Of a stretch of 64,000 bases of DNA, positions 1 through 64,000 are shown piece by piece (position 1 is the first letter of the stretch; each line of letters starts with the position of its first letter). The position numbers and the translations under genes are program-made. The notes under the pieces were generated by a model. The model was not told the origin of the DNA. It ran no database searches and was given only the letters and a program-made list of their open reading frames with translations. Source of the stretch: Dehalococcoidia bacterium (GTDB taxonomy: Bacteria > Chloroflexota > Dehalococcoidia > UBA2979); contig OZ219872.1 in assembly GCA_964291495.2 (NCBI GenBank), positions 640,001 through 704,000 of the forward strand, given 5' to 3'.

Positions 1-592
<592 letters not shown>

Positions 593-632
593 CCGCGTCT
601 CCCCCTGGCCGTCGCGCGGGCCGAGCCCGCCG

Positions 633-1190
633 CTAGGCCGTTCCCTGCGCCAGTTGCGCGCGCAGCGCGCGCAAGCGCGAGCGCGCCGAACCATCGATCA
701 GCCGGTCGCCGATGCGTACGACGGCGCCGCCGATGAGGTCCGGTTCGACCTCTGCACTGATCTCCACCTGCTGGCCCGTCAGCTCGCCGAGCTGAGTGGC
801 GAACCACTGCCGCCGCTCCTCGTCGATCTCGACGGCCGTGCGGACCTCGGCGCGGGCGACGCCCCGCCGCTCGTCCAGCAGCTCCCGCACGTACGAGGCG
901 ATCGAGGGGCCGAGCGCGAGCCGGCCCTTGCGCCGCAGCAGCCGCAGCAGGTTCAACTGCACCTGCCCGATCTCCGGGACGGCTCGGCGCACGATCGCCT
1001 GGAAGGTTTCGTCCGTCATGCCGTCACCCTGCAGCGCGGCCACGTAGGCCGGGCGCTCGGTCAGCGCCTCGAGGCCGTCGACCGCGTCCTCCCAGGCAGC
1101 GGCGCTGTCCGGGTCGGCGGCCACGAACTCCATGATCGCGAGCGCGTAGCGACGGCCCGCGACGTCCCGTGCGCCTGCTCCCTGGGCCAT
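633..1190 (-). CDS. atpH: ATP synthase subunit delta
   Basis: RRYALA start, C-terminal [19 protein letters not shown]; operon position. Confidence 0.95.
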
Positions 1191-1207
1191 GCCTCGCCCC
1201 TCGCTCG

Positions 1208-1840
1208 CTAGTTCCGGTCGCCGAGCTCGCTGTCGACGAGCACCTCGTCGATCAGCCGCTGGTGCGCCGAGCGGTCGAGCGACTGCCCGATGACGCGCTC
1301 GGCGGCGGTGATCGTGAGGTCGGCGAACTCGCGCCGCAGTTGCTCGATCGCCTGATCGCGCTCGACGCGCACTTCCTCACGCGCCCGTTCGACGATCTGA
1401 TCGGCGTCGGCGCGGGCGCGTTCCTCGAGCTGGGCTCGCAGCTGCGCGGCGTTCTGCTGCGCCTGCGCGACCAGCTCGCGCGCCTCGCTCTGCGCCTGCT
1501 CGATCGCCTCCCGCGCTTCCTGCTCGCTGGCGGACGCCTGCGAGGCCGCCTGCGCGGCCTGGTCGAGGCCCTCCTGGATGCGCCGCTTGCGCTCGTCCAG
1601 CAGCCGGAGCACCGGCTTGTAGAGGAAGAGCCGCAGGATGATCAGCAGGATCGTGAAGTTGATCAGGTTGCTGACGAGCGCGGGCAGGCTGAAGCCCAGG
1701 GCGGCAATGCCCGAGGGCCCCTCCTCGGCGGCCAGCGCCGTGGCCGGCGCCGCCGCGAGCAGCACGCCCGCGGCCACGGCGGCCAGCCACAGGCCGCGCC
1801 GCCGCGCGCTCCCCGTCCGGCTGCGTACTCGGTGGATCAT
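1208..1840 (-). CDS. atpF: ATP synthase F0 subunit b, with N-terminal extension (start uncertain)
   Basis: NLINFTILLIILRLFLYKPVLRLLDERKRRI followed by coiled coil. Confidence 0.93.
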   Translation of the reverse strand: MIHRVRSRTGSARRRGLWLAAVAAGVLLAAAPATALAAEEGPSGIAALGFSLPALVSNLINFTILLIILRLFLYKPVLRLLDERKRRIQEGLDQAAQAASQASASEQEAREAIEQAQSEARELVAQAQQNAAQLRAQLEERARADADQIVERAREEVRVERDQAIEQLRREFADLTITAAERVIGQSLDRSAHQRLIDEVLVDSELGDRN

Positions 1841-1865
1841 GCTCGCCCCGCTTCCTGCGGCTCGC

Positions 1866-2303
<438 letters not shown>

Positions 2304-3296
2304 TTACTCATGCGCGCCCCCGTGCTCCTCGTGCTCGTCGCCGTGATGGCTGACGGCAGTCTGGGCGAAGACGAGCGTGAGCATTGCAAACACAAATGCC
2401 TGGATCAGTCCGACGAACAGCTCCAGGCCGTAGAAGACGTTGATCAGCACCAGCGGCACCAGGAAGCTCATCATCAGCAACAGCACCTCGCCGGCGAAGA
2501 TGTTGCCGAAGAGTCGGAAGGTGAACGAGACGATCCGGATCAGCTCCGAGATCAGCTCCAGCAGGCCGACGAAGATGTCGATGATCCCCATCGGTTTGCC
2601 TCGCAGCAGGGGGCCGAAGGCGAAGAACTTCTTGAGATAGCCCAGGCCGAGCGCGGACAGGCCCCAGTACTCGACGAAGATGAACGACATCAGCGCCAGC
2701 GCGAGCGGCGCGTTCACGTCCGTCATCACCGAGCGGAAGAGCGGCGCGAGCAGGCCGGAGAAGGCGTCCCCTGCGTGCTCCGCCTCCAGCACGGGCTCCT
2801 CGGAGGTGTCGACGGTGTCCGCCTGGAGCGGGATATAGGCCAGGTCGACGCCGGCGATGCTGGTCTGCTCGAACACAGCCTGGATCTCGCCGTGGTCGGG
2901 TTCGGTGACCCCGACGGCGAAGTTCATGGGCAGCAGGCCGACGTAGTTGGAGACCAGCACGTAGAAGAAGATCGTCGCGATCACCGGGAAGAAGCGCCGC
3001 GCGTTGGCCTCGCCGACGACGTTCTCGATGAACCCGTAGAAGCCGCCGACGAACGCCTCGATTGCCCCGCTCAGGCCCGAAGGCACGAGGGTCATCGTCC
3101 GGTTGGCGTAGAGCGCGGTGACGATCAGCAGGACGACGACCACCCAGGAGGTGAACATCGTGTTCGTGACCTCGAGCGAGCCGATGTCGAAGACGTGCTC
3201 AGGGGCGAGGATGATCGCCGGCGTAGGCGGCTTGATCAGGATGAAGCCGCCGACAATCAGGACCACGACGACGATGGCTACCAGCCAGCCGCGCAT
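2304..3296 (-). CDS. atpB: ATP synthase F0 subunit a
   Basis: SFTFRLFGNIFAGE, ELFVGLIQAFVF motifs. Confidence 0.97.
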   Translation of the reverse strand: MRGWLVAIVVVVLIVGGFILIKPPTPAIILAPEHVFDIGSLEVTNTMFTSWVVVVLLIVTALYANRTMTLVPSGLSGAIEAFVGGFYGFIENVVGEANARRFFPVIATIFFYVLVSNYVGLLPMNFAVGVTEPDHGEIQAVFEQTSIAGVDLAYIPLQADTVDTSEEPVLEAEHAGDAFSGLLAPLFRSVMTDVNAPLALALMSFIFVEYWGLSALGLGYLKKFFAFGPLLRGKPMGIIDIFVGLLELISELIRIVSFTFRLFGNIFAGEVLLLMMSFLVPLVLINVFYGLELFVGLIQAFVFAMLTLVFAQTAVSHHGDEHEEHGGAHE

Positions 3297-3569
3297 CTAG
3301 CGACCCTTCCGCCCGTTCACCTCGGCGGCGCTGTCCAGCAGCCGCCGCAACTGGCGATATGCGCCAAGAAATCCCGCCAGCAGGCCCAGCACCAGGAAGA
3401 CGAGCGTCAGGAGCGGGTCCGTTCCGAAGTGACGATCGAGCAGACTCCCGATGATGGCCATTCCGGCAATCGACACGGCCAGATATGAGCCGATGCCGAC
3501 CAGCCCAAGGGCGGGCGACCTCCAGACGGACACACCCCGTCCGGGCCGTGGCCGTCGGGAGCCTAGCAC
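3297..3569 (-). CDS. atpZ: AtpZ/AtpI-family small membrane protein
   Basis: Two TM helices with GxxLDxxFGTxP; first gene of atp operon. Confidence 0.85.
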   Translation of the reverse strand: MLGSRRPRPGRGVSVWRSPALGLVGIGSYLAVSIAGMAIIGSLLDRHFGTDPLLTLVFLVLGLLAGFLGAYRQLRRLLDSAAEVNGRKGR

Positions 3570-3593
3570 GGGCCGATCACGTGATCAAACCGA

Positions 3594-3611
3594 TTGTGAG
3601 AAGTGGCACGA
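3594..3611. promoter_or_regulatory. Rex/CRP-like operator upstream of atp operon
   Basis: TTGTGAG-AAGT-GGCACGA; resembles the sites at 61089 and 61134. Confidence 0.4.
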
Positions 3612-3636
3612 ATGACCCTCGGACGCCGTCCCGGCC

Positions 3637-4176
3637 TCACTCGTCCTTGGTCTCGCCCTCGCCGAGATCGTCGAGATCGAGCTCCCCGATGAACTCGCTG
3701 AAGGCGGACAGTTTCTCCAGTTCCTCTTCGGTCACGGAGGAGGCGCGGCTGTCCCCGACCACCACCTCGCCCTCCGCGCTGAGCAGCACCCCGGCGCGGT
3801 CCAGCACGGACTCTTCGGCGTAGATCGGCGCCTCCGCGCGCACCGCCAGCGCGATCGCGTCCGAGGGGCGCGAATCGATCTCCACCGTGCCCCCGGGGTG
3901 CTCGACGGTGATGCGCGCGTAGAAGGTGTCGTTCTCGAGGTCGTTGACGACGATGTGCTTCACGGCGCCGCCGAATTCGCCGATCACGTTGCTGAGCAGG
4001 TCGTGGGTCAGCGGGCGCGCGACGGTGTGATTCTGCAGCCGCACCGCGATCGCGTCCGCCTCGGCGGCGCCGATCCAGATCGGCAGGTAGCGGTCCGATC
4101 CCTTCTCGCGCAGGATCACGACCCGCTGGTAGTTGCGGAGACTGACGCGAATGCTCTCGATGGTCATCTCGATCAT
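3637..4176 (-). CDS. Bifunctional nuclease family protein (DUF151)
   Basis: LPIWIGAAEA, RPLTHDL, IDSRPSDAIALA motifs. Confidence 0.93.
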   Translation of the reverse strand: MIEMTIESIRVSLRNYQRVVILREKGSDRYLPIWIGAAEADAIAVRLQNHTVARPLTHDLLSNVIGEFGGAVKHIVVNDLENDTFYARITVEHPGGTVEIDSRPSDAIALAVRAEAPIYAEESVLDRAGVLLSAEGEVVVGDSRASSVTEEELEKLSAFSEFIGELDLDDLGEGETKDE

Positions 4177-4259
4177 GACGCGATGCCCCACGTCCGCGCG
4201 GACGAATCGAGTCTAGGTACGGCCTTCGCGAGGCGTCAACGAAACGCCGCGCGAGGCGG

Positions 4260-4523
4260 TCAGTCTACTCCGGCAGCGCCCGGAGGGGGTGATGCGCCGC
4301 CCTCGAGGGCCGCTTCGATCGCCGGATCGAGCGCGGGGCCGCGTTCCAGCAGCTCCCCGGCGCGGCGGCGCAGCGTCGGGCGGTCCATCAGCACGCGCCG
4401 CCCGCACTCGCGGCAGCGCAGCCCGATGTCCGCCCCGACGCGCACGACGTCCCAGTCGAATCCGCCGCAGGGATGCTTGCGCCGCAGCCGCAGCACGTCG
4501 CCGACACGCAGATCGAGGGCCAT
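4260..4523 (-). CDS. DUF951 family protein
   Basis: GDVLRLRRKHPCG...VRVGADIGLRCRECGR. Confidence 0.9.
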   Translation of the reverse strand: MALDLRVGDVLRLRRKHPCGGFDWDVVRVGADIGLRCRECGRRVLMDRPTLRRRAGELLERGPALDPAIEAALEGGASPPPGAAGVD

Positions 4524-4529
4524 CGCCGC

Positions 4530-5378
4530 TCAGTCCGCGCTCCCGGCGCGGCCTGGAGCGCGATCCGCGGTCCGCACCGCCTCGCGGAGCGCGTCGCGCA
4601 GGCGCTGCGCCTCGGCGCGCGAGGCGGCGGCGCCGCCCGCCGCGGGGTAGAGCACGCTGCGCGAGGCGTTGACGATGATCCCGCCACCGCGGGCGTCGAG
4701 CGCGGCGTGCACGGCGGCCTCCAGCTCCCCGGCCTGCGCACCCACGCCGGGCATCAGGAACAGCAGGTCCGGGCACAGCTCGCGGATCGCGCGCGCCTCC
4801 TCCGGGTACGTCGCACCGACGACGAGGCCGACGTTGCCGCGCGTGTTCCACTCGTTCGCTCGCGCCGCGACCTCGAGGTAGAGCGGCCGGCCCCCGCCGC
4901 TCACCAGCGCGCGGTCCTGCAGCTCGCCGGCCCCGAGGTTGGAGGTGCGGCAGAGCACGAACGCATGGCGTTCCTCGTGGTTGAGGAACGGCTCGACGGC
5001 GTCGCCTCCCAGGTAGGGGTTGACCGTCACGGCGTCGGCGCCCAGCACCTCGAAGACGGCGCGCGCGTAGAACTCCGCCGAGTTCCCGACATCGCCGCGC
5101 TTGGCGTCGAGCAGCACGGGGATCTCGTCCGGAATGCCGTCGATCAGCTGCAGCAGGGCCTCCATACCAACCGAGCCGCGTGCCTCGAAGAAGGCGGCGT
5201 TGGGCTTGTAGCAGCAGACCAGGTCCGAGGTCGCCTCGATCACGTCGCGCAGCCAGGCGTCCACGTCGGTCCCGGGCGCGAGGCGCGAGGGATCGGGGTC
5301 GAGGCCGACGCAGAGCAGCGAGTCGTTCGCCGCGGCGGCCGCCTCGTACTTCTCGCGGAAGCTCGCGCGCGCGCTCAT
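4530..5378 (-). CDS. pyrF: Orotidine-5'-phosphate decarboxylase
   Basis: LCVGLDP, KPNAAFFE, LDAKRGDVGNS, PGVGAQ; ATG overlaps murI stop. Confidence 0.95.
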   Translation of the reverse strand: MSARASFREKYEAAAAANDSLLCVGLDPDPSRLAPGTDVDAWLRDVIEATSDLVCCYKPNAAFFEARGSVGMEALLQLIDGIPDEIPVLLDAKRGDVGNSAEFYARAVFEVLGADAVTVNPYLGGDAVEPFLNHEERHAFVLCRTSNLGAGELQDRALVSGGGRPLYLEVAARANEWNTRGNVGLVVGATYPEEARAIRELCPDLLFLMPGVGAQAGELEAAVHAALDARGGGIIVNASRSVLYPAAGGAAASRAEAQRLRDALREAVRTADRAPGRAGSAD

Positions 5379-6187
5379 GCCGCGACCCCGCGAACGACCC
5401 GCAGCGGCGGCAGCGTGACGCCCGAGGCGCGGAGCCGCGCGGCGGCCGCCTCGAAGGCGTCCGGGTCGCCGCTCACGGCGCAAGAGACCGTTCCGTCGCC
5501 GTCCTCGGGGATCGTGATCGCGTGCTCCTCGAGCTGCTGGAGCACGCGCCGCGCGACCGGCTCCGCCGTCTCGATCAGCTCGACGTCCTCGCCGAGCAGC
5601 GCGCGCAGCGCCGGCCGTACGAACCCGTAGTGCGTGCAGCCGAGCGCGACCTCGTCGACGCCCTCGGATGGCAGTCCCGCAAGGGCCTCGCCGAGCAGCG
5701 TCTCGACCTGCGGCCCGGCAACCTCGCCTCGTTCGACGAGGTCGGCGAGGCCGGGCATCGGGATCGTGAGCACGCGGCTGTCGCCGGCGTAGCTGTCGTG
5801 CAGGCGCGCCAGGCGCGCGCCCTCGGCCGTCGCGGGAGTGACGAGCAGCGCGACGCAGCCGCTCCGGCTGCGCTCGACGGCCGGCTTGAGCGGCGGCTCC
5901 ATGCCCACCACCGGCACGCTGAGGCGCTCGCGCAGCGCCTCCAGCGCCGCCGAGGAGGCGGTGTTGCAGGCAACCACCAGCAGCCGCGCTCCGGCCTCGA
6001 TCAACCAGCCGCCGATGGCGAGCGAGCGCTCGACGATTTCCTCGGGCAGACGTTCGCCGTAGGGGAAGCGCGCCGTGTCAGCGACATAGCGCAGCGGCAG
6101 GCCGGGGCGGAGGCGGTGAATGGCGGCGACGACGGAGAGCCCGCCGACGCCGGAGTCGAAGATTCCGACCGATGCAGGGGCGCTCAC
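5375..6187 (-). CDS. murI: Glutamate racemase
   Basis: GIFDSGVGGLSV, VACNTAS, LGCTHY; GTG start inferred. Confidence 0.95.
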   Translation of the reverse strand: MSAPASVGIFDSGVGGLSVVAAIHRLRPGLPLRYVADTARFPYGERLPEEIVERSLAIGGWLIEAGARLLVVACNTASSAALEALRERLSVPVVGMEPPLKPAVERSRSGCVALLVTPATAEGARLARLHDSYAGDSRVLTIPMPGLADLVERGEVAGPQVETLLGEALAGLPSEGVDEVALGCTHYGFVRPALRALLGEDVELIETAEPVARRVLQQLEEHAITIPEDGDGTVSCAVSGDPDAFEAAAARLRASGVTLPPLRVVRGVAA

Positions 6188-6293
6188 GGGAGCGCTGGAG
6201 GGATGATCGGCAAGGCGACCTACCACCCATCGAGAGTAGGCGGCGGCGCCGTACGCAGGCAAGCGCGGCGGCTACGAGGCGAGCCGGGCGCCG

Positions 6294-7889
6294 CTACTCC
6301 TCGCCGTCCTCAACCTCCTCGCCGTCCTCGGAGTCCTCCGCGCCCTCGGGCAGCGGGTGGGCCAACTCCCAGGCGGCGAACTGGCGCTCGAGGTCGTCGA
6401 GCCGCCCGGGCAGCGGCTCGTGGCGCCCGTAGCGCAGGCCGTCAAAGGCGTCGGCGATGCGTACGAAGAGCGGCGCGTCGAGGCTGCGGCCGGCGGCCGC
6501 GGCGAACTCCAGCGCCGTCTGCCCGGGCCGCCGCTCGACGCCGCGCAGCCGCGAGGCGACGAGCATCCTGCCGAACAGCCGGTAGGCGCGGTTCAGGGCC
6601 AGCCAGCGCGGATCCGCGGGACGCCGGCGGCGCACCCCCGGGACCAGCGAGCGCAGCATCGCGGCAAGACCGCCACTGCTCTCGCCCTCGCGGACCTCGG
6701 CGTACTCCTCGGTCGTCTCGCGCTGCGAGCGGGAGAACAGCCAGCGCGACACGCGGTAGGCGATCCAGAGGGCGCCGGCGATCGCGAAGGCGCGCGCGGC
6801 GTCGCCGACCCAGCCGGGAATCCTGAAGCGCCCCTCGCGCTCCTCGTCCGGCTCCACCGGGCCTTCCGCGATATCGATGTTCACCTGCTGGAACTCGAAG
6901 TCGCTGCCGAACTGCCCGATCACCCACTCGATCACCCAGAAGATCGGGGTGACGACGATAATCAGCACCCACGCGACCACCGCGACCAGCGCCCGGCCGA
7001 TCGGCTCCAGCAGACGCTGCACCTCGAACAGCGAGAACAGGATGAAGAGCGCCATGACCACGCTGAGCGCGGCGATCGTGCCGAGCACGGAGAACACCCA
7101 CGGCGCGTCGCGCCGCGCGGCGGTCGGGTCCTCGGGCGCGCGGGCGGCGTGGGCGGTCGCGAGCGAGAGTGCGCCGAGCAGGAAGTAGGGCAGCACCAGC
7201 CAGCCGGCCACGTCCGCGCCCGACACCGCCGCGAGGAAGGCGACGGCCACCGCGACCACGAAGCCCACGCCGAAGCTGCGCAGGCTGCGCTCGAAGTTGA
7301 CGGGACTGCGTCCGGCGAAGAGGAAGCGCAGCCAGAGCAGGACGATCCCGCCGACCGTCACCGCCCTCGATGCCCCGAGCACGCGATCCGGGTTCGGGTC
7401 GGCAACGAACGCCTGGGGATCGATCGCGCCGCTGAACGTATCCCCGCCCTGGCCCCGCAGGTCGGCGACGATGCCGTCGTTCCAGGGCGCCCCGCCCCAC
7501 AGCGGCGCATCGGCAAGCGCGAGCTGCAGCACGGCGCTGAGCGCGACGATCGAGACCAGCAGCCCGGCGGCGGCGCGCGAGGAGACCGGCAGACTGCTCC
7601 TGGCGAGCACGCGCATCAGCGTGTAGCCGCCGCCGGCCACCAGCACGATCAGCAGCAGCGAGGGCCCGCCAATCGCGCTCTCGGCGGCCTGCTCGGCGAT
7701 CAGCCTCGCATCGTTCGCGCGATCGGGCTGCAGGAAGTCGCCGTCGGCGAGGCCGAACAGGATCTCCCGGGAGACATCGCGGAAGGCGTCGCGCTCCAGA
7801 CTCGTGGCAAAGGAGCGCAACACGACGAACCAGAGCAGCGCCTCGGCCGCGAGGAAGAAGAACGCCGCGAGTGGAGCGCGCCAGCTCAC
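6294..7889 (-). CDS. Polytopic membrane protein with C-terminal DUF4129-like domain
   Basis: Multiple TM helices, C-terminal RRPGQTALEFA...LRYG; GTG overlaps DUF58 stop. Confidence 0.8.
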   Translation of the reverse strand: MSWRAPLAAFFFLAAEALLWFVVLRSFATSLERDAFRDVSREILFGLADGDFLQPDRANDARLIAEQAAESAIGGPSLLLIVLVAGGGYTLMRVLARSSLPVSSRAAAGLLVSIVALSAVLQLALADAPLWGGAPWNDGIVADLRGQGGDTFSGAIDPQAFVADPNPDRVLGASRAVTVGGIVLLWLRFLFAGRSPVNFERSLRSFGVGFVVAVAVAFLAAVSGADVAGWLVLPYFLLGALSLATAHAARAPEDPTAARRDAPWVFSVLGTIAALSVVMALFILFSLFEVQRLLEPIGRALVAVVAWVLIIVVTPIFWVIEWVIGQFGSDFEFQQVNIDIAEGPVEPDEEREGRFRIPGWVGDAARAFAIAGALWIAYRVSRWLFSRSQRETTEEYAEVREGESSGGLAAMLRSLVPGVRRRRPADPRWLALNRAYRLFGRMLVASRLRGVERRPGQTALEFAAAAGRSLDAPLFVRIADAFDGLRYGRHEPLPGRLDDLERQFAAWELAHPLPEGAEDSEDGEEVEDGEE

Positions 7890-9190
7890 CGCGCCGGCCT
7901 TGCGCGTCGCGGCGCCGTGCGCGACAGCACCTCGCGCGCCCGCGGCGGTCCGAGCGAGGCCTCGGCCTCCGCCAGCGCCTCCTGCTCGAGTCGCTCCATG
8001 TAGAAGGCGACCTCCGTCACGGGGATCGAGCCGGTGTCGACCGTCCACGGCGCCGACGAGGTCTTCACGACGTGCACCTCGTGACGCTCGCGGCGCAGCC
8101 GCTCCAGCGAGGCGACCAGGTCCTCCGTCATCAGCGCCGCCACGACGACGACGCTCGCGCCGATCGGCAGCGCCTCGCCGCGGCGCTCCAGCTCCAGCGC
8201 CAGCGGCGCCATCGCGAACGGGTTCGCGCCGGCGAGCGCCTCGAGGACGCGTGCGAGCTGATCCGGCCGGCGGCCGGCGCCGAGCCGGATCGGGCGGTCC
8301 GCCTCCGGCAACGCCCCGTTCGTCAGCAGGCCGAGCGCGGAGTGCGACTCGAAGGCGGCGCGCGCGACCGAGGCGGCGACCGTGACGCCCCGCTCGAGCA
8401 GCACCGGGTCCGTGCCCTCCCAGGTGTGCGGCAGCGTCATCACGTCGAGCGCGACCACGACCGCGAGCGCCCGCGAGGGCTCGTAGAGCCTCGACTGCAG
8501 CCGCTGCGCGCGCGCCGTCGCCTTCCAGTCGACCTGCTTGAGCGGATCGCCGGGGATGTAATCGCGCACGCCGATCACGCGGATCGGGTCGGGGAAGATG
8601 CGCCGCCCGCCGCGGAGCTCGCCGAAGGGGCGGTCGCTGCCGAGGCCCATGTCCGGCAGCGGGTAGGTGCGCGGGTAGACGATCAGCGTGTCCACGCCTC
8701 CCGCATCGATCTCGCGATCGAACAGCCCGAACAGATCGCCCGAGGACAGCCGCGCCGGACCGAAGCGGTGGTAGCCGCGATGCGTGGCATGCATCGTCAG
8801 CGGCCACTCGAGGCGGTCGCCGGAGCGCAGCGACGTGCTGCGCGTCAGGTAGACCGCGCCGTGCTGCCCCGAGGGCGTGGTGTGACCGTCGATCAGCGGG
8901 GCGGCCTCGGGGAGACGCTCGCGCAGCTCGATCCAGGGGACGGGCAGCCACTTGCGGTTGGCGAGGCGAAGCCGCAGGCCGACCTCCTCGCCGGTGAAGG
9001 CGCGCCGCTCGGACAGCTCGCGGCGGTACTCGACGTCCTCGAGCGCGAGCCGCGCCCAGAGTCGCGCCGCGCCGCCGGCGCCCAGCACCAGCGCGCCGAG
9101 GCCGAACAGCGGCGCCGAGCCGGTGAGCGCCCCAACGAAGACCAGCGCGAGACAGCCGCCGATCCAGGCCTCGGTCAGCAGCGAGCGCAC
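7886..9190 (-). CDS. DUF58 domain protein
   Basis: GVRDYIPGDPLKQVDWKATAR motif; follows MoxR. Confidence 0.92.
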   Translation of the reverse strand: MRSLLTEAWIGGCLALVFVGALTGSAPLFGLGALVLGAGGAARLWARLALEDVEYRRELSERRAFTGEEVGLRLRLANRKWLPVPWIELRERLPEAAPLIDGHTTPSGQHGAVYLTRSTSLRSGDRLEWPLTMHATHRGYHRFGPARLSSGDLFGLFDREIDAGGVDTLIVYPRTYPLPDMGLGSDRPFGELRGGRRIFPDPIRVIGVRDYIPGDPLKQVDWKATARAQRLQSRLYEPSRALAVVVALDVMTLPHTWEGTDPVLLERGVTVAASVARAAFESHSALGLLTNGALPEADRPIRLGAGRRPDQLARVLEALAGANPFAMAPLALELERRGEALPIGASVVVVAALMTEDLVASLERLRRERHEVHVVKTSSAPWTVDTGSIPVTEVAFYMERLEQEALAEAEASLGPPRAREVLSRTAPRRARPAR

Positions 9191-9210
9191 GGGCGGGCCG
9201 CCCTCCGCGC

Positions 9211-10236
9211 CTAGCCGGCCGTGGGGGCGCTGCGGTCGGCGACGGGCACGGGCAACTCGCGCAGGATCTCGTCGATCAGGTCGTCCGCCGTGCGCCCTCG
9301 CAGCTGCGTCTGCGAGCTGAGCACAAGGCGATGCGAGAGCACCGCGGGGGCGAGCCGCTTCACGTCGTCCGGGCGCACGTAGTCGCGGCCCTCGATCGCG
9401 GCGAGCGCGCGCAGCGCGCGGAACAGGGCGAGCGAGGCGCGCGGGCTACCGCCCAGGTCGAACGCGGCGTGATCGCGCGTCGCGCGCACCACCTGCACCA
9501 GGTAGCGCGCTACGTCGTCCTCGACGTGGACGCGCGGCAGCGTGGCCGCCAGCGCCGTCAGTTCGCTCGCCGAAACCACCGGATCGAGGCTATCGAGCGG
9601 CGACTCGCCCTCGAAGCGGCGCAGCACGGCGACCTCGTCCGACTCGCCCGGGTAGCCCATGCGCAGGCGCAGCAGGAAGCGGTCGAGCTGCGCCTCGGGC
9701 AGCGGGAAGGTGCCCTCGAGCTCGATCGGGTTCTGGGTGGCGAGCACGAGGAACGGGTCCGGCAGCACGCGCGTCTCACCCTCGACGGTGACGGTGCGCT
9801 CCTCCATCGCCTCCAGCAGCGCGGACTGCGTACGCGGCGTCGCGCGGTTGACCTCGTCGACGAGCACGATCGGCGCCATGATCGGCCCCTCGCGAAACTC
9901 GAACTCGCCGCTCTTCTGCGAGTAGTAGTGGACCCCGACGATGTCCGAGGGCATCAGGTCCGGGGTGCACTGGATGCGGTGGAAGTCCGCGCCGATCGAG
10001 CGCGCGAAGGCGCGCGCCGCCGTGGTCTTGCCGGTGCCCGGCACGTCTTCGAGCAGCACGTGCCCGCGCGCGAGCAGCGCGACCAGCAGCAGCTGGAGCG
10101 ACTCCTCGGCGCCGACGATGACCTTCGATACGTTCTCGCGGATCGCGGCCGCCGCCTCGGCGAGCGCGCGCACGGACTCCGCCGGCGGCGCGCCCGCATC
10201 GGGTGTCGCTGCTCCGACTGCTGCGTCTCCGACCAC
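9211..10236 (-). CDS. moxR: MoxR-family AAA+ ATPase
   Basis: EDVPGTGKT, RIQCTPDLMPSD, DEVNRATPRTQSALLEAM, LPEAQLDRF. Confidence 0.95.
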   Translation of the reverse strand: MVGDAAVGAATPDAGAPPAESVRALAEAAAAIRENVSKVIVGAEESLQLLLVALLARGHVLLEDVPGTGKTTAARAFARSIGADFHRIQCTPDLMPSDIVGVHYYSQKSGEFEFREGPIMAPIVLVDEVNRATPRTQSALLEAMEERTVTVEGETRVLPDPFLVLATQNPIELEGTFPLPEAQLDRFLLRLRMGYPGESDEVAVLRRFEGESPLDSLDPVVSASELTALAATLPRVHVEDDVARYLVQVVRATRDHAAFDLGGSPRASLALFRALRALAAIEGRDYVRPDDVKRLAPAVLSHRLVLSSQTQLRGRTADDLIDEILRELPVPVADRSAPTAG

Positions 10237-10390
10237 GTGGCCCCCTCGCCGCGCGGCGCCGCCCGCGGCGGCGCGCCAGAGGAGGAGGATACCAGCCGCC
10301 CGACCTCAGACGAGGGCGGCGCCCGGCTGGAAGTACAGGCCTGCCTCGGCCGCCGCCCCGAGGAAGACCTTTGCGAAACTCCCACAGGCC

Positions 10391-10612
10391 CGATCCGGCG
10401 CCCTCTCCCCAAGGGAGAGGGCGGGGGTGAGGGGGAAGACTCCCGCGCGGCCTCCGAAGCCCCGATGGCGCAACGCAATCCCGAAAGGCGGACCCTCCCT
10501 CACCCGCGGGGGGTGTGGGGGGACTCCCCCCCCAAAGCACTGGCTCTCCCGCGGGGAGAGGGGACCGGAAGGGATGCGCTCGCTGCCCTGAGGAGAGCGT
10601 TACGCAACGGTC
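10391..10612. repeat. REP-like palindromic repeat element
   Basis: CCCTCTCCC-GGGAGAGGG-GGGTGAGGG arms; homologous to 45651-45840. Confidence 0.85.
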
Positions 10613-10625
10613 TCCAGAGCGGCCG

Positions 10626-11060
10626 CTAGGACTGCGCCGCGGGCCGGAACCTCGGGATCGCGATCTCGTCCGAGACGTCGTCGAACACCACCTCCACGGG
10701 CATGCCGATCTCGACATCCGCCGGATCGATGCCGACGACGTTGGTGGTGAGGAACATCCCCTCCTCGAGGCGGACCACCCCGAACACGTAGGGGACGTCC
10801 TCCGCCCACTCCACGCTCGGGGCCTGGTGGTGCACGCTGAAGGTGTAGACCTCGCCCCTGCCGCTCAGCGGCACCCAGTCGTAGTCGTCCAGCGCCGCGC
10901 AGTCCGGGCTGTGGCAGACGCGGCTCGGGTACATCCAGCGGTGGTCGCAGCTGCGGCACTGCTGCGCCAGCAGCACGTGCCGGCGGCAGCCCTCCCAGTA
11001 GGGCTGGGACACCTGCGAGGGCACCGGGATCGGCTTGAGGTATTCGGCCATCTGGGTCAC
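10626..11060 (-). CDS. DUF35 Zn-ribbon/OB-fold protein (thiolase partner)
   Basis: PYWEG, CxxC...CxxxxC, SGRGEVYTF, IGMPVEVVF. Confidence 0.92.
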   Translation of the reverse strand: MTQMAEYLKPIPVPSQVSQPYWEGCRRHVLLAQQCRSCDHRWMYPSRVCHSPDCAALDDYDWVPLSGRGEVYTFSVHHQAPSVEWAEDVPYVFGVVRLEEGMFLTTNVVGIDPADVEIGMPVEVVFDDVSDEIAIPRFRPAAQS

Positions 11061-11064
11061 CTCC

Positions 11065-12279
11065 CTAGTCGCGCGCCAGGATCGTGCAGCCGTAGTTGCT
11101 CATCGGGCCGGACACGCTGCCGACCACGGCCAGCTTCGCGTCCCGCACCTGCCGTGGCCCGGCCTCGTGGCGCAGTTGCTCCACCGCCTCGGTCTGGAAC
11201 ATCACCGTCGAGCCGACGCCCGTCTGGCCGAGGTTCAGCATGCCGCCGTTGGTGTTGACGGGGAGCTCGCCGCCGAGCTCCAGGCGGCCGCCCTCGGCGA
11301 ACGGCCCGGACTCCCCCTTCTCGCAGAAGCCGAAGTCCTCGAGCTGCATCAGGACGGTCATCGTGAAGCTGTCGTACAGCTCGGCGAAGTCGATGTCTCC
11401 CCGCTCCACGCCCGCCTCGCCGAAGGCCTGGTCGGCCGCCTCCCGACCGTTGGTCCGGATCAGGTCGTGGCCGTCCTCCCAGCCCGTGCAGAGCGCGCCG
11501 ACGTGGTAGCCGGCGTGGTACTGGCCGACGCCGAGCATCCAGACCGGCGGGTGCTTGAGGTCCCGCGCCCGATCGGCGGTCGTGAGGATGTAGGCGTCGG
11601 AGCCGCCGCCGGTGGGGTAGCAGCAGTCGAGGATGTGGAACGGCGCGGCGACGTAGCGCGAGTTCAGCACGTCGTCGATCGTCACGACCTGCGGGAGCAG
11701 GGTCTTCGGATAGAGCGCGCCATGCTTGCTGGACGCGACCTTCACGGCCGCGAGATGCTCCGGCTTCGTTCCGTACTCGTACATGTGTCGCTGGGCGTGC
11801 AGCGCATAGAAACCGGGCGCGCCCAGCGGGCCGTAGATGACGTCGAACTCCCAGCTGAAGTGGTGCTGCCCCTGCATATAGGCGCCGGGCCGTGTGGCTC
11901 GTTCCGAGGCCCGGCCGCGGGCGCCGCCGCCGCCGCCGACGACCAGCACGTAGTTGGCCTCGCCCGACAGCAAGGCCCAGGTCGCCACCTTGTTCGCGAC
12001 GGCGGCCGCGATCCCGCCGTTGGTGATGGCAAGGCAGAGCGGTTTGGCCCTGCCGCTCATGCCGAGGTGCTCGAACACGCGATAGGCGATCTTCACGTCC
12101 TCGCTGTGTTCGCAGACGAGGACGCCGTCGATGTCTCGCTTGTTCAGCCCGGCGTCCTCGATCGCCCGCGCGGCGGCCTCGGCGTGGTAGCTGACGGCCG
12201 GAAGGCCGACCGTCCCGCGGGGGTGATAGATGGTGCTGCCGACCCCTACGACCGCGATCTCTCTCTGACCCTGCGCCAT
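11065..12279 (-). CDS. SCP-x/Ltp2-type thiolase-family protein
   Basis: IAVVGVG, LDCC, ELYDSFT, LEDFGFC, VNTNGG; adjacent DUF35 gene. Confidence 0.9.
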   Translation of the reverse strand: MAQGQREIAVVGVGSTIYHPRGTVGLPAVSYHAEAAARAIEDAGLNKRDIDGVLVCEHSEDVKIAYRVFEHLGMSGRAKPLCLAITNGGIAAAVANKVATWALLSGEANYVLVVGGGGGARGRASERATRPGAYMQGQHHFSWEFDVIYGPLGAPGFYALHAQRHMYEYGTKPEHLAAVKVASSKHGALYPKTLLPQVVTIDDVLNSRYVAAPFHILDCCYPTGGGSDAYILTTADRARDLKHPPVWMLGVGQYHAGYHVGALCTGWEDGHDLIRTNGREAADQAFGEAGVERGDIDFAELYDSFTMTVLMQLEDFGFCEKGESGPFAEGGRLELGGELPVNTNGGMLNLGQTGVGSTVMFQTEAVEQLRHEAGPRQVRDAKLAVVGSVSGPMSNYGCTILARD

Positions 12280-12523
12280 GGCAACCCCCAATGCTGAGCG
12301 CTCGCACCACGCGAGCCGGCAATGCGGCTCGAGCGTCCCGCCCCGAGCGTGAGCGAGCGCTCACCAATATCATTCGTTTTAGGCGCTGCGCCGCGAGGGC
12401 GTCAAGGGAGGCGCCGCCGCCGTGCGGGGACGACACCGGACACCACGCACGTTGTAGGCTCCTCACGACAAGACAGCGTGCGACCTCGACCGCCGCCGCA
12501 GATCGGAACGGGAGCGACTCACC

Positions 12524-13429
12524 ATGCCGGACCATGACTACAGCGACATCCTCACCATCCAGAACGAGCGACACGCGATCGTGCAGTTGAACCGCCCGGA
12601 GAAGATGAACGCGCTGAGCCACAACATGCGCGCCGAGCTGTTCGACGCCCTCAAGAACTTCGAGGCCGACCCGGACGTGCGCGTGATTATCATCCGCGGC
12701 TCGGGCCGGGCCTTCAGCGCGGGCTACGACCTCGCGGGCATCTCGGAGACAGACTCGGAGCGCGACTACATCGACACGCGCAGCGGGCTACCCGCCGTGG
12801 GGCCGGTCCACCCGGGCCAGGGCCAGTGGCCGCAGCACCTGCTCAGCGGCTACTGGCAGATCTGGGAGCTCACGAAGCCCGTGATCGCGCAGGTCCACGG
12901 CTACTGCCTCGCAGGTGCGACCGAGCTCGCGACGATGTGCGACCTCATGTTCGTGGCCGAGGACGCGCAGATCGGCTACCCACCGGTCCGCGCGATGACC
13001 AGCGTCGACATCGCCTACCACCCGTGGCATATGCCGATGCGCAAGGCCCGGGAGTTGCTGTACACCGGCGACCCGATCTCCGGGAAGGAAGCGGTCGAGA
13101 TCGGCTGGGCGAATCGCGCCTACCCCGTCGATCAGCTCGCCTTCGAGACGGAGGCCTTCGCGGAGCGCATCGCCCTGATCGATAGCCCCATGCTGCAGAT
13201 GACGAAGCGCCAGGTGAACCGCGCCTACGAGGTGATGGGCATCCGCAGCGCGCTCGCGGTCGGCGCCGACATCCAGACGCTCAGCGCCGTGCGCCCGGGC
13301 GGCGGGGAGTTCGGCCGCATCTCGCGCGAGCAAGGCCTGGGCGCGGCGCTCGCCTGGCGCGATGGCCCGTTCGGCGACTACGGGTCCGCGCCGCGGGAGG
13401 AGCCGCGCCCCGGCGCCGCAGACTGGTAG
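12524..13429 (+). CDS. Enoyl-CoA hydratase/isomerase family protein
   Basis: LNRPEKMNAL, AFSAGYDL, KPVIAQVHGYCLAG. Confidence 0.93.
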   Translation: MPDHDYSDILTIQNERHAIVQLNRPEKMNALSHNMRAELFDALKNFEADPDVRVIIIRGSGRAFSAGYDLAGISETDSERDYIDTRSGLPAVGPVHPGQGQWPQHLLSGYWQIWELTKPVIAQVHGYCLAGATELATMCDLMFVAEDAQIGYPPVRAMTSVDIAYHPWHMPMRKARELLYTGDPISGKEAVEIGWANRAYPVDQLAFETEAFAERIALIDSPMLQMTKRQVNRAYEVMGIRSALAVGADIQTLSAVRPGGGEFGRISREQGLGAALAWRDGPFGDYGSAPREEPRPGAADW

Positions 13430-13457
13430 CAGCGAGGACCGCGTCGCCCCGCCCGAA

Positions 13458-14627
13458 CTACCAGCCGGGCAGCCCCGACGGCAGGCCGAGGAAGACGCGG
13501 CCCGCGCCCTCGTAGTTGCCCGGCGCCGCCGCGGCGTGCTGCACCGCCACGTGCACATCGCGGAAGTAGCGCTCCAGGCGGTTGGCGGTGTGCGCGGCGT
13601 TCGTGCCCGCGGCCGAGAAGGCGAGGTCGACGGCGCGTGCCGACTCGTGCCCCGCGTGCGTGATCGCCAGCCGGACGTTCGCGATCTCGCGCGTCGGGTC
13701 CGCGACGCGACGCTCCGAGGCCTCCCAGGCCTCGGAGACGGCATCGAGCAGGTAGGCGCGCGCCGAGCGCACGATCGCCTCGGCCTCGCCGACGAGGCGC
13801 TGGACGCGCTCGCGGTCGCGCAGCAGCGTGCGCGATCCCGTCGAGCCCCGCCCGGAGGCGAGGTCGCGCAGTTCATCGATCGCGCCGCGCGCGATGCCGA
13901 GCGCGCAGCCGGCGTGCACGGTGTGGCTCCAGATGCCGTAGAAGCGCGCACGGTAGAGCGGGCTCTCGATCGCCGGCGGCTCCAGGCGCGAGACCGTACG
14001 CTCGGGGGGCACGTAGAGGTTGTCGACCTCGAAGTCGAAGCTGCCGGTGCCCTTCAGCCCGACGACGTGCCAGGTGTCGATGATCTCGCCGTCGCGCACG
14101 GGGACGGCGGCGGCGCGGGTACGCGGCACGCCGTTGTCGTCGCGCAACGGCTCGTCGCCGTCCATCAGCACGCAGGCGCCGAACATCCAGCTGGAGTGCT
14201 CGATGCCGCTCTGGAAGTTCCAGCGCCCGTTGACGCGGTAGCCCTCGCCCTCGCGTTCTGCGCGCCCGAGGGCGCGGTTGGAGCCGGCCGCCCGCAGCGA
14301 GCCGGTCATCGCCTGCATCTCGTGCACGGCGTCCGGGTGCATCCAGGCGAAGCGGCGGCTCAGCACCGATCCGATCATGCAGACCCAGCCCGTCGAGCCG
14401 TCGGCCATCGAGATCTCCTCGATGGCGGTCGCGGCGGACCGCGGATCGGCCTGGGGGCCGCCGTAGGCTTCCGGCAGGTAGAGCTGGTAGAGCCCGGCCG
14501 CCTCCAGCTTCGCGTCCAGCGCCTCGGGGACGCGGCGCGTCTCCTCGATCTCGTCGGAGGCGGCGCTGATCAGCGGCGCCAGCTCGCGTGCGCTATCGAC
14601 GATCGGGTGCAGGGCGGGCAGTGCCAT
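13458..14627 (-). CDS. Acyl-CoA dehydrogenase-fold flavin-dependent monooxygenase (HsaA-like)
   Basis: DGSTGWV, GRWNFQSG, DTWHVVGLKGTGS, LERYFRD. Confidence 0.85.
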   Translation of the reverse strand: MALPALHPIVDSARELAPLISAASDEIEETRRVPEALDAKLEAAGLYQLYLPEAYGGPQADPRSAATAIEEISMADGSTGWVCMIGSVLSRRFAWMHPDAVHEMQAMTGSLRAAGSNRALGRAEREGEGYRVNGRWNFQSGIEHSSWMFGACVLMDGDEPLRDDNGVPRTRAAAVPVRDGEIIDTWHVVGLKGTGSFDFEVDNLYVPPERTVSRLEPPAIESPLYRARFYGIWSHTVHAGCALGIARGAIDELRDLASGRGSTGSRTLLRDRERVQRLVGEAEAIVRSARAYLLDAVSEAWEASERRVADPTREIANVRLAITHAGHESARAVDLAFSAAGTNAAHTANRLERYFRDVHVAVQHAAAAPGNYEGAGRVFLGLPSGLPGW

Positions 14628-14725
14628 GCGTCGTCCCCTCCGCCGCGATCATAGCGCGAGTCACTACTCGCGGGCGCGCTATCATCGGCGCGTCACGCCG
14701 GGTCCGTGTCGAAGGGAGCGTCGCG

Positions 14726-15853
14726 ATGTCCGAGGCGGCTGCGTCGAAGCTGTGGGAGGACGTGAGCGAGGGGGAGCGGCTGCCCGATCTGGAGCTGCCG
14801 ATCACGTTCCGCACCGGCATCCTCGCCGTGGTCGGGATGCGCGACTTCAACCCCGTGCACCACTACACGGACTACGCGCAGCGCACCAGCGGCAACCGCG
14901 ACAGCTGGATGAACACGATGTGGCACCAGGGCCTGTTCGCTCGCTTCGCCACCGACTGGCTCGGCCCCGACAGCGACTTCCGCAGCACCTGGCTGCACAT
15001 GACCGGCTTCATCCACCCCGGCGATACCGTCACCGTCGAGGGCGAGGTCACCCGCCGCTTCGAGGAGGACGGCGAGCCTCGCGTCGAGCTCACGATCGCC
15101 GCGCGCACGGAGGCCGGCGGCTACGTCGCGCGCGCCGGCGCGGACCTCGCGATGCCCTCGCGCGAGGGCGGCGCGGTGCGCGTCCGCGAGGGCTTCGTGA
15201 AGCCCTCGGTGGAGGTCGACCCGGAGCTGCCGGACTTCGCGAAGCCGTGGATCGGTCAGCAGACGGACCCGCTCTGGGGCGGGTACCCGGTCAGCGAGGC
15301 GCAGATCATGTACTGGGCGGACATGGTCGAGGACGCCAACCCGCTCTACTACGACAGCGAGTACGCCCGGGGCAGCCGCCACGGCGGCGTGATCGCCCCG
15401 CTGCCCTCGCTCTTCACCTGGATGATGGGCCGCCCCAGCCACTTCGGCGAGCCGTTCGAGCTGGCCGACCCGGACGCGCCGAGCGTGAAGCCGTGGCCAC
15501 CCTCGCGCGAGATGGAGGGCGGACGGGTTCTCGGGAACCGCCTGATCACGACGCTGCTCTCGGGCGACTGGCGGCCGCCGGGCACGACGCGCTACGCGGC
15601 GCAGCGCGTGCGGCAGGACTACGGCGCGCCGCTGCGCCCCGGTGACTGGCTCTACACCCGCTCCGAGGTGGCGAACTGCACCTCGCGCAAGCGCACGCGC
15701 CTCGGCGAGGGGCACTTCCTGACGCTGCTCACCTCGTTCTACCGCCACCCGCCGGAGGGGGAGGACGAGCTGATCGGCGCGAGCCAGTACGCCTTCTTCT
15801 TCTACGAGGCGGAGCAGGGCATCGGCACGCCGGCGGCGCGCTCCTCGGGCTGA
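14726..15853 (+). CDS. Double MaoC/hot-dog fold dehydratase
   Basis: RDFNPVHH in first domain, VEDANPLYYD...GVIAP in second. Confidence 0.82.
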   Translation: MSEAAASKLWEDVSEGERLPDLELPITFRTGILAVVGMRDFNPVHHYTDYAQRTSGNRDSWMNTMWHQGLFARFATDWLGPDSDFRSTWLHMTGFIHPGDTVTVEGEVTRRFEEDGEPRVELTIAARTEAGGYVARAGADLAMPSREGGAVRVREGFVKPSVEVDPELPDFAKPWIGQQTDPLWGGYPVSEAQIMYWADMVEDANPLYYDSEYARGSRHGGVIAPLPSLFTWMMGRPSHFGEPFELADPDAPSVKPWPPSREMEGGRVLGNRLITTLLSGDWRPPGTTRYAAQRVRQDYGAPLRPGDWLYTRSEVANCTSRKRTRLGEGHFLTLLTSFYRHPPEGEDELIGASQYAFFFYEAEQGIGTPAARSSG

Positions 15854-15917
15854 TCGCGCCTCGCACTCCAACCGCGCCGCCTTGCGGAGTGCTCGGCTGC
15901 GCTCGCAGAATCAGCGT

Positions 15918-16014
15918 GGGAGTGGATGGTGTCCGGTGGCGCCCGCGGTCTTCAAAACCGTTGTGGGGCTACGTGGTAGTCCCGGGTGGGTTCGACTCCC
16001 ACGCACTCCCGCCA
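15918..16014 (+). tRNA. selC: tRNA-Sec (anticodon UCA)
   Basis: 6-bp D stem GGTGTC/GGCGCC, anticodon arm GCGGT-CTTCAAA-ACCGT, long variable arm, GTGGG-TTCGACT-CCCAC, 3' GCCA. Confidence 0.96.
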
Positions 16015-16143
16015 CCTGAACACGCCGCAGCGCCGCCCGGTCCCACGCGAGCGCGCGCCCTCGCGAGCCGCGAGGGCTAGACTCCGCCGAACGGCGCGAG
16101 GCCCCCCGGCGCTCGTGCTGCTCGCGAGAGTGACGGACGCCCC

Positions 16144-17625
16144 TTGACCACTCCCCGAGGCCCCGGCAGCTCCCTGAGGCCGCGCGCGCCCGGCTCCGGC
16201 GACAACTACAAGTGGTGGGCCTTCAGCGCGATCGGAATCTCCTTCTTCACGCAGGTGATGAGCATCTCGATGGTGTTCGTCGCGCTCGCCGCGATCGCCG
16301 ACGACTTCGGGGTCACGCTGCGCGAGGTCTCCTGGGTGGTGGTCGCGCAGGCGCTGACGATCAGCGCGCTGATGATGCCAATGGGACGCCTCGCCGACAT
16401 CGTCGGCCGGAGGCGCGTCCACCTGCTGGGATTGCTGGTGTATGGAGGCGGCGCGATCGCCACCGTGCTCGCGCCGACGTTCGGCGCGCTGATCGCCGCG
16501 CGCGTGCTGATGGCCACCGGCAACTCGATGGGGCAGTCGGTCGGCACCGCGATGGTGGTCTCGGTGTTCCCGCCCGAAGAGCGCGGCAAGGCGATCGGCG
16601 CGCAGACGACCGCGGTCGCGATCGGCGGCGCCTCCGGGCCAATCGTGGGCGGCCTCGTGCTGCAGTGGCTGCCTTGGGAGGCGCTGTTCGTGCTGACGCT
16701 GATCCCCACGGGCATCGCGCTGGTCTGGGGCTACCTGATCCTCGACGACGCGCGCATGAACCAGCCGCGCGGCGAGCGCGCGCCGTTCGACTACGGCGGC
16801 GCGCTGCTCTCCGCGGCGGCGATCGCGCTGCTGGTGCTGACGATCAACAACCCGCTGCGCCTGGGCTGGACGTCGCCGCCGATGCTCGCCAGCCTCGCCG
16901 CCGTCGTGCTGCTGTTCGTGGCGTTCACGCGCCGGGAGCTGCGCACCGAGGCGCCGATGCTCGAACTGCGGCTGTTCGACAACGCCGTGTTCAGCATGGC
17001 CGTGCTCGCGCGTCTCGGCGGCTTCATGTCGATGACCATCTCGCGCTTCCTGATCCCGATCTACCTGATCAGCGTGCGGGAGCTGGAGGAGGCCGCCGCC
17101 GGTGGGTTGATCTTCCTCACCTCGCTCGGCATGGGCATCGCCGCCCAGGGCTCGGGGCGGCTCTCGGACCGCTTCGGCACGCGCCCGTTCGCGATCGCGG
17201 GATTCGGCATCCTGCTGCTTGTGACGCTGCCGATGGCGTTCTTCGACGGCGGCACGCCGATCGTCATCGTGGCGCTGCTGCTGCTCGGGACCGGTCTGGG
17301 AATGGGAACCTGGAACGTGCCAAACAACAGCGCGATCATGGGCGCCGTTCACCCCTCGCGCCTGGGCGTCGTCGGGGCGCTGACCAACCTCACGAGGAAC
17401 GCCGGCAACGTGATCGGCCAGGCGATCGCCGCCGGGGTCGTCGCCGCCGTCATGGCCGCCGGCGGGTTCGACATCCCGCTCAGCGAGATCGCCGACACGC
17501 CGGGCGCGGCGCGCTCGTTCATCGACGGCTGGCGTGCCGCCTTCGCCCTGGCTGCGGGGTTCGCGATCGCAAGCCTGGTGCTCGCGATCCGCACGAGGCC
17601 GGCATTCGAGCGCGCCCTGCGCTAG
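16144..17625 (+). CDS. MFS transporter, DHA2/EmrB-like (start uncertain)
   Basis: GRLADIVGRRR motif A, many TM helices, GRLSDRFG. Confidence 0.9.
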   Translation: MTTPRGPGSSLRPRAPGSGDNYKWWAFSAIGISFFTQVMSISMVFVALAAIADDFGVTLREVSWVVVAQALTISALMMPMGRLADIVGRRRVHLLGLLVYGGGAIATVLAPTFGALIAARVLMATGNSMGQSVGTAMVVSVFPPEERGKAIGAQTTAVAIGGASGPIVGGLVLQWLPWEALFVLTLIPTGIALVWGYLILDDARMNQPRGERAPFDYGGALLSAAAIALLVLTINNPLRLGWTSPPMLASLAAVVLLFVAFTRRELRTEAPMLELRLFDNAVFSMAVLARLGGFMSMTISRFLIPIYLISVRELEEAAAGGLIFLTSLGMGIAAQGSGRLSDRFGTRPFAIAGFGILLLVTLPMAFFDGGTPIVIVALLLLGTGLGMGTWNVPNNSAIMGAVHPSRLGVVGALTNLTRNAGNVIGQAIAAGVVAAVMAAGGFDIPLSEIADTPGAARSFIDGWRAAFALAAGFAIASLVLAIRTRPAFERALR

Positions 17626-17718
17626 CGGCGGACCGGGGGGCCGCGCGCCGCCGCTCGCTCCGCGATTTGGCAGAATGCGACCGGGACCGCGCCTCGCGTG
17701 GCCGGCGCCGTGGGGAGG

Positions 17719-19005
17719 ATGCCGATGGACGCAGGAGCACTGGCGGGAATTCGCGTGCTGGAGTTCTCGCAGATCGTGGCCGGGCCATACCTCGGCTGCA
17801 TCCTCTCCGACCTCGGGGCGGAGGTGGTGAAGGTGGAGCGGCCGGGCGGCGACTTCCACCGCAACTGGGGCGCGGTCGTCCCCCACGAGGGCAAGCGCTT
17901 CCAGTCGCTCAACCGCGGCAAGCGCAGCATCGTCGTCGACATCGGCCGGCCGCAGGGCCGCGAGCTGATCCGCGAGCTCGTGCGCGGCTTCGACGTGGTG
18001 ACCAACAACTTCCGCGCGAACATCGCCGAGCGCCTCGGGATCGACTTCGAGACGCTGCGCGAGGCGCGGCCAGACCTCATCTACTGCCAGATCAGCGGCT
18101 GGGGCACGACCGGGCCGATGGCCGACCTCGGAGCAAACGACCCGGTGATCTGCGCCTACTCCGGGCTCACTGTCGGCGACGGCAAGGTAACCGCGGAGGG
18201 CGTACCGCAGACCGTCTCCTGCTCGGTGATCGCGGACCACGGCGCCGGCCTCGCGGCGGCGGTCGGCATCGTCTCCGCCCTCTACCACCGCGAGCGCACG
18301 GGCGAGGGTCAGCGCATCGACACGGCACTGCTGCAAGCCGCGCTCTCGATCCAGCCGACGCAGGTGATGCGCGAGCCCGTCGAGGACGCGACGTTCCGCG
18401 ATCCGATGGTGGAGCGCATCCGCGAGGCGCGCGCCGCCGGCCAGCCGTACCCCGCCGTCCTCGAGGCGCGGCGCAACTCGCGCCGCTCGGAAGCGGCCTG
18501 GCGCGGCTTCTCGCGCGCCTTCGCCACCAGCGACGGCGTCATCCAGCTCGGCGCGATCACGCCGCGCATCCGCGACACCGTGCGGCGCATGGTCGGCATC
18601 GAGGGCGACCGCAGCGACGACCCGGACTTCGACGTGGACGACCCCGCCAGCGAGGCGTTCAACGACTATCGCGAGCAGACGATCGCCGCCTACCTCGCGG
18701 CGCGCACCACGGTGGAGCTGATCGAGGAGTTCAGCGCGGCCGGCGTCCCGATCGCGCCCGTCCAGGCGCCCGAGGAGCTCTCCGACGATCCGCAGGTGCA
18801 GGCGGCCGGCTTCATGGCGCAGCTCGAGCATCCGCTGACGGGGCCGCAGCAGGTGATGGGGCCGGTGCTGGACATGAGCGGCACGCCGACGCGCGTGCAG
18901 GGGCCCGCGCCAATCCTCGGCGCGGACAGCAACGAGGTGCTGGCGGAGGCCGGCCTGACCGGCGCCGCGATCGAGTCGCTGCGCGCCGACGGCGTCATCG
19001 AGTAA
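17719..19005 (+). CDS. Family III CoA-transferase (CaiB/BaiF)
   Basis: LAGIRVLEFSQIVAGP, DLGAEVVKVE, LNRGKRS. Confidence 0.93.
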   Translation: MPMDAGALAGIRVLEFSQIVAGPYLGCILSDLGAEVVKVERPGGDFHRNWGAVVPHEGKRFQSLNRGKRSIVVDIGRPQGRELIRELVRGFDVVTNNFRANIAERLGIDFETLREARPDLIYCQISGWGTTGPMADLGANDPVICAYSGLTVGDGKVTAEGVPQTVSCSVIADHGAGLAAAVGIVSALYHRERTGEGQRIDTALLQAALSIQPTQVMREPVEDATFRDPMVERIREARAAGQPYPAVLEARRNSRRSEAAWRGFSRAFATSDGVIQLGAITPRIRDTVRRMVGIEGDRSDDPDFDVDDPASEAFNDYREQTIAAYLAARTTVELIEEFSAAGVPIAPVQAPEELSDDPQVQAAGFMAQLEHPLTGPQQVMGPVLDMSGTPTRVQGPAPILGADSNEVLAEAGLTGAAIESLRADGVIE

Positions 19006-19019
19006 CGGGGGGCCGGACG

Positions 19020-19817
19020 ATGAGCGAGCAGGACATCGAGTACGAGCTGCGCGACCGGATCGCCTGGATCACGATCAACCGCCCGGAGCGGCGCAACGCG
19101 CTGACCAGGCACAACATGAGCGTCGACCTGCCGGACACGTGGCTGCGCTTCGAGGCCGACGAGGAGGCGCGCATCGCGATCATCAGCGGCGCCGGCGAGT
19201 TCGCCTTCTGCGCCGGGATGGACGTGAAGGAGCGCGCCGGGGCCTTCGAGCGCAGCGCCGACGGCGGCGCCTCCGAGCAGACCCGCGAGACGCGTGTCTC
19301 GCCTCGCGCGAATGGTGTCACGAAGCCCGTGATCGGCGCCGTCAACGGCGTCTGCACCGGCGTCGGCATGCAGATCGTCGCCGACTGCGACCTGCTGATC
19401 GCCTCGGAGGACGCCTGGTTCAGCGACGCCCGCACGAGCGTCGGGCTGGTGCCCGCGCTGGGCGCGGCGGAGCTGGCGCGGGCGATGCCGCCGCACGAGG
19501 CGCTGCGGCTGCTCTTCCTCGGGCGGCACGGGCGGATGACGGCGGAGCGCGCCTACCAGATCGGCTTCGTCGGCGAGCTGGTCCCGCCCGGCGAGCTGCA
19601 CGAGGCGGCCGAGCAACTGGCGCGCACCGTGCTGCGCAACGCGCCGCACGCCGTGCGGCTGGCGAAGCAGGCGGTCTGGGAGAGCCTCGATCGCGGCCTC
19701 GTCGACGGCATGGCGAACGCCCGCGCGATCGCCGCCGCCAACCCGACGCTCGAGGACGTGCGCGAGGGCGCGCGCGCCTTCGTCGAACGCCGTGATCCGG
19801 AGTGGAAGCTGCGCTGA
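19020..19817 (+). CDS. Enoyl-CoA hydratase/isomerase family protein
   Basis: INRPERRNAL, AFCAGMD, KPVIGAVNG, EGARAFVERR. Confidence 0.92.
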   Translation: MSEQDIEYELRDRIAWITINRPERRNALTRHNMSVDLPDTWLRFEADEEARIAIISGAGEFAFCAGMDVKERAGAFERSADGGASEQTRETRVSPRANGVTKPVIGAVNGVCTGVGMQIVADCDLLIASEDAWFSDARTSVGLVPALGAAELARAMPPHEALRLLFLGRHGRMTAERAYQIGFVGELVPPGELHEAAEQLARTVLRNAPHAVRLAKQAVWESLDRGLVDGMANARAIAAANPTLEDVREGARAFVERRDPEWKLR

Positions 19818-19820
19818 GGT

Positions 19821-20099
19821 CTACGCGGCCGGGGCGGCCTCGCGGCGGGCGGCCGCGAGGGCGTCCTCTTCGTCCCACCGGGTGGCCGGGTCGATCGGCT
19901 CGGGGATCTCGTAGCCATGCTCGAGCTGGGACTCGATCCAGAGGCTCATCGCCTCGCTGAGGTTGCGGTTCGCCTCGTCAGGCGTGTCGCCCCCGCTGAA
20001 GCACCCTTCGAGTTCGAGCACGCGCGCGGACCAGCCGCCATTCTCGTCCGACTCGAGGATGCGGGTGTACGGCCGCTGCATGTAGTCGTCGACGTTCAT
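19821..20099 (-). CDS. hicB: HicB-family antitoxin (short)
   Basis: ELEGCFSGGDTPDEANRNLSEAM...IPEP. Confidence 0.9.
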   Translation of the reverse strand: MNVDDYMQRPYTRILESDENGGWSARVLELEGCFSGGDTPDEANRNLSEAMSLWIESQLEHGYEIPEPIDPATRWDEEDALAAARREAAPAA

Positions 20100-20100
20100 G

Positions 20101-20331
20101 TCAGCCCTCCAACTCCCGGATCAGTTGGTTGATGATATCGCGCGTCGTGCCCACTTGGAGGTCATTCTGCACGACCAGCGGCCGGCGCGCCCCGGCCTTG
20201 CGGTAGATGTGGTGGCCTCCGCGGGTGCGGGCGAGGGTCCAACCCTGTTCCTCGACGAGGGCCGCGACCTCGCGAAACCGCATGTTCGCGGCCCGCTGGC
20301 GAAGCGCCTTCAGTTCCGCCGCCGTCCGCAT
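20101..20331 (-). CDS. hicA: HicA-family mRNA interferase toxin
   Basis: GWTLARTRGGHHIY; directly upstream of hicB. Confidence 0.88.
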   Translation of the reverse strand: MRTAAELKALRQRAANMRFREVAALVEEQGWTLARTRGGHHIYRKAGARRPLVVQNDLQVGTTRDIINQLIRELEG

Positions 20332-20373
20332 CGGCTCCTCCCGGCCCGCCCTCGGATCGCGTCCGCCTGAGCG

Positions 20374-21462
20374 CTACGCCTCGCCGAGGTGGTCGAGCAG
20401 GGCGTCCTCCCAGCGGAAGTCGAACTCGCGGGTCTCGTGCAGGCCCTCGCGGCGGTACCACTCGTAGGTGTGCTCGACGGCGCGCGGGAACGTGTACTCC
20501 GGCTCGAAGCCGACGTCGCGGCGCAGCCTGTCGATGCTGAAGACCGTGCTCTGGTTCCAGCGGTGGATGTACGGGGCGAGGCGCTGGATCATCTGCTGCA
20601 GGAAGCGCAGGTTCTGGTGCGCGTCGGGGGTGCTCGTGCTCGCCGTGCGGATGTTGCGGTAGCTCGCCACGTCCTTCACGTCGAGGATCAGCTCGTCGTC
20701 GTAGAGCTGGTCCATGACCGCGGGTGGGATGAAGACCTTGCGAGCCTCGACGCCGGTGATCTCGGCGAAGGTGTCGACGTAGCCCTCGTCCGTCCAGGAG
20801 TCGCGGCCGGTGAGGTTGTAGCGCTTGCCGTAGGTGATCGGGCGCTGCATCAGCATGCGCAGCGCGCGCGCCTCGTCGTCGACGTGGCCGATCTGGCTGA
20901 CGGTCGAGCCGTCGCCCGGGATCAGCACCGGGCGGCCGGCGAGCAGGCGGCTGAACATACGCTGCTCGCGCTCCGGGATGATGTTGTTCGGCCCGAACAC
21001 CATCGAGAACGGCACGATCGTCGCGGGGAAGCCGTTGCGGCGGTGTTCGTCCAGCAGCATCGCCTCGCACTCCAGCTTGTCGAGGCCGTACTGGCCCTGT
21101 TTCGAGGAACGGTCGACGGGGAAGTCCTCGGTGATCGGGAGCACGCTGCTGGTCGCGTAGATCACCGTCGAGCTGGCGAAGACGTAGTGCCCGGTGCGGC
21201 CGCGGAAGATCTCGATCATCCCGCGCACATCGTCCGGCGTGTAGGCGGAGATGTCGTAGATGCAGTCGAAGTCCTCGTCGGCGAAGACCTCGGCCATGCC
21301 GGCGTGGTCCGTACGGTCGCCGAGCAGCCTGCGCACGCCGAGCGGGATCTCCGCCTCGGTGCGGCCGCGGTTGAAGATCGTGACCTCGTGGCCGTGCCGG
21401 GCCAGCTCGCGGACGAGCGCGAGCCCGTTGAAGCGCGTGCCGCCCATGACCAGAACCCTCAT
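20374..21462 (-). CDS. NAD-dependent epimerase/dehydratase (extended SDR)
   Basis: VLVMGGTRFNG, YGLDK. Confidence 0.9.
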   Translation of the reverse strand: MRVLVMGGTRFNGLALVRELARHGHEVTIFNRGRTEAEIPLGVRRLLGDRTDHAGMAEVFADEDFDCIYDISAYTPDDVRGMIEIFRGRTGHYVFASSTVIYATSSVLPITEDFPVDRSSKQGQYGLDKLECEAMLLDEHRRNGFPATIVPFSMVFGPNNIIPEREQRMFSRLLAGRPVLIPGDGSTVSQIGHVDDEARALRMLMQRPITYGKRYNLTGRDSWTDEGYVDTFAEITGVEARKVFIPPAVMDQLYDDELILDVKDVASYRNIRTASTSTPDAHQNLRFLQQMIQRLAPYIHRWNQSTVFSIDRLRRDVGFEPEYTFPRAVEHTYEWYRREGLHETREFDFRWEDALLDHLGEA

Positions 21463-21570
21463 CGCCCGCCCCTTCCGGCTACCTCCCGCGCGGCGCGCCG
21501 CACGCTACCACGGACGGCGGGCGGGGGCGCGGCGGGTGTACGCTCGCATCGAGGCGAGGGGAGGCCCGCT

Positions 21571-22611
21571 GTGAGCTCGCGCGCGGTGAACCTCACGATC
21601 CTCGCCCTGCTGCTGCTCGAGCTGGCGTCCGGGCTCGGCAGCTTCCTCGTCGGCAGGCCCGAGGGCGCCTGGGTCTTCTGGCTGCACGGCGTCGGCGGGC
21701 TCTCGCTGGTCGCCCTGCTGACCTGGAAGTGGCGGATCGTGATGCGCTCGTTCGCGCGGCGCGGGGCCGGGCCGTGGTCGATCGCGCCCGCGGCGCTGGG
21801 CGTGCTGTTCCTCGGCACGCTCGCGACGGGCATCTGGTGGGCCGTGGTCGGCCGGGGCAGCCTGCCCGTGCCGTTCTACGGCGATATGCGCCCGCTGGTG
21901 CTGCACGCGATTCTCGCCTTCCTGCTCGTGCCGCCGTTCGCCCTCCACGCCGCGCTGCGCTGGCCGCGCGTGCGGCACACGGACTTCACCAGCCGCCGCG
22001 CCGCGCTGCGCCTGCTCGCCGTCGGCGCGGGCGGCTTCGTGCTCTGGCGCGGCCTCGCCGCCGCCTCGACGGTCTCCGCCGGCCCCGACCGCCGCTTCAC
22101 CGGCTCACGCGAGGAGGCGAGCTTCGAGGGCAACGCGCATCCGGTGACCAACTGGCTCAGCGACTCGCGCCAGCGCATCGCCGCCGACGCCTGGCGGCTG
22201 GAGGTGCGCGGCGCGGTCTCCGAGCCGTACGTGCTCGGCTACCGTGAGCTGGGCGAGCTGCCGCGGCAGACGCTGCGCGCCACGCTGGACTGCACCGGCG
22301 GCTGGTACACCCGGCAGGACTGGAGCGGCGTCCCGCTGTCCTCGCTGCTTGCGAGGGCGGGAGTCGGCGAGGAGGCACGGAGCGTCCGGGCGGTTTCCGC
22401 CACCGGCTACAGCAGGCGCTTCGGCCTCGGCGAGGCGGAGGGGCTGCTGCTGGCGACGCACGTGGGCGGCGATCGGCTCAGCCAGGGACATGGCTTCCCC
22501 GTGCGGCTGGTCGCCCCGGGGCGGCGCGGCTATCACTGGGTGAAGTGGGTCGAGCGCATCGAGGTGAGCGAGCGTCCTGCCTGGTGGCAGCCGCCGCTGC
22601 CGCTGCAGTAG
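21571..22611 (+). CDS. Membrane-bound sulfite-oxidase-family molybdopterin oxidoreductase
   Basis: His-containing TM helices, then TLDCTGGW, HGFPVRLVAPG, VKWV. Confidence 0.88.
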   Translation: MSSRAVNLTILALLLLELASGLGSFLVGRPEGAWVFWLHGVGGLSLVALLTWKWRIVMRSFARRGAGPWSIAPAALGVLFLGTLATGIWWAVVGRGSLPVPFYGDMRPLVLHAILAFLLVPPFALHAALRWPRVRHTDFTSRRAALRLLAVGAGGFVLWRGLAAASTVSAGPDRRFTGSREEASFEGNAHPVTNWLSDSRQRIAADAWRLEVRGAVSEPYVLGYRELGELPRQTLRATLDCTGGWYTRQDWSGVPLSSLLARAGVGEEARSVRAVSATGYSRRFGLGEAEGLLLATHVGGDRLSQGHGFPVRLVAPGRRGYHWVKWVERIEVSERPAWWQPPLPLQ

Positions 22612-22628
22612 TGGCGAGGAGGGCACGC

Positions 22629-23066
22629 ATGCACGCCGCACGCAGCCGCGCGGCCCTCTCCCGCGCCGCCCTCACCCTTGCTGCGCTGACCCTCGCCGGC
22701 CTCGTGCTGCTGCTTACCGCCTGCGGCGATGGAGGAGAGCAGGCGGCACGCGACCGCGACGGCGGCTCGGAGGCGAGCAGCGCGGAGCTGGCGGAGCTGG
22801 AGTTGGCGCTCGCCACGCTCAATGCCCGCATCACTCGCCTCGAGAGCGCCGTCGAGGAGCTGACGCGCCTCCTCGGGGGCGACACCGCGCTGCTCGGCGA
22901 TCTGCCCGAGCTGCTGGAGGAGCTGCGACTGAGCAGCGCCCTGTTCGAGGTGGCATTCCGCCGCCTCGACGCCCTCGAATCGACCGAGTCGGACGAGGAT
23001 CCCTGCGAGGCGATCGGCTACGCCTTCTGCCCGGAAGATCCTCAGCGCCTCCCCTACGCGCAGTAG
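22629..23066 (+). CDS. Hypothetical lipoprotein, coiled-coil
   Basis: Lipobox LTA-C then heptad-rich segment. Confidence 0.6.
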   Translation: MHAARSRAALSRAALTLAALTLAGLVLLLTACGDGGEQAARDRDGGSEASSAELAELELALATLNARITRLESAVEELTRLLGGDTALLGDLPELLEELRLSSALFEVAFRRLDALESTESDEDPCEAIGYAFCPEDPQRLPYAQ

Positions 23067-23116
23067 CCGACCCGTCTCCGGCGGCCCCTTACGCGGCCCG
23101 CGGCTAGACTCGACGC

Positions 23117-24033
<917 letters not shown>

Positions 24034-24037
<4 letters not shown>

Positions 24038-24810
24038 CGGGCGCGCGGCTGCTGATCCGCCAGCTCCGCTACGAGCAGCTGGCCTTCAGACGCAATCCGG
24101 CGGCGGCCTTCTTCACGTTCTTCTTCCCGCTGATCTTCCTCGTGATCTTCAACCTGATCTTCGGCAACGAGCCGATCGACGTCGAAGGCGGCACGACCAA
24201 CACCTCGACCTTCTACATCCCGGCGATCGCCGCGTTCAGCGTGATCAACGCCTGCTATACGGGGCTCGCCGTCTCGATCTCGTTTGCGCGCGACCAGGGG
24301 CAGCTCAAGCGCATCGCCGGCACGCCGCTGCCGAAGGCCGCCTACCTCGGCGCGAAGGTGCTGTTCATGACGGTGGTCGGGATGCTGCTGGTCGTCGTCG
24401 TGACGGCGTTCGGCCTCGTCTTCTACGGCGTCGACGTGCCGAGCGGCACGTTGCCCGCGTTCCTGCTCTCGCTCGTCGTCGGCGCGGCCGCATTCGCGGC
24501 GCTCGGGCTCGCGACGACGGCCTTCATCCCCAACAGCGAGGCCGCCCCGGCCGTCGTCAACGCGATCATCCTGCCGCTGCTCTTCATCTCGGACGTCTTC
24601 ATCCCGCTGCGCGACAACGCCCCGATCTGGCTCGGCCTGGCCGGGGACGTGTTCCCCGTGAAGCACCTCTCGATCGCGCTCCAGACCGCGTTCAACCCGT
24701 TCGAGCAGGGAGCCGGCCTGGAGCTCGGGAACCTCGCGGTGATCGCGGCGTGGGGAATCGCGGGCGCGATCGTGGCCGTGCGCCGCTTCCGCTGGGAGCC
24801 CTCGCGCTAG
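24034..24810 (+). CDS. ABC-2 type permease
   Basis: About six TM helices, LKRIAGTPL; overlaps ATPase stop. Confidence 0.92.
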
Positions 24811-24864
24811 CCGCTACACTGTGCCCGCGCGGCGGGAGCACGCCGAGCGCGAGGGGGGTGAACG

Positions 24865-25275
24865 ATGGCGACACCGGACGAACTGCGGGAACAGATCGCG
24901 GAGGGGCGCGCTGCCTTCCGGGCCGCCCTCGAGGGCGCCGCCGAGGGCTGGGAGGACCGCCCCGAGGGCGACGAGTGGACACGGCGCGAGACCGCCGAGC
25001 ACGCGATCAACATCGACTATGTCTTCGCGTCGTGGGGTGAGCGTCTCAGGGGAGTGGAACTGACCTACACCGAGAGCCCCGAGCTGTCGCTGGCCGGCGC
25101 CGCCGAAGCCCTCGAGGCGTTCGCCGCCTCCAGCGCACACTCGGACGCCGCCTGGGCGGAGGTGACGGCGGAGCAGCTGGCGGGCGAGATCCGCGAGGGC
25201 ATCGGCGGCGAGTACGGCATGAACCTCGTCGGCGCGCACCTGCACGACCACGCGAACCAGATCTCCCGGAGTTAG
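24865..25275 (+). CDS. DinB/YfiT-like protein
   Basis: WTRRETAEH...HLHDHANQI three-His pattern. Confidence 0.75.
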   Translation: MATPDELREQIAEGRAAFRAALEGAAEGWEDRPEGDEWTRRETAEHAINIDYVFASWGERLRGVELTYTESPELSLAGAAEALEAFAASSAHSDAAWAEVTAEQLAGEIREGIGGEYGMNLVGAHLHDHANQISRS

Positions 25276-25388
25276 GCGACCGGGGCCCGCTGGCGCTCGT
25301 TCCGCGATCGCCCGCTACCATGGCGGCGGCGCGGCGCGGGAACCCGCGCGCCCGACCGGTACGGACGGATTGGTAGAGGAGCAGGCGT

Positions 25389-26600
25389 ATGCGCGAGGCC
25401 GTGATCTGTAACCCGCTGCGAACCCCCGTGGGGCGCTACGGCGGCGTCTTCCGCGACATCGATGTGACGACGCTGGCCGCGACGGTGATCGAGGCGCTGC
25501 TCGAGCGCACCGAGCTCGACCCAGCGGAGATCGACGACGTGGTGTTCGGGCAGTGCTACCCGAGCGGCGAGGCGCCGGCGGTGGGCCGCGTCGCGGCGCT
25601 GCACGCCGGGCTGCCCGTCGAGACGCCCGGCCTGCAGCTCGACCGCCGCTGCGGCTCCGGCCTGCAAGCGATCTGCTACGCCGCGATGCAGGTCCAGACC
25701 GGCGTCTCCGACGTCGTCCTCGCGGGCGGCGCGGAGAGCATGAGCACCGTTGAGTTCTACTCGAGCGCGCCGCGCTGGGGCCCCAACAACGGCGCGATCG
25801 AGCTGCACGACCGCCTCGCGCGGGCGCGCGTGACCGCGGGCAGCTTCCGCCACCCGGTGCCCGGCGGCATGATCGAGACCGCCGAGAACGTGCGCCGCGA
25901 GTACGGCATCCCGCGCGAGGAGCAGGACGCCCTCGCGCTGCGCTCGCACCAGCGTGCCGTCGCCGCGCAGGACGAGGGCCGCTTCGAGGCCGAGATCGTC
26001 CCCGTCGCCGTTCCGCAGCGCCGCGGCGACCCGGTGATCGTCGACACGGACGAGCACCCGAGGCGCGACACCTCGCTGGAGTCGCTCGCGCGACTGCGGG
26101 CGGTCTACTCCGCCGACGACCCCGAGTCGACGGTGACGGCGGGCAACGCGAGCGGCCAGAACGACGCCGCCGCGGTTTGCATCGTGACCACGCCGGAGCG
26201 GGCCGCCGACCTCGGCCTCAAGGCGATGGGCAAGCTGCGAGGCTGGTCCGTCGCGGGCGTGCCTCCGAAGCTGATGGGCATGGGCCCCGTCCCGGCCGCG
26301 AAGAAGGCTTTCGACCAGGTCGGCATGGACTTCGGCGACATGGATCTGATCGAGCTGAACGAGGCGTTCGCCGCCCAGGTGCTCGGCGTCACGCGCGAGT
26401 GGGGGCTGAGCGACTCCGACTGGGACCGCGTCAACGTCAACGGCTCCGGCATCTCGATCGGCCACCCCGTCGGCGCGACCGGCGTGCGGATCATGGCGAC
26501 GCTGCTGCACGAGATGGAGCGCAACGACGCCGAGATCGGCCTCGAGACGATGTGCATCGGCGGCGGCCAGGGCATGGCGGCCGTGATCGAGCGCTGCTAG
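25389..26600 (+). CDS. Acetyl-CoA C-acyltransferase (thiolase)
   Basis: RRCGSG, ELNEAFA, GHPVGATG, MCIGGGQG. Confidence 0.96.
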   Translation: MREAVICNPLRTPVGRYGGVFRDIDVTTLAATVIEALLERTELDPAEIDDVVFGQCYPSGEAPAVGRVAALHAGLPVETPGLQLDRRCGSGLQAICYAAMQVQTGVSDVVLAGGAESMSTVEFYSSAPRWGPNNGAIELHDRLARARVTAGSFRHPVPGGMIETAENVRREYGIPREEQDALALRSHQRAVAAQDEGRFEAEIVPVAVPQRRGDPVIVDTDEHPRRDTSLESLARLRAVYSADDPESTVTAGNASGQNDAAAVCIVTTPERAADLGLKAMGKLRGWSVAGVPPKLMGMGPVPAAKKAFDQVGMDFGDMDLIELNEAFAAQVLGVTREWGLSDSDWDRVNVNGSGISIGHPVGATGVRIMATLLHEMERNDAEIGLETMCIGGGQGMAAVIERC

Positions 26601-26604
26601 CGCG

Positions 26605-27843
26605 ATGGCCGTCGAACAGGTCGCAATCTTCGGCGCCGGAACGATGGGCGCCGGCATCGCCCAGGTGGCGGTGACGCACGGTTGCACCGTGCGGCTGATC
26701 GACACGCAGCCCGGCGCCGTCGCGCGCGCCCGCGAGTCCGTGGGCGCGCGCCTCCAGCGTCAGGTCGACCGCGGCGCGATGTCCGCCGAGGAGCACGCCG
26801 CCGTCCTCGGACGCCTCGTCGAGGGCTCCCTCGACGACCTCGAGGGCGTCGAGCTGGTCGTCGAGGCGGTGATCGAGGACCTCGAGGCCAAGCAGGCGCT
26901 GTTCGCGCAGCTCGACGCGGCCGCGCCCGCCGACGCGGTGCTGGCGACCAACACCTCGTCGCTCGCCGTCGGCGAGATCGCCAGTCCGCTGCGCAACCCC
27001 TCGCGCGTGGTCGGGATGCACTTCTTCAACCCCGCGCCGGTGATGGCTCTGGTTGAGGTCGTGGCCGCCGAGGCGACGAGCGACGCCGCCGCCGACCTCG
27101 TGGCGGAGACGGCGAGCGCGTGGGGCAAGGTGCCCGCACGCACCGCCGACGCGCCCGGCTTCATCGTCAACCGCGTCGCCCGCAGCTCCTACGTCGAGGC
27201 CTTCCGCATGCTCGACGAGGGCGTCGGCGGACCCGACACGATCGACGGCGCGATGCGCAAGCTCGGGCAGTTCCGCATGGGCCCGATGCAGGTCGCCGAC
27301 CTCGTCGGGCTCGAGGTCAACTACGCGGTCACGGTCTCCGTCTTCGAGCGCTCCGGCCAGCCCGCCCGCTTCGAGCCGCCGGCCGCCCAGGCGCGGCTCG
27401 TCGAGGGTGGCGAGCTGGGCCGCAAGACCGGCAGCGGCGTCTACGACTATGGCAGCGACCCGCCGGGCGAGAACGCCGGCGGCGAGGGCTCGCCGCTCGC
27501 GCTGTCGCCGGAGCTCGCGTCGGCAGTCGACGCCTTCGCCGAGGCGGCGGCGCTGTGCGACCCCGAGGAGCTCGCGCAGGCCAGCGCGGCAGAGCGCTAC
27601 GCTTTCGCGCGCATCCTGGGCTCGGTGCTGAACGAGGCGGCGCGCGCCCTCGGCGATGGGGCCGCCAGCAGCGAGGACATCGACGCCGCGATGCAGCACG
27701 CGACGAACTACCCGCGCGGCCCGGTGACGTGGGGGCAAGAGGTCGGCTACGCCACGCTGGCGCGGCTGCTCTCCGCCCTCGACGCCACCCGCGAGGACGA
27801 CAGCTACGCGCCCGCGCCGCTGATCGCGGAGGCGGGCGAGTAG
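26605..27843 (+). CDS. 3-hydroxyacyl-CoA dehydrogenase (PaaH-like)
   Basis: GAGTMGAGIA, ATNTSSL, GMHFFNPAP, PGFIVNR. Confidence 0.94.
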   Translation: MAVEQVAIFGAGTMGAGIAQVAVTHGCTVRLIDTQPGAVARARESVGARLQRQVDRGAMSAEEHAAVLGRLVEGSLDDLEGVELVVEAVIEDLEAKQALFAQLDAAAPADAVLATNTSSLAVGEIASPLRNPSRVVGMHFFNPAPVMALVEVVAAEATSDAAADLVAETASAWGKVPARTADAPGFIVNRVARSSYVEAFRMLDEGVGGPDTIDGAMRKLGQFRMGPMQVADLVGLEVNYAVTVSVFERSGQPARFEPPAAQARLVEGGELGRKTGSGVYDYGSDPPGENAGGEGSPLALSPELASAVDAFAEAAALCDPEELAQASAAERYAFARILGSVLNEAARALGDGAASSEDIDAAMQHATNYPRGPVTWGQEVGYATLARLLSALDATREDDSYAPAPLIAEAGE

Positions 27844-27851
27844 GAGCGCGC

Positions 27852-28424
27852 GTGTCCGACGGCCGCACCCGCTGCGAGTGGGCGGCGGGCGGCGACGCGC
27901 TGATGCGCGACTACCACGACCGCGAGTGGGGCGTGCCCGTCCACGACGACCGTACCCACTTCGAGTTCCTGATCCTCGAGGGCGCGCAGGCAGGCCTGAG
28001 CTGGCGCACCGTACTCGCACGCCGCGAGGGCTACCGCGCCGCCTTCGCCGGCTTCGACCCGGAGGCCGTCGCGCGCTTCGGCGATGCGGATCGCGAGCGC
28101 CTGCTCGGGGACGCCGGGATCATCCGCAACCGCGCGAAGATCGCCTCGGCCGTGCGCAACGCGGCCGCCTTCCTCGAGGTGCGGGCCGAGCACGGCTCAT
28201 TCGACGCGTACGTGTGGGCGTTCGTCGGCGGGGCGCCCCGGCGCGGCGCCTCCGCGTCGCTCGCAGAGCTGCCGGCGGAGACGGAGCAGTCGAGGGCGCT
28301 GAGCAGCGACCTGCGCGCGCGGGGCTTCAACTTCGTCGGGCCGACGATCTGCTACGCCTACATGCAGGCGGCCGGCCTCGTGAACGACCACGTGACCGGC
28401 TGCTTCCGCTACGACGAGGTCTGA
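27852..28424 (+). CDS. tag: DNA-3-methyladenine glycosylase I
   Basis: RCEW, YHDREWG, LEGAQAGLSW, FVGPT, NDHVTGC. Confidence 0.96.
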   Translation: MSDGRTRCEWAAGGDALMRDYHDREWGVPVHDDRTHFEFLILEGAQAGLSWRTVLARREGYRAAFAGFDPEAVARFGDADRERLLGDAGIIRNRAKIASAVRNAAAFLEVRAEHGSFDAYVWAFVGGAPRRGASASLAELPAETEQSRALSSDLRARGFNFVGPTICYAYMQAAGLVNDHVTGCFRYDEV

Positions 28425-28433
28425 GCGGCTCCG

Positions 28434-29801
28434 TCAGTCGATCGCGCTCACGAACAGCGCGGCGAGGCTGAGGAAGACGGCGAAGCCAAGCACGTCCGTC
28501 GCCGTCGTCAGCCAGATCCCGGCCGAGAGCGCGGGGTCCTGGCGGAAGCGCTGGAGGCCCATCGGGATCAGCACCCCGGCGACAACGCCCACGAGCATGT
28601 TGGCGGCGAGCGCGAGGCCGACGATCAGGCCGAGCGCGGCGCTGCCCTGCCAGAGCCAGGCCACCAGGCCGACCGCGACGCCGATCACCACGCCGTTGAT
28701 CAACCCGGTCGCCACCTCGTGCAGCACCACCCGCAGCGTATTGCGCCCCTGCAGCCGTCCGACGGCGAGCGAGCGGATGACGACGGTCAGCGTCTGGATG
28801 CCGGCGTTGCCGCCCTGCCCCGCGACGACCGGCAGGAAGGCCGCGAGCACGGCCACCTGCGCCACCGTGCTCTCGAACAGCGAGACGACGAACCCGGCGA
28901 GCAGCACCGTCACGAGGTTCACGAGCAGCCAGGGCAGCCGGAAGCGCACGGAGCGGAGCACCGATCGCAGGTCCTCGTCCTCGTGGACGCCGACCTGGCG
29001 GAACATGTCCTCGGTCGCCTCGTCCTCCAGCACGTCGATCAGGTCGTCGGCGGTGATCGCGCCGAGCAGGCGCCCGTCGTCATCGACGACGGGCAGGGAG
29101 AGCAGCTTGTAGCGCTTGAACAGGCGCGCGGCCTCCTCCTGGTCAGTCGACGCCGTCACCGACACCACGTCGCGCACGGCGATGTCGCCGATCGGCGTCC
29201 CGGGAGGCGCGATCAGCAGCGAGCGCAGGTTCACGACTCCCCCGAGGCGGCCATCCGCGTCGGTCACATAGATGTAGAAGGGCTGTGTTGCGTCGGGGCG
29301 GAGCGCGCGCAGCTCGTCGATCGCCTCGCCGGCTAGGCGATGGGGCGGCATCGCGATGCGCTGCCCTGTCATGCGGCCGCCGGCGCTCTCCTCCTCGTGG
29401 GCCATGAGGTGATCGATCGCGTGCTGCTGCCGCTCGGAGAGGGCGGCCAGCACCTGCCCACCGATCTCCTCCGGGAGGTCCTGGACGATGTCCGTCGCCA
29501 CGTCGTCGTCGACCACGTCCAGCACCCGCGCGATGCGTTCCGGCGCGAGGCCGACGAGCAGGTCCTCGCGGTAGTGCGGCTCCAGGTAGGCGATCGCGGC
29601 GCCCAGCTCGCGCGGCGCCAGGCGCTCCACGAGCAGCTCGCTGACCTCGTGATCGATGCCCGCGAAGGCGTCCGCCAGCTGGGCGGGGTGCAGCTCGCGG
29701 GCGAGCGTGAGCGCGCCGAGCTGGTCCCCGGCGTCGATGCGCCGCGCCATCGCCGCGGCGGGATCGAAGGCGGGTGCGCGGTCGGTGGTCTCGAGGGTCA
29801 T
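28434..29801 (-). CDS. mgtE: Magnesium transporter MgtE
   Basis: CBS pair, RLPWL, GGNAGIQ, DPALSAG, TTATD. Confidence 0.94.
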   Translation of the reverse strand: MTLETTDRAPAFDPAAAMARRIDAGDQLGALTLARELHPAQLADAFAGIDHEVSELLVERLAPRELGAAIAYLEPHYREDLLVGLAPERIARVLDVVDDDVATDIVQDLPEEIGGQVLAALSERQQHAIDHLMAHEEESAGGRMTGQRIAMPPHRLAGEAIDELRALRPDATQPFYIYVTDADGRLGGVVNLRSLLIAPPGTPIGDIAVRDVVSVTASTDQEEAARLFKRYKLLSLPVVDDDGRLLGAITADDLIDVLEDEATEDMFRQVGVHEDEDLRSVLRSVRFRLPWLLVNLVTVLLAGFVVSLFESTVAQVAVLAAFLPVVAGQGGNAGIQTLTVVIRSLAVGRLQGRNTLRVVLHEVATGLINGVVIGVAVGLVAWLWQGSAALGLIVGLALAANMLVGVVAGVLIPMGLQRFRQDPALSAGIWLTTATDVLGFAVFLSLAALFVSAID

Positions 29802-29855
29802 CGGAACGGCCTCATGCGGCGATTGTCAGCAGCGAGCTGCGCCGGTCCCCGCCCG

Positions 29856-30326
29856 TCAGCGGCCGCCGCCGAAGAAGCGGCGCACGGAGCCCCAGGCCCC
29901 GCCTCCGCCGCGTCCCCCGAGGCCGTCGAGGAAGTTGCCCCAGGCGACCTCGGCGGAGGCGGAGCGCTGCAGGCCGCGCACGCGCTCGTCGATGATGTCG
30001 CGCACGCGTCCCTCCTCGCCGGCATCGAGCCAGAAGCCATGCTCCTCGCGGCAGGTGTCGAGCTCCAGGTCGTAGGCGCGGTAGTTGAAGGCGGCCATCC
30101 GGTCGCCGCAGACGGGGCAGTCCAGATCGGAGTCGCGCTCCGCGAAGCGGATCGTGCCGCGGCGATCGTCCTCGTCGGCCCTCGTCGCCTCGAGGTCGTC
30201 GAGCTCGTGATGGTCCAGCCAGCGCCCGTTGCAGATGCCGCAGTGGTCGACCTCGATGCCGTGCATGTGCTCGACGATCAGCTCGGCGCCGTCTCGCGGG
30301 CACTGCAGGGCGGGGTGCGGCGACAT
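29856..30326 (-). CDS. Double zf-TFIIB-like Zn-ribbon protein
   Basis: CPRD...VDHCGICNGRWLD; CPVC...LDTC...GFWLDAGE. Confidence 0.85.
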   Translation of the reverse strand: MSPHPALQCPRDGAELIVEHMHGIEVDHCGICNGRWLDHHELDDLEATRADEDDRRGTIRFAERDSDLDCPVCGDRMAAFNYRAYDLELDTCREEHGFWLDAGEEGRVRDIIDERVRGLQRSASAEVAWGNFLDGLGGRGGGGAWGSVRRFFGGGR

Positions 30327-30466
30327 GCTCGGCCTCGATTCGGAGAGCGTCCCGGAGGGCTCCGGCCGCCCTGCCGGGGTGGCGCTCGGCGGCGCGGTCC
30401 GGTATCTCTCAGTCTACCAGCGCGGCCGGCCAGCCTCCGCCGCCGCGCCTCTGAGAGGATGCGAGC

Positions 30467-30970
30467 ATGACCACCAGTTCGTCCGGCATCGATACCCGCA
30501 TGTTCCGCGATGTCTGCGGCAACTTCGCGACCGGCGTCTCCGTGGTCACGATGGTCGGCGGCGACGGCCCGCGAGGGCTGACCGCGAACGCGATCTCCGC
30601 GCTCTCGCTGGACCCGACGCTGTTCCTCGTCTGCGTCGACCTGGGGGCCACCTCCTACCCGGTGATCGACCAGGCCGGCAAGTTCGCGATCAACCTCCTC
30701 GCCGAGGACCAGGAGGCCGTCTCCAACTTCTTCGCCGGCACCACCCCGCCCGACAACCCGATGGGCGACAACGAGTACCGGATGAGCGACCTCGGATCGC
30801 CGCTGATCGAGGGCTCCCTCGCCTGGCTGGACTGCCGCACGCACAGCATCCTCGACGGCGGCGACCACAAGATCTTCGTCGGCGAGGTCGCCAGCTGCGA
30901 GATCGTCCGCCCGGACGCGGACCCGTTGCTCTTCTTCCGCGGCAAGTACCGCGCCATCGCCCCACAGTAG
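30467..30970 (+). CDS. Flavin reductase family protein
   Basis: FATGVSVVT, SLDP, GGDHKIFVGEV. Confidence 0.94.
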   Translation: MTTSSSGIDTRMFRDVCGNFATGVSVVTMVGGDGPRGLTANAISALSLDPTLFLVCVDLGATSYPVIDQAGKFAINLLAEDQEAVSNFFAGTTPPDNPMGDNEYRMSDLGSPLIEGSLAWLDCRTHSILDGGDHKIFVGEVASCEIVRPDADPLLFFRGKYRAIAPQ

Positions 30971-31068
30971 CCTCCACGGCGCAGCCGGGGCGGCCTCGCG
31001 TCCCTCGCCGGTGAGTGCGGGGCGCTGATACACTCGATCGGCGCGGCCCGCGGGCCGCGGCTCTGCGT

Positions 31069-31146
31069 GGTGGGTGTCGCCTAGCGGTCAAAGGCGCCAG
31101 GTTGTGGCCCTGGAGATCGGGGGTTCAAATCCCCTCACCCACCCCA
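31069..31146 (+). tRNA. tRNA-His (GUG)
   Basis: G-1 plus GTGGGTG/CACCCAC acceptor, CCAGG-TTGTGGC-CCTGG, TTCAAAT loop, C73, encoded CCA. Confidence 0.96.
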
Positions 31147-31206
31147 TCCATCGCACTGCTCGGGCTTGCGGCGACTGGCGCTCCGCTCGCATGGACGGGA
31201 ACCCTG

Positions 31207-32412
31207 ATGCGACCAGCGCTCGCCGCCGGCGCGGCCGTGCTCGCCCTTCTCCTCGCAGCGCTGATCGCCGCCTGCCAGGATGGCGAGGAGCCGGCGCCCG
31301 AGCCGTCCGCGGCCGATGCCGAAGCGGGAGCCGCGATCGCCGCCCGCCTGATGACCGTCGGCGAACCGATCGGCACCATCGTCGAGTCGCGGTCCGCGGC
31401 GATCGTCCCGGGCCTGCAGGTGGCGCTGAACCCGACGATCGTCGCCGTGATCTCGAGCGCCGTCGAGGCCGCCGACGAGCGGCTCACCTCGATTGCCGAG
31501 GTCGCGGGAATGGAGCCCGCTGCCTTCGCCGAGCTGTGGGAGGCCGACCGCAACGACGCCTTCGCGCGCTTCGCCGCGGCCATCGCAGCCACCGAGGATC
31601 CGGCCGCCACCGCCGACGACCTGTTCATCGACCTGCCCGTCGCGCTGCCCGTGCATCCCGAGGGTGAGCTCCTCGGCTCGGTGGTGACGCGGCGGACGAC
31701 CGGCGAGCTGGCGTTCTTCATCGTGTACGACACGCCGGGCCCGCAAATCGATGCGGAGCGGCTCGTCGGCGAGCAGGTCGATCAGTCTCCGTGGCAGGTG
31801 ACGGGCGCGCGCTCGAACGAGGACCTGGGCTTCTTCCAGTTCCAGAACACGATCAGCGCCGACGTCAGCGGCTTCGCCTGGATCCTGCCGCGCACGCCGG
31901 ATCCCTCGGCAGCCGACGCAACCGGGGCGGACGGGAGCGGCGACGGCGACGCCGCCGAGGATGGCGACGCGGCCAGCACGGAGTCCGGCCCCGCCTCGAC
32001 GGTCATCTACCTGATCCGGGCCGAGCCCGCGATCCTGGCCGACGAGCCGGCCTTCGAACTACCCGAGCACGGACGGCCGCTGCCCGAGCGGTTCCCGGCC
32101 GCCTCTCTGCTCGAGGGCGACCAGACGGTGACGGAGCTGTTCTGGAGCAGCCAGCCCGGCGTCTCCGGGTACCAGGTGATGGTGCTCGCGCCCGGGTCGT
32201 CGTTCGACATCGCCGACCTCTACCGCGAGCGCATCGAGGCGGAGGGCTGGGAGATCGTCGAGGACCAGGCCGTGGGCTTCTCGACGATCCTCGAATTCGC
32301 CTCGGAGGACCGCGCCCTGCAGGGCACCGCCTCGTTCGACACGTTCGAGGACAACGAGGATTACACGCAGATCACGCTGCAGATCCAGAGCGCGGGTACG
32401 TCGCCGAACTGA
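31207..32412 (+). CDS. Hypothetical acidic lipoprotein
   Basis: Lipobox IAA-C; host-like codon pattern. Confidence 0.75.
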   Translation: MRPALAAGAAVLALLLAALIAACQDGEEPAPEPSAADAEAGAAIAARLMTVGEPIGTIVESRSAAIVPGLQVALNPTIVAVISSAVEAADERLTSIAEVAGMEPAAFAELWEADRNDAFARFAAAIAATEDPAATADDLFIDLPVALPVHPEGELLGSVVTRRTTGELAFFIVYDTPGPQIDAERLVGEQVDQSPWQVTGARSNEDLGFFQFQNTISADVSGFAWILPRTPDPSAADATGADGSGDGDAAEDGDAASTESGPASTVIYLIRAEPAILADEPAFELPEHGRPLPERFPAASLLEGDQTVTELFWSSQPGVSGYQVMVLAPGSSFDIADLYRERIEAEGWEIVEDQAVGFSTILEFASEDRALQGTASFDTFEDNEDYTQITLQIQSAGTSPN

Positions 32413-32521
32413 CGCCGCCGGCGCGCGCGGCCGCGCGCCTGTGCCAGAATGCTTACCGGTCCCGCCCTCGCCGTCCCGAAGCGACCCCGAGGGCGCAACG
32501 CCGGGAAGCGGCGGCGGCGCG

Positions 32522-32929
32522 GTGAGCGCACAGACCTGCGGATTCGGATCGGGCTTCCTGCGTCGCGGCTGCAGCCGCGACGCCATCACCGACTGCGTCT
32601 ACTGCGGCCGCCCCTTCTGCGAGGAGCACGGCGAGCGCGCCGAGGACTACATGGACGTCTGCGCCGGCAAGCGCTGCAGCGAGAAGCTCCGCGACGTGCG
32701 AGCGCACTCGGAGTGGCGGCAGCGCGTGTCGGAGGCGAACCAGGTGAGCGTCTGCGCCCTCGACGGTTGCGCGGAGCGGATGCGCCACCAGTGCTCGCGC
32801 TGCCGCCTGCTGTTCTGCCCGGAGCACATTCGCGAGCGGGAGATCGCCGACCACTCGGTGCAACCGCCCGCGAAGGTGCTGGCCGTCGTCTGCGCTCACT
32901 GCCAGGAGCGACGCAAGCTCTGGGACTGA
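32522..32929 (+). CDS. Cys/His-rich double Zn-finger protein, paralogue A
   Basis: Two CxxC-x4-CxxH units; similar to the next ORF; GTG start inferred. Confidence 0.8.
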   Translation: MSAQTCGFGSGFLRRGCSRDAITDCVYCGRPFCEEHGERAEDYMDVCAGKRCSEKLRDVRAHSEWRQRVSEANQVSVCALDGCAERMRHQCSRCRLLFCPEHIREREIADHSVQPPAKVLAVVCAHCQERRKLWD

Positions 32930-33056
32930 GCGCGGGCGCCCGTCGAGGTGGCGCGAGAGGGCGCGGCCACCGCGCACGTGCCACAATGCTCGTAATCAAT
33001 CCTCGGCGCCCGGACTCCAGGTCCAGGACCGTAGGCGCCGGGATCGGCGGTCCGCC

Positions 33057-33545
33057 GTGAGAGCACAAGGCTGCAAGTTCGGATCGAGTTTCCTGCGCCG
33101 CGGCTGCGGCCGCCGCGCCGTCAGCGAGTGCGTCTACTGCGCCCGCCCCTTCTGCGGCGCGCACGGCGAGCGCGGCGAGGACTACACCCACGTCTGCGCC
33201 GGCAGGCGCTGCCGCGCGAAGCTCGAGGACCTGCGCGAGCAGACGGAGTGGCGGGCGCGCGTCGCCGCGTCGAACGGGCGAAACGAGTGCGCCCTCGAGG
33301 GCTGCCAGGAGCGGATGCGTCACCAGTGCTCGCGCTGCCGCTTGCTGTTCTGCCGGGAGCATGTCCGCCCGCCGGACATCCGCGACCGCTCGCTGGCGAG
33401 CACCTTCGACAAGATCATCCACGGCCGCGCACTGCTGACCGTCGCCAGCCTGCCGGCAGGGCGACCCGAACAGCTCCTCCCAGCGGACGCGGGACCCGCG
33501 CTCGTCTGCGCCCACTGCGCCACGCGTCCCCGGACATCGAGCTAG
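33057..33545 (+). CDS. Cys/His-rich double Zn-finger protein, paralogue B
   Basis: Shares FLRRGC, CVYC, RMRHQCSRCRLLFC, VCAHC with paralogue A. Confidence 0.75.
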   Translation: MRAQGCKFGSSFLRRGCGRRAVSECVYCARPFCGAHGERGEDYTHVCAGRRCRAKLEDLREQTEWRARVAASNGRNECALEGCQERMRHQCSRCRLLFCREHVRPPDIRDRSLASTFDKIIHGRALLTVASLPAGRPEQLLPADAGPALVCAHCATRPRTSS

Positions 33546-33580
33546 CCACGAACTGATTCGCCCCGCGGGCCCCGTCTCCC

Positions 33581-35263
33581 TCAGGCTTCGCCCAGCCCGA
33601 GCGACCCCGCACCGCGGTGCTCGGCGATCGGGTCGGTGCCCGGGGCGACGCGGGTCCAGCGCGCCAGCTCGCGATGCACGTCCGCCGCGACGGCGATCGG
33701 CCGTCCGGCGAGCGCCTCGGCGGCGACGGCCCCCGAGGGGTCGACCACGTACGCGCCACCCGCCTCCTCGGGACCGGCCGAGGCGGCCAGCCAGACGCGG
33801 TTCTCCGCGGCGCGCGTCCGCGCGAGGGCGCGCAGCGCCTCGGGCGCAAGGCCGGGCAGCGGCTGCGCGCACCAGACCAGCAGCTCAGCGCCCTGCAGCC
33901 GCAGCCCGCGCGCCGGCTCCGGCGCGAGCCCGTCGCCGGCGAGCAGCAGCCCGATCCGCCCGAGGCGCGTCTCCACCAGCGGCGGCGGGTCGGCGCCGGG
34001 GCTGTAGCCGGCGGCACGCTCGGCCCCGTCGAGGTGCGCCTGCCGGCAGGACGCGATCACCTCACCGCCGTCGAGCAGCGAGAGCCGCTTGTAGGTGGCC
34101 CCGCCGGCGCGCTCGGCCAGGCCCACGGCGAGCATCACGCCGGCGTCCCTGCTGAGCGTCCGCAGCAGCGGCAGCAGCTCCGCCTCGGCCAGCGCGTGCG
34201 CGTCCGCCCTCGCGAGATCCGGCAGCACGACGAGCTCCGCACCCTGCGTGGCAAGCGTGCCGACGAGGGCGCGCAGTCGCTCCATCAGCGCCACGGCGGA
34301 TGGCGTGACCTCGATGGCCGCGGCGGCCACCCGCACGATCTCCTCGTCCACTGGCAGGTGCGGATCCGCGAGAGATTCGCCCGGAAGAGCCACACCGCCG
34401 TACAGCTCAAGACGCGGCTCGACCGGCGGGCCGCTCGCCTCGTCGAGGTCGACGACGGCGTGGACGATGCCGGGGCTGTCGCTCGGCGCCTGCGCGCGCC
34501 AGCGCCCGCGCGGATCGACGACGCCGCTGCGCCCGGCGTAGACGATGCTGTCAGCCTCGACGCCGACCTTGTCGGCGGCGGCGATCCAGGCGCCGTTCTC
34601 GATCGCGCGCGCGGCCAGCATGTAGTCGACCTGCGGGTTGGAGAGCGCCGCCGGATCGCGGCCCGAGGAGACCCAGGCCGTGCAATCGACCAGCAGCTCC
34701 GCACCGCCCAGCGCGAGCTCGCGCGTGATCTCCGGCAGACGGCCGTCGGAGCAGATGAAGAGCCCGGCCTGGCCGACCGCTTCGGCTGTGCCCGTTGGGG
34801 CTCCCTCGAGGGCGACCGGCGCGCCTGCCTCGCCGGGCGTGAACCAGTGGCGGTCGAAGTGCCAGAGGAAGCGCTTCGGCTGCCGGGCGGCCACGCGCCC
34901 GTCGCGCCCGAACAGCACCGCCACGTTGCGCAGCAGGCCGCCGTCCGCCGCATCGCCGCCGCCCCGCTGGACGAGGCCGACCGCGATCGCGCAGCCGTGG
35001 CGCGCCGCGTGCTCGCCGATGATCTCCTCGACCTCGTCATCGGCGTAGACGTTGGCCGCCTCGTAGGCCTCGCGCGAGTGCAGGTAGTAGGCAGGGTAGC
35101 TCGCCTCGGGCAGCACGATCAGGTCCGGCGGCCCGGCCGGCGCGCCGGCCGCGGCCTCGTCGATGCGGCGCAGCACCTCCTGCCACGCCGCCTCGTGATC
35201 CGCCAACTCGAAGGCGGGGAGCTGCAGCAGGGCGAGGCGCAGCGTGCGGCCGCCGTCGCTCAT
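33581..35263 (-). CDS. Two-domain carbon-nitrogen hydrolase (nitrilase superfamily)
   Basis: LPE, K, ICSD triad in domain 1; ARAIEN and TRAAEN repeats. Confidence 0.87.
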   Translation of the reverse strand: MSDGGRTLRLALLQLPAFELADHEAAWQEVLRRIDEAAAGAPAGPPDLIVLPEASYPAYYLHSREAYEAANVYADDEVEEIIGEHAARHGCAIAVGLVQRGGGDAADGGLLRNVAVLFGRDGRVAARQPKRFLWHFDRHWFTPGEAGAPVALEGAPTGTAEAVGQAGLFICSDGRLPEITRELALGGAELLVDCTAWVSSGRDPAALSNPQVDYMLAARAIENGAWIAAADKVGVEADSIVYAGRSGVVDPRGRWRAQAPSDSPGIVHAVVDLDEASGPPVEPRLELYGGVALPGESLADPHLPVDEEIVRVAAAAIEVTPSAVALMERLRALVGTLATQGAELVVLPDLARADAHALAEAELLPLLRTLSRDAGVMLAVGLAERAGGATYKRLSLLDGGEVIASCRQAHLDGAERAAGYSPGADPPPLVETRLGRIGLLLAGDGLAPEPARGLRLQGAELLVWCAQPLPGLAPEALRALARTRAAENRVWLAASAGPEEAGGAYVVDPSGAVAAEALAGRPIAVAADVHRELARWTRVAPGTDPIAEHRGAGSLGLGEA

Positions 35264-35285
35264 CGCGCCCCCCTCGCGAGGCCGC

Positions 35286-36062
35286 CTAGCCCTCGACCAC
35301 CGGGTTGCGCAGCACCCCGACGCCGCCGATCTCGACCGAGACGATGTCGCCGTCGGCAAGCTGATGCGTCTCGCCGGGCGTGCCGGTGAAGATCAGGTCG
35401 CCGCGCTCCAGCGTCATGGCGCTCGAGATGTGGGCGATGCAGCGCCGGATCGAGTGGATCAGGTCGGCCGTCGTCGCCTGCTGGATCACCTCGCCGTTGA
35501 GCCGCACGGCAAGCGGGATCGCCTCCGGATCGAGGCCGGTCGCGATCCAGGGGCCGACGGCGGTGAAGGTGTCGGCGGACTTGGCGCGCCACCACTGCAG
35601 ATCGCCGCGCTGCCAGGGGCGCGCGGAGACGTCGTTGCCGCAGGTGTAGCCGAGGACGTGGTCGTCGACGCGCTCCTCGGGGATGTTGCGCCCGCGGCGG
35701 CCGATCACGGCGACGACCTCGCCCTCCTCGTCGACGCGGCCCGCGCCGGGCGGCAGCACGATTGCCTCGCCGGGGCCGATCACGGAGCTGGGCGTCTTGA
35801 TGAACGGCTCCGGCTGCGCCGGGGCCGGACGGGCGCCCGCCGATTGCGCCGCGCCGGAGTCGAGGTGGCTGCGATAGTTCAGGCCGATCGCCAGCACCTT
35901 CGTCGGTCGCGTCGGCGCGAGCAGCCGCGCCTCCTCGAGCGGCACGACCTCGCCGCTGCGCTCGCGCCGGCCGAAGAGGCCGCCGCGGATCAGGTGCAGC
36001 GCGCCGTCCTCGACGATCGCATGCACCACCTTGCCCCGAACTCGTGCCCGTGCGAGCAGCAC
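35286..36062 (-). CDS. Fumarylacetoacetate hydrolase family protein
   Basis: IGLNY, EGEV, GYTCGNDVSAR, GDLIFTGTP. Confidence 0.93.
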   Translation of the reverse strand: MLLARARVRGKVVHAIVEDGALHLIRGGLFGRRERSGEVVPLEEARLLAPTRPTKVLAIGLNYRSHLDSGAAQSAGARPAPAQPEPFIKTPSSVIGPGEAIVLPPGAGRVDEEGEVVAVIGRRGRNIPEERVDDHVLGYTCGNDVSARPWQRGDLQWWRAKSADTFTAVGPWIATGLDPEAIPLAVRLNGEVIQQATTADLIHSIRRCIAHISSAMTLERGDLIFTGTPGETHQLADGDIVSVEIGGVGVLRNPVVEG

Positions 36063-36226
36063 CGCACCCTCCTCCGGCTGCGCCGCGCGCGGCTCCGCGC
36101 GGCCTCGATCGCGCCGGTGCGCATGCTACGATGCCCGGCGCCGCTCGCGCGTCACCGGCGGCGAGATCGCAGGGGATCGCGCGGCAACTCAAGCCCGTGC
36201 GACCCCCTCCGCACGACGAGGAGCCA

Positions 36227-37432
36227 CTGCTGCTCGGGATCCACCACACGCTCTCGCGCCGCACGGAGCCCTTCAGACCGATCGAGGATCTCCGCGTCCG
36301 CATGTACGTCTGCGGCATCACGCCCTACGACGCCGGGCACCTCGGACACGCGCTCACCTACGTCGTCTTCGATGTCGTGCGGCGCTACCTCGAGTTCCAG
36401 TCCTTCGAGGTCGAGCACATCCAGAACATCACCGACGTCGACGACGACATGGTGCGCGTCTCCGCCGAGCGCGGCCTCTCGATCGCCGAGCTGACAGAGG
36501 AAACGCACACGCAGTTCGTGCGCGACATGGACGCGCTCAACGTGCTGCGCCCGGACGCCTACCCGCGCGTCTCCGGCAGCATCCCCGAGATCGTCGAGCT
36601 GATCTCGCTGCTGCTGGAGCGAGGGCACGCCTACGAGTCCGAAGGCCACGTCTTCTTCGAGGCACGCAGCGCGCCCGCCTTCGGCGCGCTGAGCGGGATG
36701 ACGGCGGACCAGCTGCGCAACGCCCCCCGCACGGACACGATGCCCGAGGAGCCCGAGCACCTGAAGCGCGACCCGCTCGACTTCCTGCTCTGGCAGCCCT
36801 CGGACTACCCCGGCGCCGCCTTCGACGCGCCGTGGGGGCGCGGCCGCCCCGGCTGGCACATCGAGTGCTCGGCGATGGCGCGCGCCAACCTCGGCGATCG
36901 GATCGACATCCACGGCGGCGGGAGCGATCTGGTTTACCCGCACCACGAGTCCGAGATCGTGCAGTCCGAGCACGCGACGGGGGCGGCGCCGTTCGTCGGC
37001 TGCTGGATGCACATCGGCACGCTCACGCTGGACGGCGTGAAGATGTCCAAGTCGCTCGGCAACCTCGTCAAGGTCGGCGAGCTGCTGGATGCGGGGCACG
37101 AGCCCGATGCGATCCGCCTCGCGTTGCTCGGCACGCACTATCGCGAGGAGCACCCCTGGACCGACGCCGTCCTCGAGCGCGCCGAGGAGCAGGCGGCGCT
37201 CCTCCGCCGCGCTGCGGCGAGCCGCGGCGGGCCACCCGACCAGCTGCGCGTCCAACCGCTGCGCAACGAGTTCATGGACGCGATGGACGACGACTTCGAC
37301 ACCCCGCGCGCCATCGACACCCTCCTCGCCATCGCCCGCGACATCGAGTCCGGCGCCCTCCACGGCGCGACGGCCATCCCCGCGCTCGTCGAGCTTGCCG
37401 GAGTGCTGGGGCTGATGCTGGGGCGAGAGTAG
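36227..37432 (+). CDS. MshC-like / short cysteinyl-tRNA synthetase paralogue (start uncertain, possibly CTG)
   Basis: [45 protein letters not shown]; ends after the DDFDTP helix. Confidence 0.85.
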
Positions 37433-37686
37433 CGGGCCCGTTGTCAGAGAGACTGCCGCCAGCCAGAGCATCAGGGGGAGCCGGAAAGAGTAAACTGTAA
37501 ACTATGGGTAGCTGAGTTGGACAAGGCTCAACCCACGCAGCCCGGCCAGTCGAGCGGAGCGGCCGAAGCTGCGGCACAGAGGATCCGCGTCGTGTAGGAT
37601 GCGTCGGCGTTGCAGCGGGATGGGGGCGGAGACTTGCGCGCACTTGTTATTCGGCGCGTCTGGACGCAGCAGGTAGCTAGCCAACA

Positions 37687-38394
37687 ATGCGCTGCGCCGT
37701 AGTCGAGGTCAGGCTGGACCTCGAGTCTGACATCGCCTTACCGACGCCGAGCGACGTTGTGCGGGAGGTTGTTGGCCGTGCCGGAAGTGAAGCCTTGGCT
37801 CCCCCGAACGCGCCGACACTCGTGCCGTCGGCTCAAGTACGAGTTCCGGCCAAGCGGCTCGGCGTCCTCGTCTCTGGCCACTCGTGGAGCGTTCGTAGTG
37901 AGCACCTAACCGATGCCGAATCGATGTTCCGAGATGTGGTGGAGCAGTTTAGGCTCGCCGAGAGCTTCTATGCGGAAGCCGCAGCGCGATCCGTCACCGT
38001 CAGTTCGCATTGGATCGAGCCGCTCGATATGAGATGGAGCGACCTTGTACGGGCCTACGTTCGCGCGTTCTACAGGCCCGAGACGCTTCCTCCCGAGGCG
38101 AGCGATGCAACCGTGGTATTCGATGTTGCCCGGGACAATGGTGAGGATACGTACCAAAGTGGTCCGATGGAGAAGAACCAGCTTGTCGGAGAGTACTTGA
38201 ACTTCTGGGACGCCGATGAACCAGGTCTACCGGAGGTTCTGTTCTTCTTCGCTCACCGAGCGTTGATTCGCACCGATGCCTCGATGGACCCGAGCACAGT
38301 GGAAGAAACCTCTCGGCGAGCGCTGGACCGCGCGATGTCGTTCGCCGAGAATCACTACTCGCAGTTCGCGCAGAGCATTGGAGTGTCAACATGA
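37687..38394 (+). CDS. Hypothetical protein, TIGR04255-like by pattern
   Basis: AVVEVRL start, mixed alpha/beta pattern; stop overlaps next ATG (ATGA). Confidence 0.65.
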   Translation: MRCAVVEVRLDLESDIALPTPSDVVREVVGRAGSEALAPPNAPTLVPSAQVRVPAKRLGVLVSGHSWSVRSEHLTDAESMFRDVVEQFRLAESFYAEAAARSVTVSSHWIEPLDMRWSDLVRAYVRAFYRPETLPPEASDATVVFDVARDNGEDTYQSGPMEKNQLVGEYLNFWDADEPGLPEVLFFFAHRALIRTDASMDPSTVEETSRRALDRAMSFAENHYSQFAQSIGVST

Positions 38395-38885
38395 CGACTG
38401 CGACCCGTACTGCGCCGACAGCGTTCCGTCCGGACTCTGATGAGTCGGAACGGCAGTCCAGATCCTGGGACATGCCCGCTGTGCAAGACAGCGTCGTCGT
38501 TGAGCCAGCACCGCCTCAGGTCACAAGTGTGTGGATGGACTTCATCTCCCGACTGCTCAAGTACGTCGAGTGGGAGCCTGGCTGGGACGGCGGAAACGCC
38601 GAGCACATTGATCATTCGACAGCGCGGACGGCACTTGAGACTGCGGAGAGCATGCAAGCAGTCGCGCCCGTTCCCTTCGTTGCGCCGGCCCCGAGCGGGT
38701 CACTGCTCCTGCAGTGGGATTTCCCGGATGGCACGTCCGTCGAGGTCTATGTGGACAACGAAGCCGACTTCCCTGAGTGGGCCGCCCTCACACGTGCAGG
38801 GGTCGTCTATGAGATTGAGTTGACGGGGCCGGCAGGCCTCCGCGCTCTTCTCCAACAGCGAGTGCCGGTCACAACGGCTGGTTAG
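38391..38885 (+). CDS. Hypothetical protein with WDG motif
   Basis: EPGWDGGNAEHI...PAPSGSLLLQW; coupled to both neighbours. Confidence 0.7.
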   Translation: MTTATRTAPTAFRPDSDESERQSRSWDMPAVQDSVVVEPAPPQVTSVWMDFISRLLKYVEWEPGWDGGNAEHIDHSTARTALETAESMQAVAPVPFVAPAPSGSLLLQWDFPDGTSVEVYVDNEADFPEWAALTRAGVVYEIELTGPAGLRALLQQRVPVTTAG

Positions 38886-39358
38886 TGGCTCCGTCGACCG
38901 ATGAGCCGGAGCCCGTCGCGGCCAACGAGGAGCAGGCGCTCCGGCTGATTCACGAGGATTGGGTCAAGGACGGCCAGCTAACGAGCGTCGCATTCAAGAC
39001 TCGCGGCCCGGATAGCCCAAACTATGTGGCCGTGTCCATGTTCATCAAGGAGCGCCTCCCCGATGGGGATGGCGCTTGCCTGCACACCCGCCAATTCGCT
39101 TCGCACGGTCGCGCCCGACTCCAAGTCCGACACATCCGCGCCGTTACATACATGGCCGGGGACGGTGAACGGCGCCCAGGTTTTGATCTTCTGATGACTG
39201 GAACTGCCGAGCCCCCGTTGGATGCGTTCGGGAAGGCCCACGCTGAGCTGCGAGGCCCAACCCAGCGACCTGCAGCTGCAAAGGCTCTGGCAGTCGCGTT
39301 CAACGAGCATGGTCACATCGAAAAGGCTCCAGAACGGGACGATCGCGCGAGCGACTAA
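38885..39358 (+). CDS. Hypothetical protein, putative ART/RES-like fold
   Basis: LRLIHEDW...TSVAF...VSMF...HAEL; GTG overlaps upstream TAG. Confidence 0.65.
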   Translation: MAPSTDEPEPVAANEEQALRLIHEDWVKDGQLTSVAFKTRGPDSPNYVAVSMFIKERLPDGDGACLHTRQFASHGRARLQVRHIRAVTYMAGDGERRPGFDLLMTGTAEPPLDAFGKAHAELRGPTQRPAAAKALAVAFNEHGHIEKAPERDDRASD

Positions 39359-39434
39359 CGCTGCACGCGTGTTCGCTACGTCGTAGCCTCCGATCCTGTA
39401 GTACGCTCGTTGCCCTGCGGCCTGGGAGGGCGCT

Positions 39435-40763
39435 GTGCTCGAAATCGGCGGCGGACTGTTCGCCGTCCTCTTCCTTGTATTCCTCAACGGCTTCTTCGTC
39501 GCTGCCGAGTTCGCGCTCGTCACCGTGCGGAGCACGCGCGTGCAGCAGCTCCTCGCCGAGGGGACGCCCGGCTCGCGCAATGTCGACGACGGCGTACGCA
39601 ACCTCGACAGCTACATCGCCGCCTGCCAGCTCGGCATCACGCTCGCCAGCCTCGCCCTCGGCTGGATCGGCGAGCCGGCCGTGGCCGGCCTGCTCGAGCC
39701 CGTCGTCGGCCCGATCGGCGGGCACGCCCTCGCCGTGGCGATCGCCTTCACCATTATCACCGCGCTGCACGTGATCGCCGGCGAACTCGCGCCCAAGGGC
39801 GTAGCGCTGCAGTACCCGGAGCGCGTCGCGCTGCTCATCGCCGGTCCGCTGCGCCTCTTCCGCGCCGTCTTCCGCCCCGCCATCTGGCTGCTCAACGAGA
39901 GCGGCTGGGTCATCTCGAGGCTGCTCGGTGTCAGCCGCAGCGTCGAGTCCCGCGCGCACCTCGGCTCCGAGGAGTTGCGCCTCGTGGTGCGCGCGAGCCG
40001 CGACGCCGGCGAGCTGAACGCGCAGCAGGAGTTCATGCTGCAGCGCGTGATCCGCTTCTCCAGCCTCAACGTGGAGAGCGTGATGGCCCCCCGCCCCGAG
40101 GTGATCGCGATCCCCGCCGACATGCCCGTCGCCGAGGCCACTGCCTTCGCCAAGGAGCACCGCCACTCGCGCTACCCCGTCTTCCGCGACGACCTCGACA
40201 ACGTGATCGGCGTGCTGCACGCGCGCGATCTGCTGCTGGTCGAGGGCGACGCCTCGCTGGACTCGCTGGTGCGCGAGCCGCTGATGGTGCCGGCGCAGCT
40301 GAGCGTGCAGGAGCTGCTGCAACTGATGCGCGTGCGCCGCACCCAGTTCGCGATCGCCGTCGACGAGTACGGCGGCACGGACGGCATCGTCACGCTCGAG
40401 AACGTGCTCGAGGAGATCGTCGGCGAGCTGCAGGACGAGTTCGAGGTCCCCGAGGAGATCGCCGTGCGCCGCCCCGGCGGCATCGTGCGCATCGACGCCG
40501 CCGAGAGCGTGGACGCGCTTGGCGAGCTGCTCGGCATCGAGGTGGAGCCCGGCCCCTACAAGACGGTTGCGGGCCTGTTGCTCGAACACCTGCGCGAGAT
40601 CCCGCAGGTCGGCGACACCGTCGACCTCGGCGGCTACCAGTTCGCGATCGCGGAGATGGACGACCTGCGCATCGCCGCCGTCGAGGCGCGCCGGCTGGAC
40701 GCCGACCCCCCGACGGAGGCGGCGGCCGAGAGCCCCGCTCCGACTCGCGAGGCCATCCCCTGA
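39435..40763 (+). CDS. Hemolysin-family CNNM/CBS/CorC protein
   Basis: NGFFVAAEFALV, QLGIT, GELAPK, VDEYGG. Confidence 0.95.
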   Translation: MLEIGGGLFAVLFLVFLNGFFVAAEFALVTVRSTRVQQLLAEGTPGSRNVDDGVRNLDSYIAACQLGITLASLALGWIGEPAVAGLLEPVVGPIGGHALAVAIAFTIITALHVIAGELAPKGVALQYPERVALLIAGPLRLFRAVFRPAIWLLNESGWVISRLLGVSRSVESRAHLGSEELRLVVRASRDAGELNAQQEFMLQRVIRFSSLNVESVMAPRPEVIAIPADMPVAEATAFAKEHRHSRYPVFRDDLDNVIGVLHARDLLLVEGDASLDSLVREPLMVPAQLSVQELLQLMRVRRTQFAIAVDEYGGTDGIVTLENVLEEIVGELQDEFEVPEEIAVRRPGGIVRIDAAESVDALGELLGIEVEPGPYKTVAGLLLEHLREIPQVGDTVDLGGYQFAIAEMDDLRIAAVEARRLDADPPTEAAAESPAPTREAIP

Positions 40764-42106
40764 GACGGGCGATCGCCCTCCGCAGTCCGGTCTACTACGG
40801 GTGGGTGATCCTCATACTCGGGATTCTCTGCTCCGGCGTCGCGGCCGCCACGATGTTCTGGACCGTCACGATCTACATCCCCGCGCTCGCCGAGCAGTTC
40901 GCCGTGGACGGAGAAGCCCGGCGCTTCCCCGTGCTCGTCGCGTTCATGCTGGGCTCGCTGATCTCCGCGATCGCCGGGCCGCTGGCCGGCCGCTGGATGG
41001 ACACGCGCGGCGCGCGGGAGACGATCCTCGTCGGGTCCGGGATGGCCGCCGTGGCGCTGCTGGCGACCTCCCGGGCCGACGAGCTGTGGCAGGTCGGCCT
41101 GGGCTGGGCGGTCGTCAGCATCGGCCGTTCGATGGTTTTCCCGGTCGGCTACAGCTGGCTGGTGACACGCTGGTTCCTGCGGCGCCGCCAGATGGCGCTC
41201 GGCACGCTGACGGTCGGCTTCGGCATCGCCGGCGTCGGCGTACTCCCGCTCTCGATGATCGAGGAGCACTGGGACTGGTCGGCGGTGATGGTGACCAGCG
41301 CCCTGCTGCTGCTGCTCGTCAACGGGTTGATCGCGCTGCTGTTGATCCACGACCGTCCCGCGAGCATCGGCGTCCAGGTCGAGGGGATGACGGAGAGCGA
41401 GGCGCAGTCCAGCCCCTCGGAGACCGTCGGGTTCACGATCGGGGAAGCGCTGCGATCGCCCGCGTTCTGGCTGCTCTCCGGCGCGTTCATGACCTTCTTC
41501 ATCGCGCCCGCGACCTTCTCCACGATCCAGCTCGACTTCTTCGAGACGAGCGGCGTGCAGCAGGCGGCGCTGGTGGTCGCGATCGGCGCGGCGGTGCGCG
41601 GATCCTCGCGGCTGCCGTTCGGGCTGCTGCTGGGGCGGATCCGCCGCACCTTCCTGCTCGCGATCGTGGTCGCGCTGACGCAGGTCGCAGCGATCGCGAC
41701 GGTAGTGATCTCCACGTCCACACCAAACCTGACCGTGTTCGTGCTGCTGTGGGGGCTCGGCGGCGCCTTCGTCCCGATGCTGGAGCCGACCCTGGTCAAT
41801 CGCACGTTCGGCCCGCGCCACTTCGGGACGATCGTCGGGGCGATGATGATGCTGATCTTCCCGGGCACGGCGCTCGGCCCGATTGCCGCCGGCGCGCTGT
41901 TCGACTCGACCGGCTCGTACCAGCTCGCGCTGACGCTGATGGTGGTTGTGGTGGCGACCTCGATCGCCTTCTTCACGCTCGCCGCGCTCGTCGTCAACGG
42001 CGAGCGCCACCGCCGCGCCGCCGCCGCACGGGGGTTGAGCAACTGGCCGCCCGGCGCTGCGGACGCACGCTACGATGACGTTCGAGCCGCCGATCCGCGC
42101 GCCTGA
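40760..42106 (+). CDS. MFS transporter (OFA/MCT-like); CTG start inferred
   Basis: YYGWVI, GRWMDTRGAR, RWFLRRR, about 12 TM helices. Confidence 0.88.
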   Translation: MRRAIALRSPVYYGWVILILGILCSGVAAATMFWTVTIYIPALAEQFAVDGEARRFPVLVAFMLGSLISAIAGPLAGRWMDTRGARETILVGSGMAAVALLATSRADELWQVGLGWAVVSIGRSMVFPVGYSWLVTRWFLRRRQMALGTLTVGFGIAGVGVLPLSMIEEHWDWSAVMVTSALLLLLVNGLIALLLIHDRPASIGVQVEGMTESEAQSSPSETVGFTIGEALRSPAFWLLSGAFMTFFIAPATFSTIQLDFFETSGVQQAALVVAIGAAVRGSSRLPFGLLLGRIRRTFLLAIVVALTQVAAIATVVISTSTPNLTVFVLLWGLGGAFVPMLEPTLVNRTFGPRHFGTIVGAMMMLIFPGTALGPIAAGALFDSTGSYQLALTLMVVVVATSIAFFTLAALVVNGERHRRAAAARGLSNWPPGAADARYDDVRAADPRA

Positions 42107-42117
42107 ACGGAGCCCGA

Positions 42118-42870
42118 ATGAGCGCCAGCCTGGAAGACCTCTTCGGCGGCCAGCCGCCCGCCGAGCCCGACCCGGACGAGGGCGAGCTGCGCCGCGCCCT
42201 TGTCGTGGCGGCGCACCCGGACGACGCCGACTTCGGCGCCGGCGGGACCGCGGCGCTGCTCGCCGGGGCGGGCTGGGAGGTCCGCTACCTCGTCGTCACC
42301 GACGGCTCGAAGGGCTCCGACGATCCCGCGTTCACGCCCGAAACCCTCGTCGCCGCGCGCGAGCGCGAGCAGCGCGAGGCCGCCCGCATCCTCGGCGTCG
42401 GCTCGGTTGTCTTCCTCGGCTTCACGGACGGCGAGCTGACCTACTCGCGCGAGCTGCTGGGCGCGGTCACGCGCGAGATCCGCGCCTTCCAGCCGTTCGC
42501 CGTCTACACCCACGACCCGGAGCCGGTGATCATCAACAACTCCTTCGTGAACCACAGCGATCACCGCATCAGCGGCCTCGCCGCCGTCGACGCCGTCTAC
42601 CCGACCGCCCGCGACCGCCTCAACTTCCCCGAGCAGATCGAGGACGGCCTGCCGACGCACAAGGTGCGCGAGCTGTTCCTCTGGGGCGCGAACGATCCGA
42701 CGGTGGACGTCGACATCTCCGGCGTGGTCGAGACGAAACTCGCGGGGCTGCTCGCGCACGTCAGCCAGTTCGGCGGACGCGAGGACTTCGTCGACCTGGT
42801 GCGCGAGCGCTGGCGCGAGGAGGACGGCCGCTACCTCGAGCGCTTCCGCCGCGTCGGCCTCTTCCGGTGA
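42118..42870 (+). CDS. PIG-L/LmbE family deacetylase
   Basis: AHPDD, TDGSKG, HSDH, AHVSQ. Confidence 0.93.
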   Translation: MSASLEDLFGGQPPAEPDPDEGELRRALVVAAHPDDADFGAGGTAALLAGAGWEVRYLVVTDGSKGSDDPAFTPETLVAAREREQREAARILGVGSVVFLGFTDGELTYSRELLGAVTREIRAFQPFAVYTHDPEPVIINNSFVNHSDHRISGLAAVDAVYPTARDRLNFPEQIEDGLPTHKVRELFLWGANDPTVDVDISGVVETKLAGLLAHVSQFGGREDFVDLVRERWREEDGRYLERFRRVGLFR

Positions 42871-42877
42871 CGGCCCG

Positions 42878-43432
42878 GTGGTGACGGAGGACCACGGCCA
42901 CGGCCACGAGACGGTCGAGGGGCCCGGCTACTGCCCGAACTGCGGGACCGCCCTCGAGGCAGCCTCGAGCACCGCGCCCGCTGCAGCGTCGGGCCGCCGT
43001 CCACCGGCCTGCCCTAACTGCGACTTCGTGCGCTGGGAGAACCCCAAGCTCGCCACGGGCGTGGTGATCGAGCAGGACGGCGCGATTCTGCTCGTGCGCC
43101 GCAACCACGACCCGATGTACGGCTTCTGGTCCTTCCCCTCCGGCTTCGTCGACCGCGGCGAGTCCGTGGAGGAGGCCGCACGGCGCGAAACCCTCGAGGA
43201 GGCGGGCGTCGAGGTCGAGATCGAGCGCCTGCTCGGCGTCTACAGCAGCTCGGGCGACCCGGTGGTCTTCATCGCCTGGTCAGGCCGGATCAGCGCCGGG
43301 ACGCCGCAGCCCGGCCCCGAGGCGCTGGAGGTCGGCTTCTTCCCGCCCGACGCGCTGCCCGACCTCGCCTTCCCCCACGACCCGGAGATCATCGAGGCGT
43401 GGCGGCGTGCGCGGGGGGAGCGCGAGCCGTAG
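42878..43432 (+). CDS. NUDIX hydrolase with N-terminal Zn ribbon
   Basis: CPNCG...CPNC; GFVDRGESVEEAARRETLEEAG. Confidence 0.93.
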   Translation: MVTEDHGHGHETVEGPGYCPNCGTALEAASSTAPAAASGRRPPACPNCDFVRWENPKLATGVVIEQDGAILLVRRNHDPMYGFWSFPSGFVDRGESVEEAARRETLEEAGVEVEIERLLGVYSSSGDPVVFIAWSGRISAGTPQPGPEALEVGFFPPDALPDLAFPHDPEIIEAWRRARGEREP

Positions 43433-43466
43433 GCTATCCGTACCCTATGGCGCGCAGGGAGTGACG

Positions 43467-43802
43467 ATGAAGATCGATCTCTACATCGCCCGTGGCGACG
43501 CGATCGCCGAGGAGGCGCTGACCGTGATCGCCGAGGGCGCCTCCAGCGCCGGGCTCGACGACGCCGCGATCGAGACGATCGAGGTCTCCTCGGACGACGA
43601 GGCGCGCGCGCTGCGTTGCCTCGGCTCGCCGACGATCCGCATCGAGGGCCTGGACATCGAGTACGGCGAGCGCGAGCCGCCGGAGACCACCTCCGGCGAG
43701 CGCTACTACAGCACGCCCGAGGGCTGGAACCGCCTGCCCACCGCCGGCATGGTCGCCTTCGCGATCCGCGAGGCGAGGGCGCGCCTTGGGGGCGGCTCAT
43801 GA
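43467..43802 (+). CDS. Thioredoxin-like small protein resembling the DF (seleno)protein family
   Basis: MKIDLY...EA..L.CLGSPTIRIEG.D...RYY. Confidence 0.7.
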   Translation: MKIDLYIARGDAIAEEALTVIAEGASSAGLDDAAIETIEVSSDDEARALRCLGSPTIRIEGLDIEYGEREPPETTSGERYYSTPEGWNRLPTAGMVAFAIREARARLGGGS

Positions 43803-44425
43803 GCGACACTGGTCGCCCGGAAGAGCAAGGCAGCAGCGACGCCCCCAGCGGCGGGAAGAAGCGCCGGCTGCGCGGACGCGGCTCCGCGCTCGGCGCGGGC
43901 GGTCTCGCCGAGCAGCTCAAGCGCCGCGCCGAGGCCGCAGCGGCCGACGCCGCCCCGCATGTGCGGGCGCTGGCCGAGCAGGCGCAACGCCTCGCCACGG
44001 AGGGGGCCGCCAACGTGCGCGAGGAGGCGGAGCGACGCCGCCCGGCCGCCGAGCAGGCCGCGAAGGACGCCCTGGAAGCCGTGCGCGAGGCAGCCGAGCG
44101 CGCGAAGCCCGAGGCGGAACGCCTCGCGCGCGAGGCCGTGCAGAAGGGCGAGGTCCTCGGCAAGGCGCTCAAGCCGCAGGTCTCGCGCGTCGCGCAGGAC
44201 GCCGCGGAGTACGCGCGCGAGCACGAGGACGAGCTGCGCAGCGCGGCCGGCAGCGCCGCGCGCACCGCCGCGCGGACGGCGGCCCGCGGCGCGACCCCGG
44301 CCCCGCTGCGCCCGGCCGTCGACGCCTTCGAGCACGAGCTGCGGCGCAACGAAGGCGAAGCCGCCCGCGAGGACGCAGCCGAGGCGAGCGACGGCGCGGA
44401 CGACACCGAAGCTCCGCCCGCGTAG
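43799..44425 (+). CDS. Ala/Glu/Arg-rich amphipathic helical protein
   Basis: ATG overlaps previous TGA; Pro-punctuated helical repeats. Confidence 0.7.
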   Translation: MSDTGRPEEQGSSDAPSGGKKRRLRGRGSALGAGGLAEQLKRRAEAAAADAAPHVRALAEQAQRLATEGAANVREEAERRRPAAEQAAKDALEAVREAAERAKPEAERLAREAVQKGEVLGKALKPQVSRVAQDAAEYAREHEDELRSAAGSAARTAARTAARGATPAPLRPAVDAFEHELRRNEGEAAREDAAEASDGADDTEAPPA

Positions 44426-44489
44426 CGCCAACATCAGGGCGCCCCGGCCCAATCACCGTGACCGCCCTCGGGGGCGTGACGGCCGGCGC

Positions 44490-44519
44490 TTGACGCAAGG
44501 CCGGAGCAGGGGATACGTT
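44490..44519 (+). promoter_or_regulatory. Sigma70-type promoter of lexA
   Basis: TTGACG-18 nt-TACGTT. Confidence 0.6.
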
Positions 44520-44524
44520 TGTTG

Positions 44525-44538
44525 CGAACATATGTACC
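44525..44538. promoter_or_regulatory. LexA (SOS) box
   Basis: CGAAC-ATAT-GTAC just downstream of the -10; matches GAAC-N4-GTTC with one change. Confidence 0.8.
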
Positions 44539-44586
44539 CGGCGGGCGCATGGGGGGCGCCCGGCGGGCGGGAGCGAGGTGGCTGGG

Positions 44587-45258
44587 ATGGCGGAGATGCA
44601 AGAGGGACGGGAAGCGGCGCGCGACCGCAGTTCCGGACTGTCCGACAAGCAACAGCGCATCCTCGACTTCCTGCGCTCGTTCCTGCTCGAAAAGGATTAC
44701 CCACCCTCGATTCGCGACATCCAGCAGGGCTGCGAGATCTCCTCCACCTCGGTCGTGGACTACAACCTCAAGCGCCTCGAGGAGCGCGGCTACATCCGGC
44801 GCGACCGCGAGGTCTCGCGCGCGATCGAGCTGCTCGACGGCACCGGACGGCGGCGCGGCAGCATGACCGTCCCGCTCGTGGGCGCGATCGCCGCCGGCTC
44901 ACCAATCCCGATGCCGCCGGACACGCTGCCGCCGGGCTACGAAGAGGTCGCCGTCACCGAGGCGCAGACCCGAGGGCGGCCCAACGCCTTCGCGCTGAAG
45001 GTCCAGGGCACCTCGATGATCGACGCGCTGATCGACGACGGGGACATCGTGATCCTCGAGCCGACGCAGAGCTGCGACGACGGCGACATGGTCGCCGTCT
45101 GGCTGCGCGACGAGAACGAGACGACGCTCAAGAAGTTCTTCCACGAGGGCAGCCGCATCCGCCTGCAGCCGATGAACTCGGCGATGGACCCGATCTACAC
45201 CTCGCCCGACAACGTCGAGGTGCAGGGCCGCGTCCTCTCCTCGATCCGCCTCTCGTAG
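44587..45258 (+). CDS. lexA: LexA repressor
   Basis: YPPSIRDI, IAAG cleavage site, VQGTSM, TLKK. Confidence 0.97.
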   Translation: MAEMQEGREAARDRSSGLSDKQQRILDFLRSFLLEKDYPPSIRDIQQGCEISSTSVVDYNLKRLEERGYIRRDREVSRAIELLDGTGRRRGSMTVPLVGAIAAGSPIPMPPDTLPPGYEEVAVTEAQTRGRPNAFALKVQGTSMIDALIDDGDIVILEPTQSCDDGDMVAVWLRDENETTLKKFFHEGSRIRLQPMNSAMDPIYTSPDNVEVQGRVLSSIRLS

Positions 45259-45294
45259 CGCCGGCGCCGCCGGCTCTCCGGCGCAACTCGCGCG

Positions 45295-45950
45295 TCGCCC
45301 GTGGGGGGCTGCGCCCCCCACACCCCCATCCCGGACGAGCACGCGCTGCGCGCGGCTCGGACCCGCCCACCCGCCCCGGATTCTCTTTCTTGTGGGGGCT
45401 TCGCCCCCACGCCCCCTCCGGCCCGCTCTCCCCGGGGAGCGGGCGGGGTGGGGGGATGAGCCCCGGGTGAGACAAGCTCCCAAGGGGCGGATCCGGTCCC
45501 CTCTCCCCGCGGGAGAGGGCGGAGGGTGAGGGAGGCGCACGCCGGACGCCCGACGAGCAATGGAGCCCCGAGGCCGCTCGCAAGTCTGCTGTGGGGGGCT
45601 CGAGCCCCCCACGCCCCCAGCTGCGGCGCTCGATTGCAACGCTCGAAGTCGGTCCGGTCCCCTCTCCCTGGGGAGAGGGCGGGGGTGAGGGGGAGAACTC
45701 CCGCGCCCCTTCGAAAGCCCCGACGGCGCAACGAAACTCCAGAGGGCGGATCCTCCCTCACCCTGACCCTCTCCCTCGGGGAGAGGGGACCGCAGGGGAT
45801 GCGCTCGCTGCCCGAGCGAGAGGGTTACGCAAAGGTCGCCCGCGCGGGACAAGGCGGAGGGTGAGGGAGGCGCACGCCGGACGTCCGAGGGGCAACGAGC
45901 TTCCGGAGCCTAGCGCGAGTCTGTTGTGGAGGCTTCGCTCCCACGCCCCC
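45295..45950. repeat. Cluster of modular palindromic repeats
   Basis: Several CCCTCTCCC/GGGAGAGGG and GTGGGGG..CCCCCAC hairpins between convergent lexA and holA. Confidence 0.88.
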
Positions 45951-46069
45951 TCGGTCCGGCGCTGCAACCGCCAACGGGAGCCAGTCGGGCTGTCCCCTGC
46001 GGGATCGGGCCAGCGAAGCCCGCACAAGACGGGCCGCGAGCTGCGCCCCGCCTCGCGCGGCGCGCCCGC

Positions 46070-47143
46070 CTAGCGCGCCCGCGCCCCCGGGCGCGCCCCG
46101 CCGCGCCGGGCGCGCGCGGCCCGCGGCAGGCTGGTAAGCAGCAGCTCGAGGGCGAGCACGTCCGCGTAGCGCCCGGTCTTGACCGCATGGTCCGCCGCCT
46201 CCACGGCGCGCAGCGCGCGCTCCGCGGCCGGCCGGCCGATCGCCTCCGCCTGCGTCACGAGGCGACCGAGCGGGTAGGGGTGCGTCACGCCGGTGGCGCG
46301 GCCGATCTCCTCGCGGCTCGCGCCCTGCTCGATCAGCTCGGCGGCGCGGATCAGGTTGCGCAGCTGGCGCGCGATCAGCGCCTGGAGGCGCCCGGGGTGC
46401 TCGGCGCCGCCCTCGATCAGCGCGCGCAGCCGCAGCAGCGCGCTCGGCGTGCGGCCCTCGACGGCGTCGTCGACGAGCGCGAAGACGTCCTCGTCGCGCG
46501 CGGCGGTGGTGAGCAAGTCGACGTCGGCGACCGAGACGGGACGCCCCCCGGCGTGGCGGGCGAGCTTGTCGAGCTCGTTGCTGAGCGCCCAGAGGTCCGC
46601 GCCGAGCAGCTCGCTCAGACGCTCCGCGGCGGCGTGCTCGAGCTCCGCGCCGATCCGCCGCGCGCGCTCGAGCAGCCAGGCGGCCACCTCGTTGCCGCCG
46701 CGGCCGTAGAGGCGCAGCGCCTCGAACTGCTGCACGTCGGCGCCCTCGAGGGCGCGCAGCGCGCGCAGCAGCGGCGAGCGGCCAAGCGTCGTGCGCGCCT
46801 CGCGCGTGGGGGCCGGCTCCAGCAGCACCAGGTGGTTCGTCTCCGGCAGCACCGGCAGCGCGTCCAGCAGCGGCTGCCAGTCGTCGGCGACGCCGCGGCC
46901 CGCGCCGAGCGAGACGATCAGGCCCTCGACGACGATCACGCGCGCGTTGGCGAGGAAGGGCACGGTCGAGGCCTGCCCGGCGAGCGCCTCGGGCGTGAGC
47001 CCGCGGACGGGCAGCTCCGCAGTGTTGAGATCGAGCATCCCATCCGTGTCGAGGCGGGCGCGCAGGGCGCGGTAGGCCTCGCGCAGGCGGAAGTCGTCCG
47101 AGTCGCGGTTGGCCTGCGTCGATCCGAGGTAGAGGTGCAGCAT
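46070..47143 (-). CDS. holA: DNA polymerase III subunit delta
   Basis: TVPFLANARVIVV, DLWALSNELDKL, VFALVD, ADHAVKTG. Confidence 0.88.
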   Translation of the reverse strand: MLHLYLGSTQANRDSDDFRLREAYRALRARLDTDGMLDLNTAELPVRGLTPEALAGQASTVPFLANARVIVVEGLIVSLGAGRGVADDWQPLLDALPVLPETNHLVLLEPAPTREARTTLGRSPLLRALRALEGADVQQFEALRLYGRGGNEVAAWLLERARRIGAELEHAAAERLSELLGADLWALSNELDKLARHAGGRPVSVADVDLLTTAARDEDVFALVDDAVEGRTPSALLRLRALIEGGAEHPGRLQALIARQLRNLIRAAELIEQGASREEIGRATGVTHPYPLGRLVTQAEAIGRPAAERALRAVEAADHAVKTGRYADVLALELLLTSLPRAARARRGGARPGARAR

Positions 47144-47155
47144 CGCGTCGCGTCC

Positions 47156-47419
47156 CTAATCGAGGTCCAGCCGCCAGCCGAGCCAGGCGGCGATCGTCGT
47201 CACCACGAGGATCACCGGGCCCGGCCAGAGCAGCTGCGCGAGGAACTCGCCGCCTCCACCGTCCTCGGCCGTCACCCCGCGATAGAGCGCCCAGAGCATG
47301 GCGACCGCGAGGCCGGGCAGCAGCAGCCACCAGTGGAACGAGGGCTGCCCGTCCTCGAGCAGCGGCGAGCGCAGCCGTCCCGGCTGCTCCTGCTGCTCGT
47401 CGTGCTGCTCGTCGGCCAT
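47156..47419 (-). CDS. Small two-TM hypothetical protein
   Basis: MADEQHDEQ... two hydrophobic helices, ends LGWRLDLD. Confidence 0.65.
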   Translation of the reverse strand: MADEQHDEQQEQPGRLRSPLLEDGQPSFHWWLLLPGLAVAMLWALYRGVTAEDGGGGEFLAQLLWPGPVILVVTTIAAWLGWRLDLD

Positions 47420-47510
47420 CGTGCGAGGCGTCCTCGGCGGGGAGGCGTCGGCGTACGCGCGCCCGATGCTACGAGGGCGGCGGCCCGCTTGCCACTGCGG
47501 AGACCGGATC

Positions 47511-48010
47511 CGATCCGGCTCCCTCTCCTGGGAGAGAGGGTGGGGGTGAGGGGGCTCGCCAGGCCGTCGCCTGCCTCGGAAGGCCGTTCCGCCCTCGTGC
47601 ACTCCGCGCCTCCCTCACTCTCCGCCCTCTCCCGCCAGGGGAGAGGGGACCGGATGTGGCCTCGGAAGTCTGGTGCGCCGATCCGGCTCCCTCTCCTGGG
47701 GGAGAGGGTGGGGGTGAGGGGGCTCGCCAGGCCGTCGCCTGCCTCGGAAGGCCGTTGCGCCCTCGTGCACTCCGCGCCTCCCTCACCCTCCGCCCTCTCC
47801 CGCCAGGGGAGAGGGGACCGGATGTGGCCTCGGAAGTCTGGTGCGCCGATCCGGCCCCCTCCTGGGGGAGAGGGTGGGGTGAGGGAGCTCGCCAGGCCGT
47901 CACCTGCCTCGGAAGGCTGTTGCGCCCTCGTGAACTCCGCGCCTCCCTCACCCTGCGCCCTCTCCCACGGGGAGAGGGGACCGGATCTGCCCTCGGAGGT
48001 TGGGTGCGCC
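47511..48010. repeat. Tandem array of three ~168-bp palindromic units
   Basis: Units begin CGATCCGGC at 47511, 47679 and 47847. Confidence 0.93.
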
Positions 48011-48019
48011 CTCGATGGT

Positions 48020-48260
48020 CCCGAGTGGGGGTGTGGGGGCGTACCCCCACGGAAGGGGGTGCGGGGCGGAGCCCCGCAGCCATTGAGGACGGGTGGGCGG
48101 GCGAGAGCCGCGCGCAGCGCGTGCTCGTCCGGGATGGGGGAATGGGGCGCAGCCCCCACAGGCAAGACGTACGCCTTCCCTCGAACGCTCGTTGCCCCTC
48201 GGACATCCGGCGTGCGCCTCCCTCACCCCCGCCCTCTCCCTCGGGGAGAGGGGGCCGGAG
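48020..48260. repeat. Palindromic repeat modules, inverted copies of the 45.3-45.9 kb modules
   Basis: 48091-48160 is the reverse complement of ~45301-45372; 48185-48230 of ~45858-45900. Confidence 0.85.
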
Positions 48261-48277
48261 CAGGAGTTGGCAGCTTG

Positions 48278-49045
48278 CTAGGGGAAGAGGTCGTCCCCGG
48301 CGGTGCGCACGATCTCGCGGGCCGAGCCCTCGCCGCGCTCGTAGGGGTAGCCGCGCACGATCACGACCGGGACGCCTTCGCTCTTCGGCATCGAGAGGCC
48401 GGCAGCGCCGGCGATCTCGTCGGCAGGACAGGGCGTGCTGACGCGCATGATGCGGCCATCGAGGTCCGGGAGTCCCTCCAGCGGTCGCAGCGGGCGCAGG
48501 CCCGCGAGGCCGATCGCGATGTTGGTCTGGCCCGTCCGCCAGGCGCGCCCGAACGTGTCGCTGACGATCACCGCCACCGCGACGCCGAGCCGCTCGCGCA
48601 CTGCGTCGCGGAAGGCGCGGGCCGAGGCATCCGGATCGACGGGCAGCAGCGAGATCAGGTCCGTGCCGCCGACGTTCGAGGCGTCGACGCCGCTGTTGGC
48701 GCAGACGAAGCCGTGGCGCGTCTCCGTGATCAGCACGCCCTTCATCTGGCGCACGATGCGCACCGACTCGCGCAGCACCGCCTCGGTCTGGCGCGGATCC
48801 TTGTCCCAGGCCTCGGACCACTCGAGCGCGAACGGTGACGGCTCGAACTCGTCGAGCGGCAGCACGCGCCCCTCCGCCTTGGAGACGATCCGCTGCGCGA
48901 CGACGATCGCGTCGCCATCGAGGAACGGCGTGCCCTGCGCGGCCGCGGCCTCGATCGCCAGCGCGGCGATGTCGTCGCCGTCCTCCACCAGCGGCATCCC
49001 GGCGACGCCGATCACGCGCACGTCGGGGTAGGCGGGGCCGCTCAC
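48278..49045 (-). CDS. cofE: Coenzyme F420-0:L-glutamate ligase
   Basis: IVSKAEG, ETRHGFVCANSGVDASN, SDTFGRAWR. Confidence 0.94.
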   Translation of the reverse strand: MSGPAYPDVRVIGVAGMPLVEDGDDIAALAIEAAAAQGTPFLDGDAIVVAQRIVSKAEGRVLPLDEFEPSPFALEWSEAWDKDPRQTEAVLRESVRIVRQMKGVLITETRHGFVCANSGVDASNVGGTDLISLLPVDPDASARAFRDAVRERLGVAVAVIVSDTFGRAWRTGQTNIAIGLAGLRPLRPLEGLPDLDGRIMRVSTPCPADEIAGAAGLSMPKSEGVPVVIVRGYPYERGEGSAREIVRTAGDDLFP

Positions 49046-49710
49046 TCGGGCAGTCCGAAGATCTCCACGTGGGTCTCGGCGCGGTGACGGACGTTGATGC
49101 CGATCAGCAGGATCGTCAGCCCCTCGACGAAGCGCGAGTAGCGCAGCGGACCGGCGTCGACGGCGCGCACGCCCTCGATCTCTTCGGCGAGGGCGAAGAC
49201 CGTGCGCTTCGCCTCCTCGTCACCGCCGGTCACGAGCACGTCGCCATGCACCGTCCGGTCGGGGTCGAGCAGGATCTCGGCGGAGAGGTTGTGGAAGGCG
49301 CCGATCACGCGCGAGTCGGGCAGCAGCGCAGCGGCCTCCTCGGTCGCCGAGCCGGCCTCGACCTCGACCGGGCGCGGGCCGCGCTCGAAGCGCACCGGCA
49401 CGACGGCGTCGACGACGATCTTGCCGGCGAGCGCGTCCGCGAGGTCGGCGAGCGTCGCGGCGTGGCCCTCGTAGGGCACGGTGACGACGACGATCTCCGC
49501 CTGCGCGACGGCGTCCGCGTTCGCCTCGCCGCTGATCTCGCCGAGCCCCTCGCGGCCCTCAAGACTCGCGCGCAGCTCGGCGGCGATGCTCTCGCCGCGG
49601 GCGGCGTCACGGCTGCCGATCACGACGTCGCGGCCGGAGAGCGCGAAACGCACGGCGAGGCCGCGGCCCTCGGGCCCGGTGCCGCCGATCAGGGCGATGG
49701 TGCGAGACAT
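49042..49710 (-). CDS. npdG: NADPH-dependent F420 reductase
   Basis: IGGTGPEGRGLA, IGSRD, AFHNLSA, VEGLT. Confidence 0.94.
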   Translation of the reverse strand: MSRTIALIGGTGPEGRGLAVRFALSGRDVVIGSRDAARGESIAAELRASLEGREGLGEISGEANADAVAQAEIVVVTVPYEGHAATLADLADALAGKIVVDAVVPVRFERGPRPVEVEAGSATEEAAALLPDSRVIGAFHNLSAEILLDPDRTVHGDVLVTGGDEEAKRTVFALAEEIEGVRAVDAGPLRYSRFVEGLTILLIGINVRHRAETHVEIFGLPE

Positions 49711-49885
49711 CGGCAGTCCTCGATTCCCTGGCGCCGGCCGCCGGCGGCGCCCGCCGGGCCGGCACGCGGAGCGCAGCGCGCCCGTGCCGCTCGTCGCTAC
49801 AATGAACCGCGCGAAGCCTACCGGCGGGCGGCGGCGGGCAGCAACCGGCCGCGCTCCCCCGCCGGCGCAGCGGGGAGCAACGGCG

Positions 49886-50676
<791 letters not shown>

Positions 50677-50677
<1 letters not shown>

Positions 50678-51642
50678 TGCGCCCCGCAACCACCACGGAC
50701 GTCGCGGACCTGCTCGACGGCATCCCCGGGGAGGCCGCCGCCGCCGCGAGCGGCGCGGCCGTCTCGTTACGACGGCTGCCTCCCCCGCGCGAGGCCTCGC
50801 GCGACCAGGCCGACCTGCTGGACGCGACGCTCTACGTCGCGCAGCCGCCCCCCGCGCGCGGCTGGGCGCTGCCCTCGCGCCGCGAGTTGCTGCTGACAGG
50901 CGTGCCGCCCGTGGCCGCCGCCCTGCTGGTGGTGCTGGTCTGGGAGCTCTGGATCCGCGTCCGCGAGGTGCCAATCTACCTCGCGCCCGCGCCCTCGCGG
51001 GTGATCGAGACGCTGAGCGAGGACCCCGCGCGCTTCATCGAGGCGGGCGGCGTCTCCGCGCAGCACGCGCTGGGCGGGCTGCTGCTCGGCGCCGGCAGCG
51101 CCTTCCTGCTCGGCGTGTTGATGGCGCACTCGCGCATCCTCGAGCGCTCGATCTACCCGCTCGCGATCCTCGTCAAGGTGACCCCGATCGTCGCGGTCGC
51201 GCCGCTGATCGTGATCTGGTTCGGCTTCGGTGTCTGGCCGAAGTTCATCGTCGCCGCGCTGATTACCTTCTTCCCGATGCTCGTCAACACGATCAGCGGG
51301 CTGCGATCGATCGACGCGGCGACGCACGACTTCTTCCTCGCGCTCGGCGCCTCGCGCTGGCAGGTGCTGTGGCGGCTGCGGCTGCCCTCGGCGCTGCCCT
51401 ACCTCTTCGCCGGGCTGCGGATCTCGATTCCGCTGGCGCTGATCGGCGCGGTGATCGCCGAGTGGATCCGCGCCGACTCCGGCGTCGGGCAGATGATCGT
51501 GATCGCGCACGGGGACTTCGACACGCCGACCCTGTTCGGCGCGATCATCGTGCTCGCGGTGATCGGCGTGGCGTTCACCGCGGCGCTCGCCCTGCTCGAG
51601 CGGCGGCTGCTCTTCTGGCACGACTCCGCGGCGGGACCGTAA
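50677..51642 (+). CDS. ABC importer permease (NitT/TauT type)
   Basis: LRLPSALPYLFAGLR, GAVIAEW. Confidence 0.93.
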
Positions 51643-51697
51643 GGCCGCCACCGCCGATGCTGGCGAGCGCGGGACTGGCCGAGGGAAGGCGAGACGG

Positions 51698-52735
51698 ATG
51701 AAGCAAGTGGCGGCGGGACGGCGTGCGGGCCGACGAGCGGCCGCGGTGCTGCTCGCGCTGCTGGCGCTCGGCGCGATCCTCGGGGCGGCCTGCGGCGACG
51801 ACGAGGGCGAGACCGAGCTGCGCGAGGTCACGTTCATGGCCGGCTTCCGGCCGCAGGCAACGCTGCCCTTCACCGCCGTCTACGTCGCCGACGCCCAGGG
51901 CTACTTCGCGGAGGAAGGCCTCGCCGTCACGATCGAGCACTCGACGCAGGGCGAGCACCTCCAGTTGCTGCTTGCCGGCGATGTCGACTTCACGACGGGC
52001 ACCGCCGCGCAGCTGATGCGGCGCCGCGCGGCCGAGACCCCGGTGCGCGCGGTCGCGCTGTTCGGGCAGCGCGGCGACCAGGGCTTCGTCGCGCACGCCG
52101 ACTCCGGCATCGAGACCCCCGCCGACTTCGCCGGCCGCAGCGTCGGCTTCAAGGCCGGCGTCGTGCCCGCCGAGCTGCTCGCGCTGCTGGCCACGGCAGG
52201 CCTCGAGGCGGACGACGTCGACCTGATCGGCGTGCCCTTCGACGAGCGCGTCTTCATCGAGGGCGGCGTCGACGTCTTCCCCGTCTTCCTCAGCAACGAG
52301 CCGAACCGCATCCGCACCGCCGGCTTCGAGATCAACGTCTTCGATCCCACCGAGTACGGCGTCGCCACGCTCGGGCTGAACATCCTCACGCACGAGGACA
52401 CGATCGCCGACGACCGCGACCTCGTGCAGGCGTTCGTGCGCGCCGCAATGCGCGGCGCGAACTACGCCGCGGCCAACATCGAGCACGCGATCGAGATCGT
52501 GCTCACCCACGCCGAGGGCGCCGACGCCTCGCACCAGCGCTACCTGCTGGAGACCGACCTGCGCAACGCGCAGCGCGCCAACGGCATGGGCCGCGCCACG
52601 CTCGACCAGTGGGAGGCGCTGCAGGCCGTCCTGCTCGAGTTCGATCCGGCCTTCGAGGGCCCGGTCGACGTCTCCACGGTCTTCGACGGCTCGTTCGTGG
52701 ACGCGATCTACAACGACGACGGCACGCTCAAGTGA
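51698..52735 (+). CDS. NMT1/THI5-like substrate-binding lipoprotein
   Basis: Lipobox GAA-C; YVADAQGYFAEEGL. Confidence 0.88.
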   Translation: MKQVAAGRRAGRRAAAVLLALLALGAILGAACGDDEGETELREVTFMAGFRPQATLPFTAVYVADAQGYFAEEGLAVTIEHSTQGEHLQLLLAGDVDFTTGTAAQLMRRRAAETPVRAVALFGQRGDQGFVAHADSGIETPADFAGRSVGFKAGVVPAELLALLATAGLEADDVDLIGVPFDERVFIEGGVDVFPVFLSNEPNRIRTAGFEINVFDPTEYGVATLGLNILTHEDTIADDRDLVQAFVRAAMRGANYAAANIEHAIEIVLTHAEGADASHQRYLLETDLRNAQRANGMGRATLDQWEALQAVLLEFDPAFEGPVDVSTVFDGSFVDAIYNDDGTLK

Positions 52736-53724
52736 CCGAACGCGGGCCCGAGGCGGCGCCGCCGGGCATCGAGGAGATCCGGCGCGCGGCCGACGCGCTC
52801 GCGAGCCTGCTGCCGCTGCCGACGCCGCTGGTCTACTCGCCGGCGCTGTCCGAACGCCTCGAGGCGCACGTCTCGCTGAAGCTCGAGTTCGCCAACCCGA
52901 TCGGCGCGTTCAAGATCCGCGGCGGCGTCTTCCTGGCGGGCGAGCTCGCCGCGGAGCTGCGCTCCACCGGCCTCGTGACGGCCTCGACCGGCAACCACGG
53001 GCAGTCGATCGCCTACGCCGCCGGGCTGCACGGCCTGCGCGCGGTGGTCTTCGTGCCGGAGGGCGCGAACCCGGACAAGATCGCCTCGATGCGCCGGCTC
53101 GGCGCGGAGGTGCGCGAGCAGGGCGCGCGCTTCGACGCCGCCAACGCCGCCGCGCTCGAGTTCGCTGCAGAACGCGGGATGCGTTATGTCGCCGTCGACG
53201 AGCCCCTGCTGCTCGCGGGTGTCGCGACCGGCGCGCTCGAGGTGCTCGACCCGCAGGGCGGACAGCAGCCGGACACGGAGCTGGCCATCGTCCCGCTCGG
53301 CGCGGGCTCCGGCGCCTGCGGCTGGGTGCTGACGCGCGAAGGCCTCGGCGCGACCTGCGAGGTCTGGGCCGTCCAGTCGGCTCAGGCCCCCGCCGGGCAC
53401 GACTCCTGGCGCCTGGGCCGCATCGTCGAGCGCCCGGACGCGACGATGGCCGAGGGCGTGGCGACGGGCATCGGGTTCGAGGTCACGCAGGCGATCCTGC
53501 GCGAACGCCTGGACGACTTCCTGCTGGTGGAGGACGAGGCGATCGCCGCGGCCGTCGTCGAGCTGCTGGAGCAGGCGCATCTGCTGGTCGAACCGGCGGG
53601 CGCCACGCCACTCGCTGCCGCGAACCAGGCGCGCGAGCGGCTGGCGGGCCGCCGCGTGGTGCTGGTCCTGAGCGGGGCGAACATCACCCTGCCGCAGCTG
53701 CGCGCGTTCCTCGACGCGAACTGA
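52732..53724 (+). CDS. PLP-dependent threonine/serine dehydratase family (no ACT domain)
   Basis: GAFKIRG, ASTGNHG, VEPAGA, LSGAN. Confidence 0.9.
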   Translation: MTERGPEAAPPGIEEIRRAADALASLLPLPTPLVYSPALSERLEAHVSLKLEFANPIGAFKIRGGVFLAGELAAELRSTGLVTASTGNHGQSIAYAAGLHGLRAVVFVPEGANPDKIASMRRLGAEVREQGARFDAANAAALEFAAERGMRYVAVDEPLLLAGVATGALEVLDPQGGQQPDTELAIVPLGAGSGACGWVLTREGLGATCEVWAVQSAQAPAGHDSWRLGRIVERPDATMAEGVATGIGFEVTQAILRERLDDFLLVEDEAIAAAVVELLEQAHLLVEPAGATPLAAANQARERLAGRRVVLVLSGANITLPQLRAFLDAN

Positions 53725-53763
53725 CCGGCAGGGGCGGAAGCAAGCGAGGACGGCGGCGGACGC

Positions 53764-55587
53764 CTAGCGCCGGATCCAGATGCTTCCGCTGGCGCGCTCG
53801 ACGTCGTCGAACAGGATCTCGAACGTCCAGCGACCCGCCTGGAGGCCGTCCTCGAACGGGAGGCCGACCCACCAGGTGCCGCTCTCGCCGCCGCGCCAGG
53901 GAACCTGCGGGGACTCGTAGGCGAGTTCGCCATCGTGGAAGACGCGCCAGCGCAGGCGCTCGGCCGTCGAGGCGCCCGAGTATTCAAAAAGCGCGAGCAG
54001 CTGCGGCGCGCCCGTCGTGGGCGGCTCGGCCTTGCCGGGCTCGACCCGGCTCATCGTCGAGCCGAAGCGCAACTGGCCGACCCACGGCGTGGGCGTCCAC
54101 ACGCCGACGTAGGCGCGGCCCGTGGCTCGCAGCTGGCCGTCGACCCACACCTCGAGCGTCCATCGGCCGTCGGGAATGCCGGAGCGGTTGGGCGAGGCGA
54201 GGCGATCCGATACGACGGCGAAGGGACCCTTCGTCCAGCGGTAGGTGGAGGAGAGGTGGTCCTGGAAGGCGTTGTAGTAGTACCAGAACTCCTGCACGAT
54301 CGCGCCGTTCGGGATGCCCTGCGCGACGAACTCGTACTGCAGCTCGCGCGTCCGCCAGGAGAAGCTCCGGCCGTAGTCGAAGAGGTTCCGCTCGCCGTCT
54401 TCCTCGATCACCTCGGCCGCGAACTGCGGCGCACCGATCACGATGCCGTCGGCGGGCGCGGCGAGCGAGGTGCCCGGCACGCCGCCGGGGTGCGAGAGCG
54501 GCGGCACGTAGGGCGCGTCGTCGCTTGTCTGGCGCGCCTCCTCGATCAGCGTTGCGGCGAGTTCAAGCGGGCGCACGTGCAGGATCGGCACGGTGGCGTC
54601 GTAGCTGGATTGCGCGGCGATGCCGATCAGGTCGCCGGCGCTGTTGAAGACCGCGGCGCCGCCGTAGCCGTGCGGGAGCAACGCGTCCGTCTTCAGCCAG
54701 GCGCGGTCGCCGAGCGCCGAATCGCCGCGCGCGCCTGCCAGGGTGGCCTCCGTGACCGTGACCGCCTGCGGTGTCTCGGCGCCCGAAGGGTGCAGCCCCG
54801 GATGCCCGAGGATCAGCAGCGAGTCACCGTTCGCCAGCACGCTCGAGTCGCCGATCCCGGCCGCCGGCAGCACGAGCAGCGCTCCGCCCGTGTTGCCGGA
54901 GCCTTCCTCCGTGGCGTCGCTCGCGACGGCGGCGGGTGGGCTGCCGATCTCGTCGAGCAGCCCCACGACGCGCAGCACCGCCAGCTCCGCGACCGGATCG
55001 ATCGCCGCGAGGACGGCGCTGTAGGCGACCACCGGCTCCTCACCCGGGATGGGGCTGACGGCGATGGCGATCTCCGAGTAGCGCCTCGTACCGTCCGCCT
55101 CGAACGGGGCGACCACGTGGGCGCTCGTCAGAATCAGTCCGTGTGCGACATCAATCACCACACCGCTGCCGTCGCGGACGATCGGCGGATTCCGTTCGAG
55201 ATCGGTGACGAGTACCTGCACGACGCTGCGCGCCAGCTTGGCGCGGAACTCGTCCGGGTCCGACTCGTCGCCTTGCACGGCATCGCTCGCGTCGTGGTCG
55301 TTCTGCTCGTCGGCGGTTGGAACGGCGACGGTGTCCTCGCCGGCGGCGGGCTGCAGCTCGGTGGGGATCAGCAGGGGTCCGGGAGTGGTAGAAGGAGTCG
55401 GCGTGGCGGTGGGCGCGGGGGTCGCGGCGGGAGCCGGCGTGGCAGCGGGCGCGGGGGTCGCGGCGGGCGCGACAGCCGTAGGCGTGGGTTCCTCGCCCGG
55501 GATCAGATCGGCCGCCTGCTCACAGCCGGCGGCCGCGACGGCGCCCGCCAACAGAGCGAAACACAACAACGTCCGACGAAGCACCAA
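53764..55587 (-). CDS. Lipoprotein with trypsin-like (S1C) domain, catalytic Ser apparently absent
   Basis: Lipobox AAG-C, PAATPA linker, GSGVVI, LTSAHVV, TDALLPHGYGG. Confidence 0.8.
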   Translation of the reverse strand: MVLRRTLLCFALLAGAVAAAGCEQAADLIPGEEPTPTAVAPAATPAPAATPAPAATPAPTATPTPSTTPGPLLIPTELQPAAGEDTVAVPTADEQNDHDASDAVQGDESDPDEFRAKLARSVVQVLVTDLERNPPIVRDGSGVVIDVAHGLILTSAHVVAPFEADGTRRYSEIAIAVSPIPGEEPVVAYSAVLAAIDPVAELAVLRVVGLLDEIGSPPAAVASDATEEGSGNTGGALLVLPAAGIGDSSVLANGDSLLILGHPGLHPSGAETPQAVTVTEATLAGARGDSALGDRAWLKTDALLPHGYGGAAVFNSAGDLIGIAAQSSYDATVPILHVRPLELAATLIEEARQTSDDAPYVPPLSHPGGVPGTSLAAPADGIVIGAPQFAAEVIEEDGERNLFDYGRSFSWRTRELQYEFVAQGIPNGAIVQEFWYYYNAFQDHLSSTYRWTKGPFAVVSDRLASPNRSGIPDGRWTLEVWVDGQLRATGRAYVGVWTPTPWVGQLRFGSTMSRVEPGKAEPPTTGAPQLLALFEYSGASTAERLRWRVFHDGELAYESPQVPWRGGESGTWWVGLPFEDGLQAGRWTFEILFDDVERASGSIWIRR

Positions 55588-55740
55588 AGCCCCCCAGGCG
55601 CTTGTCTCCGCCTCCGCGCACGGCGGCCAGCCGCCCCAAACCTACCGCGCTGGCCGTTACATGTCATCTCGGCACCGGTCACCGCGCGGTCGGAAGCGGC
55701 GGTTGTCGTACACTCCCCGGGCAGCGGGGAGGTCCCTCTC

Positions 55741-56556
55741 GTGCAGTGGCTGGACCGGATGCGGCCCCCGTCGGTCGCCGTCGTAGACCTGCAGGGAATG
55801 ATCGGGCCGGCGGTCCGTCCAATGGACTTCACGCGCCTCCTCGCGCGGCTGCGCGAGGACCAGTCGGTACGTGCCGTCGTCCTCAACATCGACTCGCCCG
55901 GCGGCACGGCGGTGGGCTCGGAGATGATCGCGCGCGCCGTGCGGCGGCTGCGCGAGGAGAAGCCGACCGCCGCCTTCATCGGCGGGATCGGCGCGTCCGG
56001 CGGCTACATGATCGCCGCCTCCTGCGAGCGGATCGTCGCCCTGCCCTCGGCGATCGTCGGCGCGATCGGCGTCATCTCCTACCGCCCGATCGTGCACGAG
56101 GCGCTCGATCGCCTCGGCGTGCAGATGCACGTCGGCAAGTCCGGCCGCCTCAAGGACATGCTCTCCCCGTTCCGCGAGCCCACCGAGGAGGAACGCGAGA
56201 AGGAGCAACGCCTGCTCGATTCGCTCTACGAGCTGTTCGTCGAGGGCGTCGCCAGCGATCGCGGCCTCGAGACCGACCACGTGCGCGAGCTCGCCACCGG
56301 CGAGGTCTACGCCGCCGCCGACGCCATCGAGCGCCAGCTGATCGACGACACCGGCGACCTCGACGACGCGATCGACTGGGCGGCGGAGCAGGCGCAGACA
56401 CCGAGGCGCGTGCGGCTGGTCCGCCCTCGCAAGGGCCTGCGCGGGCTGCTGCTCGGTCGCGCCTCGGCGGCGCTGGTCGCCGGCCTCCTCACGGAGCTGG
56501 ACTCCTCGTTGCCCTCGGGAGGGGGCTACGCGCTCTACACCGGTGGCCGGACGTGA
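55741..56556 (+). CDS. sppA: Signal peptide peptidase SppA (S49, short form)
   Basis: IDSPGG, GASGGYMIA, VGAIGV, SGRLKD. Confidence 0.92.
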   Translation: MQWLDRMRPPSVAVVDLQGMIGPAVRPMDFTRLLARLREDQSVRAVVLNIDSPGGTAVGSEMIARAVRRLREEKPTAAFIGGIGASGGYMIAASCERIVALPSAIVGAIGVISYRPIVHEALDRLGVQMHVGKSGRLKDMLSPFREPTEEEREKEQRLLDSLYELFVEGVASDRGLETDHVRELATGEVYAAADAIERQLIDDTGDLDDAIDWAAEQAQTPRRVRLVRPRKGLRGLLLGRASAALVAGLLTELDSSLPSGGGYALYTGGRT

Positions 56557-57107
56557 TCATCCCGTTCGGCGGCAAGACCCCAGAGATCGCGGACAGCGCC
56601 TGGATCGCGCCCGGCGCGACTATCATCGGCGACGTCGTGATCGGCGAGCGCAGCTCGGTCTGGCCGGGCGCCGTGATCCGCGGCGACTACGCGCCGATCC
56701 GCATCGGCGCGGACGTGAGCGTGCAGGACAACGTCGTGATCCACAACGACGAGCCGCTGACGATCGGCGATGACGTCACGATCGGGCATGCCGTCGTCAT
56801 TCACTGCAAGGCGATCGGCGACGGCGTGCTGGTGGGCAACAACTCCACCGTGATGCCCGGCGCGGTGGTCGGCGAGAACTCGATCGTCGGGGCCGGCGCG
56901 CTGGTGCCTCCGAGGATGGAGACGCCGCCGAACTCGCTCGTGCTCGGCGTGCCGGGCAAGGTGCGCGAGGCCGCGCCGGACCGCATCGAGCGCCTCAAGC
57001 GCGAGTCCGAGGGCCCGATGCCGTACTCCGAGAACGCGGCGCGCTACCGCGCCGAAGGCATCGAGGATCGCACCGTCTGGACCCCTCCCGGGAGCGAAGC
57101 CACTTAA
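56553..57107 (+). CDS. Gamma-carbonic anhydrase family protein
   Basis: Hexapeptide repeats, IRGD, VQDNVVIH, TIGH, GVPGK. Confidence 0.92.
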   Translation: MIIPFGGKTPEIADSAWIAPGATIIGDVVIGERSSVWPGAVIRGDYAPIRIGADVSVQDNVVIHNDEPLTIGDDVTIGHAVVIHCKAIGDGVLVGNNSTVMPGAVVGENSIVGAGALVPPRMETPPNSLVLGVPGKVREAAPDRIERLKRESEGPMPYSENAARYRAEGIEDRTVWTPPGSEAT

Positions 57108-57197
57108 CGCTCCGGTTACGGTGCGCAGCCGTACGGTGGATCTGCGGCGCGCACGATTCGCAGCCGCTGTCCTCCCGGCAATCCACGGAGGTGCGCG

Positions 57198-58454
57198 ATG
57201 CGGCGAAGCACCTGGATCAACGCCATCGGGATGTCCATCGTCATCGTTGCCTCGATGACGCTTGGCGGCCTCCTGGCCGTGAATGTCACCGGCGACCGCG
57301 GGGACGCTGCGCCTCCGACGAGCGTCGCCGTCGCGACGGCCGCCCCCACGCCGGCGGCAACCGCACCGCCCGCGCCGACCCCAAGCCCCGCCGCCACCCC
57401 GACGCCCGCCGCAACTCCGATCGCAACTCCCACGGCGACCGCGCAGCCGAGCGAGACCCGCGAGGCCGCCGTCACGTCTGCGTCGGGCGGGGAACCGGCG
57501 GCGGCCCTGCCCGACCTGCCCGATCTGGTCGAGCAGGTGATGCCCTCGATCGTGCAGATCCGCGTCGGCAGCTCCGGCACGGGGAGCGGCATCGTGATCG
57601 ACCGCGACGGGCACATCCTCACGAACCGCCACGTGATCGAGAACGCCACCAGCATCGTCGTCGAGCTGCGCGACGGGACGACCGGGACGGCGGAGGTGAT
57701 GGGCGCCGACGCCGGGAACGACCTCGCGGTGATCCGTGCCGACCTGCCCGCCGAGTCCCTCACCCCGGCCGTGTTCGGTGACTCGAGCGCGGTCCGCGTG
57801 GGCGAGCCGGTGTTCGCCATCGGCAACCCGTTCGGGCTCGGGTTCACCGTGACCTCGGGGATCATCAGCGGCCTCGGGAGGGAGTCCGACGGCGAACCGG
57901 GCGGGCACCGCATCCGCGGCGTGCTGCAGACCGACGCCGCCGTGAACCCCGGCAACTCCGGAGGTCCACTCTTCAACGGCAGCGGCGAGGTGATCGGGAT
58001 CAACACGGCGCTCGAGAACCCCTACGGCCAGCGGGTGTTCGTAGGCGTCGGCTACGCGGTGCCCTCGAACACGGCGCTGCGCTTCATCCCCGCCCTCATC
58101 GCCGGCGAGGAGATCGAGCACCCGCAGCTCGGCATCTCCGGCATCGGGCTGGATGTGATCAGCGCCGAGGACGCCGGCGTCGACACCGTGCGAGGCGTCT
58201 ACATCACCCACGTCGTGCCGGACAGCGCCGCCGACGCCGCGGGCCTGATCGCGGCCTCGGAGGATGACGGCTCCGGCCTCGACCGCGGCGGCGACGTGAT
58301 CACGGCGATCGACGGCGTCGAGGTGAACGACGTCCAGGAGCTCGCCCGCATCATCGACAGTCATGACGTCGGCGACACGGTCACGCTGAAGGTGCTGCGC
58401 GACGGTCAGTCGATCACCGTCGAAGCCGAGCTGCGCGCCTGGATCACGAGCTGA
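57198..58454 (+). CDS. HtrA/DegP-family serine protease with PDZ domain
   Basis: LTNRHV, DLAV, QTDAAVNPGNSGG, GDVITAIDG. Confidence 0.95.
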   Translation: MRRSTWINAIGMSIVIVASMTLGGLLAVNVTGDRGDAAPPTSVAVATAAPTPAATAPPAPTPSPAATPTPAATPIATPTATAQPSETREAAVTSASGGEPAAALPDLPDLVEQVMPSIVQIRVGSSGTGSGIVIDRDGHILTNRHVIENATSIVVELRDGTTGTAEVMGADAGNDLAVIRADLPAESLTPAVFGDSSAVRVGEPVFAIGNPFGLGFTVTSGIISGLGRESDGEPGGHRIRGVLQTDAAVNPGNSGGPLFNGSGEVIGINTALENPYGQRVFVGVGYAVPSNTALRFIPALIAGEEIEHPQLGISGIGLDVISAEDAGVDTVRGVYITHVVPDSAADAAGLIAASEDDGSGLDRGGDVITAIDGVEVNDVQELARIIDSHDVGDTVTLKVLRDGQSITVEAELRAWITS

Positions 58455-58473
58455 CCCGACGCCCTCGAGGGAC

Positions 58474-59028
58474 TCAGCGCGCGGGCGGCAGCGGCAGCGG
58501 ACGTCCGGCGACCAGCAGCCACGCGCGATCGGCGGCGACGGCGACGCGCTGGTTCACGCGGCCCAGCAGATCGCGGTAGTGGCGGCCCAGCGGGTACTCC
58601 GGCACCAGCCCCGCGCCGACCTCGTTCGTCACCACGATCGTCTCGCCCTCGCGCGCGCGCGCGAGGGCGACCAGCCGCTCGACCTCGCAGTCCAGCTCGG
58701 CATCGAGGGCGGCGACATCGTCGAGAGTTGGCGCCTCGCCGAGCTCGATCAGGCGGTTGTTCACCCACAGCGAGAGGCAGTCGAGCAGCACGCACGAGGC
58801 GGCGTCGGCCGCGACGAGCGCGCTCACCGGGTCGCGAGGCGCCTCGATTGTGCGGGCGTCCGCCGGACGGTCCCGGCGGTGCGCCTCGATCCGGGCGGCC
58901 AGCTCCTCGTCGCTCGCGACCATGGTCACGAGGTAGACGAGCGGCCGGCCCGTCTCGCGCGCCAGTTGCTCCGCGAAGCGGCTCTTGCCGGAGCGTGCGC
59001 CCCCGGTGACGAAGCTGATCTCACCCAT
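58474..59028 (-). CDS. cobU: Adenosylcobinamide kinase/guanylyltransferase
   Basis: TGGARSGKS, LDCLSLW, VTNEVG, RDLLG. Confidence 0.95.
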   Translation of the reverse strand: MGEISFVTGGARSGKSRFAEQLARETGRPLVYLVTMVASDEELAARIEAHRRDRPADARTIEAPRDPVSALVAADAASCVLLDCLSLWVNNRLIELGEAPTLDDVAALDAELDCEVERLVALARAREGETIVVTNEVGAGLVPEYPLGRHYRDLLGRVNQRVAVAADRAWLLVAGRPLPLPPAR

Positions 59029-59055
59029 GTGCGAACGTCGGGCCACGCACCCCGG

Positions 59056-59856
59056 TTACGTGAACAGCAGCGGGTCGAGCCAGCCCTCGGAGGAGGCGGC
59101 CACGAGCGCGATCAGCGTCGTCGCCTGGGCGATCTCGATCGCCGCGCCGTGGGTGTCGCCCGTCACGCCGTGGAGCATCCTCGCGGCGGCGGCGGAGAGG
59201 ATCAGCGCGCCCCCGAAGGCGACGAGCGGCAGCACCAACCCTCCGGCGCCGAACAACACGGCCGAGGCGGCGAAGGCGATCACGGCGGAGAGCGGGGCGG
59301 CCAGCGGCCAGGCGCCCTGCCGCAGCGCGAAGCCCAGCCCTCGAGGCCGCGCGGGCGGGAACAGCACCGCGATCGGCGCGACGGACCAGCGCGCCAGCGC
59401 CGGCGCGAGCACCAGGCCGGCGGTGCGCACGTCGCCATCGAGGGCGGCGAGCGCGGACCACTGCACGATCAGCACGATCACCAGCGCCATCACGCCCGCC
59501 GGGCCGACGTTGCCCGCGGCCATCACGCCCAGGCGCTGGGCGCGGTCACCTTGCAGCGCCATCCCGTCGGCGGTGTCGGCGACGCCGTCGAGGTGCAGCC
59601 CGGCGCTGATCACCGCGAGGAAGGCGATCAGCACGGCCGAGACGACGCCTCTCGGCAGCAGCTCGCCGAGCAGTGAGTCGATCAGAGCCAGGCACAGTCC
59701 GATCAGCAGGCCGACCGCCGGGTACCAGCCGAGCGCCCGCCCGAAGCTGCGGTCGTCCCAGGTCCGCACGGCGCGCAGCCGCAGCGGTGTGATGAACTCG
59801 AGGGCGATCAGCGCAGCCCCGAGTTGCGCGCGCAGTTCCGCGAAGGCGCCCATCAT
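59056..59856 (-). CDS. cobS: Cobalamin synthase
   Basis: GLHLDGVADTADG, GVTGDTHGA. Confidence 0.94.
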   Translation of the reverse strand: MMGAFAELRAQLGAALIALEFITPLRLRAVRTWDDRSFGRALGWYPAVGLLIGLCLALIDSLLGELLPRGVVSAVLIAFLAVISAGLHLDGVADTADGMALQGDRAQRLGVMAAGNVGPAGVMALVIVLIVQWSALAALDGDVRTAGLVLAPALARWSVAPIAVLFPPARPRGLGFALRQGAWPLAAPLSAVIAFAASAVLFGAGGLVLPLVAFGGALILSAAAARMLHGVTGDTHGAAIEIAQATTLIALVAASSEGWLDPLLFT

Positions 59857-59879
59857 TCTCTCCTGACCTACCCGGCTCC

Positions 59880-60986
59880 TCAGCTGTGCGGCGAGGCGTC
59901 CGAGACTCCAGCCTCGCCGAAGGTCGCCATCTCGTCGAGCACGCGGCAGGCGGCGACGCAGAGCGAGATGCCGAGCGCGGCGCCGCTCCCCTCGCCGAGC
60001 CGCATCCCGAGGTCGAGCAGCGGCTCGGTCTCGAGCGCCTCGAGCACCGCCGCGTGCCCCGGCTCGGGCGAGCGGTGCGAGGCGACGACGTAGTCTCGCA
60101 CGTCGGGCGCGATCGCCGCAGCGATCAGCGCGGCGGCTCCGGAGATCAGGCCGTCCATCACCGCCGGGATCCGCACCGCCGCCGCTCCGAGATAGACCCC
60201 CGCCAGCACGCCGATCTCGTGCCCGCCGAGCGCCGCGAGCAGCGCGACGCCGTCCGCGGGGTCTGGACGGTTCGCGGCGAGCGCGGCCTCGACGGCGGCG
60301 ATCTTGGCGCGCAATGCCGTGCCCTCGACGCCGCTGCCACGCCCGGTCACGGCCTCGGCGGGCCGTCCGGTGACGGCTGCGATCAGCGCCGCGGCCGCCG
60401 TGCTATTGCCGATGCCCATCTCGCCGCAGCCGACGATGTCGAGCCCCGCTCCCGCGCGCTCCTCCTCGACTAGCGCGATGCCGGCGGCGATCGCGCGCTC
60501 GGCGGTCTCACGGCTCATCGCCGGGCCCTCGGTGATGTCGCCGCTGCCGCGCGGCAGGTCGAGGCGCACAAGCTCCGTGCTGCCTGAACGCCCGGCCGGC
60601 GCATCGGGCGCCGACAGCACACCGGAGTCGACGACGCGCACGCGCGCCCCCGCGTGGTCGGCGAGCACGTTGATGGCCGCGCCCCCCGCGAGGAAGTTCG
60701 CGACCATCTGCGCCGTCACCTCGGGCGGGTATGCGGAGACGCCTCGGGCAGCCACGCCGTGGTCGGCGGCAGCCACCACCACCAGCCGCAGCTCCAGCCG
60801 CGGACGCGCGCAGCCGCGCATCCCGGCGATGCGCACGGCGAGCTCCTCGAGCCGTCCGAGCGCGCCCGGCGGCTTCGTCAACTGGTCCTGGCGGGCGCGC
60901 GCCGCTGCGGCGGCAGCGGCGTCGGGGGGCGCGATCGCTGCGACGGCGTCGGCGATCCGGGCGGCGGGGTCCGATCGGGACGGCAT
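59880..60986 (-). CDS. cobT: Nicotinate-nucleotide--DMB phosphoribosyltransferase
   Basis: LTKPPGALGRLE, AADHG, GEMGIGNST, LGMRLGEGSG. Confidence 0.96.
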   Translation of the reverse strand: MPSRSDPAARIADAVAAIAPPDAAAAAAARARQDQLTKPPGALGRLEELAVRIAGMRGCARPRLELRLVVVAAADHGVAARGVSAYPPEVTAQMVANFLAGGAAINVLADHAGARVRVVDSGVLSAPDAPAGRSGSTELVRLDLPRGSGDITEGPAMSRETAERAIAAGIALVEEERAGAGLDIVGCGEMGIGNSTAAAALIAAVTGRPAEAVTGRGSGVEGTALRAKIAAVEAALAANRPDPADGVALLAALGGHEIGVLAGVYLGAAAVRIPAVMDGLISGAAALIAAAIAPDVRDYVVASHRSPEPGHAAVLEALETEPLLDLGMRLGEGSGAALGISLCVAACRVLDEMATFGEAGVSDASPHS

Positions 60987-61133
60987 AGGGCACTCCGGCG
61001 CGCACGCCCCGCGGGGCGTGTGCGGTCCGCGCGCAGTATGCCGTCCGGGCCTCGCAGAGGGCTATCGCGTTCGATTATGACGACCGATTTGTGCGAAATC
61101 GCACGATTTTCGCCGGATCCGGCCGGTTTCCGA

Positions 61134-61172
61134 TTGTGAAATGCTTGACAAACGAGGAACGGGCCGTATGAT
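61134..61172 (+). promoter_or_regulatory. Sigma70 promoter with overlapping Rex/CRP-like box
   Basis: TTGACA(61145)-16 nt-TATGAT(61167); TTGTGAA-ATGC-TTGACAA at 61134-61151. Confidence 0.75.
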
Positions 61173-61235
61173 CCGCGCGTCACAAGCCAATACAAACGGT
61201 TTGTGACGGGGCGCGTTGGCCCTCAGCCTCGATGC

Positions 61236-61370
61236 GCCCTGCCGAATTCCCGCGAATGCGGGGACCGGGGGAACCACCACTTGGGGTGAACCCTCAGCAC
61301 GGAGCGACCTCCATGCGAGGGCGGGTCAACTGGATCGACCCGAACCCGTCAGCTAACCCCGGAGGCAAGG
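61236..61370 (+). ncRNA. c-di-AMP riboswitch (ydaO/yuaA)
   Basis: GCCGAAT...GGACCGGGGGAACC...TTGGGGTGAA...CCCGAACCCGTCAGCTAACCCCGGAGGC. Confidence 0.92.
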
Positions 61371-61452
61371 CGATCCAGTCTCGGCCGGAGGAATTCCGGC
61401 AGGCGCCCGCCGCTGCATGGCACGCAGCGCCGGGTCGAGGCAGGGGCTGGAC

Positions 61453-61665
61453 ATGATCACGACTGCGCCTCCCAAGCAGTGCCCTCGCTGCAGCGGCCTG
61501 ATGATCACCGAGGACGACTGGTACGGGAAGTTCGCAAGCTGCATCGCTTGCGGCCACGTCCACGAGACCGAGGTTGCCGATCCTCAGGAGCTGCTCGAGG
61601 AGGAGCGGCTGGCCGCCGGCAAGCAACGCCGCCGGCAGCCGTCCCACGGCAAGCTGCGCCTGTAG
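61453..61665 (+). CDS. Small Zn-ribbon protein (70 aa)
   Basis: CPRCSG...DWYG...CIACG, basic C-terminus; follows the riboswitch. Confidence 0.8.
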   Translation: MITTAPPKQCPRCSGLMITEDDWYGKFASCIACGHVHETEVADPQELLEEERLAAGKQRRRQPSHGKLRL

Positions 61666-61741
61666 GCACTCCGAGGACCCAGAGCCTCACGCACTCTCAC
61701 CGGCTCCGCGCGGGGCCGGTGAGTCGCTGCGTCGTCCGCGG

Positions 61742-63358
61742 CTAGCCGGCCACGCCCGTCGCGCTGTGGTGCAGCAGCCAGTACTCGTACGAGTCCTGCA
61801 GGGCCAGCCATGACGCCTCGACCACGTCCGTGGAGGCGCCGACCGTGCGCCAGATGCGCACGCCGTCCGTCGACTCGATCAGCACGCGCACGGCGGCGTC
61901 CGCGCCGCCGTCGGGGTTGATGATCCGCACCTTGTAGTCCACCAGGTGCACGCGATCGAGGTCCGGGAACGACTCCAGCAGCGCGCGCCGCACCGCCGCA
62001 TCGAGGGCTGACACGGGCCCGTTGCCGTCGGCGGCGGTCTGGCTCAGCACCTCGCCGACCCGCACCTTCACCATCGCCTCGGCCAGCATCGCGTTCTCGC
62101 CCTCGCCGCGCTCGTGCTGGCGGCGCTCGACGACAAGGAAGTCCTCGAGGCTGAACGGCGCGCGGTAGCCGCCGACCGCACGGCGCACCAGCAGCTCGAA
62201 GGAGGCCTCGGCGGACTCGTACTGGAAGCCCTTCGCCTCCTGCACCTTGACCTGCTCCGCGAGGTCGCGCGCCTGCACGTCGCTCAGCTCGATGTCGACG
62301 CTGTCCTCGGCCAGCTTGGCGACGATGTTGCGCCGTCCCGACAGCTCGGAGACGAGCACGCGCTCGACGTTGCCGACCGCGCCGGGATCGACGTGCGTGT
62401 ACGAGCCGGCGGACTTCGTGATCGCCGCGACGTGCAGCCCGGCCTTGTGCGCAAAGGCGCTGGTCCCGACGTAGGGCTGCTGCGGGTTCGGCGCCAGGTT
62501 CGCCAGCTCCGAGGCGAAGTGTGAAAGGTCCGTCAGCCGCTCGAGCTGCTCGTCGCTCACCACGTCGAGGCCGAGCTTGAGCTTGAGGTTCGCGATCACG
62601 GAGATGATGTTCGCGTTGCCGCAGCGCTCGCCCCAGCCGTTGAGGCAGGCCTGCACCTGCGTCGCGCCCGCCTGCACCGCGAGCAGCGTGTTCGCCACCG
62701 CGAGGTCGGCGTCGTTGTGGACATGGATGCCGATCGCGCAGTCGATCGCGCGCAGCGCCTCGCCGACGCCCTCGACGATCGCGCCGGGCATCGAGCCGCC
62801 GTTGGTGTCGCAGAGCGTGACCGTGCCGGCGCCCGCGCCGGCGGCCGCGCGCAGCGTCGCGATGGCGTAGCGCGGGTCGTCGGCGTAGCCGTCGAAGAAG
62901 TGCTCGGCGTCGAAGACCACCTCGCGGCCCTGCTCGACCAGCACGCGCACGGAGTCGGCGATCATCGCCAGGTTCTCCTCCTCGGTGGTCTCGAGGACGT
63001 CGCGGACTTGCGCCGCGGACGACTTGCCGACAAGCGTGACGGCGGGCGTCTCGCTCTCCAGCACGGCGAGCAGCGCGGGGTCTGTCGCCGCATCGCCCCC
63101 GGCGCGCCGCGTCGAGCCGAAGGCAACGAGCTTCGCGTTCCGGAGCGGGGTCTCGCGCATGCGCGCGAAGAACTCGGCGTCCTTGGGGTTGGAGCCGGGG
63201 TAGCCGCCCTCGACGTAGTCGACGCCGATCTCGTCGAGCCGCCGGGCGATCGCGATCTTGTCCTCGACGGAGAGGGAGAGGCCCTCCATGCCGAGGCCGT
63301 CGCGGAGTGTCGTGTCGTAGAGCCGTACGCCCTGTGGCGCCGACGGGGAGCTGCTCAT
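61742..63358 (-). CDS. cimA: Citramalate synthase
   Basis: YDTTLRDG, EGGYPGSNPKD, FDAEHFFDG, GERCGN, WRTVGAS. Confidence 0.92.
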   Translation of the reverse strand: MSSSPSAPQGVRLYDTTLRDGLGMEGLSLSVEDKIAIARRLDEIGVDYVEGGYPGSNPKDAEFFARMRETPLRNAKLVAFGSTRRAGGDAATDPALLAVLESETPAVTLVGKSSAAQVRDVLETTEEENLAMIADSVRVLVEQGREVVFDAEHFFDGYADDPRYAIATLRAAAGAGAGTVTLCDTNGGSMPGAIVEGVGEALRAIDCAIGIHVHNDADLAVANTLLAVQAGATQVQACLNGWGERCGNANIISVIANLKLKLGLDVVSDEQLERLTDLSHFASELANLAPNPQQPYVGTSAFAHKAGLHVAAITKSAGSYTHVDPGAVGNVERVLVSELSGRRNIVAKLAEDSVDIELSDVQARDLAEQVKVQEAKGFQYESAEASFELLVRRAVGGYRAPFSLEDFLVVERRQHERGEGENAMLAEAMVKVRVGEVLSQTAADGNGPVSALDAAVRRALLESFPDLDRVHLVDYKVRIINPDGGADAAVRVLIESTDGVRIWRTVGASTDVVEASWLALQDSYEYWLLHHSATGVAG

Positions 63359-63455
63359 GGTCTATCGCCGTTCTGTGCTGGCGCGCTCATGGATCATCGG
63401 GCGTGCGGAAGCTATCTCGCAGGCCGTGAGCGCCGTGGAGTGGGTTTGGGGTGCG

Positions 63456-63542
63456 CTAGCCGCGCGCGATGATCGACGCCGCCGGCCTCGATGGCCGGAC
63501 GGCGTGCCTCGCCTTCCTGCGTGCAGTCGCAGCGTGCGTCAT
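63456..63542 (-). CDS. Putative leader peptide of cimA (28 aa, tandem Ile codons)
   Basis: MTHAATARRKARHAVRPSRPAASIIARG*; TACAAT 7 nt upstream of the ATG. Confidence 0.6.
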   Translation of the reverse strand: MTHAATARRKARHAVRPSRPAASIIARG

Positions 63543-63590
63543 GGCGATCATTGTATGCGGCGCTCGCGGGAGGGGCCAGACGCGGGGCGG

Positions 63591-64000
63591 CTACCCCGCC
63601 AACCGCTCCAAAACCGCCTCTGCCATCTCGCGCGTGCCGAGCGCGTCCTCGCCCGCGCCGGCGATGTCCGCGGTGCGCAGGCCGTCGCCGATCGTGGCCG
63701 CGACCGCGGCCTCCAGCGCCTGTGCCTCCGCCTCGAGGCCGCACGAGTGGCGCAGCAGCATCGCCGTGCAGAGGAACATCGCCAGCGGGTTGGCGGCGCC
63801 CTGGCCGGCGATGTCGGGCGCGCTGCCGTGGATCGGTTCGTAGAGCCCGCGCCCGCAACCGTCCTCGCGGACCTCGCCGAGCGAGGCCGAGGGCAGCATC
63901 CCCAGCGACCCCGCAAGCATCGAGGCCTCGTCCGTCAGGATGTCGCCGAAGAGGTTGCTGGTGATCACCACGTCGAAGTCCGCGGGCCGGCGGATCAGGT
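63591..64000 (-). CDS. leuB: 3-isopropylmalate dehydrogenase, C-terminal part
   Basis: [35 protein letters not shown]. Confidence 0.96.

Follow-up and report, generated by a model that had tools for sequence, protein, structure and literature searches.

The window analysed here, a 64,000-nucleotide stretch of a Dehalococcoidia bacterium contig, carries a horizontally acquired cassette of three small genes of which ORF2 and ORF3 form the conserved unit and ORF1 is an accessory gene. On balance, we think that the cassette is probably a toxin-antitoxin-type module, most likely one for abortive infection or defence, with the ORF2-ORF3 pair as its core. ORF3 would be the toxin, ORF2 its neutraliser and ORF1 a 'head' protein that may sense or regulate. 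Toxins with an ART fold feature more and more in bacterial immunity (e.g. DarTG and CmdTAC), and the cassette adds to them a small, well-modelled family with a putative non-canonical Arg-Ser-His core and a dedicated partner domain.

A foreign cassette in a variable site

The cassette lies at 37437..39372 (~1.94 kb, junctions approximate), as judged from alignment to empty sites, the GC profile and the spacing of the flanks in relatives. It begins with a leader (37437..37686, + strand) that contains no assigned ORF and presumably holds the promoter/operator, followed on the same strand by ORF1 (37687..38394, 235 aa, ATG start), ORF2 (38391..38885, 164 aa, ATG start) and ORF3 (38885..39358, 157 aa, GTG start). 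All three frames are intact and, as the first-pass annotation had noted, these co-oriented ORFs are chained by overlapping stop and start codons, i.e. by 4 nt between ORF1 and ORF2 (ATGA) and by 1 nt between ORF2 and ORF3 (TAGTG). To the left is a CysRS/MshC-family gene (36044..37432, + strand; matches to 1li5 at E 2.9e-94 and to MshC 8hfm at E 5.8e-75) and to the right a CorC/CNNM-family gene (39435..40763, + strand; match to 7m1t at E 2.1e-41). Both are host backbone, with DNA identities in same-genus genomes of 77-94% and 80-93%, respectively.

The site was compared in 12 same-genus genomes, in 10 of which the two flanks occur together. It is empty in three of them, the inter-flank gap being 11-12 bp in G402 and G403 and 70 bp in G408, and the ends of the insert were placed by aligning the window with these empty sites. 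The gap is 1.6-2.0 kb in six further genomes and 5.3 kb in G411, and tblastn found none of the cassette genes in the gaps of the 10 genomes. Other cargo at the same site comprised a dGTPase (PADLOC E 7.4e-92), a TcmP gene with a PDC-M41B/M30B-like pair (E 4.5e-106) and a TIGR04255 cassette. The proposal that the cassette is foreign, originally made from base composition (GC 0.56-0.65 over 37500-39600 vs ~0.70-0.80 in the flanks), therefore rests on more than GC: the cassette was acquired horizontally and sits in a variable hotspot, and the cargos in relatives, being defence-type genes, mark this as a defence-type location. This hotspot, flanked by the cysS-like and CNNM genes, is in effect a natural experiment, empty in some genomes and holding four different cargos in others, which makes it a useful place for mining more systems in uncultured Chloroflexota-type genomes. 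In G401, cassette proteins 2 and 3 were ruled out as kin of ORF2 and ORF3 (hhalign probability 0.2%); protein 3 is a member of a separate ~190-aa 'C family'.

The cassette is present as one copy in its own genome. No integrase or transposase was found in it, as previously reported, and ORF1-ORF3 match no Pfam, NCBIfam or PHROGs family. Searches for terminal inverted or direct repeats at the insert and for inverted repeats in the leader gave none of note, a promoter scan found no sigma-70-like site, and the terminator search returned one hairpin-like candidate inside the start of the CNNM gene, fewer than shuffled sequences give. A second complete triad, at locus L003, is 51-64% identical to the cassette and keeps identical stop/start overlaps. 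Comparison with this triad gave dN/dS values of 0.36 for ORF1, 0.26 for ORF2 and 0.22 for ORF3, with dS near saturation, and shows that purifying selection acts on all three genes.

The ORF2-ORF3 pair

ORF3 lies directly 3' of ORF2 in 10 of the 11 foreign loci, and in a 401-genome sample of the phylum the strong matches to ORF2 and to ORF3 fall in the same four genomes. ORF1 stands beside the pair in only one of the 11 foreign loci, plus four protein-database cases. The three-gene module that had been proposed is thus upheld in the co-occurrence of ORF2 and ORF3 and fails in having ORF1 as a fixed part. The pair has the layout of a type II toxin-antitoxin system, i.e. small adjacent genes, translationally coupled, with the putative antitoxin first. 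We found no ORF3 without an ORF2-like neighbour, and where the pair is damaged it is ORF3 that is broken or lost: it has an in-frame TAG in G292 and a frameshift in L031, both with ORF2 intact, and is missing in L006 beside a truncated copy of ORF2 (153 vs 164 aa). This is a toxin-like pattern of decay. Plasmid and phage collections gave no match to ORF2 or ORF3 by tblastn, a viral contig collection held no relative of the pair, and a BFVD search returned nothing at E<=1e-3.

The AF2 model of ORF3 (pLDDT 94.7) has an ADP-ribosyltransferase (ART)-type split β-sheet/NAD-binding fold. An unbiased scan of 48,161 chains placed KptA (Z 6.0), AvrPphF (Z 5.5) and Tpt1 (Z 5.3) first among the structural matches, and of the 50 matches listed about 40 were ART, Tpt1 or NADase toxins, judged from their titles. 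A second structural comparison gave 14 of 787 chains at Z>=2, and all 10 of the listed entries belonged to the ART superfamily, with the NAD lobe of Tpt1/KptA scoring Z 6.2-6.6 (rmsd 3.1-3.3 Å over 90-94 residues); DarT structures appeared among the matches at Z 3.1-4.1. These scores are modest (<=6.6), and since Z <8 may mean merely a common arrangement, the support for an ART fold comes from the consistency of the match list. Foldseek alone returned no match at E<=1e-3, the ORF3 and ORF2 profiles gave only chance matches (E ~1) against PDB sequences, and the protein language-model clusters near ORF3 were all nameless. ORF3 had been described as ART/RES-like; the ART half of that description is borne out by the model and its matches and the RES half is not, since no Pfam RES, DarT or any other ART-type model matched any of 31 family members at E<=5 and nothing in the ORF3 sequence points to RES specifically.

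Across 38 superfamily members the three most conserved polar positions are R20 (36/38), S51 (37/38) and H119 (38/38), the arginine, serine and late histidine already picked out by eye. R20 lies on the first strand (residues 17-22), S51 on the second (50-54) and H119 at the start of the strand 119-123, and these residues, assigned to ART strands by strand order alone (H119 included), are candidate active-site residues at positions where the catalytic residues of ARTs sit. Canonical ART catalytic triads are R-S-E or H-Y-E, on strands 1, 2 and 5. In ORF3 the canonical catalytic Glu is not conserved, E121 being variable, and the strand-5 position is the invariant H119; as H119 is placed by strand order only, ORF3 could have the ART fold and yet be no enzyme, or act in a different way. 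The family also has its own insert (approximately residues 86-112) and an ERLP motif.

ORF2 consists of a low-complexity N-terminal tail (38391..38525, + strand, approximately residues 1-45, defined from the alignment and locus translations) and a 'GWDG' domain (38526..38885, + strand, approximately residues 46-164), which is putatively toxin-neutralising, has 23 invariant columns across 30 sequences and matched neither Pfam nor PDB sequences. The tail keeps a conserved pattern, 'MTTAT...F..E...(S/P)W(D/E)', and is the type found in ORF1-linked copies. Antitoxins often carry a ribbon-helix-helix (RHH) domain, and 5 of 30 ORF2 homologues have one at the N-terminus (PF01402); a Pfam search found no DNA-binding domain in the ORF2 of the window. 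The RHH-type copies (L002, L005) are without ORF1, whereas the tail-type copies (window, L003) are with it. The earlier suggestion that ORF2 is antitoxin-like is strengthened by its place 5' of ORF3 in the foreign loci, by the RHH domains and by its survival in G292 and L031, and we infer that ORF2 would be the cognate neutraliser of ORF3.

Sequence comparison identifies PDC-M32 as a diverged relative of the pair (hhalign 94.6–97.0%), so that the module, which had been called uncharacterised, can still be called so and yet is not wholly unlisted. PDC-M32, with genes A and B, is a 'phage defence candidate' of PADLOC-DB v2, itself unpublished and unvalidated (PMC11811056). The two share an A-then-B order, adjacent and on one strand, with a GWxDG...P.P.G...W domain ending A and followed by an R-S-H protein of ~125-160 aa. 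ORF3 aligned with PDC-M32B at 94.6% (E 6.8e-8, 115 columns), and the trimmed ORF2 domain aligned with five A-like domains at 96.4% (E 1e-9); the alignment of full-length ORF2 with two PDC-M32A proteins was insignificant (1.7%) and became significant only once trimmed to the domain. Against the PADLOC models, ORF2 matched PDC-M32A at E 6.9e-5 over profile positions 245-335 of 375 only, as did 29 of 30 ORF2 homologues, and ORF3 matched PDC-M32B at E 1.3e-3 over residues 14-44 only, with weak matches for 6 of 31 family members; no full-length match of ORF3 to the PDC-M32B models was found. Genuine PDC-M32 pairs, by comparison, reach E 1e-43 for full-length B and 1e-32 to 1e-34 for the C-terminal domain of A. 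PDC-M32A (~375 aa) differs in having an N-terminal part of ~240 residues with no counterpart in ORF2, and the cassette differs in having a separate ORF1 5' of the pair. The idea that PDC-M32A is a fusion of ORF1 and ORF2 was unsupported, ORF1 being without a PADLOC match, and neither the TIGR04255 nor the ORF1 HMM found anything beside genuine PDC-M32 pairs or stand-alone ORF2-ORF3 pairs. Through this relationship PDC-M32 gains a first structural and functional hypothesis.

ORF1, TIGR04255 proteins and shared effectors

The predicted fold of ORF1 is a two-lobed TBP-like/helix-grip fold (pLDDT 82.4). All nine Foldseek matches at E<=1e-3 were to TBP, and the structural matches included McsB (Z 7.8), TBP (Z 6.7) and, for the C-terminal half, START/ARO-CYC proteins, with the SerRS N-terminal domain also listed. 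ORF1 carries a Q-S-G-P-M-x-K-x-Q-L motif; it has no recognisable active site and belongs to no known family in Pfam, NCBIfam, PADLOC or PHROGs.

The first-pass annotation had called ORF1 TIGR04255-like, a label that is rejected at the level of sequence and survives in its upstream position in parallel triads. TIGR04255 is an NCBIfam 'sporadically distributed' protein of unknown function with a cut-off of 30 bits, for which our full-text searches found no paper. Its HMM matched neither ORF1 (E<=1) nor seven family members (E<=10) nor four distant members (0/11 overall), it gave no candidates in the window's own genome, and alignment of ORF1 with 17 genuine TIGR04255 members had an hhalign probability of 1.5%. 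A protein language-model look-alike cluster of ORF1 (0.94) was auto-named 'putative TIGR04255 family protein'. The two groups are similar in length (~230-300 aa) and in taking the first position, 5' of A-B pairs and of the ~190-aa 'C family'. Among 21 TIGR04255 loci, an ORF3-like B protein is encoded downstream in five and an ORF2-like A protein in four, and ORF3 aligned with the TIGR04255-linked B proteins at 97.0%. Conversely, the gene that follows an ORF1-like gene in L038 encodes a 202-aa member of the ~190-aa family seen behind TIGR04255 genes (hhalign 99.5%, E 1.3e-22), and ORF1-like genes also lie 5' of a small hydrophobic protein (L035, L036) or a PIN-like protein (L037). ORF1-like and TIGR04255 proteins therefore look functionally equivalent, as the genes of both are followed by the same types of effector, and the TIGR04255 family gains a testable role as a head gene before swappable effectors.

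Proposed mechanism and alternatives

In the mechanism that we propose, ORF3, when freed, would use NAD+ to ADP-ribosylate an essential target or to put it out of action in some other way, and ORF2 would bind and neutralise ORF3 through the 'GWDG' domain. The translation of the two is coupled via their overlapping stop and start codons. In stand-alone pairs, ORF2 bears the DNA-binding RHH domain and hence probably autoregulates. In the window, ORF2 bears the short conserved tail in place of the RHH domain and a separate ORF1 lies upstream, which may act as the regulator or sensor 'head' controlling release of the effector; ORF1-like proteins and the TIGR04255 proteins, which are unrelated to them in sequence, stand ahead of the same set of interchangeable effectors.

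Several known systems bear on this proposal. Tpt1/KptA is not known to conserve a catalytic Glu in strand 5, and ORF3 is likewise without one. The best structural match of ORF3 is the NAD-binding C-terminal lobe of these enzymes (Z 6.0-6.6, 8-12% identity), with matches spanning chain residues ~84-180 only; ORF3 is without the N-terminal RNA-binding lobe of Tpt1 and, unlike it, belongs to a mobile cassette of sporadic occurrence that also encodes a dedicated partner for it. Among ART-toxin systems, DarTG, ParST and others similarly place a small ART-fold protein beside a cognate neutraliser (a putative one here), but they have no sequence similarity to the cassette and their conserved-residue pattern is different. 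CmdTAC is a tripartite toxin-antitoxin-chaperone anti-phage system (PMC11618068) and resembles the cassette in its three small co-oriented genes, its ART-fold effector, its neutralising partner (putative here) and a third protein that possibly couples the sensing of infection to toxin release. It differs from the cassette in that no sequence relation was found, PADLOC having given PDC-M32 only, and in that ORF3 is structurally nearest to Tpt1/KptA and not to a known mRNA ART and has His, not Glu, at the third conserved position. No SecB-type chaperone is among the listed structural matches of ORF1, where absence from the list does not amount to exclusion.

The same observations could describe an ordinary chromosomal type II (addiction) pair that plays no part in immunity, in which ORF1 would be a co-transferred transcription factor or passenger replacing the RHH domain missing from ORF2. 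The RHH-fused homologues do resemble classical autoregulated toxin-antitoxin operons, ORF1 and the RHH domain are apparently mutually exclusive, DNA-binding TBP supplies the best Foldseek matches of ORF1, and phage, plasmid and viral collections hold no copy. We nevertheless consider this reading rather unlikely: the other cargos of the hotspot are defence-type genes, and several unrelated types of effector without an ORF2 are found behind ORF1-like or TIGR04255 genes, as would be expected of a sensor or regulator that serves effectors more than of a repressor dedicated to one operon; toxin-antitoxin and defence roles are, moreover, compatible.

It is improbable, in our judgement, that ORF3 is no toxin at all but a Tpt1/KptA-like NAD-dependent enzyme that modifies or repairs nucleic-acid ends, or a regulator that binds NAD or ADP-ribose, with ORF2 as its substrate-recognition or cofactor subunit. 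The Tpt1/KptA matches and the lack of conservation of the Glu typical of toxin ARTs would fit such a role, but the RNA-binding lobe is absent, and sporadic occurrence (4/401 genomes), a hotspot location, broken ORF3 with intact ORF2 and RHH-fused partners are typical of toxin-antitoxin systems and not of housekeeping repair. That the cassette is what remains of a mobile element, decaying and without function, is very improbable: it is a single copy without mobility genes, terminal repeats or a promoter-like site, but its frames are intact, its dN/dS values (0.22-0.36) come from comparison with a triad only 51-64% identical, and that triad has kept the coupling overlaps.

Returning to the defence module that we favour, a wider form of it can be put forward tentatively. 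ORF1-like and TIGR04255 proteins might represent a single, so far undescribed class of 'head' in two versions, either unrelated in sequence or diverged to an extreme degree; such heads would detect infection or stress and control the action of exchangeable toxic effectors as a modular immune family; ORF3 and PDC-M32B might then form a new Arg-Ser-His clade of ARTs nearest to the Tpt1/KptA NAD lobe, perhaps ADP-ribosylating nucleic-acid phosphates and not proteins. The effectors in such a family would be the GWDG and R-S-H ART-fold pair, the ~190-aa 'QGD...TQxCD' family, small membrane proteins and PIN-like nucleases.

Organization of the cassette and its insertion site

The cassette consists of three genes on the + strand, ORF1 (37687-38394, 235 aa, ATG start), ORF2 (38391-38885, 164 aa, ATG start) and ORF3 (38885-39358, 157 aa, GTG start), with a CysRS/MshC family gene to its left and a CorC/CNNM family gene to its right. 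The first-pass annotation had described three chained, co-oriented ORFs, and the ORF listing bore this out, with overlaps of 4 nt between ORF1 and ORF2 (ATGA) and of 1 nt between ORF2 and ORF3 (TAGTG). The cassette is foreign, and the drop in GC reported there was reproduced (0.56-0.65 across the three genes versus about 0.70-0.80 on both sides); again in agreement with it, no mobility gene was seen in the cassette, and terminal repeats were likewise absent. Searches of Pfam, NCBIfam and PHROGs gave no family match for ORF1, ORF2 or ORF3. Comparison with locus L003, the only other full triad fetched (about 54-64% protein identity to that of the window), gave dN/dS values of 0.36 for ORF1, 0.26 for ORF2 and 0.22 for ORF3, and the one-base stop/start overlaps are also preserved in that triad; these values and the retained overlaps indicate that the ORFs are real genes.

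We searched for the 4.7-kb region in 20 relatives, 12 of them from the same genus. The flanking genes have 77-94% DNA identity across relatives, and in 10 of the 12 genomes from this genus the two flanks occur together; they lie about 87 kb apart in G406, and in G407 the search found a partial right flank only. The flanks are separated by 11-12 bp in G402 and G403, by 70 bp in G408, by 1.6-2.0 kb in six genomes (G409, G405, G401, G410, G404 and G412) and by 5.3 kb in G411, and relatives of the window's three proteins are absent from all of these same-genus gaps. Alignment to the empty sites places the bounds of the insert at about 37437-39372. The cassette has been inserted into a variable hotspot between the cysS/mshC-like and CNNM/CorC genes (37433-39434), which across G401-G412 (loci L021-L030) is empty in three genomes and carries cargo in seven. 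The cargo of G409 is a TcmP protein (TIGR04474, E 1.8e-38) beside a PADLOC match to PDC-M41B/PDC-M30B (E 4.5e-106, 1.2e-101); loci L022, L024, L026 and L027 encode proteins with the same N-terminal sequence (the family scan covered those of L021 only). The cargo of G404 is a dGTPase (PADLOC dGTPase, E 7.4e-92). G401 has a genuine TIGR04255 gene (protein E 1.8e-45) with two small genes behind it, and the TcmP-type cargo of G411 is broken up by transposases of the IS5 and IS630 types.

The end of the cysS-like gene (37425-37440; GGCGAGAGTAGCG) is loosely like the end of ORF3 (39345-39363; GCGCGAGCGACTAACG), which may be the remnant of a junction repeat or else chance. The cysS/mshC-like flank also has a second, partial DNA match of 76-78% identity on another contig (G000:C5:1132108-1132913, outside the window), and this flanking gene may be one of two CysRS-family paralogues.

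Conservation of the ORF2-ORF3 pair and its relation to PDC-M32

The ORF2 and ORF3 families are both small. A word index returned 10 ORF3 homologues, and a search of 1.84 billion cluster representatives gave 33 matches to ORF3 at E<=1e-3; ORF2 has 30 homologues among the matches listed, itself included. Genome, metagenome and phylum-sample searches yielded 11 loci outside the window. The three genes had been proposed to form one module, and this held in part: ORF3 lies directly downstream of ORF2 in 10 of the 11 loci, but ORF1 is upstream only in L003 (L032 and L033 are too short to judge). In the 401-genome phylum sample, strong ORF2 and ORF3 matches fell in the same four genomes, the window's own among them. 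The conserved unit is the ORF2-ORF3 pair, and the named records carrying it are Dehalococcoidia, Tepidiformaceae and Anaerolineaceae MAGs.

Three loci show decay. Genome G292 has an in-frame TAG within ORF3 and an intact ORF2; at L031, ORF3 has a one-base frameshift, which could be a sequencing error as a near-identical intact protein (P0008) exists; and at L006 there is a truncated ORF2 copy (153 versus 164 aa) without ORF3. This asymmetry is as would be expected if the downstream gene were toxic. The orphan ORF2 copy of L006 lies about 10 kb from a full triad in the same MAG, with a clan AA aspartic protease gene just upstream (L006:3027-3398; TIGR03698, E 4.8e-17).

The only family matches of the cassette came from PADLOC, with ORF2 aligning to PDC-M32A over its C-terminal third (E 6.9e-5) and ORF3 to the start of PDC-M32B (E 1.3e-3). 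PDC-M32A was matched by 29 of the 30 ORF2 relatives and the PDC-M32B model PDLC04579 by 6 of the 31 ORF3 relatives. Two genomes with weak ORF3-profile matches in the phylum sample, G278 and G045, carry genuine PDC-M32 pairs (B proteins E 1e-43 over their full length, A C-terminal domains 1e-32 to 1e-34). Profile-profile comparison with hhalign confirmed from sequence that ORF2-ORF3 and PDC-M32 are homologous, as the ORF3 family aligned with PDC-M32B at 94.6% (E 6.8e-8, 115 columns) and the ORF2 domain with five A-like domains at 96.4% (E 1e-9). PDC-x systems are described as unpublished PADLOC candidates (PMC11811056), and in the parts of the literature covered by our search the one mention of PDC-M32 is in the PADLOC results listed by a prophage paper (PMC12429752).

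An N-terminal RHH domain (PF01402, precomputed) is present on 5 of the 30 ORF2 homologues. This domain is the usual DNA-binding module in type II antitoxins. The head gene, i.e. an upstream ORF1-like or TIGR04255 gene, is absent from the RHH-type loci and from the PDC-M32 pairs, and the pair thus occurs without any head.

Predicted fold of ORF3

The AlphaFold2 model of ORF3, built on a 31-sequence alignment, has a pLDDT of 94.7 and a pTM of 0.87. Foldseek gave no match to it in the PDB at E<=1e-3, and its best TM-scores were to KptA, AvrPphF and RhsP2. A Foldseek-independent scan of 48,161 chains returned 73 at Z>=2, led by KptA (Z 6.0, rmsd 3.3 A, 93 residues), AvrPphF ORF2 (Z 5.5) and mouse Tpt1 (Z 5.3), with Tse2, Scabin, TreX, NarE, DarT, the pertussis, diphtheria and heat-labile toxins, SidE-family mART domains, Tne2, Tse6 and SPN next. 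Judged by their titles and by what is known of several entries, about 40 of the best 50 of these 73 belong to the ART superfamily. A second scan, of 787 Foldseek-ranked chains, returned only 14 at Z>=2; the best 10 of the 14 are all ART-superfamily, led by the NAD lobes of Tpt1/KptA (Z 6.2-6.6, rmsd 3.1-3.3 A, 90-94 residues). With Z-scores as modest as these, the case rests on the uniformity of the match lists, which uphold the earlier ART-like assignment: the predicted fold of ORF3 is of the ADP-ribosyltransferase type. The likeness to RES proteins suggested alongside it found no backing, as none of the 31 family members scanned is matched by a Pfam model for ART, RES or DarT.

The candidate active-site residues are R20 (first strand), S51 (second strand) and H119, which is invariant and opens the strand at 119-123. 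By strand order in the model, these conserved polar residues would sit where ART catalytic residues do, and across 38 B-superfamily sequences they are present in 36, 37 and 38, respectively. The canonical Glu is not conserved, because E121, the neighbour of H119, varies.

The best-supported reading of the cassette core is a mobile toxin/neutraliser pair, in which ORF3 would be an ART-fold effector and ORF2 its inhibitor, preceded here by ORF1 as an accessory head protein and located at a site where relatives carry defence-type cargo. ORF3 would then be toxic, with NAD chemistry, and neutralised through binding by ORF2; ORF1 would have a sensing or regulatory role, and the cassette an anti-phage function.

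ORF1 and the shared partner types of head genes

ORF1 has only five close homologues, four of which lie on a contig equal in length to that of an ORF2 homologue, and one such pair has consecutive NCBI locus tags. In a 'Chloroflexi bacterium' MAG (P0041 versus P0013) the ORF1 homologue is 91% identical to that of the window and the adjoining ORF2 homologue 59%, a contrast that suggests either that the head gene and the effector pair have recombined or that the pair has evolved much faster.

ORF1 is modeled as a two-lobed alpha/beta protein (pLDDT 82.4, residues 25-46 disordered). Its nine Foldseek matches at E<=1e-3 are all TATA-binding proteins; a wide structural scan returned the kinase domain of McsB (Z 7.8), the N-terminal domain of archaeal SerRS (Z 6.9) and TBP (Z 6.7), while the C-terminal half matched helix-grip domains of the START/ARO-CYC type. 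The label 'TIGR04255-like' in the first-pass annotation did not stand, since ORF1, 7 family members and 4 distant members lack an NCBIfam match to it. The window's genome has no TIGR04255 match. Membership by sequence was also rejected by hhalign (probability 1.5% against 17 genuine members). The language-model look-alike cluster of ORF1, at 0.94, is auto-named 'putative TIGR04255 family protein'.

An ORF1 profile search at class level found distant ORF1-like genes with differing downstream genes. In two same-genus genomes, G409 (L035:1166-2238) and G714 (L036:1258-2279), the interval between an EF-G-like and a RecJ-like gene holds an ORF1-like gene (231-248 aa) and, downstream of it, the gene for a 109-aa hydrophobic protein. 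This protein has a clear hydrophobic segment at about residues 54-78 and a second, weaker one, and the two genes may form a head-plus-membrane-effector module. The ORF1-like gene of G704 (L037:216-1853, GC 0.47) precedes genes for a 129-aa protein and for one of 191 aa that weakly matches VapC/PIN (TIGR00028, E 0.077); this, too, is an arrangement of three genes, but the putative toxin is a different one. In G123 the ORF1-like gene is followed by a 202-aa protein (L038:2047-2655).

Genuine TIGR04255 genes are present in 21 of 301 class genomes. Five of the 21 loci (L052, L057, L059, L062 and L066) have an ORF3-like protein two genes downstream, and hhalign matched the ORF3 family to these B proteins at 97.0% over 117 columns (E 1e-10), in an alignment that brings R, S and H into register; four (L052, L057, L066 and L065) encode an ORF2-like GWDG-type protein. 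Eight (L046, which is L023, L050, L051, L053, L054, L056, L063 and L064) have instead, directly downstream, a member of an undescribed family of about 190 aa (range ~175-210 aa), here called C, which has a QGD...(T/S)(Q/P)xCD motif close to the N-terminus and ends in the conserved pattern PPY..hF.QRF..F..R..LP. The member at L023 (p3) has no NCBIfam or PADLOC match, and the 202-aa protein of L038 no NCBIfam match. The latter belongs to family C (HMM E 5.2e-26; hhalign 99.5%, E 1.3e-22), the one case downstream of an ORF1-like gene. ORF1-like and TIGR04255 proteins therefore have at least two partner cassette types in common, as A-B and C partners recur behind both, and despite the difference in sequence ORF1 appears to fill the TIGR04255 position.
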